From an uncultured delta proteobacterium (GTDB lineage: Bacteria > Desulfobacterota > WTBG01 > CAIYCZ01 > CAIRTM01): a stretch of 64,000 bases of DNA. Positions 1 through 64,000 of the stretch are shown here, one piece after another. Within the stretch, counting starts at the first letter, position 1; the number at the start of each line of letters is the position of its first letter. The translations under genes and the position numbers were made by a program. Under the pieces are notes generated by a model. That model was not told the origin of the DNA. It ran no database searches and saw only the letters and a list, made by a program, of their open reading frames with translations. The stretch lies in NCBI GenBank assembly GCA_963804955.1, contig CAWDSQ010000030.1, forward strand, positions 32,001 through 96,000. Reading direction: 5' to 3'.

Positions 1-419
1 TCGCCATTGTGCAGATCAAAATCGAGCACAAATGCGGTCTTTATGAGCTTTTCGTTTTTCAGGGCGGTAAGCGCCACGGCCATGTTGTTGAAATAGCAGA
101 AGCCCCAGCAGGAGCTGGCCGAGGCATGATGACCCGGGGGCCGGATGAGGGCAAATGCCGGCTCGGTAAGGCCAATGCGGCCGGCCTGTATGGCGCCGCC
201 CGCGGCAAGGGCTGCGATGTCGTAGACGCGTTCGAGCTTTACCGATTCGATATGGTCGATGCTGTGGGCTCCGCGTATTTGGTCAAGGGTTGCCTGTTCG
301 GCAGTGATGAAATCAACCTTACCCTGTATGGCGGAGACAATGGCTTCCAGGCGGCCCGGCTCTGCCGCGGGGTCTGAGGTGTATTCGCGGTAGAAGTCTT
401 CGTTGAAGATGACTTTCAT
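1..419 (-). CDS. Histone deacetylase/AcuC-family deacetylase (5' part; runs off the window)
   Basis: Manual translation of the minus strand (not in the ORF track): MKVIFNEDFY...RPPGHHA...WGFCYFNN...VLDFDLHNG, the typical HDAC-family motifs; GAGGGAGG RBS upstream. Confidence 0.9.
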   Translation of the reverse strand, partial: MKVIFNEDFYREYTSDPAAEPGRLEAIVSAIQGKVDFITAEQATLDQIRGAHSIDHIESVKLERVYDIAALAAGGAIQAGRIGLTEPAFALIRPPGHHASASSCWGFCYFNNMAVALTALKNEKLIKTAFVLDFDLHNG

Positions 420-637
420 GCGGATTCCTCCCTCTGATGAATCAGCAGAAATCAGGGCTATTCTTCATTTTCCCATTTTTAAAATCGGCGTGTGCCGCGC
501 ATCGCCGGTTCAGTACAAATTTACAGAAAAGAGGGAGCGAGAAAATTTCCCCTTTTTAGCAAAGGGGGATTACACAGGCTTATTTTTTCGTATAAAATAT
601 TACCCCTTTTTTTGAGGGGAGCTGTACTCTGCAGGTG

Positions 638-2341
638 CTAGAGCTCCTCATTCGCAGGCAGGCGTTCCTGCACCCAGGGCAGGGAGCTGCTGACGATTTT
701 CCGGGTCATCCGCTGCAAGAGGGCGCTGTTTTTCAGAATATCAACTGCCAGCGGCGACAGGCGGTAATAGAAATTGATAAATGCCCTGCCCGAAGCAGAC
801 CGTGCAAGAACCTCGTCGCGGTACCGGCGCAGTGTTATGATCTCTGAAGCAGTATCAGGGAAAAGAGAGTCCACGGCGCAGAGCGGAATGAACTGTATGA
901 TAACAGTGGCAGGAGGGCTGCCCAGCTCGCCGTCGTTTGCAATGTAGGTAAAGTTATCCGAAGTAAAGTTATCCGTTCCATTAAAGCCCTTGTCCGGCTT
1001 GTATCTGAATGAGCCGTTTTCTCTCAGGACAAGCTCGCCGTGAAACGGGCCGGTGACAAGCAACGCCGTGAGCGGATCGCCGCTGGGGTCGGTGTCATTG
1101 GCAAGAACGCCCGGCTCAGGGATATAAAGGGGCAGATACCGGTTGGTGCTGTAGTTGTCGGAAACTGCAACCGGAGCGGTGTTGCCCATAGTCAGCGTGA
1201 CGGTCACAGCGGTTGTGTTGTCGCCGCCGGCAAGCGCCTTGTACGTGAAACTGTCGGTTTCGTTGAAATCGTCCTCAGGTAGGGTATAGGTAAAAGAGCC
1301 GTCGCTTTTTAAAGAAAGCGTTCCGTGGGACGGGCCCGTTACCAGCTTGGCGGTCAGCGGATCGCCGTCGGGATCGCTGTCATTGTAAAGAACCCCCGGA
1401 GCGGCGGCGGTAAATACAGACTTTATGCCGACGGTGTAGGAGTCCGGTTGAGCCTGCGGGAGGTCGTTTGCGCCGCGTAAAAAGGGGTAGGTAGAGCCAT
1501 CGAAAATTCCCCACACGGTTGTGAAATCCCATCCCGCAGCGGTAAAGGTGGCGCGCTTTTTCATGTCGGCCGTCGTCTTGCCAGTGCCGCCTGCGGAGCT
1601 GCTCTGGCCCGAGGTGCTGATGTCCCAGAAGCAGTTTGATATTGTCGCATTCGTGTTGTAGCCGATCAGCCCGCCGGTCCAGCTCTCGCTGCCGGTTACT
1701 TTGCCCGCGCTGAAGCAGGTGCTGATGGGGGTATTGACATTATAGCCCACCAGTCCGCCGACACCCCCGTTGCCGCTCACTGAGCTTGTGCTGTAGCAGT
1801 TGGAGATAGAAATAGGAAACAGGGCCTGGCTCCGCCCCACCAGACCGCCGACATATGAGTTCGCGCTCACCGAGCCTGTGGTGGAACATTGTTTGATGGT
1901 GCAGTTGTAATTATATCCCATCAGCGCGCCGGTATAATTCCTCCCTGTTACTGTAGCATTATCAAGGGCCAGATTTGCTAGTGTTGCAAGCTCGCCATCG
2001 ACATACCCGAACAGGCCGACATAGTCAGCATCCCCACGATTTATGAAAAGGTTGCGTATAGCGAAGCCCTTACCGTCAAAGGAGCCTGAAAAAGGACTGC
2101 TGTCGGTGCCAATAGGCTCAAAACCCGCACCGCTGTTCCAGCTGCGCGTTGCCGAGGCATCGATGTCGCCACCCAGCTCATAGTATCCGTTGAGCGGGTA
2201 GCTTGCGTTGTTGCCGATTTCCTGCAGCTGCTCAATGGTCGTAATGGTCTGACCCATGACTGAAGCCGGCGCAGCCATGAACATCCCCATCATGGCAAGA
2301 TGGGCAATAAAAATAAGCGTTATAGAAGAACTGCGTTTCAT
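638..2341 (-). CDS. Exported surface protein: GLUG-repeat region, two Ig-like/cadherin-like repeats, CFI-box-CTERM-like tail
   Basis: Signal-peptide-like N-terminus; VGGLVG repeats; two PxAxxDxY...GVLxNDxDPxGDPLTA...GSFxY repeats; C-terminal LRRYRDEVL...GRAFINFYYRLSP. Confidence 0.8.
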   Translation of the reverse strand: MKRSSSITLIFIAHLAMMGMFMAAPASVMGQTITTIEQLQEIGNNASYPLNGYYELGGDIDASATRSWNSGAGFEPIGTDSSPFSGSFDGKGFAIRNLFINRGDADYVGLFGYVDGELATLANLALDNATVTGRNYTGALMGYNYNCTIKQCSTTGSVSANSYVGGLVGRSQALFPISISNCYSTSSVSGNGGVGGLVGYNVNTPISTCFSAGKVTGSESWTGGLIGYNTNATISNCFWDISTSGQSSSAGGTGKTTADMKKRATFTAAGWDFTTVWGIFDGSTYPFLRGANDLPQAQPDSYTVGIKSVFTAAAPGVLYNDSDPDGDPLTAKLVTGPSHGTLSLKSDGSFTYTLPEDDFNETDSFTYKALAGGDNTTAVTVTLTMGNTAPVAVSDNYSTNRYLPLYIPEPGVLANDTDPSGDPLTALLVTGPFHGELVLRENGSFRYKPDKGFNGTDNFTSDNFTYIANDGELGSPPATVIIQFIPLCAVDSLFPDTASEIITLRRYRDEVLARSASGRAFINFYYRLSPLAVDILKNSALLQRMTRKIVSSSLPWVQERLPANEEL

Positions 2342-2758
2342 AGAGTCCTCTCACTTATAAAATTACGATTATCCCCCCGCACTTTTCCTCCAGCACGGGT
2401 AAGCATGTTGTAGATGCACAGTATAGATGCAGAATCCTTACAGGTCAAGCCCTTCAAGGGATCCATATACTATTTAAACCCTTTAGCACTGATTATGTAT
2501 CAAAGATATTTCACAAGCCGACCGGATCAGGCAGCCATTGTAGTGTCTTCAGAAAACCATAGCTTCTGACGATGGCTTATCTGAAGAAGGCATCTCAAAC
2601 ATGCATAGCGGGTGGCTGTTGACTTTGGAATGCGGAATATGGATTTTTTAATGCGGCTGTATGACACAATCCTCAATCCAAAATCGATTGGAGCCTCTCG
2701 CTTGTTGCCGTGTGCTGTATGCCCCGGCCGGGGTTTTATCGCCGGCTCATAAACCGGG

Positions 2759-3625
2759 CTAGACGATTTTTATCAGGTTCAAAGCCAGATATACCAGATT
2801 CTTCAGATAGGCCGGGTGCAGCTTTTGAGCTTTTTTGAGATAGGCAAGTCCCTCCGGTCGATTGCCTTTTTCGATATAGTGGCGGCCGATATAGTGGCAG
2901 GTGTCGGCAATGCGGCGCCGGTACATGTGCAGAGGGATTTTCTTTTTCAAATAGTTCTTTTCAAGCACTTTGAGGCGGTGGAGGCGGCCCGTGAGGCTGT
3001 CGGTGCTCATGCCGTCGGTGTTGTCGACATAAACGGTGAGGGGCTCATTGATGAAGCCGACGGCAAACTCGGCGGCAATCCGGAGCCAGTAGTCGTATTC
3101 CTCGCCTTCGCGCAGCGCCTCATCAAAGCCCCCGACCTTTTCAAGGCATGTGCGCGTGATGACGGCGGAGGATGTACGGATGAAGTTTTTATTGAAAAGG
3201 TCATAGAGTATCCAGCCTGATTTGCCGGGCCGGTTTTTTTCGCGGTAGGTGCCGTCAATCTGCACGGAACCGCACTGGCATGCGGCCATGCCGTATTCGG
3301 GATGCTCGCTGAACAATGCCATTTGCCGTTCAAGCTTGCCGGGCAGCCAGTAGTCGTCGGAATCAAGAAAGGCGAGATAGTCGCCCGCAGCCTGGTGCAT
3401 GCCTGCATTGCGTGCGCCGGCAATGCCTTTATTGTTCTGATAGAAATAATGCACCTTCGTACCATAGCCCGCCTCGACCACGGCTTTCGTGTTGTCCTGT
3501 GAGCCGTCGTCGAGTACGATAATCTCAAAATCCTGGTATGTCTGGGCAAAGACCGAATCAATGGCCCTGGTGATAATTTTTTCGCGGTTGTAGGTGGGGA
3601 TGATAACGCTGACCAGGGGTGCCAT
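2759..3625 (-). CDS. Glycosyltransferase family 2
   Basis: VSVIIPTYNR, DDGS, ARNAG and FLDSDD motifs; probable start MAPLV. Confidence 0.92.
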   Translation of the reverse strand: MAPLVSVIIPTYNREKIITRAIDSVFAQTYQDFEIIVLDDGSQDNTKAVVEAGYGTKVHYFYQNNKGIAGARNAGMHQAAGDYLAFLDSDDYWLPGKLERQMALFSEHPEYGMAACQCGSVQIDGTYREKNRPGKSGWILYDLFNKNFIRTSSAVITRTCLEKVGGFDEALREGEEYDYWLRIAAEFAVGFINEPLTVYVDNTDGMSTDSLTGRLHRLKVLEKNYLKKKIPLHMYRRRIADTCHYIGRHYIEKGNRPEGLAYLKKAQKLHPAYLKNLVYLALNLIKIV

Positions 3626-3756
3626 GGTGTCCTCTGCAAAAAGTTGGCGGTGCACATCCGCAAAACCGTACCTTATCAAAAATCAGCATGATGCTCAAGG
3701 CTTTACGACTGAAGCGGGCCATATGCCGGGTTATGCCGCCATGTGGTGATATTCAA

Positions 3757-3784
3757 TTGACAAGAAGGATTTTTCTGCTAATGT
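3757..3784 (+). promoter_or_regulatory. Probable sigma70 promoter of the arg/lys operon
   Basis: TTGACA-16 bp-TAATGT with extended -10 TG, upstream of argF. Confidence 0.55.
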
Positions 3785-3827
3785 TGAAGTTTTGATGCGG
3801 AATTATGAAGAAGTAAAGGAATTTCAA

Positions 3828-4751
3828 ATGCAAAAGGACCTTTTGCGCATATACGACCTGTCCCGTGCGGACATGGACAGCATTTTTGAGCGTACTGCCG
3901 ATCTCAAGAAAAAGAAGAAAAACGGCACGACCTATGAGCCCCTCAAGGGCAAGACCCTCGGGATGATTTTCGAGAAGGCCTCCACCCGCACGCGCGTGTC
4001 ATTTCAGGTGGGCATGTTTCAGCTCGGCGGCCATGCCATTTACCTTCGCTGGACGGATATGCAGCTCGGGAGGGGCGAGTCGATAGCCGATACGGCCCGC
4101 GTTCTTTCGCGCTATCTTGACGGCATTATGATCCGAACCTTTGCGCAGTCAACGCTTGATGAGCTGGCCCGCCATGCCGATATACCGGTCATTAACGGGC
4201 TTACCGACCTGTGCCATCCCTGCCAGATCCTGGCCGACCTGTTCACGGTGATTGAAAAGAGGGGCTCCTATGACGGGCTTAAGGCGGTCTATATAGGCGA
4301 TGGCAACAATATAGCCCATTCCTGGATCAGCGCCGCCCTGCGCCTGAACTTCGATCTTACCCTTGCCTGCCCGAAGGGCCATGAGCCCGATTCGGCCCTC
4401 CTCGAGCGCGCACGCAGGGAGGCAACTTCGAAAATCCTTATGATGCAGGACCCTGTTGAGGCTGTGAGCGGCGCTGATGTGATTATCACCGATACCTGGG
4501 TGAGCATGGGCCAGGAGAAGGAATACCGCGAGCGCATCAAGGCATTTCAGGGCTATCAGGTGAATGAAAAGCTTTTGGAGCGGGCCACAAAGGATGTGCT
4601 GGTGATGCACTGCCTGCCCGCCCACCGGGGCGAGGAGATAACCGACGAGGTTATGGACGGCCCTCATTCGGTGGTGTTTGACGAGGCTGAAAACCGGCTG
4701 CATGTGCAGAAGGCGATTCTGGAAACTATGCTGATGTGGATAACGAAGTGA
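3828..4751 (+). CDS. argF: Ornithine carbamoyltransferase
   Basis: STRTR, HPCQ, SMG and HCLP motifs; adjacent to argG/argH. Confidence 0.97.
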   Translation: MQKDLLRIYDLSRADMDSIFERTADLKKKKKNGTTYEPLKGKTLGMIFEKASTRTRVSFQVGMFQLGGHAIYLRWTDMQLGRGESIADTARVLSRYLDGIMIRTFAQSTLDELARHADIPVINGLTDLCHPCQILADLFTVIEKRGSYDGLKAVYIGDGNNIAHSWISAALRLNFDLTLACPKGHEPDSALLERARREATSKILMMQDPVEAVSGADVIITDTWVSMGQEKEYRERIKAFQGYQVNEKLLERATKDVLVMHCLPAHRGEEITDEVMDGPHSVVFDEAENRLHVQKAILETMLMWITK

Positions 4752-4927
4752 GCATAAGTGGCTTCGCCCTGATGCGCGATTTGTAGCATTTGTTTGGCTG
4801 GGTTAGTGCAGCCAAGTTTCTTCTGGCTTACGACCTGCAAAAATAGGCTCTGTTACGGCGCTGATAGCATTGTGTTCAACCCAAAACAACAATCTAAAAT
4901 CTGAATTATTGATACAGGAGATGCGGT

Positions 4928-6148
4928 ATGAGTGAGTATAAAAAGGTTGTGCTTGCCTATTCAGGCGGGCTTGATACGTCGGTTATTTTGAAGTGGCTGC
5001 AGGAGCAGTATCAGTGCGAGGTGATAGCCTTTGCAGCTGATGTGGGGCAGGGCGAAGAGCTTGACCCTGTGCGCGAGAAAGCAATGAAGACCGGCGCAAG
5101 CAAAATTTATATCGAGGACCTGCGCGAGGAATTCGTTCGGGACTATATATTTCCCATGCTGCGGGCAAATGCGATTTACGAGGGCACGTATATGCTGGGC
5201 ACCTCGATTGCCCGGCCTTTGATCGCCAAAAAGCAGGTCGAGATCGCCATTGCCGAAGGCGCCGACGCGATTGCCCACGGCGCCACGGGCAAGGGCAATG
5301 ACCAGGTGCGCTTCGAGCTGACGGCCTATGCGATCAAGCCCGATATCAAGATCATCGCTCCCTGGCGCCAGTCAAACTGGGAGCTCACCTCCCGCACCGC
5401 AATGCTCGATTATGCTGCAAAGCACGGCATCGACGTGCCGGTGACGGCTGCCAAGCCCTACAGCAGCGACCGCAATCTGCTGCATATAAGCTTCGAGGGC
5501 GGCATTCTTGAGGACCCGTGGAATGAGCCCCTGGATGATATGTTTCTTTTGAGCGTATCGCCGGAGAAGGCGCCTGATAAGCCCACCTATGTTGAAATCG
5601 ACTATGAGCAGGGTAATCCCGTTGCCGTCGACGGCAAAAAAATGAGCCCGGCTGACCTGCTGGCGCATCTGAACAAGCTTGGCGGCGCAAACGGCGTCGG
5701 CCGGGTGGATATTGTCGAGAACCGCTATGTGGGCATGAAATCGCGCGGCGTGTATGAGACGCCGGGCGGCACGATTCTTCACGCTGCGCACCGCGCCGTG
5801 GAATCCCTCACCGTCGACCGCGAGGTCATGCATTTCAAGGACAGCATGATGCCCAAGTATGCCGAGCTTGTGTACAACGGCTACTGGTTTGCCCCTGAGC
5901 GTGAGATGATGCAGACAGCTATTGATGATAGCCAGAAGTATGCGACCGGCACGGCGCGCGTGAAGCTCTATAAAGGCACCTGCTCGGTTGTGGGCCGGAA
6001 GTCGCCCTACAGTCTGTATCGCGAGGATATTGCAACATTTGAGACGGATTCGGTGTATCAGCAGGCTGACGCCACCGGGTTCATCCGCCTTAACTCACTG
6101 CGCCTGCGGGTTCAGGCAGCAGCCAAGAGGAAGCAGCATGGCGGGTAA
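4928..6148 (+). CDS. argG: Argininosuccinate synthase
   Basis: [34 protein letters not shown]. Confidence 0.98.
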
Positions 6149-7533
6149 GAAGCTCTGGGCAGGCCGGTTTTCGCAGGGTACGCACAAGGCGGTGGAGGAG
6201 TTCACTGTTTCGCTGCACTTTGATCACAAGCTCTATACATATGATATTCAGGGCAGCATCGCCCACTGCCGCATGCTCGGCAGGCAGAAGATCATTTCCC
6301 CCGTTGAGGCGAAAAAGATTATTGCCGCGCTGCAGCAGATCGGCCGCGAGCTTGATCAGGGCAAGCTTGCCCTGCGGCCCGAGTTTGAAGACATACATAT
6401 GCTCATTGAGTCGCGTTTAATAGAGAAGGTCGGCCCGGCAGGCGGCAAGCTGCACACGGCCCGCAGCCGCAATGACCAGATAGCCCTTGACGTGAGCCTC
6501 TACCTGCGCGATGCGGTGTCCGACACTATCGTGCTTGTAGACTGCTGCGCAGCAAGCGCTGCTCGGCCTTGCTGAGAAAAATATCGATGTTGTGCTGCCG
6601 GGATTTACCCACATGCAGCATGCCCAGCCCGTTCTGCTGGCCCATCATCTGATGGCCTACTTCGAGATGCTGGGGCGCGACCGCGACCGGCTCGAAGGGT
6701 GTTTTGTACGCGTTAACCGCATGCCCCTGGGCGCGGGTGCTCTGGCCGGCACGCCGCATCCTATTGACCGCGCGTATGTGGCGAAATTGCTCGGATATCC
6801 CGAGGTGACACGCAACAGCATGGATACCGTGTCTGACCGTGATACACAGATAGAATACTGCTCTTGCGCCGCGATTATCATGATGCATCTGAGCAGGCTG
6901 TGTGAGGAGCTGATTATCTGGATGTCCCCGGAGTTTCATTTCATAGATATAGCCGATGCTTTCTGCACGGGCAGCAGCATCATGCCGCAGAAGAAGAACC
7001 CTGATGTGGCAGAGCTCGTGCGCGGCAAGACGGGCAGGGTCTATGGCAACCTTATGTCGCTGCTGACGCTGCTGAAATCGCTGCCCCTTGCCTATAACCG
7101 CGATCTGCAGGAAGATAAGATTTCGCTGTTCGATACGGTTGAGACCGTAAAAAGCTGCTTGAATATAATAGCGCTTATGCTGCCGGAGATACAGGTCAAT
7201 AAGGACAGGATGCTCGCCGCAACACAGAGCGGGTTTCTCACGGCGACTGATTTGGCCGATTATCTGGTGAGCAAAAAAGTGCCCTTTCGCACGGCCCATG
7301 AGGTTGCGGGCAAAGTTGTAGCCTCCTGCGTGAAAACCTGCAGGAGCCTGTGGGATCTGAAGCTTTCAGAGCTGCAGCGGTTCAGCCCGGTCTTCAAGGC
7401 CGATGTGATGAACTGGCTCACGATCGAGGCTTCGGTGAACAGCAGAAAATGCACCGGCGGCACGGGTACGGCTGCGGTGAAGAAAGCTCTGGCTGCTGCC
7501 CGGGCAGGGTTAAAAAAACGCAAGAAGCTATGA
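6138..7533 (+). CDS. argH: Argininosuccinate lyase (frameshift near 6540-6590, probably a sequencing error)
   Basis: N-terminal KLWAGRF...HTARSRNDQ in one frame; [11 protein letters not shown] and [12 protein letters not shown] in the next frame. Confidence 0.95.
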
Positions 7534-7564
7534 ACGTGCAAACTGTGCCGTTTGTCATAGAAAC

Positions 7565-7585
7565 GGTGCGCGCAGCGCACCCTAC
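7565..7585 (-). repeat. GTAG-family REP hairpin
   Basis: Minus strand reads GTAG-GGTGCGC-TGC-GCGCACC. Confidence 0.65.
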
Positions 7586-7612
7586 CTTATACTAGAAACG
7601 AGCTGAAACATT

Positions 7613-8671
7613 ATGAAACGATTATTGTCTGGATGTATGATATTGGCTCTGATGTGCTGCGCCTGCGGCAAGAAGGCTGATCCTGGCCTGCCCATGCCGA
7701 TTGTGCCGGATGCGCCGTCGCGGTTTCAGACTGTTGCACGGTCAGAGGGTGTTTTTATTCTCTGGCGCGCGCCCGAGCAAAATGTCAATGATACCCCCCT
7801 TGTTGACCTTGCAGGTTTCAAGATTATGCGCGCCAATGAGCCTATAGATGCCTTCTGCCCGAAATGCCCCAAAAACGTAAGCCGGCTTGCCGATATCCCG
7901 TATAAGGGCGACCGGGGCAAGGTGCCGGACAAGCAGCAGTATTATTATCAGGACACGGCACTTGAATACGGCATGGTGTATTTCTACCAGATGATGGCCT
8001 ACAATGATCGCGATAAGGACGGAAAAGCGACAAAGCCCCTGATCATATTCTGGGATCAGCCGCCGGCAGCCCCTCTGGGTTTCAAGGTTGAACGCAAATA
8101 CAAGGCCCTGCGGCTTTCCTGGCAGCCGGTAACGGCGCTTCAGGACGGCAGCCCGCTGGATGGTTTTGCCGGCTATAATATTTACCGGACCAGGCGTCAG
8201 GGTATCTATGAAGAGGGGCCGGTTAACAGCGAGCCTGTTCAGGAGCCTGTTTATGAGGATGTACCTGAAAAAATAGATGAAACCTATTTTTATACGGTGC
8301 GCGCCGCATGCCTGGTGAAAGAAACCATGGTGGAAAGCGGGCCGTCAAGCGAGCTGCAGGTTGCCTATATGGACATGACGCCGCCCGGCGTGCCGACGGG
8401 CCTTATTGCCATCCCACGGCATGGTGGTGTTGAGCTCAAGTGGATCGGCGCGCTCCAGAAAGATATCACCGGCTATAATATCTACCGCAGAGAAGGCGGC
8501 GCAGGCTTTGTGCGGCTGAACAGTAATCGCATCACGGAAACTTCCTGGATCGATACAAGCGCACAGGAGGGAAAGAGCTATGTCTACGGGGTAACATCGG
8601 TTGATACTTCGGCGAAGGCTAATGAAAGCCCCATGTCTGAGCCTGCTTCCGTTACCTTTACTTTGCAATAG
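7613..8671 (+). CDS. Lipoprotein with three fibronectin type III-like domains
   Basis: Lipobox-like CCACGKK; three W...G(Y/F)xI(Y/M)R...YxY FN3-type repeats. Confidence 0.8.
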   Translation: MKRLLSGCMILALMCCACGKKADPGLPMPIVPDAPSRFQTVARSEGVFILWRAPEQNVNDTPLVDLAGFKIMRANEPIDAFCPKCPKNVSRLADIPYKGDRGKVPDKQQYYYQDTALEYGMVYFYQMMAYNDRDKDGKATKPLIIFWDQPPAAPLGFKVERKYKALRLSWQPVTALQDGSPLDGFAGYNIYRTRRQGIYEEGPVNSEPVQEPVYEDVPEKIDETYFYTVRAACLVKETMVESGPSSELQVAYMDMTPPGVPTGLIAIPRHGGVELKWIGALQKDITGYNIYRREGGAGFVRLNSNRITETSWIDTSAQEGKSYVYGVTSVDTSAKANESPMSEPASVTFTLQ

Positions 8672-8685
8672 GAGAGAGTATCGGC

Positions 8686-9942
8686 ATGCACGATTTTGTC
8701 TACAAGGGTAAGAGCCTGTATTGCGAAGATGTGCCCGTTGAGCGTATTGCTGCAGAGGCGGGCACGCCCCTGTATCTGTACAGCCGGGCAACGCTTGAGC
8801 GGCACTTCAGCGTTTTTGACGGGGCGTTCAGTGCGGTGCCCCACCTGACCTGTTATTCGGTCAAGGCCTGCTCCAATATCGCGCTTCTGAGGCTTTTTGC
8901 GCGCCTTGGCGCAGGTGTTGACGTGGTGTCTGGGGGTGAAATTTTCAGGGCTCTGAAGGCCGGCGTGCCGGCAGGCAAGATCGTGTATTCGGGGGTCGGC
9001 AAGCAGCGCGCCGAGATCGAGTACGCCCTGCAGTGCGACATACTGCAGTTCAATGTCGAGTCGGCACAGGAGCTGGAGCTTATCAGCCAGGTGGCGGAAG
9101 CTTGTGGGAAGAAGGCTCGCATTGCCCTGCGCATCAATCCTGATGTTGACCCGAAGACGCATCCCTATATTTCCACGGGGCTTAAAAAGAATAAGTTCGG
9201 CATCAAAATAGAGGCGGCCCTTGATGAGTACATGAAAGCCGCCGGGCTGCCCGGCATACAGGTGACGGGTATTGCCTGTCACATCGGCTCGCAGATAACC
9301 GAGGTGAGCCCGTTTGTCGATGCGCTCAAGCGGGTCAAGGCCTTTGTTCAGGCCCTGGCAGCCAGGGGCATTACCGTTGCCTATCTTGATATTGGCGGCG
9401 GGCTCGGCATTACTTATAATGAAGAAACGCCTCCTCACCCTTCGGAATATGCCCGGGCGGTGATCAGTGAAATGCAGGGCCTGAACTGCACGCTGATTCT
9501 CGAGCCCGGCCGCGTCATCGTCGGCAATGCCGGAGCGCTCGTTGCCCGCGTGCTGTACACAAAGAAATCCGAGGCGAAAAATTTCATCGTGGTGGATGCC
9601 GCCATGAACGATCTTGTTCGCCCGAGCCTGTATGATGCCTTTCATGAGATACGGCCTGTGCTGATAACCGGGGCGCCCGAGATTGCTGCCGATATCGTCG
9701 GGCCCATTTGCGAATCGGGCGATTTTCTGGCCCGCAGCCGCCAGATTGCCGACCTTGCCCAGGGCGAGCTCATAGCCGTCATGAGCGCCGGGGCCTACGG
9801 ATTCAGCATGTCGTCAAATTACAACTCCCGGCCGCGCGCGGCAGAGGTGCTTGTGAGCGGCGACTCCTTCAGCGTGATCCGGCAGCGTGAAACCCGCGAG
9901 GATATGGTGCGGCTGGAAAGCATACCCGACTGCTTACTATGA
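8686..9942 (+). CDS. lysA: Diaminopimelate decarboxylase
   Basis: YSVKA (PLP lysine), HIGSQ, EPGR, GPICESGD, GAYGFSMSSNYNSRPR. Confidence 0.97.
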   Translation: MHDFVYKGKSLYCEDVPVERIAAEAGTPLYLYSRATLERHFSVFDGAFSAVPHLTCYSVKACSNIALLRLFARLGAGVDVVSGGEIFRALKAGVPAGKIVYSGVGKQRAEIEYALQCDILQFNVESAQELELISQVAEACGKKARIALRINPDVDPKTHPYISTGLKKNKFGIKIEAALDEYMKAAGLPGIQVTGIACHIGSQITEVSPFVDALKRVKAFVQALAARGITVAYLDIGGGLGITYNEETPPHPSEYARAVISEMQGLNCTLILEPGRVIVGNAGALVARVLYTKKSEAKNFIVVDAAMNDLVRPSLYDAFHEIRPVLITGAPEIAADIVGPICESGDFLARSRQIADLAQGELIAVMSAGAYGFSMSSNYNSRPRAAEVLVSGDSFSVIRQRETREDMVRLESIPDCLL

Positions 9943-9971
9943 TATTTTTTTTGAGACGGTGAAACAGGTAT

Positions 9972-10799
9972 ATGAAGAACATTCCTTTTTGTAAGATGAG
10001 CGGCTGCGGCAATGATTTTATCATTATCGACAACCGCAGCGGCGCCTGGGACGGGATAAAGAATCCGGGCTTTGTCAAGGCCGTGTGCCGGGAAAAGCTG
10101 TCGGTGGGCGCCGACGGGCTGATATTTATAGAAAAGTCGGATTTGTCGGATTTCAAGTGGCGTTTTTTTAATTCCGACGGCAGCGAGGCTGAGATGTGCG
10201 GGAATGGGGCGCGGTGCGCGGCCCGCTTTGCTTGTTTGAACGCCATTGCCGGATCGAGCCTGTCGTTTGAAACCCTGGCAGGCATCATTCATGCCGAGGT
10301 AAACGGCGCTATTGTCAAAACGCAGCTGTCCAGTCCGCGGAACCTGCAGATGAACCTGGAGCTTGCTGTCGATGGTGTCCACCTCACCGTACACAGCATT
10401 AATACCGGCGTGCCCCATGCGGTTCTCTTTGTTGATGATCTTGAGGGCGTGCCCATTAAAGAGCTTGGGGCAAAGATTCGTTTTCATAGTCATTTTCAGC
10501 CTGCAGGCACCAATGTGAATTTTATCAGCATCGGAGCCGACGGCAGCATCAGTATTCGCACCTATGAGCGCGGTGTTGAGGATGAAACGCTTGCCTGCGG
10601 CACCGGCTCGGTTGCGGCAGCTCTTGTGTGTATTGCCATGGGCAGGGCGGCATCGCCTGCGCTTGTGAAAACACGCGGGGGTGATATGCTGAAAGTGTAT
10701 GCCGAGCCCCAGGAGCCGCCTTTTGCCGAGGCCTATCTTGAGGGCGGGGCAAGCCTTATCTATACCGGTGAGATTTGTCCTGAAGCGTATGCAGGTTAG
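9972..10799 (+). CDS. dapF: Diaminopimelate epimerase
   Basis: GNDF, AEMCGNGARC, YERGVEDETLACGTG. Confidence 0.97.
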   Translation: MKNIPFCKMSGCGNDFIIIDNRSGAWDGIKNPGFVKAVCREKLSVGADGLIFIEKSDLSDFKWRFFNSDGSEAEMCGNGARCAARFACLNAIAGSSLSFETLAGIIHAEVNGAIVKTQLSSPRNLQMNLELAVDGVHLTVHSINTGVPHAVLFVDDLEGVPIKELGAKIRFHSHFQPAGTNVNFISIGADGSISIRTYERGVEDETLACGTGSVAAALVCIAMGRAASPALVKTRGGDMLKVYAEPQEPPFAEAYLEGGASLIYTGEICPEAYAG

Positions 10800-10852
10800 A
10801 CGGCAGGCCCGCGGCAGAGAAGATACTGAAGGCAACAAACAACTCGGAGGTC

Positions 10853-11734
10853 ATGCATATGTTTAGAGGTTCCATGGTGGCTTTGGTCACGCCGTTCAAA
10901 AACGGCACGGTCGACGACGAAGGCCTGAGAAAACTCGTTGAGTTTCAAATCTCAAACGGCACGGATGTGCTGTGCCCCTGCGGCACGACGGGTGAGTCTG
11001 CAACGCTGTCTCTTGAGGAGCATGAGCGGGTGATACAGGTTACTATCCAGGCTGCTGCAGGCCGCGTGCCCGTTATGGCAGGCACGGGATCAAATAACAC
11101 CGAAGAAGCCATCCGCCTGAGCAGGCATGCAAAAAAAGCCGGCGCTGCGGGCTGTCTGCTCATCACGCCGTATTACAACCGGCCCACTCAGGAAGGCCTG
11201 TATCTGCATTTTCAAAAGGTTGCCGGGGCGGTTGACATCCCTGTTGTTCTCTATAATGTACCGGGCAGGACGGGTGTGAACATGCTGCCCGAGACGATAG
11301 AGCGCCTGGCAAAGATACCCACTATCGTGGGGATAAAGGAAGCATCAGGATCTCTTGAGCAGGTCAGCCAGATCATAAATCGCTGCGGAGAGGATTTTGA
11401 TGTTATTTCCGGTGATGATGCCAATACGCTTCCCATGATGGCGGTGGGCGGCGCAGGAGCAATTTCGGTCACGGCAAATATTGCTCCCCGTCTTTGCGCG
11501 TCCATGATTCGGGCTGCTCAGGCCGGCGACTGGACGGAGGCCCGCAGGATACATCACCATCTGCTGCCGCTGCACAGCGCCATGTTCCTGCAGACCAATC
11601 CCATTCCGGTCAAGACCGCCATCGGCATGATGGGTCTTGTGTCGGGCGATGTGCGGCTGCCGCTGTGTTCCATGCCCGATGAGCTTAATGCGAAACTGAG
11701 GGGCATACTGAAACAGTATGCATTAATACATTGA
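10853..11734 (+). CDS. dapA: 4-hydroxy-tetrahydrodipicolinate synthase
   Basis: GTTGES, LYNVPGRT, GIKEASG, NPIPVK. Confidence 0.97.
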   Translation: MHMFRGSMVALVTPFKNGTVDDEGLRKLVEFQISNGTDVLCPCGTTGESATLSLEEHERVIQVTIQAAAGRVPVMAGTGSNNTEEAIRLSRHAKKAGAAGCLLITPYYNRPTQEGLYLHFQKVAGAVDIPVVLYNVPGRTGVNMLPETIERLAKIPTIVGIKEASGSLEQVSQIINRCGEDFDVISGDDANTLPMMAVGGAGAISVTANIAPRLCASMIRAAQAGDWTEARRIHHHLLPLHSAMFLQTNPIPVKTAIGMMGLVSGDVRLPLCSMPDELNAKLRGILKQYALIH

Positions 11735-11760
11735 TGGAAAGGACAGAGAGGATGAAGGCA

Positions 11761-12682
11761 ATGCAAAAAACAGGACGCATGATTATGATGGTTTTTGCCG
11801 CGGCACTGCTCGCGGGACCCGTTGCATCCCAGGCCCAGCAGGGCCTCTGCTAAAGCTGCACCGGCACCGGCCAAGGACAAGGTCCTTGCCACCGTCGGCA
11901 AGGACAAGATAACCGAGGACAGTGTTTTCGCCCCGCTTGCCATGATGCCGCCGCAGTTTCGCTCCCGGTATGAAACGCCTGATGGGAAAAAGAAACTTTT
12001 TGAGCGCGCCGTACAGATGAGCCTGCTTTCGCAGGAAGCCCGCAAGCTCAATATCGACAAGAAAGAAGATATCGCGCGGCGCATCAAGGAAATGGCCGAT
12101 CAGTTCATCGTGCAGGAACTGACCAAGCAGGAAGTCATGGACAAGATTACCCTGACGGATGCCGAGATGCTCCAGTATTATAATCAAAACAAGGCGAGCT
12201 TTGCGAAAGAAGAGAAAGTGCGGGTCGACCTGATCATGTTTGACGTGAAGGACAATGCCACACAGCAGGTGAAGGACCAGAAAAAGAATCTGGCTGACCA
12301 GGCGCTGGAGCGCATCAAGAAAGGTGAAGATTTTGAAGCGGTGGCAAAGGAGGTTTCGCAGGACATGCGCACCAAGAACCGGGGCGGCAATGCCGGTCTT
12401 TTTGCCCGCGGAAAACGCGTTGATCTGTATGGTGAGGCATTTGAGCAGAAGGCCTTCTCTCTTCCCGTTAACACCGTCAGCGACGTATTTCAGGGCAAGG
12501 ATGGCTACTATATCATAAAAGTGATGGAAAAAAAGCCGCAGGAGCAGGAAACATTCGAAGAGGTAAAGCAGCGCATCGAGCGCACGCTCAAGACCGAAAA
12601 ACAGAAAGCGGCTATGGAGACGTATCTGGAAGGTCTTAAGAAAAAATATTCCGTCAAAATACTGGATGAAAGCATGAAGTAA
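11761..12682 (+). CDS. Exported parvulin/PpiC-type peptidyl-prolyl isomerase (PrsA/SurA-like); frameshift after the signal peptide
   Basis: Signal peptide MQKTGRMIMMVFAAALLAGPVASQA in one frame; FEAVAKEVSQD...GGNAG...VSDVF...GYYIIKV parvulin pattern in the next. Confidence 0.85.
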
Positions 12683-12798
12683 AAGCCGGTTCTGTTTGTC
12701 AGGCAAAGGCGCTCGAAATGTTTCGGGCGCCTTTTGTTATGGCGGGGCTCCAGAGCGTTTTCTTTATTTTGCAGCCGCTTTCTCCATGCATGGCAAGT

Positions 12799-12906
12799 CC
12801 GTTCGTGGTGAGCCCTGAGCTTGACGAAGGGTCGAACCATGAACGGAAAGTCGACCTTCGACCATTCGGCCCTTCGATTTCGACAGGCTCGATGCAGGGC
12901 GAACGG
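12799..12906. repeat. REP/MITE-like palindromic repeat (CCGTTCG...GTCGAACC / TTCGACAGGCTC...CGAACGG type)
   Basis: Terminal inverted CCGTTCG/CGAACGG with internal GTCGAA/TTCGAC hairpins; intergenic. Confidence 0.65.
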
Positions 12907-13099
12907 ATAGAGCTTGCATTTGACAGGTGGTTTTTATGAAGGCTACAGTATTTAGAAAAATGCTCTCGTGCCGCCCCTTCTCTGCCTATCTTGCGGTTGA
13001 CATGGAGGGGTGCTTCCCTTATAGTGTAAAAAAAGAAGCAGGGGGGAGTGAGATGCGGCTGGCAGCCGCCCCTGCATAATTGCCGAGTCGAGGGGTTGT

Positions 13100-15498
13100 A
13101 TGCCCACGCATGATGAAAAGACGGTGAATTTTCCTAAAGCTCAGCCCCCACAGCAGGGCAAAGCGCCGATCCCTCCAGAGATCAAGCAGCTTGCAGATCT
13201 TGTTATTCTTCTTAATATTCTCAAGAAAAATCTTGCCATCTATCCGGCCGGACACCACCTTATTGCGCAGAGCACCGGTGCTGCTATTGAGGCTCTTGAA
13301 AAATGTTTTCTGGTGAGCCCGGTAGTTACTATCGGCGCAGTAAAAGACAGCCTGTATGTGGGCGGCAGGCGCATTGAGGGGAAAAGCACCGTATTTCGGG
13401 ATTTTGCCTTGTCCTTAACCCGTTTGGGTATTAATTCTCTATCCCTTGCCAGGGGACTGGGCCAGGAAGAGCTTCTGCGCCTGCAGCGGCTTTTGAGCAT
13501 GCGGCCCGAGGATGTGCGGGCCCAGGGCGATATTGCGTCGCTGGCCGAGGCTGCTCAACTGCTCAATGTGAAAATCAAGCTTGTTGATTACAGCATGTTC
13601 CGCTCTTCGGAAGAGGATGTCATCAAAGGGCCTTCTGAACAAAAGCCTGCAGAACAGCTTAAGTTCGGTGCTGACATCTGGGATCAATTCATCAAGGGCC
13701 TCGGCGCAAACAGGCGAAAGGTGGCGGTGGCCCTGCACCCGCAGCCCGTGCCGGAGAAGGCGCTGGCGGACTTTCTTCCGGGGTAGGGCGTGGGGCCGAT
13801 TGACAGCGGCACTGTTTTGGGCGGCCAGGGCGGCGGCGATGGAGTTTTGGAAACAGGAACCGAGCTTAACGAAGGGGCCTTGGATGAGGAGCTTTCGCCC
13901 GGCATGATCGTGAGGATGCTCAATGACGGAACGCTGCCGGTTGAGCAGGCGGTTCAAAGCTATGCTGATGTGCTGGCGCAGTTTGCCGGCATGGGATTTC
14001 AGCGCAATATGCTGGGCAAGGAAGCGCTGCGGTTTTTCGACCGGATGAACATTATCCTGCATAACTTGAAAGGGGGCATTCGCAACCGGTTTCTCAAAGC
14101 GGCGTTTAAGCACATTTCAATGCTGTCCGGGCCAGGATGCTATGGAAGAATTGCTCAAGTGCTTTCCCGCCGATTTGGCAGCAGAGATGATGGGGGTTGC
14201 GGATCACGAGGGACAAAGTTTGTCGCCGTCGCTGCAAAAGCTTATGCAAAAATTTTCCGCGGTGCAGGACGGTATGACTGAACAGGAGGCCATGGCCTCT
14301 GCCCCGCCATCAAGCGCTGAGCTGCCGTTTATGGATGCCCTCAAGATACTTCCCAAGCGCGAAAATTACGAAAAGCATATGACAGCCGACTATGTCCAGC
14401 AGCTCGATACTATGGGCCAGGATACTCAGGACATAAAGCCGCCGCCGGAATTTTCCCTTGATGAACATCTTGCGAGCCTGGGCAAGCAAAGTCTGGATAT
14501 GCATATCGGCCGGGTGCTGATTGCCCTTATGGATCAGGATATCGAGCCTTCAGCCTATCATGATTTTACGCAAAAGGTCATTGAGCTGGTGCCCGAGCTG
14601 CTCGATGCCGGCAGCTTTCGGCCCATGTTCGTCATTTTTTCCACGCTTCGTCAGCACATCGCCACGAAAGAGCAGGCCGACATACGCGCACTTGCAAAAA
14701 TGGCGCTTCAGATTTTTTTCGAGCCTGCATTCGTCATGCAGATGGTGGCCCAGCTTGCCGAGGCCGGAGATGATGCCAGCGGCGATCTTCTGGACATGCT
14801 TCGTGAAACCGGCCAGCAGGCCATCCCGGAGCTGCTCGATCTGTATGCCAACAACCAGTCCTCCGAGGGCAGCCGCCGGCTGTTTGAGCTGCTCTGCTCA
14901 TTCGGCAGCCCGGTTGTTGAGGTGGCTCTGACGCGTCTGTACAACAGAAGTTTTTCGTATGTGCGGAATCTTCTGCGATTTATCAAGGCTGCTGGAGATG
15001 CGTCGGTTGCTCCGCATGTGCGGCCCCTGCTGAAGCACAGTGACCGGGATCTGCGTTATGAGGCACTGGAGGTGCTGCTGACATTCAAGGATCAAAGCGC
15101 TGCTGCAGCTTTGCGGCAGCAGATCCGCTCGCAAAGTGCGGTTGAGATATTGCAGGCGGTGCGGTTGATCCATGAATACCGTGTACCGGGCCTTGGCAGT
15201 GAACTGCTGCGCCTTATAAAAATCTTCATGCCCTTTGAATCAGATACGGCGCTGAACTGTCTGGTCCTGCACGCGCTGGGCGAAGTGGGCGATCCGGCCA
15301 TGCTGCAGCCTCTGCAGAAGATCGCGCAGGCACGCCTGACTCTGTTTCCCGGGCAATTTGCGCAAAACAAAAAGAGCTTTATTTGAATCATTGCAGTCAT
15401 ATCCGCAGGCAGCTGTCAGAGAACTTCTGGATATCGGGCTGCGCTCTGGAGATGAGCGGATACGGAAAATCTGCCGCAGCAGTTCGTCGAACACGTAG
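13100..15498 (+). CDS. Large HEAT-repeat domain protein (several frameshifts)
   Basis: ORFs 13100-13786, 13790-14281 and 14142-15386 plus a tail to TAG 15498; N-terminal IYPAGH helical domain; C-terminal HEAT-like helices (VRNLL..., LRYEALEVL, ALGEVGDP). Confidence 0.75.
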
Positions 15499-15512
15499 GA
15501 GCAGGGCTTGCC

Positions 15513-16671
15513 ATGGATCAGCAGGGCTATTTTGATAAACTGTCCCAGGCCGTTTCGCAGCTTACGGCGGCAATTACCAATGTGTCCCTTTATCCCCCCA
15601 CGCATCCACGGGTCGCCCCGTATATCGACAGGACGCATGAAAGTTTAACGGAGATGCTTGAGATAACCACTCAGGTGATGATCCTGCTGATTGACGATGA
15701 GCTGGTCAGCAGCAATCGCAAGATTGTATTGCCCGGATCAGCCGCTCAGGTGTTTGTGAAGATACTTAAAAAAAAGGGTGTCGAGAGCATTTCTTTCATT
15801 ACCGGACTGCCGCGTTCACATCTTGAGAGCCTGATACAGGGGCTTGCCTCTACTGACGCAAAAGCCCTGCACTCGACGAGCTGCATAAAGCTCGGAAAAG
15901 TCGAGGTCGCAGGAGGAGCAGCCAAAGATGATGAGGGCAGATGAGGAGGATGAGGCCCTCAGAAAAAAAACCCTGGATGAAGAGATCAGAGAGTTTATCG
16001 ACTACCGGGAACACGGCCTGTCGAGCATGCGCGATATGTACAATGCCATCAAACAGGGCGAGCGCATGGACGTTAAGGTCATACATTCCATAGTGGGCGA
16101 ATTCGTGCGGCGCTTCCGCCGGGAGATGAACCCGCTGAGCCTGCTGGGGCAGATAAAGAACCATGACGAGTATACATTCGTGCATGTAACCAATGTAGCG
16201 CTGCTGGCCATGTGCCAGGCCGAAGCACTCGGCTTCAGCGGGTCCAATCTGCATGATATCGGCGTTGCGGCATTATTGCATGATGTGGGCAAGCTCATTA
16301 TCCCTGATACCATTGTCGCCAAACCCGCCTCTTTGACCAACGAGGAGCGTGAGGTCATGGAGCAGCATGCCACACTGGGCGCGCAGTATCTCTTGTCGCA
16401 GAAAGAGATTCCCAGCCTTGCGCTTCTGGCGGCGCTGGAACACCATATCAAGTTTGACGGCACGGGCTATCCATCAATTCCCGGCAAATGGCGCCCGCAT
16501 ATCGTCTGCCAGCTGATCACCGTCGGGGATGTGTTTGATGCCATGCGCAGCCGGCGTCCGTACCGCGATGCAATGCCGATGCCGGAAATCGTGAAAATCA
16601 TGCTTGCATCACGGGGGACGCTGTTTAACCCCATGCTGGTGGATTTTTTTCTGCGGCTCATCGAACGATGA
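15513..16671 (+). CDS. HD-GYP domain phosphohydrolase (putative c-di-GMP phosphodiesterase); frameshift near 15930
   Basis: LLHDVGK, EHHIKFDGTGYP, DVFDAMRSRRPYR; N-terminal LYPPTHP domain resembling that of the upstream gene. Confidence 0.9.
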
Positions 16672-16824
16672 TTGTTGTAACTCAGAAGCACCGGCGCCAT
16701 TTTTTTCAGCCTGCCAAATGTTTTTTTGCAAAAGATTTTTTGATAATGCAGTTCGTTTTTTTTCAATACAGCCTTTTGTTGCTATTGAACATTGTTTTCC
16801 GGACATACGGGGCAAAGGGGGATT

Positions 16825-17652
16825 ATGATACATGTCCAGGCAGCTGGTTCGACTGATGTAGGCAAAAAGCGCGACGGCAATGAGGATGCCTTTTTCATTG
16901 ATGATGCCCGCCAGTTATACGTGGTTGCCGACGGTATGGGCGGGCACCTGTCCGGGGAAGTGGCAAGCGGACTTGTTGTGGAGACGCTGCAGCGGTTATT
17001 CGGCAATGGCGACGCGGCTTCCGTCGCCATCGGCGATGACGCACGTTCTGCCGATGCCAATCAGCTTGTGCGGGGCATACGCGAGGCAAACAGGGTCGTG
17101 CGCAGCCGGGCGCTGGCAAGCGCTGAATGCAGCGGCATGGGCTCGACCCTTGCTGCTTTGTACTGCACCGACGGAACGATGATAGCCGCCAATGTGGGAG
17201 ACAGTCCCATTTATCTTGTGCGTGATGGAACGGCGGAGCTCATATCGGTGATGCATACCGTTGCGGCCGAAATTTCCGCCACGCAGCCAGGGCAGGCTCA
17301 TATGATCGATGAGCGCCTTCTGAACATGCTTACGCGCGCCATGGGAACGGCCGATGACGTGCTGCCAGATGTATGCGAAATCCAGTGCTTCAAGGACGAT
17401 GTGTTCGTGCTGTGCACCGACGGCCTGAGCAATAAAGTCACGATGGATGAAATCGCGCGCATTGTGACGGAGAATCTCCCGCAGCAAGCCTGCAAAGCCC
17501 TGGTGGATATTGCCAATGAGCGCGGCGGCGAGGACAATATTACCGTGGTTATTGTGAAAATAACCGCGGTCGATATGCACCTTCATCCGCTCATACGATT
17601 TGTACTTAAACTGCTTCAGCAGGCAAAAAAATATTTCAGTGCCGATTCATAG
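16825..17652 (+). CDS. PP2C-family Ser/Thr protein phosphatase
   Basis: NEDAF, VADGMGGH, NVGDS, CTDGL, GGEDNIT. Confidence 0.93.
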   Translation: MIHVQAAGSTDVGKKRDGNEDAFFIDDARQLYVVADGMGGHLSGEVASGLVVETLQRLFGNGDAASVAIGDDARSADANQLVRGIREANRVVRSRALASAECSGMGSTLAALYCTDGTMIAANVGDSPIYLVRDGTAELISVMHTVAAEISATQPGQAHMIDERLLNMLTRAMGTADDVLPDVCEIQCFKDDVFVLCTDGLSNKVTMDEIARIVTENLPQQACKALVDIANERGGEDNITVVIVKITAVDMHLHPLIRFVLKLLQQAKKYFSADS

Positions 17653-17949
17653 GCCGGCATGACTGGCGCTGCGACAGAGGTTTTCAGGCGGCAGGGCATG
17701 GCGGCATGTCCTGCCGGTTCTGTTTCTAGAGCGCGAGAAATTGCAAAGGCCGCTGTTCTGTGGTAGCTTTTCGGTTGTGAGCAAGACAGGCCAGCCGCAG
17801 GTTGAGTTAAGGAATGAAACCTGACAATGAAATGAAAGAATAATTTTTTTTGCAGAGGCGTTTTGTGAACCGCCCTGCGGAACAAAAAACCTGGATTCTC
17901 CGCCGCGGCGGACCGGAATGACGGAGTTGCAATATGCACGGAGGATTGT

Positions 17950-18531
17950 ATGAGCAGTCAAATTGAGAAGAAAATAATGTATTTTGACAGCCCGGGCGAG
18001 CATAATACGGATGCTGCGCTTGATGCGGCGGTTGCGTATTGCCGGGCCAGCGGCTTGAAAAAAATCGTGCTTGCCTCCTCTACCGGCGCGACAGCGCTGA
18101 AGCTGAAGCAGAAGGCAGGCGCCGGTATTGACGTGATCGCCGTGACCTATGGTGCAGGGACCAGGTTTACTGAAGAGGTGGAGCAGTTCAACAAAAACCG
18201 CGAGGCGCTGGTGCACGCAGGTGTTTCCATTGTGCGGGGGGTGCATGCCCTGAGCGGGGCAGAGCGCACGTTTGAAAATAAATACAAAACAGGCTTTCTG
18301 CCGCTGAATCTCGTGTCGGACACGCTGCGGATGTTTTCGCAGGGCATGAAGGTCTGTGTCGAGGTCTCCATTATGGCTGCCGAGGCCGGCCATATTTCGC
18401 CGGCCGAGGATGTCGTGGCGCTGGGGGGCAGCGGCGAGGGTGCTGACACGGCGGTTCTTATGAAGCCGGCCTATGCAGCAAACATGTTCAGCCTGAAGAT
18501 AAAAGAGATACTCTGCATGCCTTGCGGTTGA
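17950..18531 (+). CDS. Pyruvate-kinase C-terminal (alpha/beta)-like domain protein
   Basis: YFDSPGEHNT, VLASSTGATA, HALSG, LRMFSQGMKVCVE, GGSGEGADTA family pattern. Confidence 0.8.
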   Translation: MSSQIEKKIMYFDSPGEHNTDAALDAAVAYCRASGLKKIVLASSTGATALKLKQKAGAGIDVIAVTYGAGTRFTEEVEQFNKNREALVHAGVSIVRGVHALSGAERTFENKYKTGFLPLNLVSDTLRMFSQGMKVCVEVSIMAAEAGHISPAEDVVALGGSGEGADTAVLMKPAYAANMFSLKIKEILCMPCG

Positions 18532-18536
18532 AAAAT

Positions 18537-19772
18537 ATGGAAGGCTACGTTAAAAAAAGTTTCAACTCCGTACATGCACTTGTCCGCAAGGATATTGCCG
18601 CTGCCTGCCCGGTGGATGATCTCAATGATTTCTGCCGCGCTCTTTTTGACGAGCCGCCTGCAGATCAGCTTATAAAAAGGGGCAGCTATAAAACCATATA
18701 CCGCTCCGAGTTCGGCAAAAATTCCTGCATCATCAAAACATATAAAAATAAAGGGCTGTTGGGGCTGCTGAAGTCTGCTGCTGTTTCCTCGCGCGCCCGG
18801 CAGGAGTTTACCGCTGCAGCCTACATTCGCGGGCAGGGAATACTAACGGCTGCGCCGCTTATACTGGCTGAAAAAAAGACCCTGGGGATGGTCAGCGCCA
18901 GCGCGGTTGTGCTTGAATTTATAGAGGGCGCGCAGGAGTTGCGGGAGTTCTTTTTTTATGACCGCTCGATACTGCCCGTCGAGCGCCGGCATGTGGCAGA
19001 GCAGTTCGGGCGTCTGACAGCAGCCATTTTTCAGAAAGGCGTTTTTCAGTATGATTTTGCCCTGAATAATTTTCTAATCCGGCGCGAGGCAGACGGGTTC
19101 GGGCTTTATTTTATAGATTTTGAGCGGGTCCGCCTCAAAGGCGCAGTAACACGTGAGCAGAAAATCAATGTGCTGGCGCGTCTTGGCCGCGTAGGGGCTG
19201 AAATTGCCCTCAAGGACCGGCTGCGATTTTTGCGTGGCTATCTCGCGCAGGAACCGGGTTTTGCGGATAGCCTGCATAAGGCGGCCGCTGAAATGATCAG
19301 CGCGACTGTTGTTGCTATCGGCAATGACCGCAGGCGCTGCAGGCTGACCAGCATTTATACCCACGCCCGCTATGACCGCATACAGCAGGCAGAGCGCACC
19401 GGCCTGTGCCGCAAGGGAACTGATGTGCCGGTGCTTTTAAGCGCCGTGGCGGCGATTTCCGGCAGGGAGGCGGCGGGGCAGCTGGTCATCAGGCATGAGG
19501 GTAAATCGCTTTCCATACGCGCCATTTATCTTGAGCCCAAAGAGGCGGAAGATGCCTGGGCGGCGATGACGGCGCTGAAGATCGCCGGCATGCCCATCGA
19601 GCTTCCGCACGCTCTTGTCTGCTCTGAAATAACCGGCTGCCTGCTGCTTGAGCCGGCTATGCGACCCGCATGCGAGCGCTTTTTCGCCGCCGGCTCCCGC
19701 GGCGCACGTTTTATATTCCAGCATTTCCCTGCCGAGGTTGAACTGCTCAAAAGTTTGCTTGCCAAGATTTGA
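18537..19772 (+). CDS. Lipopolysaccharide kinase (Kdo/WaaP/InaA-like)
   Basis: IIKTY, SRARQEF, QYDFALNNFL (degenerate catalytic loop), FIDFE, DRLRFLRGY. Confidence 0.75.
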   Translation: MEGYVKKSFNSVHALVRKDIAAACPVDDLNDFCRALFDEPPADQLIKRGSYKTIYRSEFGKNSCIIKTYKNKGLLGLLKSAAVSSRARQEFTAAAYIRGQGILTAAPLILAEKKTLGMVSASAVVLEFIEGAQELREFFFYDRSILPVERRHVAEQFGRLTAAIFQKGVFQYDFALNNFLIRREADGFGLYFIDFERVRLKGAVTREQKINVLARLGRVGAEIALKDRLRFLRGYLAQEPGFADSLHKAAAEMISATVVAIGNDRRRCRLTSIYTHARYDRIQQAERTGLCRKGTDVPVLLSAVAAISGREAAGQLVIRHEGKSLSIRAIYLEPKEAEDAWAAMTALKIAGMPIELPHALVCSEITGCLLLEPAMRPACERFFAAGSRGARFIFQHFPAEVELLKSLLAKI

Positions 19773-19853
19773 TTTGCTGATACAATTGCTGCGGGGCGGC
19801 AGGCAGCATACGGGTAATGTGCAGGGGTGGGTTATTCATCTGGTGGAGGCTTT

Positions 19854-20795
19854 ATGGACAGCAGTGATGTTATCAGGAAAAAAGTCGACAATGCCGACGG
19901 CACGCTTACGCTGGTTTTTTACCAGGGCACTGTCGAGGTTGCCCGCACGATTGTCGACAGGAATTATGAGATCATTAATCTCCAGGGCGCCATCCCCGAC
20001 GGCATGGTCAAGCAGTACTACGATAGCGGCACCCTGTTCACTGAGGCGATCTATAAGAATAATCGCCGCGAAGGGCTGACGCGCATCTACCGGGAAGACG
20101 GCCCGCTGTGGATAGAGATTCCTTTTAAGGATGACAAGGCCGAGGGCCTCAGCAAGGAGTTTTATCCCGACGGCAAACTGTTCAAAGCCACCAGCTTTAG
20201 AAACGGCAAGCTGGACGGACGAAGCTGCGAGTTTTATGAGAGCGGCGCGCTCAAGGTCGAATGGAATGCTCTCGGGGGCAAACTGGAAGGCAATTCCCGG
20301 GAATATTATGAAAACGGCGCCTTGAAAGAGGAGTGGGAAAATGTCGACGGCAAGCCCGAAGGCCAGACAAAGGAGTACTTTGAAAATGGCCAGATCCGTG
20401 CCGTTGGCAACTGCATCAGCGGCCAGCGTGAAGGCCTGTATCGGGAATATTATGAGAGCGGCGTGATTAAGGGCGAGTGGAGCTTTCGCGACGGCAAAAA
20501 GGAAGGCATAGCACGAGAGTATTTTGAAAGCGGTGAAATAAAATATCTGGATACCTACCGCAGGGACCAGCGCGTCAATCGCAAGGCCTATCTTGAATAT
20601 GAAGGCCACGAGAAAAGCAGCCAGGAGCTGAGCGACGTTAAGGAAATCAAGGAGCTGCTGCTTTCCCAGACCGAGAGCTACATGCATTACCAGAATCAGA
20701 TTCTGGAGCGCATCCGTCTTGCCGATAAGCGGATTGCAGGGCTTGAATCCGTGGTCAGCGACTTGAAAACGCTTCTGTCAAACAGCACGCCATGA
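19854..20795 (+). CDS. MORN-variant repeat protein (YwqK-like) with C-terminal coiled coil
   Basis: About eight G..EG..(K/R)EY(Y/F)E(N/S)G repeats. Confidence 0.85.
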   Translation: MDSSDVIRKKVDNADGTLTLVFYQGTVEVARTIVDRNYEIINLQGAIPDGMVKQYYDSGTLFTEAIYKNNRREGLTRIYREDGPLWIEIPFKDDKAEGLSKEFYPDGKLFKATSFRNGKLDGRSCEFYESGALKVEWNALGGKLEGNSREYYENGALKEEWENVDGKPEGQTKEYFENGQIRAVGNCISGQREGLYREYYESGVIKGEWSFRDGKKEGIAREYFESGEIKYLDTYRRDQRVNRKAYLEYEGHEKSSQELSDVKEIKELLLSQTESYMHYQNQILERIRLADKRIAGLESVVSDLKTLLSNSTP

Positions 20796-21250
20796 AGATC
20801 TATCTTGCCGGACCGCTGTTCACGCAGGCTGAGCAGGACTGGCTTCGCAGGCTCAAGGCACAGATTATCACCCGCGCATCGCCCGCGCCGGTTGAGGTTT
20901 GCTGGCCCCATGATCTGTTCTCCGATCAGGAAATAGCAGGCTGGGGCGACAGAGCCAAGCATGAGATATTTGACCGCTGTCGCGAGCATCTCGACAGGGC
21001 CGACGCTGTTGTGGCGCTGCTTGACGGCACGCAGGTCGACGACGGTACGGCCTGGGAGATCGGCTATTTTTATGCCCGCCGCAGGCCCGGCATGCCCATC
21101 ATCGGCATTCGAACCGACTTCAGAAAAGCGGGTGACACGGCCAATGCCTGCGTGAACCTTATGATCGACTGTGCCTGCGACGCTATCGTTACGACGGTCG
21201 ACGACCTGCTGCTCGAGATCGGGAAATTACCGGCGCATATGGCCAGGTAA
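20792..21250 (+). CDS. Nucleoside 2-deoxyribosyltransferase family protein
   Basis: IYLAGPLF, DDGTAWEIGY, RTDFR, NLMI. Confidence 0.9.
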   Translation: MKIYLAGPLFTQAEQDWLRRLKAQIITRASPAPVEVCWPHDLFSDQEIAGWGDRAKHEIFDRCREHLDRADAVVALLDGTQVDDGTAWEIGYFYARRRPGMPIIGIRTDFRKAGDTANACVNLMIDCACDAIVTTVDDLLLEIGKLPAHMAR

Positions 21251-21405
21251 ACAGGGGGTATGACAGCTTCTTTTCAGGCGATGAGTCACTGGTGCAAGCC
21301 CGATGACCGGAATGTGCCGCGCAAGCCCCGCCGTGTGGCGGGGAGCATAGCTATGGATTATCCATTGCCGGCTCCGTTTCACATGAGTGTAAACCGCAGA
21401 CTGTA

Positions 21406-21981
21406 ATGAACATCATCTGGATCATCCTTCTTTCAGTCAGCATCGTCGCTGCGGCCTGCACAGGCAGGCTCGAAGCCCTCACCCGCGCCATGTTCGACGG
21501 CGCCAAAGCGGCCGTCGAGATTTCGCTGTTTCTGCTTGGCATCGTCTCGCTCTGGCTGGGCATTACAAAAATCATTGAGGATTCGGGGCTCATACACCGG
21601 ATTGCCCATATGTTTAAACCTCTGGTTACGCGGCTGTTTAAAACGGTTCCGCCCGACCACCCTGCCATTACCTCCATTACGCTTAACATGCTGGCAAATT
21701 TTTTCGGCCTTGGCAATGCAGCCACTCCCCTTGGCATCAAGGCCATGCAGGATCTTCAGTCGCTCAATTCCGACAAAGACACCATAACCTTCGAGATGAT
21801 GCTTTTCATCGTCCTGAATACGGCAAGCATACAGCTCATACCATTCACGGTCGTGGGGATACTTTCCGACTCCGGCTCGACAAGCCCCTCGGGCATCGTG
21901 CTGCCCACTATCTGCTCAACGGTTATATCCGCCTGTGTCGCCCTTGGCGTGCTATGGCTTTTCAGGAGGCTGAAGAAATGA
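21406..21981 (+). CDS. spmA: SpmA-like membrane protein (Gate/nucleoside recognition domain)
   Basis: MNIIW..., LWLG, ANFFGLGNAATPLGIKAM, LNTASIQLIP. Confidence 0.88.
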   Translation: MNIIWIILLSVSIVAAACTGRLEALTRAMFDGAKAAVEISLFLLGIVSLWLGITKIIEDSGLIHRIAHMFKPLVTRLFKTVPPDHPAITSITLNMLANFFGLGNAATPLGIKAMQDLQSLNSDKDTITFEMMLFIVLNTASIQLIPFTVVGILSDSGSTSPSGIVLPTICSTVISACVALGVLWLFRRLKK

Positions 21982-22505
21982 AAACCATTGCCTTCATCTC
22001 CCAGCTTGCCATACCGGCCTTTATCCTTTTTGCCGTTCTGTACGGCGCCTGCCGCAAGGTGCGCGTGTATGATTCTTTCGTGTCCGGGGCAAAGGAAGGC
22101 CTGCAGGTCATTATGAATATTTTCCCGTACCTGCTGGCCATTTTCATAGCAGTGAAGGCATTCCAGGCATCGGGTATTTTTGATGTATTAAAGCAGGCAC
22201 TGTCCGGCCCGTGCCTGGCCCTTGGCATACCCCCCGAAGTTCTCTCTGTCGCGCTTATCAAACCTCTCTCAGGCAGCGCCTCAACCGCTTTTTTTATCGA
22301 CGTCGTGAAAACCTCCGGACCCGACAGCCTTGCCGGCAGGCTCTCGGGCGTCATTGTCGGCAGCGCAGAAACGAGCCTCTACGTGCTTGCCGTGTATCTG
22401 GGCGCCGTCAATATTCGCCGCACGGGCTATATCGTGCCCGTCTGCCTTATTGCCGATGGACTGGGTATCCTCATCGCAGCCGCAGTTGTGAAGCTGATGT
22501 TTTAA
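21978..22505 (+). CDS. spmB: SpmB-like membrane protein
   Basis: KVRVYDSFVSGAKEG, KPLSGS, GSAETSLYVLAVYLG; translationally coupled to spmA. Confidence 0.88.
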   Translation: MKTIAFISQLAIPAFILFAVLYGACRKVRVYDSFVSGAKEGLQVIMNIFPYLLAIFIAVKAFQASGIFDVLKQALSGPCLALGIPPEVLSVALIKPLSGSASTAFFIDVVKTSGPDSLAGRLSGVIVGSAETSLYVLAVYLGAVNIRRTGYIVPVCLIADGLGILIAAAVVKLMF

Positions 22506-22895
22506 GAGTTTATCTTATTCGTGTTTGAAGTTGAACTCATTCCATGACGTGCGAACAAAAAAATGATCCATCTTCAACCGGTTTCTACCCGTGAGCACGG
22601 CGCCTGAAAAAGCGATACCAGGACTCTAATGGAATGGCCTCTCAGCATGAAAACCCCCGGGCGAAAAGAAGCACACCTCGCTCTGGCGGGTAGGTATGCC
22701 TCGGGCACGGTGAGGCTTTATACGGAGCCGTTATTCTTCTGTGCTCGTGGCGTCATACTGGAAGGTTGTTTTCTCGACGGCGGCGAGTATGGCACAGCCT
22801 CTGCCCGGGGAAGGGAGATGAGGTGAACAAGTCCGGGCCTGCCACGGGCTTTATATGTCGGCGGTGCAGGTTTTTTTTAACGATTCAAAGGGGGG

Positions 22896-23651
22896 ATGTA
22901 TATGAAAAAAACACTGTCAGGAATTGCGGTCTTTCTGCTTCTTTTGGCACTGGGCATAGGGCTTTTGCTTTCAAAAATGCCGAAGAAAGGGCCGGCTCTG
23001 GTTGAGTTGCCCGGCGGTGTGCAGGGCGTTCTGTGCCGGTTTTCCTATAGCTGGATCATACCGAGTCAGGGAGGGGCTGTTCTTATCGACGCTGGCCTTG
23101 ATGAAAAAGCGCCGGATATCATTGCCGCGCTCAAGTGTAAGGGCCTGGGGCCTGAATCGGTTCAAGCTGTTCTCATTACGCATGGCCACGGCGATCATTT
23201 CGGCGGGGCCGGAGCTTTTCCCAATGCCCGTGTGTTTGCAGATAAAAACGATATTCCCTTTATACGCGGAGAGAAGAAGCGGGAGGGCATTGTGGGCAGC
23301 ATTTTTGGCAAAATTTCTTCAGGCAGGACGCCGCCGAAAAATCTCGAGGCTCTTCCGGACAAGGAGTCCATCCTTGTTGACGGTCTGACCTTCGGCATTA
23401 TCCGCCTCCAGGGCCATTCCCCGGGCAGTGTGGCGTATCTGTTGGGCGATATTCTGTTTTCCGGCGATGCTCTTATGGGCAGGGAAGATGGTGTTATGCC
23501 CCCGCCTTTTTTTTCCAGCGATGACCCTGAACAGAGCAAAAAAACGCTGACAGCACTTTTGAAGTTGCCCTTTTCAACTATCGCTGATGGCCATACCGGC
23601 GCCGTATTTGACGGGCACAAAAAACTTGAATCGTATCTTGAAAAACAGTAA
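22896..23651 (+). CDS. Metallo-beta-lactamase fold hydrolase with N-terminal membrane anchor
   Basis: THGHGDHFGG, GHSPGS, FSGDAL, GH. Confidence 0.9.
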   Translation: MYMKKTLSGIAVFLLLLALGIGLLLSKMPKKGPALVELPGGVQGVLCRFSYSWIIPSQGGAVLIDAGLDEKAPDIIAALKCKGLGPESVQAVLITHGHGDHFGGAGAFPNARVFADKNDIPFIRGEKKREGIVGSIFGKISSGRTPPKNLEALPDKESILVDGLTFGIIRLQGHSPGSVAYLLGDILFSGDALMGREDGVMPPPFFSSDDPEQSKKTLTALLKLPFSTIADGHTGAVFDGHKKLESYLEKQ

Positions 23652-23727
23652 ATGCCCGGGATGCAAGCCGCGCATGGGCTGCCCTGGCATTGTTTGAATC
23701 TTACGGGCAGGCACAGCCAGCGCCAGG

Positions 23728-26700
23728 CTACCGGCCTTCAAGCGCTTTTTGCACTGCCAGACCCAGATTCTGCATGGAAAAGGGCTTTAAAAGAAAAGCC
23801 CGTATGCCCATTTTTAGCGCCTGTTCCTCGGAAATCTTTTCACTGAAGCCGGTACAGAGAATAATGGGCAGGTCAGGCCGGATTGCAAGCAGCATGCCTG
23901 CCAGCTCATCTCCCCTGATATGGGGCATGGTCATGTCGGTGATGATACAGTCAAACCGGCCGGGGTCGGTGCTGAACATCTCAATGGCCTTCGCGCTGCT
24001 GGAAGTGCTGAAAACGGTATACCCGAGAGATTCCAGCATGGTGCGGCCGATCTGCATGACTGCCTCTTCGTCATCGACAAACAGAATGGTGCCGCTGCCC
24101 CGTGGGATTGAGGCGGGCTGCTGCGCAGCAGCCTCCTGCGGTTCCTCATCGATGCGCGGCAGCAGGACCTGAAACGCGGCCCCCGCCCCCGGCTCGCTGT
24201 CGACATGAATGCAGCCGCCATAGCTTTTTACAATACCGTGCGCGACGGCAAGGCCCATGCCCGTACCCTTGCCGACGGCTTTTGTCGTAAAAAACGGTTC
24301 GAAAATCCTTTCTTTGATGTCAGGCGCGATGCCGTGCCCCGTATCCCTCACGGTCAGCCGCACATAGGCCCCCGGAGCCAGATCATAACATCCGGCCATA
24401 TCTTCCGCTGTCCTGATGCAGGTCTCCTGGGAGATAGTAAGTATGCCCCCCGTCTCCTCCATGGCCTGTGCGGCATTGGTGCACAGGTTGATGATGAGCT
24501 GGTGGAGCTGAGTGGGGTCAGCCCTGACAACAGCATCTGCGTCGATGATATTTTGCCGTATTTCGATGGTGCTTGGAAGGGAGGCGCGCAGCAGCTTTAT
24601 CACTTCCTTGATGATGCTGCTTACTCTGAAAGGACTTGCCTCACGCGGGCTTTTCCTGCTGAAGGTCAGAATCTGTTTGACCAGCGAGCGCGCCCGGTCG
24701 CATGAACTGATGACATGGTGCAGCCGCTCAGTGGTTATACTGTCTTTGGGCACATCCATCATGGCAAGCTCGGTATAGCCGAGAATCGCGGCCAGGATAT
24801 TGTTGAAATCATGCGCTATGCCCCCTGCGAGCGTGCCGATAGCCTCCATTTTCTGTGACTGGCGCAGCTGCTCTTCAAGATATTTTTCGCGGGAGATATC
24901 CCGTCGATATGCTCAGTATATTAATGAGCCGGCCCTCTGCATCCAGAACCGGAGACAGCGTCTGTTCGACGCTTGCTGTTTTCCCCTCCCCGATTTTATA
25001 GTTCAGCACTCCGGTCCAGGCGCTGCCGCCCTGCAGTTGCTCATAAATGGCCTTGAAAAACTTCGGATCATAGATGCTGCCGGTAGCCTGAAAACCGTTT
25101 TTGCCGAGTATTTCATCAATCGGCCTGTTCATCTGGCTCACGACGGCCGGGTTTACGTACAATATAGTACCCAGGGCATCCATAATCAGGATGTTTTCAT
25201 GCGCCTGCTCAATGACCGAGCCTAAAAGCATGCGGTCGCGCTCTGCGTTTTTCCGCTCGGTTATGTCCCTGACAATTGCAGTAGCAAATGTTGCGCCTTC
25301 CGAGCTCCAAACAGCACGGGTAACTTCTATCGGGAATTCCGTCCCGTTTTTTTTCAGGCCGATGCTTTCGCTGCTTGTCTGAACACCATGCTGCAGGAAG
25401 GCATCACGCAGTGCATCCAGATCACCGTGCAAGCGTTCCGGAAGAAGCATGATGGCTTTTTTGCCGACTATTTCCTGCTCGGTATAGCCAAAGATTTTTT
25501 CAGCAGCATTGTTCCAGAAGACAATCGTCCCTGTGCTGTCAGCAGTTATGATGCCGTCAACCGCTGTTTCAAGAATAGCTCGCAGGCGCTCCTCCCTCTC
25601 GCGCAAAGCTTTTTCAGCTTTCTTGCGTTCTGTAATGTCACGCACAATGCCCGTAGCGAAAACTTCATCCCCTGATTTCCATATTGACTGTGACACTTCG
25701 GTCGGGAACTCGGAGCCGTCTTTTCTGACGCCGACGCCCTCTCTGCGGTTAAAGACAATGCGTTCTTTTCCCTGCTGCAACAGCCTCGTTCATTTGTTTG
25801 CTGTCACGGGCATGAAGACGTTCCGGAAGAATCGTATTGGCAGGTTTTCCGATTATTTCTGCGGCTGTATAGCCATAAATTTTTTCAGCAGCCTGGTTCC
25901 ACTCAATGATCAAGCCTGCGCTGTTGACGGTAATTATGGCGTCTACCGCGGTTTCGACAACGGAGCGGAGCCGCGCTTCGCGCTCCAGAAGAGCTTTTTC
26001 CGAATTTTTTCTTTCAGTAATATCGCGAATAATAGCCCGTCGCGAATACCTCATCCCCGGATTTCCATAAAGACTGCGACACTTCGGTCAGGGAACTCAG
26101 AACCGTCTTTTCCTGGTGCCACGGCCTTCTCGGCGATTAAAGGTCATGAACGTTCATCTGCCTGAATCAGAGCCTCGACGCCAAGCGCGTGCTGTCAGGG
26201 AACTTTACGCGTTCGGGTACAAGCACATTGATCGGCCGGCCGAGTATCTCTTCCGGCGGTATAGCCGAACATGTCCTGCAGCAGCTTTATTCCAGTCAAC
26301 GATCTGTCCGCTCGATGTCGGTTGTCACGACGGCGTCCACTGCGCCGTCAAATACGGCGCGGAGCCGCACTTCGCTCGCACGCACAGATGTTTCAGCGCT
26401 CTTGCGCTCCGTAATGTCGCGAATAATCCCCGTAGCGAATACTTCATCGCCGGATTTCCACACGGACTGGGATACCTCGGTCGGAAATTCGGAGCCGTCT
26501 TTCCTCAGGCCGACTCCCTCAATGCGATTATAGACAGTACGATCTTTACCCTGCTGCAGCGCGGCGCTCATGCCTTTGTTGTTCGAGTCATAAAGCCGTT
26601 CGGGAATAAGCATATTGACATGCCGGCCGAGCGCCTCGGCGGCGCTGTAGCCATACATGCTTTCAGCGGCCTTGTTCCAGCTGATAATCTCTCCCGTGCA

Positions 26701-27255
26701 GTCTGTTGTGACTATGGCGTCAATTGCGGTTTCAAAAACAGCGCGCAGCCGCTTTTCACTTGACGCAAGCTCTTTGTTGCTTGCCGTCAGTTGCTGCAGG
26801 GCAGCCGACAGTTCGACGGTCTTTCCCTCAACCAGTTTTTCAAGCGAGCTGCCGGTGAAGATCAAGTTCGCGCTCGATCTGTTCTTTGTGAGCAAGCTCT
26901 TTTTTGAGTCTGCGGCTTAAATCGCTGATACGGCCGATAATAAATCCGATAATGATAAAAGTAATTGTGCTCTGCAAGGCCTGCTCCGGATTTAATTATT
27001 CTCACGTACCAGTCAATGCCCATGATCTGGCAGATGACAATAGTTGGCCGCAAGCGACAGCAACCCGGCAGCAGATCCGGCTGCGGCTCCATACAGCCAT
27101 GCCGCAGTGATAACCGGTATGAAGGCGCAATCGCCGCCCATGCCGAAATTTTTCCATTTGTACAGGATAATGAAAATGACGATGTAGACGAGAACGGAGA
27201 GCAGGAAGTAAGAATCTCTTGCACTCCAGGCACGGACAGAGCGCGCTGATAGCAC
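23728..27255 (-). CDS. Membrane-anchored multi-PAS hybrid sensor histidine kinase/response regulator (fragmented by many frameshifts; start uncertain)
   Basis: TM segments at ~26950-27255; repeated PAS/PAC units (DAIVT..., [11 protein letters not shown]...RDITERK); HDFNNIL H-box, GKGTGMGL G-box, receiver VDDE...TDMTMP...KPF. Confidence 0.88.
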
Positions 27256-27576
27256 CTGGCCGGAACGGGTTGCCGTAATGATTTTTATTGTTTCAGGGGC
27301 ATCTGTATGAATCCACCATATGCGATCGTGGACATCGTTTAAGGGCTAATTTAAAACAATAATTGGATTGCTAATACATGATTGTTTTACAGAGTTTTCA
27401 TAATTTATTTATTGCACGTTAAAATTGTAAATGCAATAGCAGACCGGCATCAGGAATGCGGCGGTAACAGTGGGTGCTGAAAGTTTTATAAAAAGGCATT
27501 TTGATTGAGGGATAATGAACCTGCGACAGCCCGTGGGGTGGGCAGGATTTGCAGAGCGCGAAGCCGGGGAGTATAT

Positions 27577-30500
27577 CTATGTTCGAGGCGGGAGCAGGGC
27601 AACCCGTTCAGAGCATGCGCGGTGCCTGCGATGCTCGCGCAGATACTGAGCCGTGAGCGATTCCCGGAAATTTCCGCCGGCAACCTCATGTGGCGGGCCT
27701 GCGGCGACTATTCTCCCACCGTCTGCGCCGCCTCCCGGGCCAAGGTCGATGATGGTGTCGGCCTGACCAATCACCTCGAGGTTGTGCTCAATGATGACCA
27801 TGGTGTTTCCGAGCTCGACCAGTTCCTGCAGCACGTTCATGAGCTTTTCAATATCGGCAGGGTGCAGGCCCGTGGTGGGTTCATCAAGAATATAGAGCGT
27901 TGCCCCCTGGTCGTTTTTACACAGCTCCGCCGCTATCTTGATGCGCTGCGCCTCGCCGCCGGAGAGCGTTGGACTTGGCTGCCCGAGCTGCAGATACCCA
28001 AGGCCCATGCGCTGCAGGATGTCCAGCGGCCGGTGGATAGCTGAGAATCCGGTGAAAAAATCGCAGCCTTCCTCGACGGTCATGGACAGAACCTGCGAGA
28101 TATTTTTTTCTTTGAGAAGAATTTGAAGCGTTTCATCGTTGAAGCGGTTGCCGCGGCACTCGTCGCAAGCGACATACATGTCAGGCAGAAAGTTCATGGC
28201 AATCCGGAGCTTGCCCTGTCCCGAGCATTTTTCGCACCGCCCACCGCTGACATTGAAGGAAAACCTGCTTGCAGCGTAGCCGCGCATGCGCGCATCGGGC
28301 ACGAGAGCGTAGAGCTTGCGGATGTCATCGTAGAATCCTACATAGGTCGCCGGCACCGAGCGGGGTGTTTTGCCGATGGGCGACTGGTCGATTTCAATGA
28401 CGCGCCTGACCTGCTCGGCGCCTGCAATATCCCGGTGGCTGCCGGTAGACCCGAAATACTGGCCGAGCTTTTTGCGCAGGCCCTTGTAGAGGGTCTCGCG
28501 CACAAGGGTCGTTTTGCCCGACCCGGAAATGCCGGTTACCACCGTAAGCCGTCCCAGCGGGATAGACACCGTAAGCTCCTGCAGATTGTGCTCCCGGGCG
28601 CCAACCAGTGTGATATGGCTGCAGCCCGCAAGCGGCCGTGATATGCGGCCGTCCGAGCGCCGGGCTGTTTCGGAAAGCCAGGCCCCGGTGATTGAAGCCG
28701 GGTTTTTCAGTATTTCGGCAAGTGTTCCCGCAGCCACCACCGTGCCGCCATGCATGCCGCCGCCGGGCCCGAGATCGACAATATAGTCGGCGCTGCGTAT
28801 CGTCTCTTCATCATGCTCAACGATGATGACGCTGTTGCCCTTCTGCTGAAGCTCCCGAATGATGGAGATGAGCTTTTTGCTGTCATGGGGGTGCAGGCCG
28901 ATGGTGGGCTCGTCCAGCACATAGGCAACGCCCCGCAGGTTTGATGCCACCTGCGCCGCAAGGCGCATGCGCTGTGCTTCACCGCCCGAAAGCGTGTCGG
29001 CGCTGCGGTCAAGGCTGAGATAGGAGAGCCCTGCCTTGTCCAGCAGCTGAAGCTTCGGGATGAGCTCCTGCAGTATTGGCCTGGCGATCGCCCGGTGCTT
29101 GCCCGAAAAAGAAATTGTTTTCAGAAATGCGAGCAGGCCCGGGGCTGTCATGGAAGCAAGCTCGGCTATCGATTTGTCCGTGATGAGCACGGAGCGGGCG
29201 GCCTGGTTCAGGCGCGTCCCATTGCAGTCCGGGCAGCGCGACTCAATATGAAACTGGGCCAGATACTCCTGCATCTGCGACTCGTCATCGGCTTGCGGCG
29301 ATTCGAAAAGTGCTGCAAGGCCGGGGAATGATTTTGAGCCATGCAGCAGCGCCTTGTGCTTTGCCGGCGTCAGACGGGCAAGCGGCTCATCCGGTGCTAT
29401 GCCGAGGCTGCGCTCAATGCGGCCGATGATGCGTTTTTTGAGCGCCTGGGGCACCTGCTGAGCGATAAGAGCGGGTATGGCCCCGTCTTGAATCGACTTG
29501 TGGCGGTCGGCTATCATCAGCTCCGCCGACAGCGCTGCAACCGAGCCCAGCCCTTCGCAGCGGCGGCAGGCGCCTGAAGGGCTATTGAACGAGAACAGGC
29601 GGGGGTCGGGCTCTTCCATGCTGATGCGGCATTCCGGGCATGATGCTTTGATGCTGTAGAATTTTTCATCGTCCGGTGGCGACAGCACCATCATTTCCCC
29701 TCTGCCCAGCCCGAGGGCGCGGTTGACCATATCCTGAAGGCGCGGTGCGCTGAGTGCTGCGGGCGCACATTCAGAGGTGATGAAATCGATTTTGTGCTCG
29801 TGATAGCGCTTGATGGCGAAAATATTGCCGACCTCAACAACTGCGCCGTCTATGCGGATGCGGCTGCAGCCTTCAAGGCGGGCCCGCTGTATGACGTCTT
29901 TATGGAATCCCTTGCGGCCGCGCACCTGCGGGGCAAGCAGCAGCACCTGGCGGCTGCCGAAGCTGCGGGCAATATCGCGGCAGATGTCCTGGGGGTTTTG
30001 CGCTGCAAGGGGCCTGCCGCAGCCGGGGCAGTGCTGCTGACCCGCCTTGGCAAACAGCAGCCGCAGATAGTGATAGATTTCCGTGGCGGTGGCGACGGTG
30101 GAGTTGCGGCCGCCGCGCGAGAGCATCTGCTCTATGGCCACCGTTGGCGGCAGTCCCCTGATGGCATCCACATCGGGTCGCGCGAGCTGGGTGATATACT
30201 GGCGGGCATAGGGCGACAGCGTTTCAAGAAATCGGCGCTGGCCTTCGGCAAACAGAATGTCAAATGCCAGGGTGGATTTGCCCGAGCCCGAAAGTCCTGT
30301 GATCACGACCATCTGCCCGAGCGGCAGCTTGAGTGACAGGTTTTTGAGATTGTGTTCGCGTGCTCCTTCGATGGAAATGCAGTTTCCGCCATTCTGCGGA
30401 GCCTGCTTTTTACTGCCGCGCTGGACAGCTGCTGCCGGGTGGGTGTATTCCTTTAAAAAAAGGCCCGTGTAGGAACCCTCTGCCGCCATGATTTCATCAG

Positions 30501-33189
30501 GCGGACCCTGCGCCACCAGGCTGCCGCCGGCATGGCCGCCTTCCGGGCCGAGGTCAAGCAGGTGATCTGCGCATTTTATTATATCCAGATTATGCTCAAC
30601 GACGATAATGGAATGGCCCTGACGCACAAGGTAGTCAAAGGCCTGCAGGAGTTTTGCAATATCGTCATAGTGCAGCCCTGTCGTGGGCTCGTCAAAAAGA
30701 AAGAGAGTTCGACCCTGGCTGCCCTGCCTGATAAATGATGCCAGTTTCAGCCGCTGCGACTCCCCGCCCGAGAGCGTATTGGCCGGCTGCCCGAGCCGCA
30801 GATACCCCAGGCCCACCATGTCGAGAATGCGCAGGGGGGAGGTGATTTTGGGCGTATCGGCGAAAAAAGCGCAGCCTTCGGCAACGGACATCTCCAGCAC
30901 ATCATGGATGTTTTTGCCCTGCCAGGTTACTTCGAGCACTTCAGGGCTGTAGCGCCTGCCGCGGCATGCCGGGCAGGTCACATACACATCCGCCAGAAAC
31001 TGCATCTCAACCATTTCATAGCCGTCGCCCTGGCACTGCTGGCACCGGCCTCCCTGGCTGTTGAAAGAAAATGTTGAAGCCGTATAGCCCCGCTCGCGCG
31101 CGGCATCGGTCTGGGCAAACAGGGCCCGTATGGCCTCAAAAGCCTTCATGTAGGTGACCGGGTTTGAGCGCGGGGTTCTGCCGATGGGCCCCTGATCCAT
31201 AAGAATCACGGTCTCGGGAGCGTTTTTCCCCTCAAAGAAGCAGAGGCCTGATTTTTTATCGCGCTGCGACAGGGTTTTGTACAGCACGTCCTCGAGAAGG
31301 GTTGATTTGCCTGAGCCCGAAACTCCGGTTATGCAGACAAGCAGGCCAAGGGGGATGGTGATATCGAGTGATTTTAGATTATGAGCGGCTGCGCCGCGAA
31401 CCTGCAGGCGGCAGTCGGATGAGGGCCTGCGCCGCAGCCGGGGAGGCCTTATGGCAAGAGCCCCTGACATATATTTTCCGGTAAGTGATGCCGTGCTTTT
31501 TAGAAGCCCGGCCGGCGTTCCCGTAAAAACGATACTGCCGCCCCGTTCCCCCGAGGCCGGCCCCATGTCGATGACCGTATCGCTATTGGAGATAATATCG
31601 TGATCATGCTCAACGATCATCAGCGTATTGCCCATGTCCCTCAGGCCCTTCAGGATTTCGATCAGCATGCGCGTGTCGCGCGGGTGGAGTCCAATGCTGG
31701 GCTCATCCAGCACATAGAGCGTATTGACAAGGCATGAACCCAGGGCCGTTGTGAGGCTGGCCCGCTCCACTTCGCCGCCCGAGAGGGTGCGCGACTGGCG
31801 GTCAAGGGTGAGATACCCCAGCCCCACGCGCTCAAGATAGGAGAGGCGCGAGGCTATTTCCTGCAGCAGCACCGTGACGGTCGTATCCTCACCGGGGCGG
31901 GCCTGGAGCGCGCGGAAATAGTGGAGACAGTCAGAGATGGGCATGCTGCAGATATCGGCAATGGAGGCGCCGCCGATTTTATACAGCAGGGTCTCGTTCT
32001 TGAAGCGCGTGCCGCCGCAGGCTGAGCACAGGGTGTAGGCGCGGTATTTTGAAAGCAGCACCCGTATGTGCATTTTATAGGTCCGCGTTTCAAGCCACTT
32101 GAAAAAGCCCATGATGCCGTAGAAATCGTCGCTGCCTGTGACAATGGTTGAGCGCTGCTCGTCGGTAAGCTCGCGGTACGGCAGGTCTGCGGGAATGCCC
32201 TGCCTGCGGCAGAAGCGCAAAAGATCATGATAGGCCTCGCGGTATGATGGCGTTGACCAGGGCTTGATCGCATCATCCTTGAGGGACAAAGACGTGTCGG
32301 GCACCACCGCATCAAGATCAACCTCGATTGTGCGGCCGAATCCCCTGCACAGGTCGCAGGCCCCCAGAGGGCTGTTGAAAGAAAAAAGGCCGGGGGTCGG
32401 TATGCGGTAGTGTATGTCGCAGTGGGGGCAGTGAAGGTCGGTGCTGAATTTCAGCGGTAGAGCCTCAGCCTCCGCAAGAAAGACAGAGGCCTGCCCCTTG
32501 CCGAATTTCAACGTGGTTTCAAGAGAATCGGCAAGGCGCTTTTTATTGCGCTGTGCAATCGTCACCCTGTCTGCAAGGATATTGACAGTTCCTTCTGCAT
32601 GATGCGCCAGCAGTTCAGCCGTTATTTCCTGCGCCGTACCGGCTTCAAAAATCCGGTAAAACCCCTGGGCCCGGAGCCCTGCCTCAACCTCCTGCAGAGG
32701 CACAACCGATGCCGGGGGAACCGTAAAGGGAAAGGCGATGGTGCAGCCCAGACCCTCATGGTCTGCCAGAAGCACCCGGCAGATCGACTCTGCTGAGTCT
32801 TTTTCAACAACCCGGCCGCAGCCCCGGCAGCACAGGCGCGCAAGCCTGGGAAAAAGCAGCTTCAAATAGTCGGTGATTTCGGTGAGCGTCCCCAGCGTCG
32901 AGCGGGAGGTTTTAATAGTGTTGGTCTGGTTGATGGCAATGGCCGGAAGAATGCCCTCGATCGAGTCGACGGCCGGCTTGTCCATGCGGTCCATGAACTG
33001 GCGGGCATAGGCTGAAAAGCTTTCGATATACCGGCGCTGGCCTTCGGCATAGACCGTGTCGAAGGCCAGGCTTGATTTGCCCGAGCCCGACACGCCCGTC
33101 ACGACCGTGATTTTCCCCAGCTCAATATCCAGATCGAGGTTTTTCAGATTGTTCTGGCATGCGCCGCGGATGCTTATTTTATCGCTCAT
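27577..33189 (-). CDS. uvrA: Excinuclease ABC subunit A, double-length (two UvrA units fused)
   Basis: 1870 aa; four Walker A motifs (GVSGSGKS x2, [16 protein letters not shown]), four LSGGE signatures, repeated FSFN zinc modules. Confidence 0.95.
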
Positions 33190-33625
33190 GGATTTTTGTC
33201 ACTCATAGTGTGCCGTGAAATGCCATAAGTAAATTATATAACTATACTTCCCTTGAAGTATCCTTTCAAGTGTTTCTTTACGATATGATTTTCCACCCGG
33301 CCGGAGGTTGGGTGCTTGTTTTGTTGTTGTTATCACCAAAGGGCTGACGGGATGGTGGGTGTACTCTCTGTTTCAGGGTTAACCTTTTATTGTCTTCAGG
33401 AACCATCGCCTGTGGCTGGGGTTCCCGAAAAAGGCATCACAAACGCTGCGTATTTGCTTATGCCCTTCATGGCGAAACCAAGCCACCCGCTATGCGGGTG
33501 TTCATTGACATTTCATGGATCAATTTTAAAAGGAGAAAAAGGGGCACTTTATAATACGTGTTTTTTATGATACTAGATAAAGTGATTAATGATACGGTTT
33601 TGCGTGTAATTTGAAAGGATACTCT

Positions 33626-34477
33626 ATGTGCGAATTTTGCTCACAGCATGGCGACGGCAAGGTCTGGTACAAGAATGCGAAAAACTATTCGCAGGATCTG
33701 GCCTCTGATATTCAGCGCCGAAAATATATTGAGCAGTTTCTTGATACGACAATCAAAGAAGGGTTTGCCACGCTCGGCAGGCTCGAAACGCTTTTTCAGC
33801 GTCGGGGCAGGCTTCCTGATGCCATCAAAAAAGGCATGGAAGAGCAGGCAAAGCGCGAGCACTACGGCCAGGTTCTGCCCATTGAGGAAATCCGCGAGCT
33901 GGTGATGAAGGCTGCCACGATTGTGCGCATGCCCTGCGCCTGCCGGTGGACGATCAGCCGCACCGAAGCGCGGTGCTGCTACGGCGTGAGCTTTTCTCCT
34001 GATGCCTGGTATAAAGACCTCGACATGAGCTATTTCGGAAAAGCCTCTGATGAAGGGCTTGAAACCGTTGCGCGGGAAGAAGCGATTGGCCAGATGGAGC
34101 ATCTGGAGGAAAAGGGCGCGGTCCACACCATCTGGACCATGATGACCCCGTTTATCGGGGCCATCTGCAATTGCACCCTGCAGGACTGCATTGCCATGAA
34201 AACGCTTTCCGGCATCAAAGTCGATACGATGGCCCGGGCCGAGTTTGTCGCCGCGGTTGATGAAAAGGCCTGCACCGGGTGCGGGCTGTGCCGTGAAAAG
34301 TGCCAGTTTGACGCAATCACCGATACGCAGGATGCCGGAAACTTTCGTGCAGCCATTGACAGAGAAAAATGTTATGGATGCGGCCTCTGCCGCACTGCCT
34401 GCGCTGCCGAAGCCATAACTCTTAGTGCAGCGATAAGTTTTACGGCGGCATCCGTCAATTTTGAAATACAGGGATAA
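33626..34477 (+). CDS. 4Fe-4S binding protein
   Basis: CTGCGLCREKC and CYGCGLCRTAC ferredoxin motifs; also MCEFC, CACR and ICNC. Confidence 0.88.
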   Translation: MCEFCSQHGDGKVWYKNAKNYSQDLASDIQRRKYIEQFLDTTIKEGFATLGRLETLFQRRGRLPDAIKKGMEEQAKREHYGQVLPIEEIRELVMKAATIVRMPCACRWTISRTEARCCYGVSFSPDAWYKDLDMSYFGKASDEGLETVAREEAIGQMEHLEEKGAVHTIWTMMTPFIGAICNCTLQDCIAMKTLSGIKVDTMARAEFVAAVDEKACTGCGLCREKCQFDAITDTQDAGNFRAAIDREKCYGCGLCRTACAAEAITLSAAISFTAASVNFEIQG

Positions 34478-34479
34478 TT

Positions 34480-35102
34480 ATGGACGAGAAACGGGGTCTT
34501 AATATGTACCGGGCGGTGTTTGACGCGCTGCCTTCGCTGATCTTTATCGTCGATGACGATGTGAGGATCTATGAATGCAATGCTGCGGCAGAAAATCTGC
34601 TGGGAGCAAAGAGCGCAACTGTTCTGCGAAAACGAGCGGGCCAGGTTCTGCACTGCCTGCACGCCGCGGATGTTCCGGAAGGGTGCGGACGAGCCGAGTT
34701 CTGCCGGGATTGTGTTATCAGAAATGCCGTTGCGGAGGCATTCCGGGGAAACCGCGTTGTGCGGAGCCGCACACGGCTGGAGATCATGAGCAACGGCGCT
34801 GCGATTGAAATATACGCGCTTATAAGCGCTACCCCTTTATTTATCAGGAGAAGGCTCTGGTTTTATTAGTGGTGGAGGACATAAGTGAAATAGCCGAGCT
34901 TCGGCGATTGATTCCCATTTGTTCCGTGTGCAAGAAAGTGCGCGATGATACGGAATCCTGGCAGCGGCTGGAAAGTTATTTTAAGGATCACTGGGATGTT
35001 GACTTTACTCATGGCCTGTGCCCCGACTGCCACAAGGTCGAGCTTACCAAACTGAAAGACCGCAGTAAAGAAAGGTTGAATTCTAAAGAGGATCAGTCGT
35101 AG
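34480..35102 (+). CDS. Small PAS-domain protein with C-terminal Cys motif (frameshift near 34850)
   Basis: FDALPSLIFIVD...NAAA PAS start; C-terminal IPICSVCKKVRDD...W...FTHGLCPDC. Confidence 0.8.
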
Positions 35103-35199
35103 CCATGCCATGGTCAGCCGGGCTGAACGAAAACCTTTCACCATAAATTTGTTGGGTTCGCCCTTAGGCATGTTCTTTTTCGCAAGCATCTATTTTTCC

Positions 35200-35256
35200 G
35201 TAAGTTGGGTGGAGGTACGAAACCCAACGGTTTATTCCGGGCTTAACCCAACCTGC
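35200..35256. repeat. Degenerate GTAG-family REP pair (GTAAGTTGGGT...ACCCAAC / ACCCAACCTGC)
   Basis: GTTGGGT/ACCCAAC hairpins in inverted arrangement. Confidence 0.55.
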
Positions 35257-35269
35257 AAAAAAAAATGAT

Positions 35270-35810
35270 TTTTCGTCGAGCATAGATTTCCTGTGATTGC
35301 TCTTGGTTATACTGTTGTTCCAGCCGTTCCTTGGTGTCTTCATTTGGCAGCCGCAGAACTCTGCGACCACAATTTGTGCTTGTTGTGCACTGTCCCCAAT
35401 TCTTGCAGTCAAAACACAACTGTCTATCCGTTATTTGATAGCGCTTTATGCAGGTTGCCTTCTCTGTTGCCACATGTTTCAGACAGTGGCCCTCCGGGCA
35501 ATAATAGCAATCCTTTTCCCGATCGTAGGTGAAGTGCTGCTTATCAAAGGGGTCCTGTTGCCCGTGTAGCGCCTGGCGTTGCGAGGGAACAATGACTTTT
35601 ATGTTGTCGCCATCAATTTTTTCCAGCTCGCTGGTGTCAGCATATCCCGCATCAGCACAGGCAACCTCACAGGGTTTGGCAAGCACGTCATTAGCCTTTT
35701 GAATTTGCCGGGCAAACTGATTTTGATCAGTTGCATCACTAACGGCTTCGGCATGCACGATAAGACCGTTTTGATCGTCAACAACGCTTTGAACATTATA
35801 ACTGGCTTTT
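35270..35810 (-). pseudogene. IS1182-family transposase internal fragment
   Basis: ASYNVQSVVD...LIVHAEAV, ACADAGY, FTYDREKDCYYCPEG, CxxCxxxxxC, EIYARRK; both ends missing. Confidence 0.85.
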
Positions 35811-36021
35811 TACATGCAGAAAGGCAGTTCATGTTTCAGACAGATAGATGCCTTTCCTGCAGTACCCCGGTACAACAAGAGTGCACTGTTAATTTGTCAG
35901 GGAGAAGCAGCTCTGTTTAATCCCCCTTCGAAAAGGGAGATGCAGGGAAATTTTTTGCAGCCTGACACCCCCTAACCACCTTTGCTACAGGGTTTTTTGT
36001 CCCGTCTTCTACGGAATCTAC

Positions 36022-36780
36022 TTAGCGGCAGGATGCCCGATGTCCGGCGATGGCCCGGACAAGGATGTCCGTTCCAGCCCATGCCTGCACCAGAGCCATA
36101 TCGATAAATGTCTCAGCCCAGGCCGCATGGTTTTTTTCATGGGTTTGCGCAAAAATACCTTCATAGGCATTTCTGCCCAGTATTCCGGTGTCATAGGGGT
36201 TGCCTGCTGTCTGGCTTGCATGCTGCCGTATGGCTTTTCTTTTAGCGAGCACGGCCCGGGAAATATCCACAACCCTTGTGCCTGGCAGGCCGTAGATGCC
36301 GCCCCAAACCGAATAGCCCCAGGCTCGCGGGGCAAGGGAGGCCTGATTTTTGAGAGCCTGCAGCGTGATCCGGGTAACCCGGCGGTGGGTCGGGTGGCGC
36401 TCAAAAGGCGACGGCATATATATTTCAACGGGATTCAGCAGGCTAATAATTCTGCGGAGCTGCCGGGCAACCTTTGCCGCACCGCAGCCTGCAAGTCCGC
36501 TGCTCGCATGGCTGAGAAAAAAAGCGCCGGTGGCCCTGACAATTTTCAAGGCCGCAAGCGCCTCTCTGCGGCGCACGGAAGCCGAACCGCCGTGGGTAAC
36601 ATAGACGGTAAAAACTTTTTTGCCTTCATCTGCAAGCAGCCGCATGGTTCCACCCATGCCGATAACTTCGTCGTCCGGATGTGGAGCAATGACCAGTATG
36701 GTCTGCGCTGCTCCCGCATGCTGCCGAAGATCGTACCCTTGTCTGATTGAAACAAAATCAAACGGCAGTTCCTTTTTCAT
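36022..36780 (-). CDS. PIG-L family deacetylase
   Basis: IAPHPDDE, HPTH, KRKAIRQHASQ. Confidence 0.9.
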   Translation of the reverse strand: MKKELPFDFVSIRQGYDLRQHAGAAQTILVIAPHPDDEVIGMGGTMRLLADEGKKVFTVYVTHGGSASVRRREALAALKIVRATGAFFLSHASSGLAGCGAAKVARQLRRIISLLNPVEIYMPSPFERHPTHRRVTRITLQALKNQASLAPRAWGYSVWGGIYGLPGTRVVDISRAVLAKRKAIRQHASQTAGNPYDTGILGRNAYEGIFAQTHEKNHAAWAETFIDMALVQAWAGTDILVRAIAGHRASCR

Positions 36781-36907
36781 GACGGCCTATCCCTTAAAAT
36801 AATGCATATACGTATGAAGGACAGTATACCCTGCCAGCGGCCGTTTAACAATTTTTGTTTGCTGCGGGGCCGCAGGCATGGTACTTGAAAACAGGAGACA
36901 GAATCAA

Positions 36908-37063
36908 GGAGTCAGCAGGTGCGGAAAGAAGTTCGGAGTCATGAGTTCGGAGTCAGGAAATGCATAATTGAAAAAATGCATGTAGAGGCAGGTTTTAAAC
37001 CTGCCCGGAGTTCGGAGCCCATGCGTCTTCTATTCTGGATTCTGACTACTGAATTCTGACTTC
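36908..37063. repeat. Inverted arrays of ~7-mer repeats enclosing a GTAG-REP hairpin
   Basis: GGAGTCA/GAGTTCG repeats on the left, TTCTGAC/TTCTGGA/TTCTGAA-type repeats on the right, GTAGAGGCAGGTTTTAAACCTGCC at 36982-37005. Confidence 0.6.
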
Positions 37064-37135
37064 TTTTCTAAAGAACCATCAACATACATAAAGACTATTA
37101 GAAACACTTACAGAAACTGGTATAAAACAAAAAAT

Positions 37136-38467
37136 ATGGCCAACCGATTCGTCTTTACCATTACCGAGCTGACCCGTCATATCCGCGAAACCCTTGAAAG
37201 CGCCTACCCTGACGTGTGGGTCGAGGGCGAGATTTCCAACCTCCGGGTTCCGTCTTCTGGCCATTGCTACTTTACACTTAAAGATGAGGGCGCTCAGCTG
37301 CGGGCGGTCATGTTCCGCATGCAGGCGCGGCTGCTGCGCTTCGTGCCTGAGGACGGCCTGAAAGTCATCTGCCGCGGCCGGATCAATGTGTATGAGCAAA
37401 GGGGCGACTACCAGCTTATTGCCGAGATGCTGGAGCCAAAAGGTGTCGGGGACCTGCAGCTTGCCTTTGAGCAGCTGAAGCAGAAGCTTCAGCAGGAGGG
37501 CCTGTTTGATGCCAATCGCAAAAAGCCGCTGCCCTTTCTGCCTGCCCGGGTTGCCGTCATAACCTCTGCCACAGGAGCTGCCGTTCGCGATATCATACGC
37601 GTCATGCATCGACGGTTCCCGAATGTGGCCATTCTTGTCGTGCCCGTGAAGGTGCAGGGCGATGAGGCCCCTCGTGAAATAGCCATGGCGGTAGATACGG
37701 TCAATCAGCACAATCTTGCCGATGTCATTATCGTCGGCCGCGGCGGCGGCTCTCTTGAAGATCTCTGGGCTTTTAATACCGAAACCGTTGCACGGTCGAT
37801 TGCCGCGTCAGCTATTCCCGTTGTGTCTGCCGTAGGCCATGAAATAGACGTGACCATAGCCGATTGTGTTGCAGACCTGCGGGCGCCTACGCCTTCGGCA
37901 GCGGCTGAACTTGTCATGCGGGAGAAGCGCGAGCTCGTTCAGCTGCTGGCGCAGCATGAACTTCGGCTTAAGGAGGGCTGGGGCAAACAGCGCGAGCGAA
38001 TCCGGTCGCGCATTGAACATGCCTGCTCGCGGCTGCGGCATCCGGCGCGGCGTATTGCCGATCTGCAGCTGCGCCTTGATGATCTGCAGGGCCGCATGGC
38101 GACAGCTGTGCCCCGCCTTATAACCCGCCGCCGTTTTGCGATATCCAGCGCCTGCCGGATTATTGCCGCCCAATCGCCGGCCAATCGTATTACAGCAGAC
38201 AGGCTCAGGGCGTCTTTTTTCGAGCAGCGGCTCGCTGCAGGCATGGCTGCTGTGGTGCAGCGCAAAAGCGCAGCCCTGCAGACCCTGGTCGCCCAGCTGA
38301 GCGCTTTCAACCCTGCCGCCATTCTTGCCCGCGGCTACAGCATTACGCGGCTGCTGCCTTCGCTGGGGATTGTACGCGGCTCAGTCGATCTGGCGCCCGG
38401 CGCAGCCGTGCGCCTGACCCTGGGCAAGGGAGTTGTTGACTGCATCGTTGAAAAGATAGTAAAGTAA
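37136..38467 (+). CDS. xseA: Exodeoxyribonuclease VII large subunit
   Basis: VWVEGEISN, SGHCYFTLKD, RGGGSLEDLWAFN, GHEID, APTPSAAAE, LARGYS. Confidence 0.97.
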   Translation: MANRFVFTITELTRHIRETLESAYPDVWVEGEISNLRVPSSGHCYFTLKDEGAQLRAVMFRMQARLLRFVPEDGLKVICRGRINVYEQRGDYQLIAEMLEPKGVGDLQLAFEQLKQKLQQEGLFDANRKKPLPFLPARVAVITSATGAAVRDIIRVMHRRFPNVAILVVPVKVQGDEAPREIAMAVDTVNQHNLADVIIVGRGGGSLEDLWAFNTETVARSIAASAIPVVSAVGHEIDVTIADCVADLRAPTPSAAAELVMREKRELVQLLAQHELRLKEGWGKQRERIRSRIEHACSRLRHPARRIADLQLRLDDLQGRMATAVPRLITRRRFAISSACRIIAAQSPANRITADRLRASFFEQRLAAGMAAVVQRKSAALQTLVAQLSAFNPAAILARGYSITRLLPSLGIVRGSVDLAPGAAVRLTLGKGVVDCIVEKIVK

Positions 38468-38494
38468 TACTTCAATCAGGTGTGAGGAAATGGT

Positions 38495-38728
38495 ATGGCC
38501 AGGAAAAGATTTGAAGACACACTGGGTGAGCTTGAAAAAATTGTGCAGCGCCTCGAAGACCCCGACGTGCCCCTTGAAGAGGCTGTTGCCCTGTTTGAGG
38601 ACGGCATCAAGCTCTCGCGCTTCTGCTCTCAGAAGCTCGACGAGGTTGAAAAACGCGTCGATGTCCTTCTGAAGGATGAGCAGGGTAATCTTGTCACCCG
38701 GCCTTTTGACGAGGCGACGGAGCAGTGA
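38495..38728 (+). CDS. xseB: Exodeoxyribonuclease VII small subunit
   Basis: FEDTLGELEKIVQRLE...LEEAVALFEDG; follows xseA. Confidence 0.95.
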   Translation: MARKRFEDTLGELEKIVQRLEDPDVPLEEAVALFEDGIKLSRFCSQKLDEVEKRVDVLLKDEQGNLVTRPFDEATEQ

Positions 38729-39621
38729 GCGCGTGCGACATCAAGACCTATCTTGAGGAGCGCAGGCGTCTTGTTGACGCGGCCCTTGAAAGGCTGCTGC
38801 CGCCTGAAGACGCACTGCCTCCCGCTCTGCACAAGGCCATGCGCTACAGCATTTTTGCCGGCGGCAAGCGCCTGCGGCCCATTCTTGCCATGGCCGCTGC
38901 TGAAGCAGTTGGAGCCAAACCCGCAACAGTGCTTGACGAGGCATGCAGCCTTGAGCTTATACATACCTATACGCTGATTCATGATGATCTGCCCGCCATG
39001 GACAATGATGATTTCCGGCGCGGCAAGCCCACGAGCCATAAGGTGTTCGGAGAGGCTGTGGCTATTCTGGCAGGTGATGCTCTGCAGACCGCGGCCTTCG
39101 AGCTTCTTGCCGCCGCGGGGTCAGGCCGTCATACGGCCGACCGGATTGTTGAGGCCGTGCGGCTGCTCGCCTGCGCCTGCGGCTCTCGCGGCGTCATCGG
39201 CGGCCAGGTTGTCGATATAGAGTCGGAAGGAAAGCCCGTGCTCAGGGAAACGCTTGACTATATTCACCGGCATAAGACCGGCGCACTTATCAAGTCATCG
39301 GTGCTGCTGGGGGCGATTCTCGGCGGCGCTGCCGGTGAACAGCTCAAGGCTTGCGGCCGCTACGGTGAGTCGATCGGCCTTGCATTTCAGATTACCGATG
39401 ATATTCTTGATGTCGTCAGCACGACCGAGCAGCTCGGCAAGACCGTTGGCAAGGATGCCCGCGCCGGAAAGGCCACGTATCCGGGCCTGCTGGGCATGGC
39501 TGAGGCGCGGCGCATGCAGCAGCACTATTATGCCGCCTCGATAGAGGCGCTTGCACCTTTTGACGATACGGCCGAACCTCTGCGGCAGCTGGCGCGCGTC
39601 ATCGTGGAGCGGCAGAACTGA
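38725..39621 (+). CDS. ispA: Farnesyl diphosphate synthase / polyprenyl synthetase
   Basis: [33 protein letters not shown]. Confidence 0.95.
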
Positions 39622-39638
39622 AAACGGAAAAACTGCAT

Positions 39639-41519
39639 ATGGAAAGACTTCTACCAAAGATCAACAGCCCTGAGGACCTGCGCAGGCTGAGCCTCAAGGA
39701 GCTTCCCGGCCTGGCTACAGAAATACGCGAGCTCATTATCGATACCGTTTCAAAAACCGGCGGCCATCTGGCGCCAAGCCTTGGCGTTGTGGAGCTCACC
39801 ATCGCGCTGCATTATGTCTTCAATACGCCCCGCGACAAGATCGTTTGGGATGTCGGGCATCAGGCCTATGCCCACAAGATACTCACCGGCCGCCGCGACG
39901 CTTTTCCGTCGCTGCGGCAGATGGGGGGCCTGTGCGGATTCCCCAAGCGCGAAGAGAGCCCGTATGATGCCTTCAACGTGGGGCACAGCAGCACCTCCAT
40001 CTCGGCAGCCCTCGGGATGGCCGAGTCGTGCAGGCTCAAGGGCGAGGACTGCAAGGCCATAGCCGTCATCGGCGACGGCGCTCTGGCGGCAGGCATGGCC
40101 TTTGAAGCGCTCAACCATGCCGGCCATATCAAGCGCGATCTGATCGTTATCCTGAACGACAACGAAATGTCCATATCTCCCAATGTCGGAGCGCTTTCAT
40201 CATCGCTGTCGCGCATCATTTCGGGCCAGGCGTATAACCGGTTTCGCGATAAGGTTAATGCCATGCTTGAAAAGATCCCGGGTATCGGCGAGTCGGTGAC
40301 GCGCATTGCCCGCCAGTCGGAAGGGTTTTTCAAGAGTATTTTTGTGCCGGGCCAGATTTTTGAGGAGCTGGGCTTTGTCTATATCGGCCCGGTTCTCGGG
40401 CACCGCATCGATCTGCTTGTTGACGATTTGCGCAATATTAAAAATCTTAAGGGCCCGATACTGCTGCATGTGATTACGCGCAAAGGCAAGGGCTACAAGC
40501 CCGCCGAGGACGACCCGACGGCTTTTCACGGCATCGGCGCGTTTGACCGGGAAACCGGCAAGCCGCTGAAGGGCAGCGGGGCGCCGTCCTACACAAAAGT
40601 GTTTGGTGATGCGATAGCCCGCATAGCAGCAGACAATCCGCAGGTCGTGGCAATCACCGCGGGCATGACCAGCGGCACGGGCCTTGAGAAATTTCAGCAG
40701 CAGTTTCCCGACCGCTTTTACGATGTGGGCATAGCCGAGCAGCATGCCATCACGTTCGCCGCCGGCATGGCAGCCCAGGGGCTGCGGCCCGTGGCCGCCA
40801 TCTACTCCACCTTTCTGCAGCGATGCTACGATCAGGTGCTGCACGATGTCTGCATGCAGAAGCTGCCGGTCGTGTTCATGCTCGACCGGGCAGGGGTCGT
40901 AGGCGAAGACGGGCCCACACATCACGGCCTTTTTGATATCTCCTACCTGCGCTTGCTGCCGAACATGGTCTTCATGGCCCCAGCAGATGAGAACGAGCTG
41001 CAGCATATGCTCTATACCGCTTTGGGCCTTGACTGCCCCGTTGCCATACGCTATCCGCGCGGCGCCGGCGCAGGGGTGCCCCTGGACCCCGAGCTGCAGT
41101 GCTTGCCGCTCGGGAAGGCGCAGGTGCTCAAGGACGGCACCGATGCCGCGGTGTTTGCCATCGGCAGCACCGTCCACCCGGCTCTCGAAGCGGCAGGGAT
41201 GCTGCAGCAGGAGGGCATTTCCTGCGCCGTGGTGAATGCCCGCTTCATCAAGCCCCTTGATGTCGACATGCTGCAAACTTTTGCCAAATCCGTTAAGGTG
41301 CTCGTAACAGTCGAGGAGAACGCCCTGCAGGGCGGTTTCGGCTCGGCAGTGCTTGAGGCCCTCCAGGAGCAGGGCTGCGCGGCTCGCGTATGCCGCATCG
41401 GCATTCCCGACCGGTTTGTCGAGCAGGGCTCGCAAAAGCAGCTTCGTGCCAAATACAGCCTCGATGCCCAGGGTATTGCCGCTACGGTGAAAAGAACGCT
41501 TGCAGATGGCCGGCCATAA
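39639..41519 (+). CDS. dxs: 1-deoxy-D-xylulose-5-phosphate synthase
   Basis: [21 protein letters not shown]...[17 protein letters not shown]...DGPTH. Confidence 0.98.
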
Positions 41520-42262
41520 AAAAGAGCGCCTTGACAGCCTCGTTCTTGCCCGCGGCCTTGCCGCCGGGCTTGACAGGGCGCGCAGCCTCATCATGGCAGG
41601 CCTGGTGATTGTCGATGATCACCTGGCTGATAAACCCGGCCTCCTTATATCCCCTGATGCCTGTATCCGCCTTCGCGATGAATCATGCCCCTATGTGAGC
41701 CGGGGCGGACTTAAACTGGAAAAACCTCTTGATATCTTTCAGGTGCCTGTAGCGGGAAAGGTGTGCCTTGATGTGGGCGCCTCGACCGGAGGCTTTACCG
41801 ACTGCCTGCTGCAGCACGGCGCTGCCCGGGTGTATGCCGTTGACGTCGGCTATGGCCAGCTTGCCTGGCAGCTCCAGCAGGACAGCCGCGTGGTGCGGTT
41901 TGACCGCACCAATATAACAAAGCTGCAGCCCGCGGATATTGACCCTCCTGGCGATCTGGCCGTCATTGATGCATCGTTTACCTCCCTGCGGCATCTGCTT
42001 CAGCCCGTGCTCAGGCTGCTCGTGCCGGCAGGAGAACTGCTCTGTCTGGTGAAGCCGCAGTTTGAAGCCCGGCGCGGGGCGGCTGCGACAGGGAGGCATT
42101 GTGCGGGATGAAAAGCATTATCAGGAAGCGCTGCGCAGCGTCGCACTGGCCATGCGCAGCGCAGGGCTTTTTGTGAGCGGTATTGTTGAATCTCCCATAA
42201 GCGGAGCAAAGGGTAACCGGGAGTTTTTTATCTATGCACGCAAGCAGGGCATGAAAGCGTGA
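41506..42262 (+). CDS. tlyA: TlyA family rRNA methyltransferase (frameshift near 42075)
   Basis: S4 domain, [39 protein letters not shown]. Confidence 0.93.
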
Positions 42263-42318
42263 GGCTTTGTCAGAGCATGTAAGAACAATCAACTTAAACA
42301 CTGCGGGTGTTTTTGATT

Positions 42319-42392
42319 TGTCATGCTGAGCGTAGCGAAGATTCCATGCAGTGACAAAAAATTACGAGCCCCTTCACTTCGTTCAGGTCACA
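42319..42392. repeat. TGTCA-family REP-like palindrome (copy 1)
   Basis: TGTCATGCTGAGCGTAGCGAAG...CTTCACTTCGTTCAGGTCACA; related copy at 48735-48808. Confidence 0.7.
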
Positions 42393-42543
42393 ATTTAAAC
42401 TTTCCGTAGAGGCTCTCAGTAAAACATAGGAGAATGATTCTTAGATCGTAGATACTATGAAGGAAAGGATCATTTGACAGGCGTCACGTCTCGGATATGC
42501 TAAAAAAGTCACGTCAATAACTTTCAGCATAAAGGAGACAAAC

Positions 42544-43686
42544 ATGGCGAACAATCAAATGATCCAAACCGAGGCAAAGAATAGCACAGGTAAGCAGGTT
42601 TTGTACATATCCCTTGAACTGTCCAACAAGAAATGGAAACTGACGTTTGGGGACGGGCAACGCAGGAGGGAGCGAACAATAACATCAGCAGATCTTGAAG
42701 AGTTTAAGGAAGAGCTGGTCAAGGCCCGGAAGCATTTTAGACTGGATGAAGATTGCGCCATATACAGCTGTTATGAATCGGGACGAGACGGGTTTTGGAT
42801 ACATCGGTATTTGGAGAGCATAGGGATAAAGAATATCGTGGTGGACTCGGCCAGTATCGAAGTGAACCGGCGGCATCGGCGGGCCAAGACGGACCGGGTA
42901 GATGGGTTAAAGTTGTTAACCATGCTGATACGGCACTTGGGAGGAGAGCAGAAAGTCTGGAGTGTGGTACGGGTTCCGACACAGGAACAGGAAGATGAAC
43001 GGCGACTCAACCGAGAGAGGGATCGGCTGTTAAAGGAACGGGGAGCACATGTAAGCCGGATAAAGTCGCTACTGATATTGTATGGGATACATGCAAAGGT
43101 AGGCAGTAAATTTCTGAAGCTGCTTGAGGAAGTGCGAGCCTGGGATGGCAGCAAACTGCCAGAGTATATCGTGCAGGAGATGAAGCGGGAGTATGAACGG
43201 ATAGGGGTGCTGGACCTGCAGTTGAAGCAGATCAATGAAGAGAAGAAGCGGCAGCTTGCGGCAAGTCCTGAACAAATGCGCAAGGTAAGCAAGCTTGCCC
43301 GGATACGGGCAATTGGGCCGATCAGTTCATGGGATTTGATCTATGAGTTTTTTGGCTGGCGGGAATTCAAGAATGTGAAGCAGGTGGGAGGTGCAGCAGG
43401 TCTTGCGCCAATGCCCTACAGCAGCGGGGATATGCAGATTGAGCAAGGGATAAGCAAAGCGGGCAATCGGCGGATCCGAGCTTTGCTGATAGAGTTAGCC
43501 TGGGGATGGCTGAGATGGCAGCCTGGCAGTAAGCTAAGCACGTGGTTTCATGAGCGCTTTGGAGGGGGCAACAAACGAATGAGGCGAATAGGGATCGTGG
43601 CGCTGGCCAGAAAACTGCTCATAGCGCTGTGGAAGTATGTTGATCACGACATCGTGCCGGAAGGCGCGATACTAAAGATGGCATAA
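42544..43686 (+). CDS. IS110 family transposase/recombinase
   Basis: RuvC-like N-terminus SLELS / CYESG / KTDRVD; C-terminal Tnp domain GLAPMPYSSG, GISKAGN, IVALARKL. Confidence 0.95.
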   Translation: MANNQMIQTEAKNSTGKQVLYISLELSNKKWKLTFGDGQRRRERTITSADLEEFKEELVKARKHFRLDEDCAIYSCYESGRDGFWIHRYLESIGIKNIVVDSASIEVNRRHRRAKTDRVDGLKLLTMLIRHLGGEQKVWSVVRVPTQEQEDERRLNRERDRLLKERGAHVSRIKSLLILYGIHAKVGSKFLKLLEEVRAWDGSKLPEYIVQEMKREYERIGVLDLQLKQINEEKKRQLAASPEQMRKVSKLARIRAIGPISSWDLIYEFFGWREFKNVKQVGGAAGLAPMPYSSGDMQIEQGISKAGNRRIRALLIELAWGWLRWQPGSKLSTWFHERFGGGNKRMRRIGIVALARKLLIALWKYVDHDIVPEGAILKMA

Positions 43687-43720
43687 AGGACATACAACAG
43701 GAGGAAAAGGATTTGATAGG

Positions 43721-43923
43721 CATTCCAGTTGGTGAAGCCCTTCGTACCCGCCCTGGGTCTAAAAGCACCGTCTTTGTAGATTGAAGGCTTCTTAAACTGG
43801 TTGGACTGACGCCAATTGGCGCACGCAGTATGTGGATGCACGGTTATAATACCGGCACGGATAGAAGGTGGTTCCGGGCAAGGTTCCCGGAAAACGACAA
43901 GCCCAACCGGCCAAAACGGAATG
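43721..43923 (+). ncRNA. Bridge RNA (seekRNA) of the IS110 element
   Basis: Closed by CATTCC/GGAATG; target loop with ACCCGCCCT (43746-43754) and GTAG (43776-43779); donor loop with GCAGTATGT (43825-43833) and ATAGAAG (43861-43867); these match the reconstructed target and donor. Confidence 0.85.
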
Positions 43924-43994
43924 AGTATCAAAAGATAAAGAAAGAAAAAAACAAAAAAAATTAACCCGAGGCTTGACAACGGTCCTCATAGAAG

Positions 43995-44012
43995 GGCGGG
44001 TGCCAACCCGCC
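43995..44012 (+). repeat. Hairpin half of the GTAG-REP split by the IS110 insertion
   Basis: GGCGGG-TGCCAA-CCCGCC; joined to the left flank it reads GTAG-GGCGGG-TGCCAA-CCCGCC. Confidence 0.8.
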
Positions 44013-44093
44013 GCAAGATTTTTTAAATTGATTCAACAGGGCATTGATTTTTTCATCGTGATGGTCTCCTGCACACACTGGTTTGGTTATCCT

Positions 44094-44480
44094 TCAGTCA
44101 TACATGACGGTAATCTCGCCTTCGTCAATTTGCTCCGAACGGCATTTAGGACAACGAGGGGGAGCGTCGAGGCAATACCTCCCGCCACACCTGCATGTTC
44201 CAGCAATAAATTCGATTCCTTTGTGATATTCATCTTCGGATATAGGCTCAACTTTTGTAGTCTCTCGTATAGCCTTATCATGTTCCGCACTTGCAACACA
44301 ATACGGTCCCGGCAGTCCTTTTAAGTAGCGCAAATGCAACTCTCCAAGTTCATCAAAACCTATAGACTTCGTCTTTCCACAATTCTCACAGCGAACGAGG
44401 TGAAAGTAAAACCCCCCACCGTGGTCAACAGTGAAAGTGTTACCGCATTTGCGGCATTTGGCTTTAACTTGATGTCCCAT
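44094..44480 (-). CDS. Hypothetical zinc-ribbon protein
   Basis: CRKC, CENC, CRC and CPKC motifs; GGAGGAGG RBS. Confidence 0.8.
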   Translation of the reverse strand: MGHQVKAKCRKCGNTFTVDHGGGFYFHLVRCENCGKTKSIGFDELGELHLRYLKGLPGPYCVASAEHDKAIRETTKVEPISEDEYHKGIEFIAGTCRCGGRYCLDAPPRCPKCRSEQIDEGEITVMYD

Positions 44481-44559
44481 TTTCTGATGCCTCCTCCATT
44501 ATAATCGAACAGATATGCACATACGAGAAAATCAATTTCTCGATGACAGCATCTATAGC

Positions 44560-45117
44560 TTAGTTCTTGGGCTCGATGAGCCACGCCGATAGTCCCTTAA
44601 ACGGTGGGAGCACCGCACCAGAAAATCCTCCGTGGGCAATGATTGCAAATGTGCGGGTTCGTAAGCAGGCAGGCATTGCTTTCGGAACCATTCCATAACG
44701 CATGAAGTAGCCTCCTCGCGAGTGAAATTTACCATTCAGGAAAAACTGGAACTCTTCAAAACCCGATAACGGTCCCCAGCTTATGAACCGAACGAAGTCG
44801 ATGTGTATAGTTTTCTTTAGGAACTTAAAATTGCAGTGAATGTGCCGCGGAGTTGGATTAGGACTCGCCGAGGGATCAGAGCAAGGATAGTTTGCATCGT
44901 CTTCAGCAAGTTCCCAGGTAACATCCAGAGGAATCCTTTGCCAGCTCTCACCGTCGATAGTCATTTTAAACATCTTTTTTGTCTTAGTCTTCTGTAACTG
45001 TTCGAAGGACGGACAATCACCAAACCACGGCGGATAATGCTCATATCGTCTTGAAGGGTCGTAAAAGAAAAGGCCGTTTTTTTCTACTGACAATAAGTTA
45101 TTTAGTGGGCATTTCAT
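44560..45117 (-). CDS. Hypothetical protein directly downstream of the tandem riboswitch leader
   Basis: 185 aa ORF preceded by AAAGGAG; no recognisable motif. Confidence 0.55.
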   Translation of the reverse strand: MKCPLNNLLSVEKNGLFFYDPSRRYEHYPPWFGDCPSFEQLQKTKTKKMFKMTIDGESWQRIPLDVTWELAEDDANYPCSDPSASPNPTPRHIHCNFKFLKKTIHIDFVRFISWGPLSGFEEFQFFLNGKFHSRGGYFMRYGMVPKAMPACLRTRTFAIIAHGGFSGAVLPPFKGLSAWLIEPKN

Positions 45118-45138
45118 GGCAGATTAATCTCCTTTCTC

Positions 45139-45176
45139 AAAACAAAAAACCTCGGGAGCTGGAACAGCCCACGAGG
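45139..45176 (-). terminator. Intrinsic terminator of the proximal aptamer (copy 1)
   Basis: CCTCG-T-GGGCTG-TTC-CAGCTC-C-CGAGG followed by TTTTTTGTTTT. Confidence 0.8.
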
Positions 45177-45182
45177 TTTTTT

Positions 45183-45235
45183 GGCTGTTTAGCACCTTGG
45201 TAAGGCGGTTGCAAGTAACCCTAAATCGGCCCGCC
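45183..45235 (-). ncRNA. SAM-II-like riboswitch aptamer, proximal (copy 1)
   Basis: GGCGG-GCCGAUUUA-GGGUUACUUGCAA-CCGCC-UUACCAAGGU-GCUAAA-CAGCC: P1, GAUUU, CUUGC, GCUAAA, and GGUU/AGCC pseudoknot. Confidence 0.8.
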
Positions 45236-45254
45236 GTAAAACAATTGTATTTTA

Positions 45255-45287
45255 AAATAAAAAAACCCCGTGCTTTGGGGCGCGGGG
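45255..45287 (-). terminator. Intrinsic terminator of the distal aptamer (copy 1)
   Basis: CCCCGCGC-CCCAAA-GCACGGGG followed by TTTTTTTATTTT. Confidence 0.8.
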
Positions 45288-45305
45288 TTAAATACACTTT
45301 TAACC

Positions 45306-45357
45306 GGCCTTTAGCACATTTATATAGCGGAGCAAGTAACCAAACTAAATCACCGCT
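45306..45357 (-). ncRNA. SAM-II-like riboswitch aptamer, distal (copy 1)
   Basis: AGCGG-UGAUUUAGUUU-GGUUACUUGCU-CCGCU-AUAUAAAUGU-GCUAAA-GGCC. Confidence 0.8.
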
Positions 45358-45364
45358 TTGTAAT

Positions 45365-45392
45365 AACATAGTCATTCTTTCAAACAAGTCAA
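45365..45392 (-). promoter_or_regulatory. Probable sigma70 promoter of leader copy 1
   Basis: TTGACT-16 bp-TATGTT; the same boxes and spacing occur in copy 2 although the spacer differs. Confidence 0.65.
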
Positions 45393-45446
45393 TAGCCGCT
45401 GCCCGGCCAAGGCCATTTTTCCCAAATACCAATAGAAATCTGTCCG

Positions 45447-46163
45447 TTACAACAACTTCCCAAAATCCTGCCAACTGGTATGCAGCGAGTCTTTATTTAG
45501 TGTTTCCGCTAATATTTTTAGATACTTCTTTCGTGGTATCGACTTTCCTCCGAGACTCAACATATGGTCAGTTACGGCCTGGCAATCGATAAAATCAAAC
45601 TCAAGCTGCAGCAGTACACGGCACAGGGCAAAAAACGCGAGCTTTGAAGCATTCGGCCGCTGGTGAAACATGGATTCACCGAAAAAAGCTCTTCCAAATG
45701 TGAGCCCGTAGAGGCCACCGCAAAGCTCGTCTCCATCGTAAACCTCAACGCTGTGCGCTATGTGCAGATGGTGCAGTTTGGTATAGACAGCCGGCATATC
45801 GCCATTTATCCAGGGGGCAGTCTGAAACGTCCTTTCCACCCGAGCGCATTGTTCCATAACCCTGGTAAAATTTCTATCAAAGCTGACTGTCAGGCTGGTA
45901 TTCCGGATAAAACTGCGCAGGCTCCGGGAGAGATGCAACTCGGATGGATACAAAACCAGGCGTGGATTCGGAGAATACCAGGGAATAGGATCCAGTCCGG
46001 ACCAGGGGAATATCCCCCTTGTGTAAGCTTCAACTACGGTGTTAACAGTTATTTTGCCGCCCAGGAAAACCAAACCATCCTTCCGCGGCTGTAATTTTTC
46101 CGGAAACTGTGCTGGGATTTCTCCACGGCGGATATCTTCGAGAATTGTCTTATAGTATTCCAT
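45447..46163 (-). CDS. aat: Leucyl/phenylalanyl-tRNA--protein transferase
   Basis: AYTRGIFPW, WYSPNPR, AHSVEV, GGLYG...FFGESMF, NASK, IDCQ...H. Confidence 0.95.
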   Translation of the reverse strand: MEYYKTILEDIRRGEIPAQFPEKLQPRKDGLVFLGGKITVNTVVEAYTRGIFPWSGLDPIPWYSPNPRLVLYPSELHLSRSLRSFIRNTSLTVSFDRNFTRVMEQCARVERTFQTAPWINGDMPAVYTKLHHLHIAHSVEVYDGDELCGGLYGLTFGRAFFGESMFHQRPNASKLAFFALCRVLLQLEFDFIDCQAVTDHMLSLGGKSIPRKKYLKILAETLNKDSLHTSWQDFGKLL

Positions 46164-46230
46164 TTATACGTTTGAGAGAAAAATTAATAAAGGAACCCGT
46201 TGATTATTGTCGGTAAAACATAGACTCATC

Positions 46231-46867
46231 TTACAAATCGCCTTCCTGTAATACCCGACCAAGACCATTTTTCTCCAGATACCAATAGGTAAAGTGTTTA
46301 GACAGCCAGCTTGCAGCTTTTTCTTCAGCCAGTGGCCGATAACGAGACGTGTAAATAACCGGTATGCAAAAGCGTGCTTCCAAAGCATCAAGTGTTCCCG
46401 AAACAGCATTGGGGTGTGCCTCTGTGCATTCATCATCATATGGCGACTTTATATCTTCATAGCTCGCCTCTACCAGTAAAGCACGCCACCGGTACTGAGC
46501 CAATTTTTCGCACATTTTGAAAAAGCGTGACCGCTGCTGTATCAAGGTTGTTATGAGGTCGGAAAGTGTTTTGCGCTCAATTACGAGCAAGTCTTCCATG
46601 CCTTCTATGCTGTAATCACCAACGTCAAGCTTCTGCCTTCTTTCGCCGGCAATCCAGTTGGGAAACCTGCTGAAATCAAGAGGGAGTTTTTCACGGGTAT
46701 CGACCAAAACAACAGGCTTGGGAATTTGCCGTGTAATGCTGTGACCGCCACGCTTCACAATTAATCGGCCCGATGGCGGTGCTACAGGATTTTGGTGTTG
46801 TATCGGTTCATCAAGTTCATCCTGATCGGATTCTTCGACATCTTGAGGAGATCTGATCTTTTGGCAT
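46231..46867 (-). CDS. ERCC4/XPF-like nuclease domain protein (probable start MPKDQI, frameshift shortly after)
   Basis: VDTRE, GDYS and IERKTLSDL ERCC4 motifs; AAAGGAG RBS before ATG 46867. Confidence 0.85.
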
Positions 46868-46894
46868 ATACACTCCTTTATATCGTTATAGTGG

Positions 46895-46972
46895 TTATAG
46901 AAACAGAAGAACCCCCAGTGCGGCAAGAGCAATACCGAAACCTGCAAGACCAATCAATATATCTTCTTTCAT
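46895..46972 (-). CDS. 25-aa single-TM small protein
   Basis: MKEDILIGLAGFGIALAALGVLLFL*; AGAAGGGGGG RBS; fills the gap between ARH and ERCC4 genes. Confidence 0.6.
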   Translation of the reverse strand: MKEDILIGLAGFGIALAALGVLLFL

Positions 46973-47029
46973 GTAGCCCCCCTTCTATCCAATTATAAGC
47001 CTTTAATGGCAGTATACTGGTTTAGCCGG

Positions 47030-47807
47030 TCATTTGTTCTTACAATATTTTTCCGTGAATGCCTTCGTGATATCTCCAAGCCGGGCGTCCAGTACTTCGT
47101 AGACTTTTTCCTGAATTAAGGCCGGAACGCCTTTGTAGAAAGCCTGCGCTATGCCGCCAGTAATACAGGTGAGCGTATCGGTGTCTCCACCCAGCGATAC
47201 TGCCGTTCTTATGGCATCTTCAAAATCGCTGGAATCAATGAATGCCCGTATTGCCTGCGGAACAGTGCCCTGGGACGAAACATCGAAACTGTATGTCGGC
47301 CGGATCTCGTCCACGTGTTTGCTCAGATCATAGCCGAACCATGCTTCAATCGTGTTTTTGATCTCAGCCTTTGACTTCCCTGTCCGGGCAAGGAATATCG
47401 CAGACAGCGGTTGCTTGCCCTCCCTTGATTCCTTCAGGATGATTATGGGTAATCTCGGTATACTCCTTTGCCTTTTGCAGTACCGTGTCCAGATCATCAA
47501 AAGCATACCCCACAGGGCTGATGCGCATGGCAGCGCCATTGCCCCAGCTGTTGTAGGGTTCTGATGACGTGCTTTGCGCCCATTCATCAAAGTTGCCGCC
47601 ATACCCTCTGTGCGGATACCAGCAGTAGAATTTCTTGAGATTGTCGATATATGGCGTTCCGGTCAAAATAGTATCGGCCAGTGCGATTGTCAGAACCGAG
47701 TCGTCTGTGAAATGACATTTTTTAGAGAACAACTCAAACTGTTTGGTCTTGATGTTGTCCCACTCGTACACCGAACCGATGATGTCACCTGCTATTGCAC
47801 CTATCAT
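47030..47807 (-). CDS. ADP-ribosylglycohydrolase family protein (frameshift near 47405)
   Basis: GAIAGDIIGS, FTDDS, SWGNGAAMR, THNH, then AVSLGGDTDT in the next frame. Confidence 0.92.
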
Positions 47808-47920
47808 TTATTCACTCCGTCCTAAACTAAAAATTTATTATGTTGCTCATTGCATCATCAAAAGGCGCAATCAGCATATCTGCAAACATCTGACTGGTAA
47901 GCATGCTCATCTCAATACCG

Positions 47921-48579
47921 TCAGTGAAGCTTGTGATCTTTCCTGTCATTGAGATCAAAATCCATCTTCTTTTTTTTGTTACTTCGATAATCAGTGGTGT
48001 TGCACGAGAGGACTAGCAAAAGCATCTCGTGTACCTTTAGCGTCCTTGACATATGCAAGGTTTGCCTGCTTGTCTATGCCGTATGACTCTGCGTCCCGAA
48101 TCGCATCTAAATCAGAGCTGAGAAAAACAAACTGCCAGTCGTTCTTTTTTGTTTTTTCGTCTATCATTTTCACGATCTGAGCTCTGTTGAACTCGCGGCT
48201 GGCGTTCTCCTGCCCGTCAGTGACGATGGCCAGCACGACTTTTGAAGGCTGTGATTTTTCATCAATGCTTGCCAAGAGAGGCTTCCAGGTCGTTTATGCC
48301 TCTTCCGATCGCGTCCAGCAGCGGCGTGGAGGCCCGCGGGACATATACATTTCGGTCCAGTTTAGGGACTTCAGCAACAGGGGCAAAGCGGCAAATAACC
48401 TCATAGGGGTCCTGGGAGTCAAACTGAACGAGTGTCATTGTGGCCTTCCCGGGCAACTTTTGCTGCTCATCCAAAAATGCGTTGAAGCCGCCGATAATGT
48501 CATCGCGTATGCTTTCCATGGAACCGGTCCTGTCAAGGATAACGGTTATGTGCGTGTAATCGTTTTTTTCATTTTTCAT
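47921..48579 (-). CDS. VWA domain protein (frameshifts near 48270 and 48010)
   Basis: MIDAS-like ILDRTGSM, TPLLDAIG, VTDGQENAS, WQFVFL; AAAGGAG RBS. Confidence 0.88.
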
Positions 48580-48649
48580 GGCATTCTCCTTTGTAAAACG
48601 TGGTTTATTGTCTCTTGTCTTTCCCTGTGATTTTCTATGTTCTGAATAA

Positions 48650-48688
48650 AGTATAGCGGTTGGTTTTGTCATATAAGGACAAAACCAA
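48650..48688 (-). promoter_or_regulatory. Palindromic operator next to a TATACT -10 box upstream of the VWA gene
   Basis: TTGGTTTTGTC-N7-GACAAAACCAA perfect 11-bp inverted repeat (48660-48688); TATACT at 48655-48650. Confidence 0.6.
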
Positions 48689-48734
48689 ATTTTTTATCTT
48701 AGAGTCTGTACGAAAAGCCAAAGCACCTTCGTTT

Positions 48735-48808
48735 TGTCATTCTGAGCGCAGCGAAGAATCTCGTCGTTTTAATGAATTCAGAGATCCTTCACTTCGTTCA
48801 GGATGACA
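48735..48808. repeat. TGTCA-family REP-like palindrome (copy 2)
   Basis: TGTCATTCTGAGCGCAGCGAAGAATCTC...GAGATCCTTCACTTCGTTCAGGATGACA. Confidence 0.75.
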
Positions 48809-48911
48809 TTAAATGACTTTTCATACCCGTTCGTGCTTAAACTCAACATACGGTGACCCGGATAACAATATTGAGATCAAGATATTTTGTTTTTTTTGCC
48901 TCCTTTTTTAC

Positions 48912-48947
48912 AACAAAAAACCCCGAGAGCTGGAACAGCCCACGAGG
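48912..48947 (-). terminator. Intrinsic terminator of the proximal aptamer (copy 2)
   Basis: CCTCG-T-GGGCTG-TTC-CAGCTC-T-CGGGG followed by TTTTTTGTT. Confidence 0.75.
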
Positions 48948-48953
48948 TTTCCT

Positions 48954-49006
48954 GGCTGTTTAGCACTTTGGTAAGGCGGCTGCAAGTTGCCGTAAATCGA
49001 CCCGCC
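48954..49006 (-). ncRNA. SAM-II-like riboswitch aptamer, proximal (copy 2)
   Basis: GGCGG-GUCGAUUUA-CGGCAACUUGCAG-CCGCC-UUACCAAAGU-GCUAAA-CAGCC. Confidence 0.78.
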
Positions 49007-49025
49007 GTAAAACAATTGTATTCTA

Positions 49026-49056
49026 AAACAAAAAAACCCGTGCTTTAGGGCACGGG
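49026..49056 (-). terminator. Intrinsic terminator of the distal aptamer (copy 2)
   Basis: CCCGTGC-CCTAAA-GCACGGG followed by TTTTTTTGTTTT. Confidence 0.8.
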
Positions 49057-49074
49057 CTAACTACGCTTTTAACC

Positions 49075-49125
49075 GGCCTTTAGCACATTTATAAAGCGGA
49101 GCAAGTAACCTTTTAACTCACCGCT
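49075..49125 (-). ncRNA. SAM-II-like riboswitch aptamer, distal (copy 2; GAUUU changed to GAGUU)
   Basis: AGCGG-UGAGUUAAAA-GGUUACUUGCU-CCGCU-UUAUAAAUGU-GCUAAA-GGCC. Confidence 0.7.
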
Positions 49126-49135
49126 ATTTAATTAT

Positions 49136-49163
49136 AGTATAGGTATGGTTTTTATAAAGTCAA
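49136..49163 (-). promoter_or_regulatory. Probable sigma70 promoter of leader copy 2
   Basis: TTGACT-16 bp-TATACT. Confidence 0.7.
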
Positions 49164-49207
49164 GGGAGCTTTGGCAAAAATCACTCCCTTAAACTACAGC
49201 AGCTTGC

Positions 49208-49255
49208 TCACAGATCGCCTTCCTGTAATACACGGTCAAAACCACTTTTTTCCAG
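49208..49255 (-). pseudogene. 3' remnant of a second ERCC4-domain gene
   Basis: Translates LEKSGFDRVLQEGDL*, versus LEKNGLGRVLQEGDL* at the end of the gene finishing at 46231. Confidence 0.85.
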
Positions 49256-49258
49256 CTT

Positions 49259-49308
49259 GTAGGGCGTGCTATGCCCACCGATTAAAATGGTGGGCGCCAC
49301 ACCCCATG
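49259..49308. repeat. Degenerate GTAG-family REP pair
   Basis: GTAGGGCGTGCTATGCCCACC...GGTGGGCGCCACACCCCAT. Confidence 0.55.
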
Positions 49309-49361
49309 GACTGAAAGATATGGTGCTTCAGGCAGAAACAGCATAAGCGGTATGCAGGTGT

Positions 49362-49405
49362 AAAAACAAACAAACGCCTGCCATATAATAATGGCAGGCG
49401 TTTGT
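49362..49405 (-). terminator. Strong intrinsic terminator
   Basis: Perfect 15-bp stem ACAAACGCCTGCCAT/ATGGCAGGCGTTTGT; T-rich tail on the minus strand. Confidence 0.8.
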
Positions 49406-49410
49406 CGAAA

Positions 49411-49762
49411 GTCTGATGGTGCCGGTGCGTTATTTGGCAAAAAACCCGTTACTCATAGTAGCCCGAAAGCTTCACCCTATAAAGGTCATCATGACCAAAG
49501 GGTATTTGTATTAACAAAGGATTTTGCGCATGTTAACGCTTATCGAACACCTCAGACAGAGAGCCGTCTTTTTTAAAAGAAGGAAGGAGGAGGGGTGTAA
49601 GTCCGTATGGTTTGTTAGACTTAAAACACTCACTTCTCGTTAAGGTTAACTATCGATTACGTTTTACCTCTAGTTGGTGGGTCTGTCGCAGCAACTGCGA
49701 CTGAACATCGTTGCTGTTGATTGCTCAAGTTTGCTGAGCTTAACCCACCTCCTTCCCTCTAT
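49411..49762 (-). ncRNA. Candidate large structured non-coding RNA of unknown family
   Basis: No credible ORF; many nested helices with G-U pairs favouring the minus strand; candidate promoter upstream and terminator downstream. Confidence 0.55.
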
Positions 49763-49860
49763 CTTCTATATAACTCATAAATAGAGATTTACAACAGGGC
49801 CGAGAATATTTTTTAAGTTCAGCCGGTGGCGCATATGCATACATTATGCCACTGGGTATC

Positions 49861-50709
49861 TTATGCGTTCTTTGCTTCCGCGGTTTCGGGAAGGGAGCCA
49901 GCAGCTTTTTGCCCCCTGGCCATGATGATTTCAAAAGTGGCAGGAACGCCCTCCGGGGCGCCGAATTCCTGCTCGTAGAGCTCTATCATGCGGCGCCACA
50001 CCCTGCGCACGCCGGTGCTGCGGTTGCGGTGGGTTGACGCATTGCGCGCGCCCATTCCCTTGATGGCCCGCACAAGCTCGTTGACCGATGCATAGACTGC
50101 CGTAACGCTATAGGTTATGCCCGAGACATGTGTAAAGCCGGCATCTGCCATGTCGCAGCGCATGCGCTTTTCAGTGATGGGAAGGGCAAGAGCCTCTCCC
50201 AGTCCGTAGCCTGTTTCCCGGCTTGCCCGGGTGAATGCCTGCCGCAGTTCGCAAAAGGTATTGGTGCCGAAAGCCGAAAAGATAAAAAGCCCCCCCGGCC
50301 GCAGCACGCGCATGACCTCATCCAGCGCATCGCGCCACTGCTCAAACCACTGATAGGCAAAATTGGAAGCCACAAGATCAAATACCGAATTTGCATAGGG
50401 CAGCTGTTCGGCATCGGCAACAGGAAAGAGCAGGGGCGCCTGCGAAAGCTTGCCCCTGGCATGGGCTATCATATTGAAGGCGATATCGCAGCCGTGAACC
50501 TGTGCCGACGGGTATGCCGCCATGAGCTGTGCCGTCAGGTTGCCGGTGCCCATGCCTATATCGAGCATGCGCGCAGCTGTCTCAGCCGGCAGATCGGCAA
50601 GCTCCAGCAGCCGCGCTCCCATGGACTCCTGCAGGCCTGCATAGTGGTCATAGGTGCAGGCGCTTGCATTGAATGATTTTTTTACAAAGGGCTTGTCAAT
50701 GATCGTCAT
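49861..50709 (-). CDS. bioC: Malonyl-ACP O-methyltransferase
   Basis: IDKPFVKKSFN...YD..A.LQ, LDIGMGTG, IKGMGA; in bioF-bioH-bioC order. Confidence 0.9.
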   Translation of the reverse strand: MTIIDKPFVKKSFNASACTYDHYAGLQESMGARLLELADLPAETAARMLDIGMGTGNLTAQLMAAYPSAQVHGCDIAFNMIAHARGKLSQAPLLFPVADAEQLPYANSVFDLVASNFAYQWFEQWRDALDEVMRVLRPGGLFIFSAFGTNTFCELRQAFTRASRETGYGLGEALALPITEKRMRCDMADAGFTHVSGITYSVTAVYASVNELVRAIKGMGARNASTHRNRSTGVRRVWRRMIELYEQEFGAPEGVPATFEIIMARGQKAAGSLPETAEAKNA

Positions 50710-51509
50710 AGTTTTCTTTTCAGAAAAAGGCGCAAGCGGCTGATAACCTCTCTGCTGCGGGTAAGAAACGGCACATGACCGGTTTGCTGAAACAGCACAA
50801 GCTCCGAGCCGGGGATATGGCTGTGCATGAAGGCCGCCCCTGCGGGGTTGCAGATGCCGTCCTCCTCACCATGCAGTATGAGCGTTGGCACACAGATGCG
50901 CGAAAGGGCTGGCCGCAGGTCCTCCTGCATGAGGCAGGCGAGCAACTCAAGGGCGGCATCTTTGGCCGGTGCACGGGAGGTGTCGGTCATGGCTGCGTAG
51001 CGCATATGTGCGCCGAATAATTCCTGCTCGCCGGGTGTCAGCAGCAGGCTGTAAAAATTTTTCAATCCTTCGGGGTATGAGCGCTCAACCTGCCGATACA
51101 GGCGCCGCACGGTTATCTCGGGGATGCCGCAGGGATAGTCAGGCCTGCTCACCAGGGATGGATTGCCGCTTATGAAAATCAGGCTGTCAAAAAGCCGGGG
51201 CGCCATTTCAAAGGCTTTTAGCAGAATTGAGACTCCCATGGACCAGCCGGCGGCGGCGACCGGGCCGGGAGAGAGGCTGTGCAGCAGATCGATTATATCA
51301 CGGGCACACGCATCGAAGGTGCTGGCGCCGGGGGCGGGCTGCGATGCGCCGTGGCCGCGCAGGTCGACTGTAATGATCTGATGTGTTCCGGATAATTCTT
51401 CCGCCAGTTCCGTAAAGGCGCCGCCGTTCATGGCCCAGCCATGCACGAGAAGAAGGGGAGCCCCCTGGCCGGATATTTGATAGTGGAGTGGTGTTGCTGC
51501 TGTATCCAT
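50706..51509 (-). CDS. bioH: Pimeloyl-ACP methyl ester carboxylesterase (alpha/beta hydrolase)
   Basis: HGWAM, GWSMG, HGEED, GHVPF; between bioF and bioC. Confidence 0.85.
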   Translation of the reverse strand: MDTAATPLHYQISGQGAPLLLVHGWAMNGGAFTELAEELSGTHQIITVDLRGHGASQPAPGASTFDACARDIIDLLHSLSPGPVAAAGWSMGVSILLKAFEMAPRLFDSLIFISGNPSLVSRPDYPCGIPEITVRRLYRQVERSYPEGLKNFYSLLLTPGEQELFGAHMRYAAMTDTSRAPAKDAALELLACLMQEDLRPALSRICVPTLILHGEEDGICNPAGAAFMHSHIPGSELVLFQQTGHVPFLTRSREVISRLRLFLKRKL

Positions 51510-51550
51510 AAGGAGTTCGTACCGGCCTGCAAAACTGCCGGCTGTAAAGC

Positions 51551-52720
51551 CTATATGATATTTAGTTCTCTACCTGTTTTCTCAATTGCTTCGAGCGCCC
51601 GGGCCAGGTCCTGCCGGGTATGGCTGGCCATTACCGTGATGCGCAGGCGCGATGAGCCCTGCGGCACTGTGGGCGGCCTGATCGCCTGAATGAAAATGCC
51701 CTCTTCAAAAAGGCGGCGCGCCATGGCAACTGCCTTTTCCGGCTCTCCGATCAGCAGGGGGATGATCTGCGTGGAGCTGTCAAGGGTGTTGAATCCACGG
51801 GCACTGAGTCCTTCGCGCATGAAATCGGCATTGTCTGCAAGCCTGTTGCGCAGTTCAGGCTCCTCCTCAAGAATCAGCAGCGCCTCCAGGGCTGCAGCCG
51901 CAGCAGCCGGCGGCAGGGCAGTGGTAAAGATGAAGCTTCGTGCCCGGTTGATCAGGTATTCCCGCAGATCGCGGGAGCCAGCAATGCAGGCGCCGAAGCT
52001 GCCCAGTGCTTTGCCAAGGGTGGCCATGACGATGATATCGGGCCGGCCCGCAAGGCCGAAATGCTCAAGCGTGCCGCGGCCCGTCGGGCCGAGGGCGCCC
52101 GTGCCGTGGGCGTCATCAACGATGAGGGCTCCGTCATACCTGCTGCTGAGTGCCGCAAGTTCGGGCAGGGGCGCAAGATCGCCGTCCATGCTGAAGACGC
52201 CGTCGGTAACGATGATGCGCCTGCGTGCGTGACCGAATTTTTTCAGAAGCCCTTCAAGGGCCTGCATGTCGCGATGGGGATAGACCTTGATGCAGGCATG
52301 GCTCAGGCGGCAGCCGTCTATAATGCTTGCATGGTTCAGCTCATCGCTGAAGATGACATCCTCGGGCCCGGCCAGAGCCTGCAAAAGGCCCGTATTTGCC
52401 ATATACCCGGTATTGAATACAAGGGCAGCTTCGGTTTTTTTGAACCGGGCAAGGGCCGCCTCAAGCTCATCAAAAAGTGTCGTGTTGCCGGTGATTAAAC
52501 GGGAAGCCCCCGACCCCGTGCCCCAGCGCTCGATCGCCTCCTGCGCCCGGGCCTTCATGCGCGGATGCGCTGCAAGGCCAAGGTAGTCGTTTGAGGCAAG
52601 CAGCAGAACCTGCCTGCCGTCGATGGTGACATGCGGGCCCGAGGCAGACGCACAGCTTACCATTCTGCGGTACAGCCCCGCCTGCTCCAGAGATGTCAGT
52701 TCGTGGTTCAGATTCAACAT
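51551..52720 (-). CDS. bioF: 8-amino-7-oxononanoate synthase
   Basis: SNDYLGL, NHASIIDG, FSMDGD, DDAH, TLGKALG, IRPPTVP. Confidence 0.96.
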   Translation of the reverse strand: MLNLNHELTSLEQAGLYRRMVSCASASGPHVTIDGRQVLLLASNDYLGLAAHPRMKARAQEAIERWGTGSGASRLITGNTTLFDELEAALARFKKTEAALVFNTGYMANTGLLQALAGPEDVIFSDELNHASIIDGCRLSHACIKVYPHRDMQALEGLLKKFGHARRRIIVTDGVFSMDGDLAPLPELAALSSRYDGALIVDDAHGTGALGPTGRGTLEHFGLAGRPDIIVMATLGKALGSFGACIAGSRDLREYLINRARSFIFTTALPPAAAAAALEALLILEEEPELRNRLADNADFMREGLSARGFNTLDSSTQIIPLLIGEPEKAVAMARRLFEEGIFIQAIRPPTVPQGSSRLRITVMASHTRQDLARALEAIEKTGRELNII

Positions 52721-52886
52721 GGCATGACGATAGCCGACGCGGGGACGCTTGTCAACAGCACTGTGGTGATGCCTGATTGGCAGAGGCTGCGCACGGAAGC
52801 ACTCTTATGGACATGGTGTTTTTGCAGCTGCGCTTCAAGCCGTGACTGCCGCGCTGTGGTGTTCATGCAACCGTTACACGTGACGG

Positions 52887-54359
52887 CTACTGGTCCTTTA
52901 AGAAGGGCTTTATATTGCGCATGGCGATGGCCAGAAACGGCTTTGGCGTCACGATTTTGGCAGCCTGCACTACCGTATCCTCATCAATTATATTGTTCAC
53001 GGCAAGCTCTTTAATCGAGCGTACCAGCTTCTCCCGCACGCGGGATCTGAAGCCAAGGGGGCTGCTTTGCACCAGAAGGTCAAGCATCTTTTCGGAGTTT
53101 CCCTGCCAGACAGGCCCGCGTTCCTGCTGCGGAGGCTCTTTGGTGAGCCACTGGGCGCCGCGCCCGAACTGGAGCATGCCGGTCATCAGGGTCGGCTGGT
53201 CGTTCTGCGTCTGCTCCGCCGGCTGCTGCAGGCGCATAATTTCCTCATTCACCAGCGCAAGGTTCCAGGGGCTCTTGGCCTGAGTCAATCCCGGCCGCAT
53301 ATCGCTGACCAGTGCGCCGTCCGTTTTATCCGCATAGCGAATAAAAAGCTCGGCCATTTTTTCGCCGGCCTCCACAAGCCAGTCGGCTTCCGGCGGCGGA
53401 AAGCGCTCCATTTTGGAACCTGTCAGCTGTACCCGGGTGATGGGCAGCGGCGCAATGCCTTTTGACAGCCGCTCTTCCAGCCCTTCCAGCAGCGATTCCA
53501 TGGGCTCGAGCCCCATGAGCAGAAAGCTCACCGTGCCGCGGCCGGGACCGAAAATATCCCGCGAGGCAATCTGGGCATCTTTCCAGTATGCATGGGGCCG
53601 GAAGCTGTTTTTGCCGGGGCAGATAGCCGCAAAATAGTTCGAATCCGCGGTTTCAAGGTCAAACTGCGTGCCGTGAAACCCGAGGTCCTTCCATTTCAGC
53701 ATTTCTGAAAAATTTTCAGGCGGATAGACATTGGCGACAACATGGAGCTGCGAGAACACGTCCGGGCTGAGCGCTTCGCGGATAGGGGTGATGAAGGTTG
53801 CCAGCCGGTCGGTCAGGGTATGCCATTTATCATGCGGGAATGCGCCGCCGTTGAGCGCTACCGTTCCCCGCCAGCCGGCGTCGGTGGCGATTTTTATGAT
53901 TTCGGCATTGCAGGCCGCCAGGTCCTTGAAGGTTTCCGGCGCGAGGTGCTCCATGTCCGTCGGGTTATGCGTGTAAAAGCCGCAATAGTGGCATCCCTCG
54001 CCCCGGTGGCAGTTATCGCAGTAATAATGGATTACCACGTTCATGAGCTTGACGGTGAAGTAGGTGAGGAAGTTGTCTATGGCCTGGCCATTGCTGAGCT
54101 TTATATTGCGCCACGCAGGCCTTTTGATAAGGTGCGCGGTTTCAAGAAGCGTGGCCTCGTCATAGATGGATGCCCGGTCGCCCTTGAAAACTACCCTTAA
54201 ACGCGAGTACGGGTTCATCATGCACTGAACCGGCAGGCCGCTTTTATCGAGCTCGATGGTGTCAAATGAATGCGACTGGCTGAGAGGCTCCTTTGTTTCA
54301 AAGCGAACACCCTCGGACAGAATTCTGGCTTTGATGAAAATATCGTTTTTTGTGATCAT
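52887..54359 (-). CDS. Radical SAM-like protein with extra C-terminal helical domain
   Basis: C-x8-CHYC cluster motif, LNGG, DLET...F..ICPGK, MGLEP; C-terminal PLGFRSRVR...IDEDTVVQA domain. Confidence 0.75.
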   Translation of the reverse strand: MITKNDIFIKARILSEGVRFETKEPLSQSHSFDTIELDKSGLPVQCMMNPYSRLRVVFKGDRASIYDEATLLETAHLIKRPAWRNIKLSNGQAIDNFLTYFTVKLMNVVIHYYCDNCHRGEGCHYCGFYTHNPTDMEHLAPETFKDLAACNAEIIKIATDAGWRGTVALNGGAFPHDKWHTLTDRLATFITPIREALSPDVFSQLHVVANVYPPENFSEMLKWKDLGFHGTQFDLETADSNYFAAICPGKNSFRPHAYWKDAQIASRDIFGPGRGTVSFLLMGLEPMESLLEGLEERLSKGIAPLPITRVQLTGSKMERFPPPEADWLVEAGEKMAELFIRYADKTDGALVSDMRPGLTQAKSPWNLALVNEEIMRLQQPAEQTQNDQPTLMTGMLQFGRGAQWLTKEPPQQERGPVWQGNSEKMLDLLVQSSPLGFRSRVREKLVRSIKELAVNNIIDEDTVVQAAKIVTPKPFLAIAMRNIKPFLKDQ

Positions 54360-54777
54360 GGTTTCTGTTCCTTGGCGGTTGGGGTGAGGAGTCTTTTTTA
54401 TAAGGGCTTGTTATAGATTTATATGATGTTGTTTGTGGGTTTTTTGCTAAATATAAAATTACGGCGATTGTGTGTCAAGGCAAATGTCGGCGCATGATGT
54501 TGCAGTGCGCCTTCTGGGTGTTTGCTGCTTTAATCAGTACTGTCGTGCAATCAAATTGCACCTGGCCAAGAGACCCCGTGATTCTCTTATTACGCAAATA
54601 ATAAGCGCCTGCCACGTGAATTATCCCGGGTTGTATGCTATATTTAAATCTATGATCCTCCGGGCAGGGCAGCCCGGCGTGGCCTTTGGCAAGTGAGGAC
54701 AGGCGCTGCCCGCATAGGCGATACGGCGGCACCCCTCACGAAGAAACAGCATATGTAAAACTGAAAGGAGCTTTACC

Positions 54778-54906
54778 ATGGGAGATAAAGGCGGAAAAAA
54801 AGACAAGAACAAAAGCCAGAAACAGAAGTCAATGAAGCATGACCAAAAGGAAAAACAAAAGCATGATAAGCAGCCCAAGAGCCTGCTGATGCGCTCCCCC
54901 GTCTGA
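54778..54906 (+). CDS. 42-aa Lys/Gln-rich basic small protein
   Basis: MGDKGGKKDKNKSQKQKSMKHDQKEKQKHDKQPKSLLMRSPV*; GAAAGGAG RBS; below the ORF-track size cut-off. Confidence 0.7.
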   Translation: MGDKGGKKDKNKSQKQKSMKHDQKEKQKHDKQPKSLLMRSPV

Positions 54907-55092
54907 CAGAGACAGTCGGGTCTGCTTCAAGGTTTGTTGCTCCGGACAAGAGGTGCGGGCCCTGATATGCACAAGGTCACCCCCACCTCTTTTCATTTTT
55001 GTGCCTTTTTCGGGATTTGTGCAAAGTGCAGGCACGAAAGAGCCTGCCATGGTCGTATGCTATTTTAACTAAAAGCCCAGGAGGAAATGACG

Positions 55093-55476
55093 ATGGCACA
55101 GAGAAATGAAATCTACAGGTGTGAACTATGCGGCAACATTGTTGTGGTGCTGCACGGCAGCGACGGGGAACTTGTGTGTTGCGGCAAGGAGATGATACTC
55201 CTTAAGGAAAACTCCGTAGAGGCTGCACAGGAAAAGCATGTGCCGCTCATAGAACACAAGGGCAGCACCTATACGGTTCAGGTCGGCAGCGTAGCGCACC
55301 CCATGGAGGAAAAGCATTATATCGAATTTATTGAGCTTGTGACTGAGGCGCGCGTTTACCGTGCATTCCTGGATCCGGGCAAAAAGCCACTGGCCGAATT
55401 TGATGTCCACGGCAAGGTGCTCGGAGCGCGGGCATACTGCAATGTTCATGGCCTGTGGAAGAGCGCCTGGCAGTAG
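55093..55476 (+). CDS. dfx: Desulfoferrodoxin (superoxide reductase)
   Basis: YRCELCGN...CCG centre I; EKHVP, HPMEEKHYI and YCNVHGLW centre II. Confidence 0.96.
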   Translation: MAQRNEIYRCELCGNIVVVLHGSDGELVCCGKEMILLKENSVEAAQEKHVPLIEHKGSTYTVQVGSVAHPMEEKHYIEFIELVTEARVYRAFLDPGKKPLAEFDVHGKVLGARAYCNVHGLWKSAWQ

Positions 55477-55585
55477 AGCTCTCTTGGGCCGCCTTCAAGT
55501 CATCGATCATAAAACAGCTCCTGGCAGATGAATGGCTCCAGTCTGCTTTGATTGCAGGCCAGGTCACTTGATCCGTGCGGGTGTT

Positions 55586-56503
55586 TCAGTGTGCAGCAAG
55601 CCGTATCGTGAACTTTTCCACCAGCCGCACGGGATGGTAGGAAAGCTTTGCCTGCCGCAGGCCGTCATCACCAAGGTCCTGCTCGCGGTTGACAAACGGA
55701 ACGCCGCTCCAGGCATGCTCGCAGAACTGCTGGTTCATGACAGCATAGAGGCCGGGTATTTGGGCATTAGCTTTCTCTATGTGCACAACGGCAGTGTCTT
55801 TATTTAAAAGCTCTCCAAGCGTAAATGCCTCCACCGCGCCGTTGATGACGATCACCCCGCCCTGCACCGCCAGCCGGTCACAGGAGCCAAGGAGTTCCCT
55901 GATTGCATCCCATTCGCCCATGAGGTTCATATCCTCGCTGCACCGGTTGCAGCCGCACCAGGCGTCCTGAAGCCTCAGGCATGCCTCAATATGCCCTGCT
56001 GTCAGGGGCTCATAGGCAAAGCCATAGGCTGAGCGGAATTTGTTTACATGGTTTTTTTTGCCGTGATACTTGCGGCCGGCAAGCTGGACAAGATCGCCGG
56101 TAGCATACACATAGTCAAAGTGTTCACGCTGGGGCTCAATGGTAAAGCCGGATTGCGCGGCAAGCTCTGCGGCGAGCCGGCCGTCAGCCCGGACGATGCA
56201 GGGCTGTGGTTGTTTTTTTTCTTCCTGAAGCCATGCCAGCAGCAGATGTACCGCTTCTATGCGTACGGAAGGCCCAACCGGCGGGAGGCAGAAAAGACTG
56301 CCGTCTGCAGTACTGCAGAGAAACAGCAGCGTGTTACGCCACAGCGACCACTGCGTAGCGTAGTGCCTGCGCCAGATGAAGAGGTTGGTGAAGGTAAGCT
56401 CAGAGGTCTCGGGCTGATAGGCCCGGAGCAGTTCGCTGATGCTTTCGCGGTCTTCGAGTTCAAGCTGTTTGAATTGCGGGAATACGGGTATGCCAGCCAT
56501 CAT
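55586..56503 (-). CDS. DUF2156 / phosphatidylglycerol lysyltransferase C-terminal-like (GNAT) protein
   Basis: SELTFTNLFIW, DYVY...L.GRKYH.KKNH, HIEKA, NREQDLG..GLRQAKLSYHP. Confidence 0.85.
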   Translation of the reverse strand: MMAGIPVFPQFKQLELEDRESISELLRAYQPETSELTFTNLFIWRRHYATQWSLWRNTLLFLCSTADGSLFCLPPVGPSVRIEAVHLLLAWLQEEKKQPQPCIVRADGRLAAELAAQSGFTIEPQREHFDYVYATGDLVQLAGRKYHGKKNHVNKFRSAYGFAYEPLTAGHIEACLRLQDAWCGCNRCSEDMNLMGEWDAIRELLGSCDRLAVQGGVIVINGAVEAFTLGELLNKDTAVVHIEKANAQIPGLYAVMNQQFCEHAWSGVPFVNREQDLGDDGLRQAKLSYHPVRLVEKFTIRLAAH

Positions 56504-56648
56504 ATGTCCTGTTTTAAAATCCAGTACGAATCTAATACAGGATCTGAACGCGTGCAACAGCAATTTTCAAAAGACAGGTTGACAAGATATGCCGGCCTGC
56601 ATATATTCACGCAATGTTCTTCGGTACACTTCAGGCGGGATCGCAACT

Positions 56649-57843
56649 ATGAAACCGGCACTCACCGGCATACGCATAATTGACTTCACGCGGGCGCTTG
56701 CAGGCCCCTACTGCACCATGCTGCTTGCCGACATGGGCGCCGAGGTGATCAAGGTGGAAATGCCCGGCGCGGGCGATGATTCCCGCGGCTGGGGCCCGCC
56801 GTTTGTCGGCTCGGAGTCGGCCTTTTTCCTCAGCATCAACCGCAACAAGAAAAGCATCACCCTTGACCTCAAGCAGGCGGCAGCCCGCGATATAGCGCTG
56901 CGGCTCATCGGCTCGGCTGATATTGTTGTCGAGGGCAGCCGGCCCGGCGTCATGAAGCGCCTCGGGCTTGATTATGAACGTGTATGCAAGCAGCAGCCAG
57001 CGCTTATTTACTGTTCTATTTCGGCTTTCGGCCAGACAGGCCCGTATGCTGAAAAGGCCGGCTACGATCAGGTGCTGCAGGGCTATGGCGGCATTATGGG
57101 GCTGACCGGCGAACCTGACGGCAGGCCCATGAAAGTCGGCCTGTCGATTACTGATCTTACGACGGGCATGTTTGCCGTGATCGGCATAGTCACTGCCCTG
57201 TATCACCGGCAGCAGAGCGGCCGGGGCCAGTATATCGATGCCGCCATGCTCGACGGCCAGGTCTCCTGGCTCACGTATCAGGCGCAGAGGTACTGGGCAA
57301 GCGGCGAAATACCCGCACGGTCCGGTGCAGGGCAGGGGCTGATCGTTCCCCACCAGTCGGTTGAAACTGCCGACGGCTTCATCAATATTGCCGTGGGCAA
57401 TGAAAATCTTTGGCAATGTTTACTAGAAGTCATGGGGCTTGACCGCTGGCTCAAAGATGATCCGCGGTTTGCGACGAATCCCTCACGGGTAGAAAATCGT
57501 CATGACTTGCTGGACATACTTGAGCCCATATTCAAGGCACAGCCGTCATCGCGCACTGGCTGGAGCTTTTCGATAAGGCAGGCATACCCTGCGGGCCCAT
57601 TTATACCGTTGACCAGGTGGTGACCGATCCGCAGGTGCTGGCGCGCGACATGGTGTCGCAGGTGAGCCACCCGGCCTATGGCACAATCAATATGCTCGGC
57701 TTTCCCATTAAATTTTCTGAAACGCCGGGGCTCAGCCCCTCTGCCCCTCCGACGCTGGGGAGCATACCGAAGAAGTATTGAAAGGCCTGGGTATGAGCGA
57801 TGCGGAAGTGCAAACATTGCGGGAAGAAAAAATTATTCATTGA
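56649..57843 (+). CDS. CoA-transferase family III (CaiB/BaiF); frameshifts after ~57545
   Basis: LAGPYC..LLADMGAEVIKVE, NRNKKSITLDLK, FGQTGP; C-terminus (AGIPAGP...FPIKFSETP) in another frame. Confidence 0.92.
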
Positions 57844-57887
57844 TGAAGATATAGTAAGTCGTGAATCCGGTGCGAACCGGGGCCAGA

Positions 57888-57946
57888 GCAGGGGCAGGCC
57901 TGCTTGTCTGCCCATAACAAGGGCGCACACACAGGTGCGCCCCTAC
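57888..57946. repeat. GTAG-family REP pair
   Basis: GCAGGGGCAGGC...GTCTGCCC and GGGCGCAC...GTGCGCCCCTAC. Confidence 0.7.
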
Positions 57947-57963
57947 GAAGGAAATCGCATTGC

Positions 57964-59359
57964 ATGAAACTATCCGCCATACTGTTCGACAAGCACAATC
58001 CCCGATTGCTTTCCGTGCTTTCGGCGTCATCCGCTCATTGCTGCAACGCTTTACTGCGACGGGCCGGGAGGTGCGGCTGTCAGCCGCGCGCTTGAAAAGG
58101 CAGGTGATGCAGGCTATGCGCTCATAGTCCCCGCCTCAGAAGGCCTTGCGCTGTCTGATGCTGATCTGCGCCGGCTGTGCGCCGCAGCGGCAGAGCGGCA
58201 GGCAGGCCTTCTGTATGCCAATTACTTCGCGGGGTCGCGGACAGATGCCTCGGTTGTAAAACTTGCCGGATACCAGGCCGGCAGCATTCGCGATGATTTT
58301 TCCTTCGGCCCGGTGCAGCTGTACAGCATGCAGGCGGTGCGGCAGGCATTTGAAAAATACGGTGCTCTCTCTGATACACAATGGGCTGGGCTCTATGAAC
58401 TGCGGCTCAAGGTGTCGTGCGCAGCGCCGGTCGTGCATCTGGCTGAGCCGTGCGCGCTGCTAGCCGGGGGCGGAGACCTGAAAAAATCACAGTTTGCCTA
58501 TGTCGATCCGCGGCAGGTTGCCTATCAAAAAGAGATGGAGGCAGTGGCAACAGAGCATCTCAAACGCATCGGCGCCTACTGCAGCCATGAACCGCTGCCC
58601 CCTCCCGATGATGGCGCAGCCTATCCCGTTGAGGCAAGCATTGTCATCCCGGTGCGCAACCGGGAGCGCACGATTGCCGATGCCGTGGGCAGCGCTCTTT
58701 CGCAGAAAGCTGAGTTCGCGTTTAATGTACTTGTCGTGCAGAACCATTCCACTGACCGCACCGGTGCGATACTCGATGAACTGGCGGCCCGCGACAGCCG
58801 CGTTGTGCATATTATTCCGCAGCGCACGGATCTGGGCATCGGCGGCTGCTGGAATGAAGCCGTGCAGTCGGCCCGGTGCGGGCGTTTTGTCTGCCAGCTT
58901 GATTCAGATGATCTTTATACTGATGGGCATACGCTGGCAAAAGTTATCGGTATGCTTCGTGAGAGCCGCCACGGCATGGTTGTTGGCGCTTACCGTCTCG
59001 TGAATTTCAACCTCGAAGAACTGCCGCCCGGCATTATCGACCATCGCGAGTGGAGCGACGATAACGGCCGCAATAATCTTTTGCGGGTGAACGGCATCGG
59101 CGCGCCCCGCGCCTTTGCCGCAAGCCTTCTGCGCCGGTTCCCGTTCCCGAACGTAAGCTATGGCGAGGACTATGCCGTGTCGCTGCGGATATCACGGGAC
59201 TATACGGTCGGCAGGATCTATGAGCCCGTTTATCTCTGCCGGCGGTGGGAGGACAATACGGACGCGCAGCTCTCAAACGAGCAGGAAGTGCGCTATGCGG
59301 AGTATAAGGACAGCCTGCGCACCCGGGAAATGAACGAGCGGCAGTTGCAGAATCGTTGA
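57964..59359 (+). CDS. Glycosyltransferase family 2 (N-terminal part frameshifted)
   Basis: SIVIPVRNRE, NHSTD, LGIGGCWN, QLDSDDLY, SYGEDY. Confidence 0.85.
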
Positions 59360-59369
59360 ACGGTAATCC

Positions 59370-59697
59370 CTATTCAACGTTCTTGTCGTAGTATCCTTCA
59401 TCATAGAGCTTTTCATCGTCCCGCACCTGATAGCGGATCAGGACGATGGCCAGGCCTATGAGCAGCCACAAGCCCGCAAGGCCGTAGAGCCTGTCGCCGG
59501 TTACAGCGCGTGATTTCTCCACCTGGTCAAGCGACACTTTCCGGAGCTGTGCCTCGGTGGCGGCATCCTGGACCTCTTCGGTCGCAATGGTCCTGCTGGC
59601 AGCAGGAGTCTGCAGGCTCTGCCGCACAGGCATTGCGCGCAGGCAGGCCGCTCCACAGCAGCATGCCGATGAAAACCAGTAAGCAGATCTTCTTCAT
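59370..59697 (-). CDS. Small exported/membrane protein at the end of the Rieske-cytochrome b operon (frameshift near 59610)
   Basis: Signal peptide MKKICLLVFIG... with GGAGG-like RBS; C-terminal TM helix LYGLAGLWLLIGLAIVLI. Confidence 0.65.
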
Positions 59698-59711
59698 ACC
59701 CCTGCCACCTC

Positions 59712-60788
59712 TCAGGAAAAATAACCGATAAGAGTACAGATCACGAACACCAGCAGGCTCATGACGCCGATTATAGTAAATACAGGGCTCAGCTCTCCGC
59801 GCTGCGACCTGCGGTCGATAAACGGTGCACACGTTATGCAGAGGGCCGCAGCGGCAAGGCCCACAATGCCCACGACTTCTCCCTCGATGCCCGCAATGAA
59901 TGTGGGCAGCCATTTCAGTATCTGATAGACCCAGAGGAAGAACCAGTCTGGCTTGACCCCTTCAGGTGCGGGCTTCAAATAATCTATTTCCTGCCCGAGC
60001 TCAGAGGGCATGATGACGGCAAGGGTCGCTACAAGGCCCAGCAGCAGCAGGCAATTGACAATATCGTGCCAGAGCAGGTGCGGAAACATGGGCTTGGCCG
60101 GCAGCGTCTTTTTTTCCGCCGCAGCTTTTTTCAGAATGGAGACGGGTACGCTCATGCCCAGCAACTGCACGAGCAGCAGATGCACGCCCACTATGAGCAG
60201 GAGCGCCGCCGGCAGCACGCCTACATGCAGGGCAAAGAACCGGTTCAGGGTCTGGGGCCCGACATTTTCGCCGCCCCTCAGGAATTCAAGAATGTATGTG
60301 CCCACCACCGGTATGGCGCCGGGCATGTCGGTTCCCACGTTCAGGGCAAAGAATGCGCGCTCGTCAAAGGGCAGGGTGTAGCCGCTGTAGCCAAGGAACA
60401 TGACCACCACCAGCAGCGCCATGCCCGTAAGCCAGGTGATCTCCCGGGGCCTGCGGTACGCCTTCACAAAGAACGTGGAGAAGAAGTGCACGAAGGCCAC
60501 CACGATCATCAGGTTGCTGGCCCAGTGGTGTACAGAGCGGATGAGCCAGCCGTAGGGAACATTCACCATGATCTCGGCTATGCTCTGGTAGGCGGTTTCC
60601 GCCGAGGGCTTATAGTAAAAAAGGAGCATGATGCCGGTGAGCCCCTGGATCATGAAGAGGAAGAGCAGCAGGCCGCCCATGTAGTACCAGACCGAGTGCC
60701 GGTGCATGGGCACCATTTTTTTGCGGGCAAGGCTGATGATGGCATCAAGCCCGATGCGCTCATTGATTTCTTTTTTAACGTCGAACAT
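59712..60788 (-). CDS. Cytochrome b subunit of a Rieske/cytochrome b complex
   Basis: Heme-ligand histidines in RSVHHW...VHFF and FALHV...VHLL; KPDWFF variant of the PEWY motif. Confidence 0.92.
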   Translation of the reverse strand: MFDVKKEINERIGLDAIISLARKKMVPMHRHSVWYYMGGLLLFLFMIQGLTGIMLLFYYKPSAETAYQSIAEIMVNVPYGWLIRSVHHWASNLMIVVAFVHFFSTFFVKAYRRPREITWLTGMALLVVVMFLGYSGYTLPFDERAFFALNVGTDMPGAIPVVGTYILEFLRGGENVGPQTLNRFFALHVGVLPAALLLIVGVHLLLVQLLGMSVPVSILKKAAAEKKTLPAKPMFPHLLWHDIVNCLLLLGLVATLAVIMPSELGQEIDYLKPAPEGVKPDWFFLWVYQILKWLPTFIAGIEGEVVGIVGLAAAALCITCAPFIDRRSQRGELSPVFTIIGVMSLLVFVICTLIGYFS

Positions 60789-60805
60789 CCTTCAGCCTTT
60801 TTATA

Positions 60806-61273
60806 CTATGCCTTTTCATCATTGTGCTCCCGGAGCGACAGCACCAGCCTGCCCCCTTCTTGTGTCAGCTCAAATACGTCAAGGGGCCGCGGCGGAGGGC
60901 CTGCCACATTGATGCCCGCGTCGTCGAAATAGCCCTCATGGCAGGCGCAGAAAAACTGCTTCGTGTCAGGCCTGTACTGCACAGTGCAGTCCAGGTGCGT
61001 GCACTTGGCCGAAAAGGCCCGCAGCTCGCCTGATGCGGTCTTAAGGAGCACGCCGGGCAGGCGGCCGTATTTGAAATACACAGCCGAGTTCGGCGCAAGC
61101 TTCTCAACGTCGGCCAGCGGCACGGTCACAGCCTTGGGCAGGGGTATTTTCTTTTTGAAAAACAGGAACCCTGCAACCGGATAAAGGGCGTATGCCGCAA
61201 GCGAAGCAAGGCTGCCGGTGATGAACCCCGTTATGAGCTGACGTCGCGAAAGGATTGATTCTCTAAGTTTCAT
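60806..61273 (-). CDS. Rieske 2Fe-2S protein with Tat-like anchor
   Basis: SRRQLI, CTHLDC, CACHEGYFD, GPPPRPL. Confidence 0.93.
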   Translation of the reverse strand: MKLRESILSRRQLITGFITGSLASLAAYALYPVAGFLFFKKKIPLPKAVTVPLADVEKLAPNSAVYFKYGRLPGVLLKTASGELRAFSAKCTHLDCTVQYRPDTKQFFCACHEGYFDDAGINVAGPPPRPLDVFELTQEGGRLVLSLREHNDEKA

Positions 61274-61286
61274 GCCAAGCCTTTTT

Positions 61287-61442
61287 TAGCAGGCTGTTGA
61301 AAAACGCCCATTTGCTGCGTTGCGTTCATCATGCTTCACTGCGGCGTACGAACAAGTACGCCTCATTCGCATGATTTCACACGCCTTGCATCTGAACATT
61401 TTTGAACAGCCTGTATTCATAGACTTTTTAAACAACCTATTA
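61287..61442. mobile_element. MITE-like non-autonomous element between sdhB and the Rieske gene
   Basis: Inverted repeats CAGGCTGTTGAAAAA / TTTTTGAACAGCCTG plus a second degenerate right end; internal GGCGTAC/GTACGCC hairpin. Confidence 0.7.
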
Positions 61443-62189
61443 AAGTAACCGAAATAGTTTTTTAAATTTGTACGCCACCAGCTTGCGCCGCAGGGCCTCG
61501 ATAGTGTCCGTGGGCCTGATATCTTTCGGGCAGGCGTCGACGCAGCGGAATATGGTGTGGCATGCCCACAGGCCCTGGGCGTTATTGACCCGTTCAAGAA
61601 ACTGCGGGCCACGCTGGTCGCGCGAGTCCTGCATAAAGCGGAAAAGCTTGGCGATGGCCGCCGGGCCGAGATACTTTTCGTCGAACCGCACCACCGGGCA
61701 GGAGCCGTAGCAGCAGGCGCACAGTATGCAGTTGACATAGGGGTCAAGGCTGACTACCGCATCATGGGACTGGAGCCGCTCTTTTTCCGGCCTGTCGCCG
61801 TTGACATGAAGCCAGGGCTCCACGCGGCGGTAGGCTTCCCAGAATGGCTTCATGTCAACGACCATGTCGCGGATTATCTCCATGTTCGGGAGGGGCTCAA
61901 TGAGAACCTGGCTGCCTATGAGGCTCGTGAGCTGGGTTCGGCAGGCGAGCACGGGAGCGCCGTTTACCAGCATACCGCAGGAGCCGCACACGGCGCTGCG
62001 GCAGGAGTAGCGGACTGCTATGCTGTCGTCCTCGGTCTCGTGGATATTTAAAAGCGCCTCCAGAACCGTGCGGCCCCGGGGGTAGGTTTTGACAAAGGTA
62101 TCATAGCGCGGCGCTGAGTCCACGTCGGGATCGAAGCGAAATATCTTGAACGTATACTGAATATCAGTATTTGCGTTCTGTGGGCTCAT
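61440..62189 (-). CDS. sdhB: Succinate dehydrogenase/fumarate reductase Fe-S subunit
   Basis: SCRSAVCGSC, CILCACCYGSCP, CHTIFRCVDACP. Confidence 0.95.
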   Translation of the reverse strand: MSPQNANTDIQYTFKIFRFDPDVDSAPRYDTFVKTYPRGRTVLEALLNIHETEDDSIAVRYSCRSAVCGSCGMLVNGAPVLACRTQLTSLIGSQVLIEPLPNMEIIRDMVVDMKPFWEAYRRVEPWLHVNGDRPEKERLQSHDAVVSLDPYVNCILCACCYGSCPVVRFDEKYLGPAAIAKLFRFMQDSRDQRGPQFLERVNNAQGLWACHTIFRCVDACPKDIRPTDTIEALRRKLVAYKFKKLFRLL

Positions 62190-63864
62190 AATCGGTTATC
62201 TCCACGTCAGTATAGCTCAAGTCCGGCCCCTCGGGGCGGTAAGCGGCCATGGTGTGTTTCAGCCACTGCTTGTCGTCACGTCCGGGAAAGTCGGTGCGCC
62301 AGTGCGAGCCGCGGCACTCCTCGCGGGGGATGGCGCCAGCGACAGTAACCTCGGCAAGGTCGAGCATGCCCTGCAGCTCAAGGGCGTTCATGAGGCCCGG
62401 GTTGTACCGCCGGGTGCCGGGGCTGCGAAGGCTCATGCGCTTGTAGCGCTCCTGCAGCTCTTTAACTTTGGCCAAACACTCGACAAGCGCCGGGCGCTGC
62501 CTGAAGACGCCGCATTTATTGAAGAGGGTTTCGCGCATCTCGCTGACGATGGTGCCCACAGTGTCGGCGCCGCGCTGCCGCGACAGGATCGTCTGAATGC
62601 GCGCCTCCTGTTTATTCAGCTCATCCTGCAGCACCGCGGCTTCGGGCTGCGGCGGCGCCGAAGAAAGATACCGGCAGATTGCCTCGCCGGAGAGCTTGCC
62701 GAAGACCGTCGTGTCCAGCAGCGAGTTTCCTCCCAGACGGTTTGCGCCGTGCACGGACACGCACGCGCACTCGCCCGCGGCATAGAGGCCCGTGAGGTTT
62801 GTGGCGCCATGCGCATCGGTGGCAATGCCGCCCATGGAGTAGTGCTGGCCGGGCTGCACCGGAATGGGCTCGTCGATGGGGTCGATACCGCCGAAGTCCA
62901 TGGCGATCTCCCGTATGCCCGGCAGGCGTTCGAGGATTTTTTCACGCCCCAGGTGCCGCAGGTCAAGGTGCACGTACTCGTCGTTGAAGCCCCGCCCTTC
63001 GTTTATCTCGGTCTGTATGCTGCGGGCGACGATGTCGCGGGGCGCAAGCTCCCAGACAGTCGGGGCGTACTTTTCCATGAACCTCTCGCCCTTGCTGTTT
63101 ACCAGGTAGCCGCCCTCGCCGCGGGCGCCCTCGCTTATGAGGATGTTGGTGCCGCAGATGGTGGTGGGGTGGAACTGAACGAACTCCATGTCCTCGATGG
63201 GCACGCCGGCATAGTAGGCAAGGGCAACGCCGGAGCCGGTGTTGATAAGGGCATTGCTGCTGCGGGCAAATATCCGGCCGTACCCGCCGGTGGCAAGCAC
63301 CACGGCCCTGGCGGCAAACATTTCCAGGCGGCCTGTGGCCATCTCCATGGCGATGACGCCATGGACCCTGCCGCCCTGCACGGCAAGGGAAAGGGCAAGC
63401 CACTCCTCGTAGCACTTAACGCCCAGCTGCACGGAGCGCTCGTACATGGTGTGCAGGGTCATATGACCCGTGCGGTCCGAGGCGTAACAGCAGCGCGGAT
63501 AGCCTGCGCCGCCGAAGGGCCGCTGGGCGATGCGGCCGTTCTCGATTCTGCTCCAGGGGCAGCCCCAGTGCTCGAGCTCATAGACCAGCAGGGGCGCCTG
63601 CTCGCACATAATGCGAACGGCCTGCTGGTCGGCAAGGTAATCGCTGCCCTTGATGGTGTCGAAGGCGTGCTTCTCCGTGGTGTCGTCTTTTGAGCCGTCC
63701 ACGTTTGCAAGGGCAGCGTTCATGCCGCCTTGTGCCGCCACGGAGTGGGAGCGCACGGGATGCACCTTGGATAGCACTGCGGTATCATATGCGCCGCAGG
63801 CGCCGATTGCCGCCCGCAGGCCTGCAAGCCCGGCGCCTATGACCAGTACATCGTGTTTAACCAT
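62164..63864 (-). CDS. sdhA: Succinate dehydrogenase/fumarate reductase flavoprotein subunit
   Basis: GAGLAG, RSHSVAAQGG, QFHPT, SEGARGEGG, HYSMGG, HGANRLGGNSL. Confidence 0.97.
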   Translation of the reverse strand: MVKHDVLVIGAGLAGLRAAIGACGAYDTAVLSKVHPVRSHSVAAQGGMNAALANVDGSKDDTTEKHAFDTIKGSDYLADQQAVRIMCEQAPLLVYELEHWGCPWSRIENGRIAQRPFGGAGYPRCCYASDRTGHMTLHTMYERSVQLGVKCYEEWLALSLAVQGGRVHGVIAMEMATGRLEMFAARAVVLATGGYGRIFARSSNALINTGSGVALAYYAGVPIEDMEFVQFHPTTICGTNILISEGARGEGGYLVNSKGERFMEKYAPTVWELAPRDIVARSIQTEINEGRGFNDEYVHLDLRHLGREKILERLPGIREIAMDFGGIDPIDEPIPVQPGQHYSMGGIATDAHGATNLTGLYAAGECACVSVHGANRLGGNSLLDTTVFGKLSGEAICRYLSSAPPQPEAAVLQDELNKQEARIQTILSRQRGADTVGTIVSEMRETLFNKCGVFRQRPALVECLAKVKELQERYKRMSLRSPGTRRYNPGLMNALELQGMLDLAEVTVAGAIPREECRGSHWRTDFPGRDDKQWLKHTMAAYRPEGPDLSYTDVEITDYEPTERKY

Positions 63865-63897
63865 GCAGACCGATGCCTTTTTTGTGACCGTTCAAGA

Positions 63898-64000
63898 TTA
63901 TTTAAGTACCCAGTTGAAGCAGACAAAAACGTACAGCACAAGCCCGAACGCCGATAGCCCCCAGAAAAGCTCCTTCTCCTTCTTTACGCCCCAGTCGACA
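63898..64000 (-). CDS. Probable succinate dehydrogenase membrane anchor subunit (3' end only)
   Basis: Manual translation VDWGVKKEKELFWGLSAFGLVLYVFVCFNWVLK*; hydrophobic and directly upstream of sdhA. Confidence 0.65.
   Translation of the reverse strand, partial: VDWGVKKEKELFWGLSAFGLVLYVFVCFNWVLK

Follow-up and report, generated by a model that had tools for sequence, protein, structure and literature searches.

A further, apparently intact IS1111-type IS110 element with a probable downstream bridge RNA in an uncultured delta proteobacterium

Bridge and seek RNAs were described in 2024 (Durrant et al., PMC11208160; Siddiquee et al., PMC11187229), and a 2026 review states that mining for them has by now extended to millions of loci (PMC13604230). 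In IS1111-type elements, as described by Siddiquee et al. 2024 (PMC11187229), the guide RNA lies downstream of tnp and the segment matching the top strand precedes, on the 5' side, the one matching the bottom strand. For 93% of the ISfinder IS1111 elements, a bridge RNA is reported as predicted within the right end (PMC11208160). In IS621, by the account of Durrant et al. 2024 (PMC11208160; structures 8WT6/8WT9), the RNA is upstream, in the left end. Of its two internal loops, the first serves the target and the second the element's joined ends, and each loop reads both DNA strands around a CT core.

The sequence analyzed here, termed the window, is a 64,000 nt stretch of DNA from an uncultured delta proteobacterium. 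Positions 42452–43992 are read as an intact IS1111-type IS110 element with a downstream bridge RNA of ~220 nt that has target and donor loops; the probability of this reading is put at roughly 0.87. The observations behind it are the anatomy of the element, four recent copies in the predicted site, the covariation between guides and flanks, and the protein family and fold. Judged from sequence, the bridge/seek RNA system is genuine and apparently intact. The features of the element and its junctions are as follows.

42448..42449, + strand: GT, left target half, common to all four copies
42450..42451, + strand: core dinucleotide AG, left copy (CT on the - strand)
42453..42458, + strand: TACTAT, -10-like hexamer, spacing counted from the sequence
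42455..42464, + strand: left subterminal inverted repeat CTATGAAGGA (CTATGA(A)GGA), read from sequence
42474..42501, + strand: promoter-like site TTGACA-16-TATGCT inside the left end, upstream of tnp, from a promoter scan
42544..43686, + strand: tnp, 380-aa IS110-family recombinase, from ORF, HMM and predicted fold
43973..43978, + strand: TTGACA, -35-like hexamer; distance to the right terminus 14 nt
43983..43991, + strand: right subterminal inverted repeat TCCTCATAG, read from sequence
43993..43994, + strand: core dinucleotide AG, right copy, from copy comparison
43995..44012, + strand: right target half, hairpin GGCGGGU-GCCA-ACCCGCC, present at all four insertion sites

The element resembles ISEc11, ISPa11, ISKpn4 and ISPst6, as these are described (PMC11187229), in having subterminal inverted repeats and a long non-coding region downstream of tnp. 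Its non-coding ends are 306 nt on the right (43687–43992) and 92 nt on the left (42452–42543), with the longer one downstream of the gene. The two internal loops, assigned to the target and, more tentatively, to the joined ends, and the predicted reading of both strands around a CT core would be shared with IS621 as reported (PMC11208160). Unlike IS621, the RNA is downstream here, and the geometry is mirrored relative to tnp, with tnp and the CT core on opposite strands.

The host genome has four copies of the insertion sequence with identities of about 98–99%. Copy comparison delimits the body at 42452–43992, which is 1541 bp between two copies of the core AG. The left junction is ..GT / AG / ATACTATG and the right junction is ..CATAGA / AG / GGCGGGTGCCAACCCGCC. 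The core AG is present at both junctions in all four copies, and none of the junctions located in homologues (24 on the right, 21 on the left) lacks it. All four insertions are site specific, with the arrangement GT-AG ... AG-hairpin, and share the core dinucleotide without a longer duplication; their left flanks diverge upstream of the GT. A motif search of the host genome reveals an unoccupied site, cGTAG / GGCGGGTGCTAACCCGCC, with a single AG at C24:162359.

The right flank across the four copies is GG(G/A)CGGGTGC(C/T)AACCCGCC, where the hairpin loop is GCCA or GCTA, and one of the four insertion sites has the variant GGACGGGT. The target hairpin has eight matches in a motif search of the host genome. 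The 11-mer GTAGGGCGGGT has three free sites in 4.26 Mb compared with ~2 expected by chance (simple arithmetic), thus the target site is no abundant repeat. A run of T residues (44021–26) is found downstream of the hairpin, but the terminator scan made no call for the hairpin because the run begins 8 nt past the stem. Targets of IS1111-type elements are described as often being palindromic repeats (PMC11187229), and the arrangement is also similar to the "sequence-structure dual-match" targeting reported for ISPpu10, where insertions are beside a GC-rich target stem-loop (bioRxiv 10.64898/2026.03.19.712850). The four insertions here abut the same 18-nt hairpin, and the guide reads only seven of its bases. 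Unlike ISPpu10, which that preprint presents as an IS110-group element with an upstream RNA, the RNA is downstream. The targets of the homologues are not all hairpins.

The subterminal repeats CTATGAAGGA and TCCTCATAG form nine pairs with one extra base and are inset 3 nt from the left terminus and 1 nt from the right. Their length fits the IS1111-group criterion of 7–17 bp, and the left motif is kept in the left ends of the homologues. The repeat is outside the best 25 inverted repeats of the window scan because it is too short. If a circle joins the ends, TACTAT would be placed 17 nt past the right-end TTGACA and the two may form a junction promoter. A TTGACN-like hexamer is found near the right end in all 24 homologous loci, but at 11 to 17 nt from the terminus, so the geometry of such a junction promoter is not conserved. 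The promoter-like site within the left end is weak evidence alone, as one site is seen against 1.7 expected in shuffled sequences.

The tnp product scores 170.7 bits with NF033542, "IS110 family RNA-guided transposase" (cut-off 140, residues 22–367), and 60.7 bits with PF02371 (cut-off 21.3). The score with PF01548, the DEDD domain, is 24.6 bits and is under the cut-off of 29. The AlphaFold model of the protein has a pLDDT of 82, and its predicted fold matches IS621 and ISCro4 along the whole length. Foldseek ranks synaptic complexes of ISCro4 and IS621 highest (E values 9e-13 to 1.7e-10). ISCro4 (PDB 9T56) is the best match by fold, at 9e-13, with only 18–19% identity, and is also the best sequence match among solved structures (E value 0.0018, in the C-terminal domain). 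The model appears to share the fold of IS621 (Foldseek E value about 5e-12, TM 0.54/0.63), with ~18% identity in the structural alignment; IS621 was not found by phmmer against the PDB.

An alignment of 25 proteins, from which L035 and L049 were left out as they contain stop codons, shows the conserved acidic residues E25, E78, D117 and D120 together with S294-G295. The first acidic residue is Glu and not Asp in 23 of the 25. Positions G286, P291 and S294 do not vary at all, and conservation at L287 and G295 is at least 90%. The C-terminal G..P....SG motif reads G-L-A-P-M-P-Y-S-S-G in the window protein and is like the GL-P----SG motif given for IS1111-type elements (PMC11187229). On its sequence and predicted fold, the tnp product is a recombinase with a putative RuvC-like domain and a predicted catalytic serine. 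At 380 aa it is unlike the compact IS1111 group, for which 330–350 aa is reported (PMC11187229). Plasmid-borne proteins of the IS4321 and ISEc45 types show 25–29% identity over 36–77% of the query; the best named relative seen is an "IS110 family transposase" from a Geobacteraceae MAG (84% identity). Metagenomes from sediment and soil hold many members of the 380-aa clade, and >8000 related proteins were scored.

The predicted RNA gene would begin ~30 nt past the tnp stop codon and be ~220 nt in length. Its features are listed here.

43712..43932, + strand: bridge/seek RNA gene, extent taken from the closing helix; inverted repeat I4 (43712-26 / 43918-32)
43721-33 with 43910-23, + strand: closing helix P0, in 12/13 clades by partner-swap test
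43734..43791, + strand: target-binding domain (stem P2, internal loop, hairpin P3), from partner-swap tests
43746..43754, + strand: 5' target guide ACCCGCCCU (DNA ACCCGCCCT), pairing with the + strand core and right flank at 43993-44001
43776..43779, + strand: 3' target guide GUAG, identical to the left flank and core at 42448-51
43797..43910, + strand: long-range helix, 43797-804 with 43903-10, in 12/13 clades (p=0.0004)
43826..43833, + strand: 5' donor guide CAGUAUGU, 6/8 to the reverse complement of core and left end
43837..43857, + strand: distal stem P6 of the donor loop (UGC, CGGU / ACCG, GCA), in 13/13 clades (p=0.0001)
43861..43867, + strand: 3' donor guide AUAGAAG, same sequence as right end and core at 43988-94, 7/7

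Single-sequence folds are no more stable than those of shuffled sequences (z values of -0.99 and -1.29). An Rfam scan of 42200–44100 at E values up to 10 gave no family, and its sole match, to an lncRNA, was meaningless. RNAalifold on a MAFFT alignment returned no more than 16 pairs, and double changes are seen in 10 of these. MAFFT does not hold the helix registers and a brute-force column-pair scan is therefore too noisy; in its place helices were assessed in 13 clades by an alignment-tolerant partner-swap test with duplex energies. By this test the basal stem P2 (43734–43 with 43783–91) is present in all 13 clades (p=0.0001), and the distal hairpin P3 (43756–58 with 43767–69) in 8/13 (p=0.036). 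The long-range helix encloses hairpin P4 (43810–13 / 43818–21, 8/13 clades), the donor loop and hairpin P7 (43872–78 / 43886–92, 11/13 clades). P6 has double changes in six of eight alifold pairs.

The original prediction described two stem-internal-loop domains with four stems. All four stems are present in the sequence, and two of them, GAAGCC/GGCTTC (43734–39 / 43786–91) and the inner TGC-CGGT stem (TGC 43837–39 and CGGT 43841–44 with ACCG 43851–54 and GCA 43855–57), are upheld by partner swapping. The other two were not adopted: the outer stem CCAGTT/AACTGG (43725–30 / 43795–800) reaches 8 of the 13 clades at p=0.07, and the outer stem of the donor loop, CAC/GTG (43822–24 / 43868–70), reaches 6 of 13. 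The two-domain arrangement itself gives way to a terminal closing helix, with the donor loop nested within the long-range helix. A short RNA made by processing may yet contain the stem CCAGTT/AACTGG.

With regard to selection, comparison of the four copies gives 35 variable sites for the 1143-nt ORF, one for the 306-nt non-coding end and none for 43712–43932. The differences in variability of the non-coding end and of the RNA region from the ORF are significant (Fisher p=0.003 and 0.004). Contigs from two metatranscriptome runs span 43728–43878 (one difference) and 43833–43929 (four differences), although contigs cannot prove transcription or show strand and RNA ends. All four sequencing runs consist of contigs; the missing cover of tnp in the RNA runs is not counted as evidence. 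Illumina-adapter letters precede position 43833 in run X3, and this was set aside as evidence.

The strings originally put forward as guides are found in place, ACCCGCCCT at 43746–43754, GTAG at 43776–43779, GCAGTATGT at 43825–43833 and ATAGAAG at 43861–43867. Their proposed matches hold as well: 9/9 for ACCCGCCCT, the left flank and core for GTAG, 7/7 for ATAGAAG and 6/9 for GCAGTATGT against the reverse complement of AG+ATACTAT. The junctions obtained from the four genomic copies are where the guide model needs them. The assignment to an IS110/IS1111 bridge/seekRNA architecture with the RNA downstream agrees with the NF033542 score above cut-off, the fold match and the guide order. Positions 43746–54 are complementary to the + (tnp-sense) strand and 43776–79 to the - strand; the IS1111-type seekRNA is likewise described as having the top-strand-complementary segment 5' of the bottom-strand one, with an overlap at the insertion point (PMC11187229).

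ACCCGCCCT is the exact reverse complement of 43993–44001, and an inverted-repeat search lengthens the match to 14 nt at 86% (I8). It occurs only twice in the 64-kb window, as guide and as flank; the mean in shuffled sequences is 0.36, and 7 of 100 shuffles reach two occurrences. GUAG is identical to the left flank and core and thus pairs with the - strand. It is matched 4/4 in all four copies, and the left target guide consists of GTAG only, the other loop bases being unmatched in the four left flanks. By itself GTAG is uninformative as chance evidence, and the weight rests on the homologues.

The homologue set consists of 24 elements with 39–58% protein identity in 13 clades. With the window element added to these, the mean match of the 5' target guide to its own flank is 7.12/9 (n=24, which includes L028, scored 0 because the contig ends there), compared with 3.67 for 541 foreign pairs. 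The 3' target guide has a mean of 5.90/7 (n=21) compared with 3.62 for foreign pairs (n=471). Perfect matches are found in eight elements for the 5' guide (9/9) and in ten for the 3' guide (7/7). Covariation between guides and targets had been proposed as a check, and when guides were permuted against flanks, using 15 representatives for the 5' guide and 14 for the 3' guide, 0 of 20,000 permutations reached the observed sums of 121/135 and 84/98, respectively. Two elements from one MAG, L025 and L049, have guides with differences at three bases (ATTACGGCT and GTTACTGCT) and flanks that differ correspondingly, both with 9/9 matches. This covariation in the 24 homologues signifies that the target-loop match is not due to chance.

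The donor guides are a more uneven case, as the original assignment stands for the 3' guide, where ATAGAAG equals the right end in all 24 homologous loci, and only as a weak match for the 5' guide. It is improbable, though worth weighing, that loop 1 guides the target and loop 2 carries no donor guide, i.e., that the RNA is a seekRNA in the narrow sense. The identity of loop 2 to the right end would then stem from a conserved DNA or RNA motif, e.g., a site bound by the recombinase or a copy of the end lying inside the element, and recognition of the ends would depend on the subterminal inverted repeats together with the target halves on either side. The 5' donor string is indeed poor, with 6/8 matches here and an own mean of 4.90/8 compared with 3.89 for foreign pairs, yet in three clades the bases at its centre change along with the left end (AGTAT/ATACT, TTGT/ACAA and TGGT/ACCA). 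The 3' string is nearly invariant, so covariation is possible at one position only, and ATAGAAG alone is not rare in the window (nine matches, shuffle mean 4.69). At that one position, an A-to-G change at the fifth base, covariation is without exception: G is present in end and loop in 6/6 cases and A in end and loop in 18/18. The basal stem CAC/GTG of loop 2 is without comparative support (6/13 clades), but loops 1 and 2 share one geometry, in which a distal stem that co-varies (P6, 13/13) sits above an internal loop. In the account of Siddiquee et al. (PMC11187229), the abundant short IS1111 seekRNA of 82–96 nt carries target matches and the target halves flanking the donor matter; against this, the solved ISCro4 and IS621 complexes have, by their structure titles, a donor-binding loop. 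The reading with both target and donor guides is preferred.

A bridge-RNA element that is real but belongs to a recently decayed family, no longer mobile in this host, is likewise doubtful, to a similar degree. In one copy of the four, tnp is frameshifted by a 1-bp insertion, and the host also contains remnants, a fragment of 310 bp (L005) at 93% and a left end of 25 nt that stands alone beside the C24 copy. The 35 ORF differences among copies point the same way, as does the lack of a circle-junction joint, which is weak because only contigs were searched. The window copy, however, retains both ends and an ORF of full length in which no conserved residue is missing, and the RNA region is identical in all four copies. 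It is very improbable that the matches are DNA-level or historical, the non-coding end being a 3' UTR, terminator or protein-binding region whose strings resemble the flanks through capture or duplication of a target into the element without RNA guidance: the unremarkable fold energy and lack of an Rfam match would fit, but a captured copy would not track the differing sites of 13 clades at both flanks or occupy the loops of helices kept by compensatory changes, and RNA dependence is reported as experimentally shown for relatives in the family (PMC11208160, PMC11187229).

Under the preferred bridge-RNA reading, and by analogy with IS621, ISEc11 and their relatives, the region would act as an RNA bound to the recombinase, and the element would pass through a circular intermediate with a promoter at the circle junction. 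The target loop would read the insertion site on both strands around the 2-nt core, which is AG on the + and CT on the - strand, with ACCCGCCCU pairing with the + strand of AG+GGCGGGT and GUAG with the - strand of GT+AG. The donor loop would read the ends as they are joined once the element is excised as a circle: AUAGAAG would pair with the - strand of the right end and core, and CAGUAUGU, imperfectly, with the + strand of the core and left end. Strand exchange at the core by the recombinase would then place the element between GT-AG and AG-GGCGGGT, with the insertion point at the 5' foot of the terminator-like hairpin.

A tentative suggestion, which is possible but rather unlikely, is that the 380-aa clade may be a distinct, uncharacterized branch of bridge recombinases, set apart by three features. 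If so, the first would be the Glu that replaces the first catalytic Asp. The second would be the closed RNA, in which a terminal helix and a long-range helix nest the donor loop and which may switch to the CCAGTT/AACTGG pairing upon processing to a short form with the target loop only. The third would be the use, in this host, of a terminator-like hairpin's 5' arm as target; insertion may then be gated by DNA structure, and a ready-made terminator would come to the element with its site.

The element is a further example of an already described class and opens no new question. It adds another natural, apparently intact RNA-guided recombinase with all cognate parts readable from sequence, i.e., the 380-aa protein, the ~220-nt RNA, the 11-bp target and the donor ends. 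The pair L025 and L049, where three guide changes are mirrored by three flank changes within one MAG, represents a natural example of retargeting. For annotation, the ends and the target of such elements appear to be predictable from the RNA loops alone.

The element is an IS110-family insertion sequence whose right non-coding end probably encodes a bridge/seek RNA. Its recombinase gene, tnp, is placed as follows.

42544–43686, + strand: tnp ORF, 380 aa, with the candidate RNA in the non-coding DNA 3' of it

There are four full copies in the host genome (4.26 Mb, 36 contigs), about 98–99% identical, and a 310-bp fragment. The block common to the four copies and their flanks extends from GTAG-ATACTATG... 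(42448) to ...CATAGAAG-GGCGGGTGC(C/T)AACCCGCC-G (44013); beyond 42448–44013 the flanking sequences are unrelated. At its left extremity the block has GT-AG and at its right extremity AG followed by an 18-nt hairpin, each being one half of a single target. An empty site, cGTAG-GGCGGGTGCTAACCCGCC followed by ATTTTT, is found at position 162359 of host contig C24. The element proper is therefore 42452–43992, with a copy of the core AG (CT on the - strand) on either side. It has non-coding ends of 92 nt (left) and 306 nt (right), and its subterminal inverted repeat, CTATGA(A)GGA at 42455–64 and TCCTCATAG at 43983–91, is imperfect. Variable sites among the four copies number 35 in the 1143-nt ORF and 3 in the left end; the 306-nt right end has 1 and 43712–43932 has none (Fisher p=0.003 and 0.004).

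A sister copy ~50 kb upstream of the window copy, beyond the window (C30:23783–25357), has a 1-bp insertion at the equivalent of 42863 that should shift the tnp frame. The 310-bp fragment (L005, C7:252697–253003) is a piece of the left part of the element with 93% identity, the rest being absent. The full copy on C24 (L003) sits within a module of two inverted target hairpins and has a 25-nt solo left junction (GTAG plus the first 21 bases) 11 nt upstream; an empty second copy of the module is located ~2.7 kb away (C24:165123–165195). Directly upstream of the window element is a dispersed repeat of ~110 nt (42311–42425) with nine more partial matches in the host genome at 70–77% identity; an Rfam scan with E up to 10 gave no match for it. 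A 128-aa ORF on the - strand (44094–44480), with many CxxC pairs, lies to the right of the target hairpin and runs toward it; the hairpin with its T-run may be a terminator common to this ORF and an upstream tlyA-like gene (41500–42262).

The guide strings quoted in the original prediction are all present in the window at the positions given there, and they match as claimed. ACCCGCCCT (43746–54) is the reverse complement of 43993–44001 (9/9), and these guide and site positions are its only two occurrences in the 64-kb window; the repeat tool finds a longer complementary stretch here, 14 nt at 86% (I8). GTAG (43776–79) is identical to 42448–51 and ATAGAAG (43861–67) to 43988–94, and GCAGTATGT matches the reverse complement of core plus left end at 6/9. 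As GTAG and ATAGAAG are too short to be informative by themselves, and a single-sequence fold of the RNA region is no more stable than shuffles, the case rests on comparison.

A scan of one genome per species gave 34 loci with tnp relatives (39–58% identical where the match is full-length). Most come from MAGs of Desulfobacterota-like, Acidobacteriota, Myxococcota, Chloroflexota and other lineages. Their downstream regions can be aligned with that of the window and the same blocks are conserved. The comparison set is the window and 24 loci with a recognisable second loop, identical duplicates being collapsed; L021 (RNA region disrupted, with unrelated sequence in its place), L030 (second loop interrupted by an insertion), L036 (degenerate) and the partial genes L047 and L050 were left out. 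In one clade (L017, L018–L020, L024, L046) the right terminus is ~640–720 nt past the tnp stop, vs ~300 elsewhere, which places ~350 nt extra between the RNA and the right end.

Loop strings were read from fixed alignment columns with a one-base slip allowed, and junctions were set by the conserved motifs at the ends. For the 5' target guide, the mean match to the core and right flank of the same locus is 7.12/9 (n=24, 8 loci at 9/9, and including L028, which scores 0 because its contig stops at the junction), vs 3.67/9 when guide and flank are from different clades (n=541). For the 3' target guide and the left flank and core of the same locus the mean is 5.90/7 (n=21, 10 at 7/7), vs 3.62/7 for foreign pairs (n=471). 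The covariation between guides and targets that had been proposed as a check is found for both target guides: none of 20,000 permutations gives sums as high as the observed 121/135 and 84/98 (15 and 14 representatives). The representatives cover the clades and their distinct targets; they were picked after the per-locus scores were seen and omit weaker members of two clades, which the all-locus means of 7.12 and 5.90 include.

Guide and flank change together, e.g., GCCCACCCT is paired with AG-GGTGGGC in L024, L032 and L033, ATTATCGCT with AG-CGATAAT in L027 and AGCCGTCCT with AG-GACGGCT in L034. Two elements in one MAG, L025 (guide ATTACGGCT) and L049 (guide GTTACTGCT), each lie in a site that matches their own guide 9/9, and the three bases that differ between the flanks CCGTAAT and CAGTAAC correspond to three guide differences. 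The pair exemplifies natural retargeting. The tnp gene of L049 is broken by frameshifts or stops. Weaker 5' guide matches are those of L043 (4/9), L035 and L042 (5/9) and L029 (6/9), and two clades have G, not U, at the guide position for the last core base. L044 and L048 have a perfectly palindromic target, CCGGGTCT-TC-AGACCCGG, whose second half contains the core; their 3' guide matches the left flank 7/7.

In loop 2, the 3' donor string is identical to the element's five right-terminal bases plus core in 24/24 loci, including six loci (two clades) with a G at the fifth base of both string and right end. This argues against the main rival explanation, that loop 1 guides the target but loop 2 is not a donor guide. 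What favors that explanation is the poor fit of the 5' donor string to core plus left end (6/8 in the window; across loci the mean is 4.90 for own vs 3.89 for foreign ends), yet its central bases track the left end in three clades (AGTAT/ATACT, TTGT/ACAA and TGGT/ACCA). With a poor 5' match beside an exact 3' match, loop 2 likely reads the donor ends, a reading less secure than that of the target.

In the MAFFT alignment helix registers drift, and RNAalifold consequently gave no more than 16 pairs, of which 10 show compensatory changes. A partner test was therefore used in its place, in which the 5' strand of each helix was paired, per clade (13), with its own 3' strand vs the median foreign strand.

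Helices of the candidate RNA: clades out of 13 favoring the own partner, and p
P2, basal stem of the target loop (contains GAAGCC/GGCTTC): 13/13, p 0.0001
P6, distal stem of the donor loop (TGC-CGGT/ACCG-GCA): 13/13, p 0.0001
P0, closing helix, 43721–26/43918–23 and 43729–33/43910–14: 12/13, p 0.0006
Long-range helix, 43797–804/43903–10: 12/13, p 0.0004
P7, hairpin, 43872–78/43886–92: 11/13, p 0.0017
P4, hairpin, 43810–13/43818–21: 8/13, p 0.027
P3, distal hairpin of the target loop: 8/13, p 0.036
Outer stem CCAGTT/AACTGG of the original prediction: 8/13, p 0.07
CAC/GTG stem of the original prediction: 6/13, n.s.

Helix sequences differ throughout between clades. Of the stems first proposed, GAAGCC/GGCTTC (in P2) and TGC-CGGT/ACCG-GCA (P6) are maintained in every clade, whereas CCAGTT/AACTGG and CAC/GTG fall short of significance; the proposed limits, 43721–43923, coincide with the outer pairs of P0, which the repeat tool lengthens to 43712–26/43918–32 (I4). 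The bases of CCAGTT/AACTGG overlap those of P0 and the long-range helix, and the structures hence compete. Speculatively, CCAGTT/AACTGG could form in a short RNA without the 3' partners, which would agree with the report that seekRNAs of IS1111 elements exist as short and long species (PMC11187229).

The tnp protein scores 170.7 bits against NF033542 (NCBIfam 'IS110 family RNA-guided transposase', curated cut-off 140) and 60.7 bits against PF02371; PF01548, the DEDD domain, is at 24.6 bits, under its cut-off of 29. An AlphaFold model (25 homologues as input, pLDDT 82.1) has as best fold matches the synaptic complexes of ISCro4 (9T56) and IS621 (8WT6/8WT9), with E values of 9e-13 to 1.7e-10 and TM of 0.50–0.54 by query and 0.58–0.64 by target. 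The protein thus has the features expected of the IS110 family, with a probable DEDD domain indicated by the predicted fold. In the 25-sequence protein alignment E78, D120 and S294 do not vary, conservation of D117 and G295 is 90% or higher, and residue 25 is Glu in 23/25 and Asp in 2/25. At least 8000 candidate relatives were scored, every one at E<=1e-20; the closest among these, at 84–87% identity, are from metagenomes and a Geobacteraceae MAG.

Metatranscriptome contigs from two libraries cover 43728–43878 with 1 difference and 43833–43929 with 4. A contig from run X1 (lake-water metatranscriptome) covers 43966–44013, from the right end through the complete target hairpin, then goes on into a different flank, and thus represents the same junction in another genomic context. 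The contigs show that near-identical elements occur elsewhere and in RNA libraries; they are no proof of RNA production. A TTGACN hexamer is close to the right terminus in 24/24 loci; its distance from the end is 14 nt in the window, 16–17 nt for the majority of loci and 11 nt for one clade. When the window ends are joined via one core, TTGACA is 17 nt ahead of TACTAT (42453–58). The inferred circle junction would agree with the junction promoters described for the IS110 family (review PMC13604230), with a geometry that varies among homologues.

By analogy with published relatives, the element would most likely excise as a circle, after which the RNA would bridge circle junction and target and the recombinase would exchange strands at the core. 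The 5' side of each loop would pair with the + strand right of the core and the 3' side with the - strand left of it (relative to tnp). This geometry is the mirror image of that of IS621, and the guide order is that reported for IS1111-type seekRNAs (Siddiquee et al., PMC11187229). The downstream RNA, subterminal repeats, guide order and GL-P----SG motif are those of the IS1111 group, to which the element may belong by descent. The protein has 380 aa vs the 330–350 aa given for the compact IS1111 group (PMC11187229), and IS4321-type proteins are just distant relatives. All four host insertions adjoin one and the same hairpin, of which the guide reads just seven bases; a possible role of the hairpin in insertion would recall ISPpu10, for which a stem-loop in the target is reported as required (bioRxiv 10.64898/2026.03.19.712850). 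Right-end bridge RNAs were predicted earlier for 93% of ISfinder IS1111 entries (PMC11208160). The element therefore belongs to a known kind and may already be named elsewhere.

Follow-up and report, generated by a model that had tools for sequence, protein, structure and literature searches.

Two tandem SAM-II-class leaders, candidate double transcription switches, in a low-GC island of an uncultured Thermodesulfobacteriota genome

Results

Two leaders lie in an island flanked by insertion sequences

The DNA analyzed here, called the window, is a stretch of 64,000 nt from the metagenome-assembled genome (MAG) of an uncultured member of the Thermodesulfobacteriota. On its minus strand we found two related leaders, here named leader A and leader B, in a foreign-looking island that is flanked by insertion sequences (IS) and has a GC content of 0.45–0.46, compared with 0.53–0.60 elsewhere (Table 1). 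The vWA-type gene that is split in the island is continuous in a genome of the same genus (G002), in which the ERCC4-type nuclease is 90% identical and also located upstream of a leader. At nine or more other loci, a leader of this kind has an intact homolog of the ADP-ribosylglycohydrolase (ARH) gene directly upstream.

Leader A (45392–45129, minus strand) is complete: its parts are a promoter-like site, a pair of pseudoknot aptamers of SAM-II type (A1 and A2), a terminator behind each of them and a ribosome binding site (RBS), followed 12 nt on by the ATG of an intact 185-aa ORF, here named p185. An earlier note on this DNA had described this anatomy at 45139–45392, and each element that it named is present at the place given. 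The aptamer starts are separated by 122 nt, on the same strand and with one gene behind them, and the core of A2 includes ACUUGC, as does that of A1. The promoter-like site is also kept in leader B and in G002. A promoter scan returned 2 such sites per 2.3 kb versus 3.6 expected, so that the consensus match by itself is no evidence of a promoter.

The "copy 2" of the earlier note proved to be a second complete leader, located at about 49163–48899 (minus strand) and showing 88% mean column identity to leader A over 304 columns. Core motifs and stems are kept between the two, and the differences that fall in stems still allow pairing. The GAGUU variant of aptamer B1 also occurs among homologs (L035b, L155a and the provirus G067). 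Leader B is probably decaying: an inserted repeat sits right behind this leader, and the gene that follows carries a frameshift.

Table 1. Leaders, genes and mobile elements of the island, with their positions in the window
Feature	Position	Strand	Description
IS110-family transposase	42544..43686	+	Far end of the island; Pfam PF02371 and PF01548
Second gene behind leader A	44094..44480	-	128 aa; CxxC zinc-ribbon motifs; Pfam HypA and Zn_ribbon weak, below cut-offs
p185	44560..45117	-	185-aa ORF; first putatively controlled gene
RBS and start codon	45135-45129; 45117-45115	-	AAAGGAG; ATG
Intrinsic terminator 2	45144..45178	-	-19.2 kcal/mol
Aptamer A2 (type 2)	45183..45235	-	P1 GGCGG/CCGCC, GAUUUA, ACUUGCAA, GUGCUAAA, CAGCC
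Intrinsic terminator 1 with U tract	45259..45289	-	-15.2 kcal/mol
Antiterminator 1 (predicted)	45286..45305	-	GGUUAAA (45305-45299) pairs with UUUAACC (45292-45286)
Aptamer A1 (type 1)	45306..45357	-	P1 AGCGG/CCGCU, GAUUUA, ACUUGC, GUGCUAAA, GGCC
Promoter-like site, leader A	45365..45392	-	TTGACT-16-TATGTT; 9 of 12 consensus positions
aat (Leu/Phe-tRNA protein transferase)	45447..46163	-	Directly upstream of leader A; PF03588, 210 bits
ERCC4-type nuclease gene	46231..46953	-	PF02732; PHROG 3490
ARH gene	47030..47807	-	Two overlapping frames; PF03747 on both pieces
vWA-type gene	47991..48672	-	Split in two frames; PHROG 7371 on the G002 copy
MITE-like dispersed repeat	48730..48830	-	Inserted between leader B and the gene that follows; 24 matches in its own genome at E ≤ 0.001
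Terminator behind B2 and RBS-like site	48899..48949	-	-19.1 kcal/mol; then AAGGAGG (48905-48899)
Aptamer B2 (type 2)	48954..49006	-	RF01726, 20.8 bits
Terminator behind B1	49030..49057	-	-15.5 kcal/mol
Aptamer B1 (type 1)	49075..49125	-	GAGUU replaces GAUUU
Promoter-like site, leader B	49136..49163	-	TTGACT-16-TATACT; read from the sequence, aligned with leader A

Architecture and homology support a SAM-II assignment

The earlier note had proposed a cmscan search as a check of its SAM-II reading, and the outcome was divided. At the Rfam gathering cut-offs no match was obtained in the window; within the 451 nt of 45050–45500 the top-scoring models are those of SAM-II, all sub-threshold, and the homologs described below bridge to a member that passes. 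More specifically, A2 scored 21.7 of the 44 bits of RF01726 (E 0.086), and A1 scored 14.4 of 44 bits with RF01726 and 15.6 of 36 bits with RF00521; the four window aptamers lie at 14–22 bits versus cut-offs of 36–44. A search of 45050–45500 up to E = 10 gave 26 matches, none of them to the SAM-V model RF01826, and SAM-I had no match in the window's own genome at E ≤ 0.01. When RF01726 was run over the whole 4.26-Mb assembly, A2 and B2 were its top two matches, at sub-threshold scores (E 0.2–0.3).

Our own covariance model, R1, gave 43 bits to each of A2 and B2 (E 2.4e-8 and 2.5e-8), neither of which was in its training set, and 79.2 and 79.1 bits to A1 and B1, which were both training-set members; these four aptamers are its sole matches in the genome. 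A motif pattern matched the window three times versus 0.03 expected, a count reached by none of 100 shuffles. The element order of the window (GAUUU in the 5′ loop, CUUGC in the 3′ loop, an A-rich linker and GCUAAA in the 3′ tail, with GAGUU in B1) is shared by the RF00521 consensus, which reads P1, GAUUU, CUUGC, GCUAAA, GGCC.

A graded series of homologs joins the window aptamers to canonical SAM-II. One locus (L102) passes RF00521 with 43 bits versus the cut-off of 36, a second (L155) reaches 41.3 of the 44 bits of RF01726, and others follow at 32.2 (L159), 30.4 (L151) and 28.3 bits (L084). Among the related loci searched at gathering 1 of 40 passed, and of 20 further tandem metagenome loci none reached the Rfam gathering score. 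With R1, 38 aptamers were detected across 24 sources, and homologous aptamers total at least 38 + 109 among those listed; core conservation among homologs is not independent evidence, as the search patterns fixed core positions, including P2b.

P1 is paired at all five positions in the 38 R1 aptamers, with compensatory changes at three of its five pairs (AU 18, CG 10 and GC 10; CG 31 and UA 7; GC 37 and AU 1). None of 500 shuffles reached its covariation score, in a test that favors P1, the alignment having been fitted to P1 by the model. For the pseudoknot helix P2a, the window sequences could pair as GGUU/GGCC, GGUU/AGCC and GGC/GCC, and variants elsewhere include GGUU/AACC, GCU/GGC, GGCU/AGCC and AUGGC/GCCAU. 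When P2a covariation was assessed with a flexible register, matched loop–tail pairs did not outperform permuted ones, the observed value being reached in 933 of 2000 permutations; in one fixed register, only 59.6% of the cells pair. Taken together, architecture and homology support the assignment of the window aptamers to the SAM-II class.

The tandem arrangement is shared by 12 of 26 leaders in our first set. A strict pattern retrieved at least 121 metagenome loci, with flanks for 80 loci per scan; among those listed with flanks, R1 shows a tandem in 29 of 80 and the motif search in 36 of 80. The tandem is an old unit: identity between A1 and A2 is 65%, compared with 83–91% for the orthologs of either type in other phyla. 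By BLAST against 60 relatives, G002 alone carries the leader, the other matches being short and due to chance, and it is present in only 2 of the 21 genomes of the order. A scan of viral contigs gave 24 stretches, about the chance expectation, three of which are real (L030, L035 and L048). For two of these three the record is classed as a provirus, and the match sits right at its edge.

Each aptamer is followed by a terminator that its tail could disrupt

A terminator of -15 to -19 kcal/mol is present in each of the four window units, and a clear one was found in 29 of the 38 R1 units. The 3′ tail of the aptamer is complementary to the 5′ arm and loop of the terminator; in leader A, for instance, GGCUGUU (45169–45163) in terminator 2 complements the A2 tail AACAGCC (45189–45183). 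This duplex reaches -8 kcal/mol or lower in 21 of the 29 units with terminators, with a mean z of -1.26 versus shuffled tails. In the window, its values are -11.5 kcal/mol and z -2.19 for A2 and a weak -7.6 kcal/mol and z -0.92 for A1; antiterminator support is likewise weaker in A1 and B1 (z about -1) than in A2 and B2 (z -2.2 and -1.6).

Folds of truncated transcripts give antiterminators. Both pairings proposed by the earlier note, GGUUAAA/UUUAACC and AACAGCC/GGCUGUU, were recovered in minimum free energy (MFE) folds of transcripts cut before the 3′ arm of the terminator. The MFE folds of the full-length leader form the terminators whether the aptamer is blocked or not, which makes them uninformative on switching and means that any switch would need to be kinetic.

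A double transcriptional OFF switch, as the earlier note suggested, is the best reading of the sequence, because each aptamer has its own terminator and a tail complementary to the 5′ arm and loop of that terminator. With SAM bound, an H-type pseudoknot would keep the tail (UGCUAAA plus GGCC or CAGCC) engaged with the hairpin loop, the terminator behind the aptamer would form, and RNA polymerase would stop; at low SAM, the free tail would pair with the 5′ arm and loop of the terminator and permit read-through. Two checkpoints would have to be cleared before the p185 and zinc-ribbon ORFs are transcribed. Binding of SAM, switching of termination and the direction of that switching are predictions.

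Genes behind and beside the leaders

The p185 protein has no family in Pfam, PHROG or PADLOC, and its homologs form only seven clusters, at 52–90% identity. Its copy in G002 is 85% identical and lies 1.4 kb downstream of the matching leader. An AF2 model reached a pLDDT of 62.7 with no Foldseek match in the PDB at E ≤ 0.001, and the ESM Atlas gave weak beta-sandwich and glycosidase-domain leads (0.90–0.92). A relation of the p185 family to a second one, family X, was rejected after profile comparison (probability 0.1, no relation); the fold of family X had no Foldseek match at E ≤ 0.001, a best VIA Z of 4.6, and Atlas rows all under the bar. The genes that the window leaders would control, p185 without a family and the split vWA gene behind leader B, have no recognizable link to SAM.

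Homologous leaders precede genes of methionine and SAM metabolism in several loci. We found metK behind five of them (L091, L125, L209, L173 and the provirus G067), a Cys/Met PLP enzyme behind that of L102, a PALP and ThiS pair behind that of L084, and an alpha/beta hydrolase, read as MetX-like, behind that of L092. In the genome, viral and own set a gene was called behind 23 leaders, and for 7 of these it is related to Met or SAM. Among the 36 distinct first downstream proteins of the metagenome loci listed, a single one is related to SAM, and 32 lack a Pfam family. In many loci an RBS and start codon come directly behind terminator 2.

Genes of restriction-modification (RM), BREX, Abi systems and prophages are frequent neighbors of the leaders. 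RM enzymes adjoin leaders in L198/L100, L050, L200, L203 and L244, the BREX genes pglZ-brxL adjoin that of G066, and AbiE, McrBC, PifA-like, SoFic and WYL genes are found near others, a context that is suggestive but not decisive. PADLOC, run on 23 cargo and island proteins, returned just weak generic hits on a ClpX-like AAA+ protein of L095.

Discussion

SAM-II is a well-studied riboswitch class, and riboswitches nearly always control genes tied to their ligand. Our preferred reading, to which we give a probability of about 0.77, is that each leader is a tandem SAM-II-class pair that would act as two successive SAM-dependent transcription OFF switches and that arrived with a horizontally acquired island. 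As RNA the aptamers are ordinary, both their class and the tandem layout with two terminators being already published. It is the gene and island context, not noticed in the earlier note, that is unusual, as most of the controlled genes are small and family-less and lie beside restriction-modification, BREX, Abi, transposase and prophage genes. The subtype is common (the at least 121 metagenome loci above) and almost the same from phylum to phylum, but the curated thresholds of Rfam 15 do not pick it up, and routine annotation therefore misses it. Curated riboswitch surveys are described, in part of one such account, as discarding candidates with an "unreasonable gene association" (PMC5473149), a practice that could have hidden such a leader group.

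The strongest competitor holds that the leaders are relics, SAM-II by descent but of no useful regulatory effect here, brought in by a decaying island. The frameshifted vWA and ARH genes, the IS110 transposase, the repeat right behind leader B and the restriction of the leader to 2 of the 21 genomes of the order are all in its favor. We regard it as unlikely: leader A is complete and stands 12 nt before an intact ORF that is conserved at 52–90% in seven clusters, and A and B, at 88% identity, retain core motifs and stems, with stem differences compatible with pairing.

Two further explanations seem to us very improbable, and to the same degree. According to the first, which the earlier note had raised, the aptamers only look like SAM-II and respond to a different compound, one related to the cargo genes. 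Sub-threshold Rfam scores and the non-SAM cargo (the 32 of 36 distinct first proteins without a Pfam family, among the metagenome loci listed) would fit this idea, for which SAM-I variants sensing spermidine provide a precedent, as excerpted from PMC10853860. What speaks against the idea is the presence of the same conserved type-1 core before metK in L091, L125, L209 and, in its GAGUU form, the provirus G067; in addition, we saw no core position in alignment A5 that separates met-gene leaders from cargo leaders, and L163 couples the aptamer with a SAM-I riboswitch. According to the second, the leader transcripts serve as trans-acting sRNAs, or the double terminator is mainly a shield against read-through, with ligand sensing secondary. 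Strong promoter-like sites followed by two efficient-looking terminators would suit such a role, and in Sinorhizobium termination at the metZ SAM-II riboswitch is predicted to yield the sRNA RZ (PMC9373788, in part); however, the RBS and start codon directly after terminator 2 in many loci, and the conservation across phyla of the aptamer core as well as the terminators, argue against it. That hairpins and terminators here resemble SAM-II by chance, as Rfam E-values of just 0.086 to 5.6 in the small region might have suggested, is for practical purposes refuted by the excess of pattern matches over expectation, by the homologous aptamers with P1 covariation and by the link of homologs to met genes.

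Beyond the double OFF switch itself, we considered a broader and rather doubtful proposal, somewhat less improbable in our view than the relic explanation: this highly conserved SAM-II leader subtype might be a mobile regulatory cassette of defense islands and prophages. A diverse "dark" cargo would be off while SAM is plentiful and on when SAM collapses, for example through the SAM lyase of an invading phage that disarms SAM-dependent restriction-modification or BREX. The riboswitch could then be a guard that senses an anti-defense attack, or, if methylation fails, could shield the cell against its own restriction enzyme. The support for this proposal is one of gene context: the RM, BREX and other genes listed above that lie beside or near leaders, and the provirus G067, which carries metK under such a switch. 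In our literature search no paper was found on SAM-II leaders as a SAM-sensing cassette of defense islands. If the link to SAM depletion were true, it would provide a directly testable metabolite riboswitch wired into phage defense, and a way into dozens of uncharacterized protein families.

The window leaders resemble known SAM-II riboswitches in their P1 hairpin, the loop GAUUU...CUUGC, the A-rich linker, GCUAAA, the GC-rich stretch that could pair with the loop and the intrinsic terminator, and in having homologs in front of metK, of enzymes of the met pathway and of a sulfur-carrier pair of ThiS type. They differ in their host, an uncultured Thermodesulfobacteriota MAG, and in controlled genes that lack a recognizable link to SAM. 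SAM-II binds its ligand in a pocket associated with a major-groove triplex, as described in the excerpted text of Huang and Lilley (2018; PMC6061858). The earlier note had taken SAM-II to act mostly on translation; the same excerpts state the opposite, that the majority are transcriptional and metX is a rare translational one.

The earlier note had also given SAM-II/SAM-V as the known tandem case, a view too narrow in light of Sherlock (2022; PMC9481103), where, in the excerpted text, 44 SAM-II doublets are reported, in some of which each aptamer has an intrinsic terminator, as well as 7 examples of SAM-II followed by SAM-I/IV. Those "pseudo-cooperative" doublets have the same layout of two aptamers with their own terminators, from which a steeper response to SAM is expected; unlike the window cargo, gene associations outside sulfur and SAM metabolism are not described for them in that excerpt. 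The Pelagibacter SAM-II/SAM-V arrangement (Poiata et al. 2009, as cited in PMC9481103, in part) similarly has two aptamers from the broad SAM-II class in series, the first with a terminator. Its second aptamer is a SAM-V that controls the RBS, whereas in the window terminators stand behind both aptamers and neither aptamer overlaps the RBS. The window leaders, being two SAM-II-type aptamers with no SAM-I, also differ from the SAM-II plus SAM-I/IV arrangement. The latter is matched by our locus L163/L170, in which a type-1 aptamer is followed by a SAM-I riboswitch (RF00162, 48.1 bits, over the cut-off) and then by a 118-aa ORF without a Pfam family.

Two tandem leaders of SAM-II type on the minus strand

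An earlier note on this DNA had described a tandem of SAM-II-like riboswitches with a second copy, and both are borne out. Leader A, the focal tandem, reads on the minus strand as a promoter-like site, two aptamers (A1 and A2), two terminators and a ribosome binding site (RBS), and leader B (aptamers B1 and B2) is a complete second leader with 88% mean column identity to leader A when aligned from the -35 box through the RBS. The closing helix, P1, has 5 bp in both A1 and A2, and the loop starts with GAUUUA and finishes with ACUUGC; 3' of the loop an A-rich linker is followed by GUGCUAAA and then by GGCC or CAGCC, tails that are able to pair with GGUU in the loop. Three matches of the motif pattern fall in the window, where 0.03 would be expected; the promoter-like match alone is not above chance (2 sites found vs 3.6 expected).

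Features of the window; island features follow their minus-strand order
Feature	Position	Strand	Remark
Leader B	~49163-48899	minus	alignment with leader A
GAGUU of B1	49119-49115	minus	conserved sequence is GAUUU
MITE-like dispersed repeat	48730-48830	minus	~100 nt
vWA-type gene		minus	split into two frames
ARH (ADP-ribosylglycohydrolase) gene	47030-47807	minus	split into two frames
ERCC4 nuclease gene		minus
aat (Leu/Phe-tRNA protein transferase)	45447-46163	minus
Promoter-like site, leader A	45392-45365	minus	TTGACT-16-TATGTT; sequence read
Aptamer A1	45357-45306	minus	P1 AGCGG/CCGCU
Terminator 1	45289-45259	minus	hairpin and U tract after A1
Aptamer A2	45235-45183	minus	P1 GGCGG/CCGCC
Terminator 2	45178-45144	minus	bulged hairpin and U tract after A2
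RBS, leader A	45135-45129	minus	AAAGGAG
185-aa ORF	45117 (ATG)	minus	directly behind leader A
128-aa zinc-ribbon ORF		minus
IS110 transposase		plus	beyond 128-aa ORF
Weaker MITE-like repeat copy	about 42317-42387		near IS110 end of island
1870-aa ORF	27577-33189	minus

Kinship of the aptamers with SAM-II

Rfam 15 at gathering thresholds gave no match in the window. In a relaxed search over 451 bases the best match was RF01726 (SAM-II long-loop) on A2, with 21.7 bits (cut-off 44, E 0.086), and A1 scored 14.4 bits with RF01726 and 15.6 bits with RF00521. The covariance check proposed in the earlier note is therefore divided: no window aptamer reaches a gathering threshold, but the sub-threshold matches are to SAM-II models, and the two best RF01726 matches across the whole 4.26-Mb assembly are A2 and B2.

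Relatives were collected by motif pattern in viral contigs, where 3 of 24 pattern-matching stretches were real, in metagenomes, and in species-representative genomes, with at least ~25 real members among the matches listed. The MAG labels of these members are Thermodesulfobacteriota or delta-proteobacteria, Syntrophales, Smithella, Acidobacteriota, Gemmatimonadaceae, Omnitrophota, Bacillota and Cryosericum. A covariance model (R1), trained on 20 first-type (A1/B1-like) aptamers with P1 as its only structure, recovers 38 aptamers in 24 sources at E <= 0.01 among the matches listed; A2 and B2, which are outside the training set, score 43 bits (E ~2.4e-8). P1 is paired in all 38 aptamers, with both-sided changes at three of its five pairs. 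As for the pseudoknot helices, matched loop/tail pairs of P2a show no advantage over permuted ones, with pairing in 59.6% of the cells of one register, and the P2b positions are fixed by the search patterns in the collected aptamers.

The homologs form a graded link to canonical SAM-II: L102 lies above the RF00521 cut-off (43 bits vs 36), L155 reaches 41.3 of 44 bits on RF01726, and L159, L151 and L084 are intermediate (32.2, 30.4 and 28.3); none of 20 further tandem loci reaches an Rfam cut-off. The order of elements in the RF00521 consensus line matches that of these aptamers. Architecture, graded homologs and consensus order together therefore argue that the window aptamers are SAM-II by architecture and descent, overlooked by curated cut-offs.

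SAM as the probable ligand

Gene support for SAM as the ligand stems from homologs rather than from the window. The first-type aptamer precedes metK in L091, L125, L209 and the provirus record G067; other leaders precede a Cys/Met PLP enzyme (L102), a PALP enzyme with a ThiS-type carrier (tandem leader of L084), DUF2061 (L123) and an alpha/beta hydrolase (L092), assigned by Pfam to the fold only, which we read from its sequence as homoserine O-acetyltransferase-like. The SAM-I riboswitch placed immediately behind the SAM-II-like aptamer of L163 (48.1 bits) points to SAM as well. The earlier note had raised a possible ligand variant. A changed ligand is disfavoured because no core position seen in the aptamer alignment separates met-gene leaders from the rest, and the same first-type aptamer stands before metK. 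GAGUU replaces the conserved GAUUU in 3 of the 38 aptamers (B1, L035:2365-2432 and L155:172-238); since one of the three precedes metK in a provirus, the change seems tolerated.

A probable double OFF-switch acting during transcription

A clear terminator follows 29 of the 38 units; the four window units are among these 29, at -15 to -19 kcal/mol. When transcripts cut ahead of the terminator 3' arm were folded, the aptamer tail paired with the terminator 5' arm and loop; the window's antiterminators of this kind are AACAGCC/GGCUGUU (A2, B2) and GGUUAAA/UUUAACC (A1). This duplex reaches -8 kcal/mol or lower in 21 of the 29 units; relative to shuffled tails the mean z is -1.26 (A2 -2.19, B2 -1.56, A1 and B1 about -1). 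Since the terminator is present in full-length folds of either state, a switch would have to operate while the RNA is being transcribed. The best explanation of the leaders is a SAM-II double OFF-switch, in which SAM would bind, binding would lead to termination, and the predicted direction would be OFF.

Tandem leaders make up 12 of 26 in the first set (genomes, viral contigs and own genome) among the matches listed, always in the order first-type to second-type (A2/B2-like). The same set holds one SAM-II then SAM-I arrangement at L163:60-354 (-), the same place as L170, in which a SAM-I riboswitch (RF00162, 48.1 bits) comes immediately after a SAM-II-like aptamer and before a 118-aa ORF without Pfam family. 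In metagenomes the strict first-type pattern occurs at no fewer than 121 loci; among the 80 with flanks, a second aptamer is found in 29 by R1 and in 36 by motif, 117-147 nt downstream. Because A1 and A2 are 65% identical vs 83-91% among same-type orthologs in other phyla, the pair appears to be an old unit and not a recent duplication.

The available text of Sherlock et al. 2022 (PMC9481103) gives 44 tandem SAM-II riboswitches, which the window leaders resemble and some of which carry an intrinsic terminator behind each aptamer, and 7 cases of SAM-II ahead of SAM-I/IV; that of Huang and Lilley 2018 (PMC6061858) describes most SAM-II riboswitches as transcriptional, metX being a rare translational one. 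On these sources the RNA architecture is already known, and the earlier statements that SAM-II mostly acts on translation and that the known tandem case is SAM-II/SAM-V were wrong.

Genes behind the leaders

A first gene was called for 23 leaders of the first set; 7 are Met/SAM-related, 4 belong to a family of ~245 aa (family X), and the remainder are without Pfam family, the exceptions being one AAA+ protein resembling ClpX and one weak match to a zinc ribbon. A first ORF was obtained for 64 of the 80 metagenome loci (55 distinct at 90% identity). Pfam was searched with 36, the 19 omitted being visibly of the same families or short open fragments, giving one MetK, one CAT-family protein, two weak sub-cut-off matches and 32 without match.

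Family X matches no Pfam family; the C-terminal half of the protein is conserved and rich in Cys. Members are at L030:2774-3568 (+), L174:1835-2572, L035:1-813 (-), L173:1741-3066, L220 and L250; the family comprises at least 202 clusters, with 45-50% identity across phyla. Its AF2 model is confident (pLDDT 86.8), and no matching solved fold was found. A SAM-II leader precedes it in at least 4 loci; it adjoins metK in provirus G067 and L250, and in L173 it shares a reading frame with a MetK domain. The provirus-classed L187 (G067:C1, 1-6520) encodes on one strand terminase gpA, DUF488, a 232-aa ORF and then metK and family X, each of these two preceded by a SAM-II aptamer. The metK here is virus-associated and under predicted riboswitch control; being at the extreme edge of the record, it could be host flank.

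A suggestive link to defence islands

Within 1.6-2.5 kb of the leaders, Type II restriction enzymes and DNA methyltransferases occur at L198/L100, L050, L200, L203 and L244, in L198 and L200 directly upstream of the leader on the same strand. L198:107-1953 / L100:1-2848 reads methyltransferase, restriction enzyme, single SAM-II leader, 80-aa ORF; L200:3-2497 (-) reads NOV_C protein, methyltransferase, single SAM-II leader, zinc-ribbon ORF. In L188 (G066:C1, 30-6942) BREX pglZ and brxL come first, then three small ORFs, and after these family X behind a tandem SAM-II leader; a large serine recombinase lies 3.4 kb beyond. Other neighbours are McrBC, AbiEi/AbiEii, PifA-like, SoFic, WYL, PDC-S11, PDC-S26 and Vsr, together with phage integrase, ISL3 transposase and, in provirus G067, phage terminase. 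ARH adjacency is recurrent: in at least 9 loci (L190, L197, L199, L201, L205, L211, L234, L279, L301) the leader has an ARH gene immediately upstream, 44-71% identical to the window's frameshifted copy.

PADLOC matched 23 of 127 flank proteins at E <= 1e-5 (16 at >= 80 bits), against 5 of 50 window proteins outside the island (1) and 9 of 109 ORFs from 40 random 3.2-kb own-genome stretches (3). The flank share is inflated because the 127 were hand-picked from 228 distinct ORFs, leaving out cargo ORFs (those after the leader), met-gene loci and many ORFs of housekeeping or ARH family; over all 228 it is at least 10% for any match and 7% at >= 80 bits. The 80-bit line was picked after the data were seen, a single genome supplied the controls, and the loci lack phylogenetic independence. 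There is a clear difference in kind: flank matches are restriction enzymes, methyltransferases and Abi genes, whereas control matches are generic domains, the three strong random-stretch ones all being sigma-54-activator-type proteins on a generic AAA+ model. We regard the link of this leader subtype to defence islands as suggestive, not decisive.

The unusual feature is a SAM-II leader subtype, widespread and invisible to Rfam, which travels with islands and prophages and precedes genes of unknown function. The boldest reading, drawn from gene neighbourhood, is that it might sense SAM depletion within a defence context; a literature search found no paper on this idea.

The island in its own genome and genus

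In the assembly (87% complete) R1 matches the four island aptamers only; a search for SAM-I is negative at E <= 0.01, and the best RF00521 matches elsewhere have 17-19 bits. The leader-bearing stretch has a GC of 0.45-0.46 vs 0.53-0.60 around it and is flanked by dxs/tlyA-like genes on one side and bio-operon-like genes on the other (names read from translations). At order level the leader is present in 2 of 21 genomes, both of one genus. G002, of the same genus, has in this order an intact vWA gene, ERCC4, an Arc-like ORF, a tandem leader whose halves are parted by a 120-nt insert, an ORF of 280 aa, small ORFs and a copy of the 185-aa ORF. Since this copy, behind the leader, is 85% identical, the link between leader and 185-aa gene is conserved within the genus.

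The MITE-like repeat has 24 own-genome matches, of which 9 or more reach >= 89% identity; leader B and the vWA gene are set apart by one copy. The housekeeping gene aat is unusually placed, inside the low-GC island, with the ERCC4 nuclease gene on one side and leader A on the other. About 12 kb from the island, the 1870-aa ORF strongly matches the MADS-system models mad3 (533 bits) and mad8 in PADLOC, as well as many AAA/KaiC-type models, and may be a large defence-type ATPase.

Follow-up and report, generated by a model that had tools for sequence, protein, structure and literature searches.

The minus strand of the 64,000-nucleotide stretch of DNA analysed here (the window) carries a real tandem of two structured non-coding RNAs, an undescribed RNA (domain 1) and a 6S-like RNA downstream of it (domain 2), and contigs from RNA libraries indicate that the tandem is expressed. 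It is likely that a single promoter gives rise to a dicistronic non-coding transcript, in which the undescribed 5′ RNA (49760-49577) precedes the 6S-type RNA of the lineage (49557-49411). A sigma-70-type promoter would drive this transcript and an intrinsic terminator would end it; cleavage at an A/U-rich linker would then separate the two RNAs, in the way that RNases E and G act on the 6S precursors of E. coli, and domain 2, by analogy with 6S RNA, would imitate an open promoter and so be bound by the housekeeping RNA polymerase holoenzyme. An earlier, sequence-only reading of this DNA had described the locus as one large orphan RNA, possibly of a new class. As a single RNA this description does not hold, domain 2 being a member of a 6S-like family, and the orphan status is kept by domain 1 alone.

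Folded as a whole, the 399-nt RNA reaches a minimum free energy of -139.6 kcal/mol, compared with a mean of -98.0 kcal/mol (sd 5.45) for shuffled sequences (z = -7.63), and none of 100 shuffles folds as well. The minimum free energy structure includes the closing helix of domain 1, the GGUGGGU/ACCCACC helix, the GCUCAG, GUCGCAG and UAAGUCU hairpins, and the entire rod of domain 2. All helices listed in the sequence-only reading are present in the sequence; the alternative pairing proposed there, CAGCAAC/GUUGCUG, is found in this genome only and is absent from the other three species compared. By BLAST, the 433-nt unit is present in a single copy in the genome and recurs in three of the four further species of the genus, with identities of 89, 81 and 79%. 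Conservation of the full 433 nt is confined to the genus, and in a four-sequence genus alignment the RNA body is much more conserved than its flanks. A mobile origin of the unit was considered and rejected, since neither plasmids, phages nor E. coli genomes contain a match and the genome has only the one copy.

Inside the RNA locus no open reading frame (ORF) of at least 40 aa has a Pfam match. Small ORFs preceded by ribosome-binding-site-like sequences were also sought as candidates and none was found, and the insertions and deletions between species are not multiples of three. The earlier view of a structured, non-coding minus-strand RNA with its own promoter and terminator and no credible ORF is borne out. 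ARAGORN detects no tRNA or tmRNA gene in 48500-50000, again as the sequence-only reading had it. Searches of the whole window against Rfam 15, the 6S model included, return no family at gathering score, and at E <= 10 the surrounding 1.6 kb (48500-50100) gives chance-level matches only, to IMES-5, microRNAs and pieces of the GlmZ terminator.

The promoter proposed earlier, TTGTAA-16-TATATA, is indeed present when the minus strand of 49362-49794 is read directly, and its -35 and -10 blocks are kept across the four genus sequences, among which the spacer between them is variable. It agrees with the consensus at 8 of 12 positions and fails the rules of a consensus scan, by which neither strand of 49250-49900 has a promoter-like site; the promoter call therefore rests on conservation. 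Stronger promoters (TTGACA or TTGAAA, 17 bases, TATATT) are encountered in other genera at an equal distance upstream of domain 1, and equivalent promoters, again at equal distance, precede copies of domain 1 that stand alone. The terminator named in the sequence-only reading is recovered by the consensus scan, and a U-A pair of its stem is replaced by C-G in three other species of the genus (alignment columns 452/469), a change that reads as compensatory in the aligned sequences. The features of the locus and related positions are collected in Table 1.

Table 1. Features of the tandem RNA locus, RNA-library contigs and related copies; positions are those of the window unless a genome and contig are named.
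Feature	Position	Strand	Basis or remark
-35-like hexamer TTGTAA	49789..49794	-	Sequence; TTGTAA/TTGCAA in 4/4 genus sequences; absent from consensus-scan calls
-10-like hexamer TATATA	49767..49772	-	16 bases past -35; TATATAG block unchanged in 4/4 genus sequences
Predicted transcription start	near 49760	-	Prediction
Domain 1, separate RNA, ~185-190 nt	49577..49760	-	R3 166.9 bits; P1-P3; without Rfam match
P1	49760-49750 with 49588-49578	-	98% paired, 17 sequences
P2	49749-49742 with 49683-49676	-	92.9% paired, 12 long-type members
P3, invariant hairpin	49739-49723	-	GCUCA-loop-UGAGC
A/U-rich linker between domains	49558..49576	-	No promoter-like or terminator-like site (consensus scan); bridged by RNA contig 49397-49597
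Domain 2, 6S-like RNA, 147 nt	49411..49557	-	R1 178.5 bits, R2 143.4 bits; covariation; R2 matches to 6S loci
Intrinsic terminator	49362..49406	-	16-pair stem (49406-49369), 6-nt loop, T-rich tail; consensus scan
RNA contigs, domain 1 only	49566-49749, 49566-49751, 49595-49750		
RNA contig, 6S-like part only	49403-49564		
RNA contig bridging junction	49397-49597		
R2-type copies in f4	G030:C2:2442-2585, G030:C12:81873-82019, G030:C2:62168-62313		Beside canonical 6S
R2-type copies in f4	G036:C10:31758-31901, G034:C78:2258-2405		Beside canonical 6S

The closing stem of domain 2 is made up of three segments. Above it the central bubble has a 16-nt single-stranded 5′ strand and a 3′ strand that carries a small hairpin, and the rod ends in an apical stem-loop. 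A weak BLAST match in another genus (G005) is a small RNA of ~200 nt that has a strong promoter and a terminator of its own, and it can be aligned to domain 2 alone. Two covariance models of domain 2 were used, R1 built from 5 sequences and R2 from 19. R1 matches 15 of 17 family genomes, which represent all nine genera, with one or two matches per genome, the second and weaker match occurring in four family genomes. A second, more divergent full-length 6S-like copy lies on another contig in G012 (L036, C13), G008 (L037, C35) and G013 (L038, C210), and the second match in G007 is weaker and extends over 92 nt only (L039). Across the 19 domain-2 sequences base pairs are formed in 93.7% of cells, and of the 44 pairs 28 are changed on both sides; this level of pairing and covariation is reached by none of 500 shuffles, and slid controls show 33-48% pairing. 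Covariation among homologues, a check proposed in the sequence-only reading, is found for domain 2.

The relationship to 6S RNA was assessed with R2, run with filters off over a 29-kb test set comprising the E. coli K-12 ssrS locus, eight RF00013-positive loci of the sister family f4, and L018, where the RF00013 match is only very weak. At ssrS and the eight RF00013-positive loci (9/9) the best R2 match corresponds to the annotated 6S gene from end to end, with scores of 17.6-32 bits and E-values of 5e-6 to 0.015, and the best score outside 6S loci in the test set is 9.2 bits. At ssrS the match spans 1485-1667 against the annotated 1484-1666 (22.9 bits, E 7.6e-4), an E-value that becomes only ~0.1 when scaled to the whole genome; with default filters ssrS is missed by R2 on the whole E. 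coli chromosome. In the opposite direction, RF00013 (gathering score 46.4 bits) does not match domain 2 at gathering score or at E <= 10, and it has no match in the whole source genome and none on 15 related loci.

The phylogenetic distribution of the two models differs. RF00013 identifies 6S RNA in none of 16 genomes of f1, the family to which this DNA belongs, in none of 4 f2 genomes and 8 of 10 f4 genomes, and 11 of the 16 f1 genomes without such a match are at least 90% complete and at most 5% contaminated. R2 at E <= 0.001 has matches in 14 of 16 f1, 2 of 4 f2, 1 of 8 f3 and 6 of 11 f4 genomes, and under strict filters the R2 type was not detected in 146 other genomes of the phylum. In f4 the R2-type RNA is present in one to three copies beside the canonical, RF00013-positive 6S; in G030 a second, weak RF00013 match (24.8 bits, E 0.007) is located at an R2-type locus. 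This suggests that two 6S-type RNAs coexist in f4 genomes and, since the R2 type is found there beside the canonical one, it is to be viewed as a paralogous type that could differ in function. On comparative sequence evidence the R2 type is a distinct 6S-like subfamily that is restricted to the taxonomic class and lies outside the reach of RF00013. Because it is the only 6S-like RNA detected in f1 and f2, we infer that it is the functional 6S RNA of these two families.

6S RNA imitates an open promoter and thereby regulates RNA polymerase. As described in PMC10578484, it folds into a rod in which a central bubble lies between two irregular stems. Domain 2 shares with 6S (SsrS; RF00013) the rod, the closing stem, a central bubble that is mostly single-stranded, and the apical stem, and with E. 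coli ssrS also blocks of closing-stem sequence that are common to both in an alignment. It further resembles 6S in its housekeeping-type distribution, with one or two copies of the type per family genome where no RF00013 6S is present, and in its appearance in metatranscriptome assemblies. Domain 2 differs from 6S in its length (147 nt as against ~185-200 nt), its shorter apical arm, its position below every RF00013 threshold and its coexistence with canonical 6S in the sister family, and unlike E. coli 6S it is not located beside a gene for 5-formyltetrahydrofolate cyclo-ligase. Domain 2 might instead be a rod-shaped small RNA that is 6S-like in shape only and has another partner or function, for which the Ms1 RNA of actinobacteria, which binds the polymerase core and not the holoenzyme, may be compared. 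This reading, which would account for the failure of RF00013 on domain 2, the presence of canonical 6S in f4 and the short apical arm, is considered unlikely, as it is opposed by the end-to-end matches of R2 at all nine true 6S loci and by the lack of any other 6S candidate in the 16 f1 genomes, most of them of the high completeness given above. It is also opposed by truncated 6S-1 RNAs, which according to PMC8876501 go through the whole 6S cycle in vitro although only the bubble and a short arm on each side are left.

Domain 2 as the 6S-type RNA of the lineage leaves the nature of domain 1 to be considered, and here the arrangement of the two RNAs in related genomes is informative. The 260 nt upstream of each 6S-like gene of the family were read, and two arrangements emerged. 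In g3, g8 and g9 a 5′ GGAAGGAGGUGG, a GCUCA...UGAGC hairpin and a 3′ CCNCCUCCUUCC are placed between the promoter and the 6S-like gene, and in g2, g4, g5, g6 and g7 the promoter stands directly before the 6S-like gene, with no domain 1 between them. R3, a covariance model of domain 1 built from 14 sequences, has a match 7-18 nt upstream of the R2 match in seven genomes from four genera. In several genera the domain-1 RNA has come to lie behind the promoter of the 6S-like RNA and ahead of its gene, an order from which both would be co-transcribed. The R3 and R2 matches are on different contigs in G010, G009 and G007, and G014 has an R3 match without an R2 match; in G010 and G007 domain 1 has its own promoter and is directly followed by its own terminator.

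The motif pattern of domain 1 was also scanned against a species genome collection and a metagenome collection. The former contains five motif loci, four of which have a 6S-like gene downstream, all in the family; the fifth, on a Peribacteraceae contig, is confirmed by neither R2 nor R3 and was set aside as a chance match. The latter contains nine, six with a 6S-like gene downstream (three of them identical) and three that are standalone, domain 1 there being followed at once by its own terminator and by no 6S-like gene. Since each part occurs alone with its own signals, the locus contains two RNAs and not one orphan RNA, and domain 1 is, by this comparison, a separate RNA gene and family and the only orphan class at the locus.

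These arrangements also bear on whether the locus might nevertheless yield a single RNA of ~400 nt with two domains that work as one molecule, its 5′ domain being a module of the 6S-like RNA such as a sensor or a second binding platform. The close spacing of the parts (7-18 nt) in seven genomes and four genera, the absence of a promoter-like or terminator-like site between domains 1 and 2 in the consensus scan, and an RNA-library contig that bridges the junction are what one would expect of such a molecule. It is judged rather improbable in view of the adjacent promoter that the 6S-like RNA possesses in g2, g4, g5, g6 and g7, the terminator that domain 1 possesses at the three metagenome loci and in G010 and G007, and the separate contigs on which the two reside in G010, G009 and G007; moreover, four of the five RNA contigs cover one part only, though their breaks may be assembly artefacts.

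With regard to these contigs, part of the stretch is contained in 18 RNA-labelled runs, the matching runs numbering 20 in all, from 14 studies (assembled contigs). In four RNA runs from four studies the five contigs all lie within 49397-49751, and they give neither strand, ends nor level. They cover both RNAs and no flank, which agrees with the transcription presumed in the sequence-only reading; the bioC-like gene and the downstream flank have no coverage, the uncovered part not being evidence in itself. A processing site was considered as the cause of the contig ends at 49564 and 49566 and was discarded, because a polymorphic site at 49565 lies between these ends, which are probably assembly breaks. 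Near this point a hairpin, AGACGG...CUGUCU (49570-49552, minus strand), extends into the start of the 6S-like RNA, whose closing stem it would compete with. The hairpin covaries in the genus alignment: its variable pair is G-U, A-U or G-C in three of the four genus sequences, the stem being one pair shorter in the fourth, and the hairpin (AGACNG...CNGUCU) is absent from two related metagenome sequences.

Domain 1 is recognized by a near-invariant closing helix (GGAAGGAGGUGG/CCNCCUCCUUCC; P1), an invariant GCUCA-loop-UGAGC hairpin (P3) and a variable, multi-branched interior, in RNAs that range from ~150 to 220 nt in length across the family. Of the 42 genomes of the class, 11 have a match to R3, and every one of these belongs to family f1; at the locus it prefers the minus strand strongly (166.9 bits as against 29.5 bits on the opposite strand). 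Against Rfam 15 the best overlap is IMES-5, with 19.2 bits as against a gathering score of 96.1 (E 0.75). In P1, which is 11-14 bp long and always followed by a U-rich tract, 5 of 13 pairs are changed on both sides. One or two sequences account for most of these changes, chiefly G012, where both strands change together; covariation in P1 and P3 is thin because both helices are almost invariant in sequence. P2 takes the form of GGUGGRY paired with RYCCACC, and 3 of its 7 pairs are changed on both sides among the 12 long-type members. The interior varies by subtype, and its helices have no support across genera. In the standalone members L062, L050 and L053 an ACUCACC inside P2 could pair with a GGUGAGU outside P2, a possible pseudoknot, and the equivalent in G009 is UCUCACC with GGUGAGA, a compensatory change.

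Two candidate identities for domain 1 were set aside. A tRNA-like cloverleaf, formed by P2 and three hairpins, has loops that lack a conserved tRNA signature, the interior of standalone members differs from it, and ARAGORN reports nothing; a CsrA sponge is not indicated by GGA motifs that are few, mostly base-paired and unconserved in the P3 loop. In the literature, judged from titles and abstracts, no published description of either RNA was found.

The position of domain 1 invites comparison with the long 6S precursors of E. coli, whose distal promoter lies ~220 nt upstream. As set out in PMC10578484, E. coli 6S is made as precursors from two promoters and matured by RNases E and G; here, likewise, the 6S-type RNA begins ~200 nt past the promoter and would need 5′ maturation, but the upstream 190 nt are a conserved structured RNA that elsewhere has its own gene. 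Tandem 6S genes are described for the Bacillus cereus group in PMC7726162, and these resemble the present locus in having two non-coding RNA genes in tandem at a 6S locus; both genes there are 6S paralogues, whereas the upstream RNA here is multi-branched and not a rod, as are domain-1 folds in general, and is matched by neither R2 nor RF00013.

The E. coli precedent of precursors from two promoters (PMC10578484) would also accommodate a domain 1 without a function of its own, as a 5′ leader or as a cassette for processing the 6S precursor, in which P1 serves as a double-strand nuclease site or as a partial terminator that sets the level of the 6S-like RNA. The 11-14 bp of P1, the U-rich tract after it and the A/U-rich linker would suit such a role. 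Standalone copies with their own promoter and terminator, far from 6S-like genes, nonetheless keep P1 and P3 invariant, and both strands of P1 are conserved in sequence beyond what pairing demands, which would not be expected of a mere cleavage helix; a leader role is accordingly held to be quite improbable.

A domain 1 with its own function finds a possible clue in P1. The 3′ end of the 16S rRNA of the source genome is GGAUCACCUCCUUUCU, and the 5′ strand of P1 includes AAGGAGGUG, which over 9 nt is perfectly complementary to CACCUCCUU in this 16S 3′ tail; the standalone members have a second such sequence inside the RNA. P1 thus resembles a Shine-Dalgarno:anti-Shine-Dalgarno duplex, its 3′ strand being similar to the 16S tail, and differs from one in that the duplex is intramolecular and no ORF follows. 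The observation is post hoc; it motivates a reading and proves nothing. Our preferred guess is that domain 1 is a trans-acting RNA whose helix or strands may act on the translation-initiation apparatus. The more specific proposal of a new class of riboregulator, an intramolecular Shine-Dalgarno:anti-Shine-Dalgarno mimic that would titrate 30S subunits or ribosome-binding sites when the helix opens or by way of a helix-recognising protein, and whose repeated fusion to the 6S-like gene would let one transcript damp both transcription and translation, is speculative and has a low probability.

Upstream of the RNA, the same strand carries candidate genes of biotin synthesis: their Pfam matches, to a class I/II aminotransferase, an alpha/beta hydrolase and a methyltransferase, agree with bioF, bioH and bioC. 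On the other side, by blastn, 42265-49310 is a 7-kb insertion relative to the sister species G003, flanked by a convergent FtsJ/TlyA-like methyltransferase gene and by the terminator of the RNA. Its cargo includes an IS110-family transposase (42544-43686), an ERCC4 nuclease, a Leu/Phe-tRNA protein transferase homologue and a frameshifted ADP-ribosylglycohydrolase in two frames (47030-47807), and its G+C content is lower. Because G003 lacks this segment, and because the insertion ends by the terminator, the RNA is situated at the island edge, as was proposed from the sequence, and outside the island. Within the island, 48729-48951 (plus strand) has a weak match to Aggregatibacter sRNA 41 (32.1 bits as against a gathering score of 97, E 3.7e-5) and consists of a long hairpin followed by a terminator-like hairpin. 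G003 in turn has extra DNA that is not in the window (L003 130-1436), which encodes an integrase-core (rve) transposase and sits past the 3′ end of the bioC-like gene and ahead of the RNA promoter, leaving promoter and RNA intact. No protein gene was found as a conserved neighbour of the domain-1 or 6S-like loci; in G008 a tRNA and a small SRP RNA (L028 2808-3031) are located ~1.1 kb downstream of the 6S-like gene.

For this uncultured family of Thermodesulfobacteriota, domain 2 provides a candidate for the missing 6S-type RNA, beyond the reach of the Rfam 6S model, and its sister family is seen to carry the same 6S-like type beside a canonical 6S. Domain 1 represents a new structured RNA family in which a near-invariant sequence, with the appearance of a super-strong ribosome-binding site, is locked in a helix and accompanied by an invariant hairpin. 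If the repeated coupling of domain 1 to the 6S-like RNA is functional, it would link global control of transcription to another process, possibly the initiation of translation.
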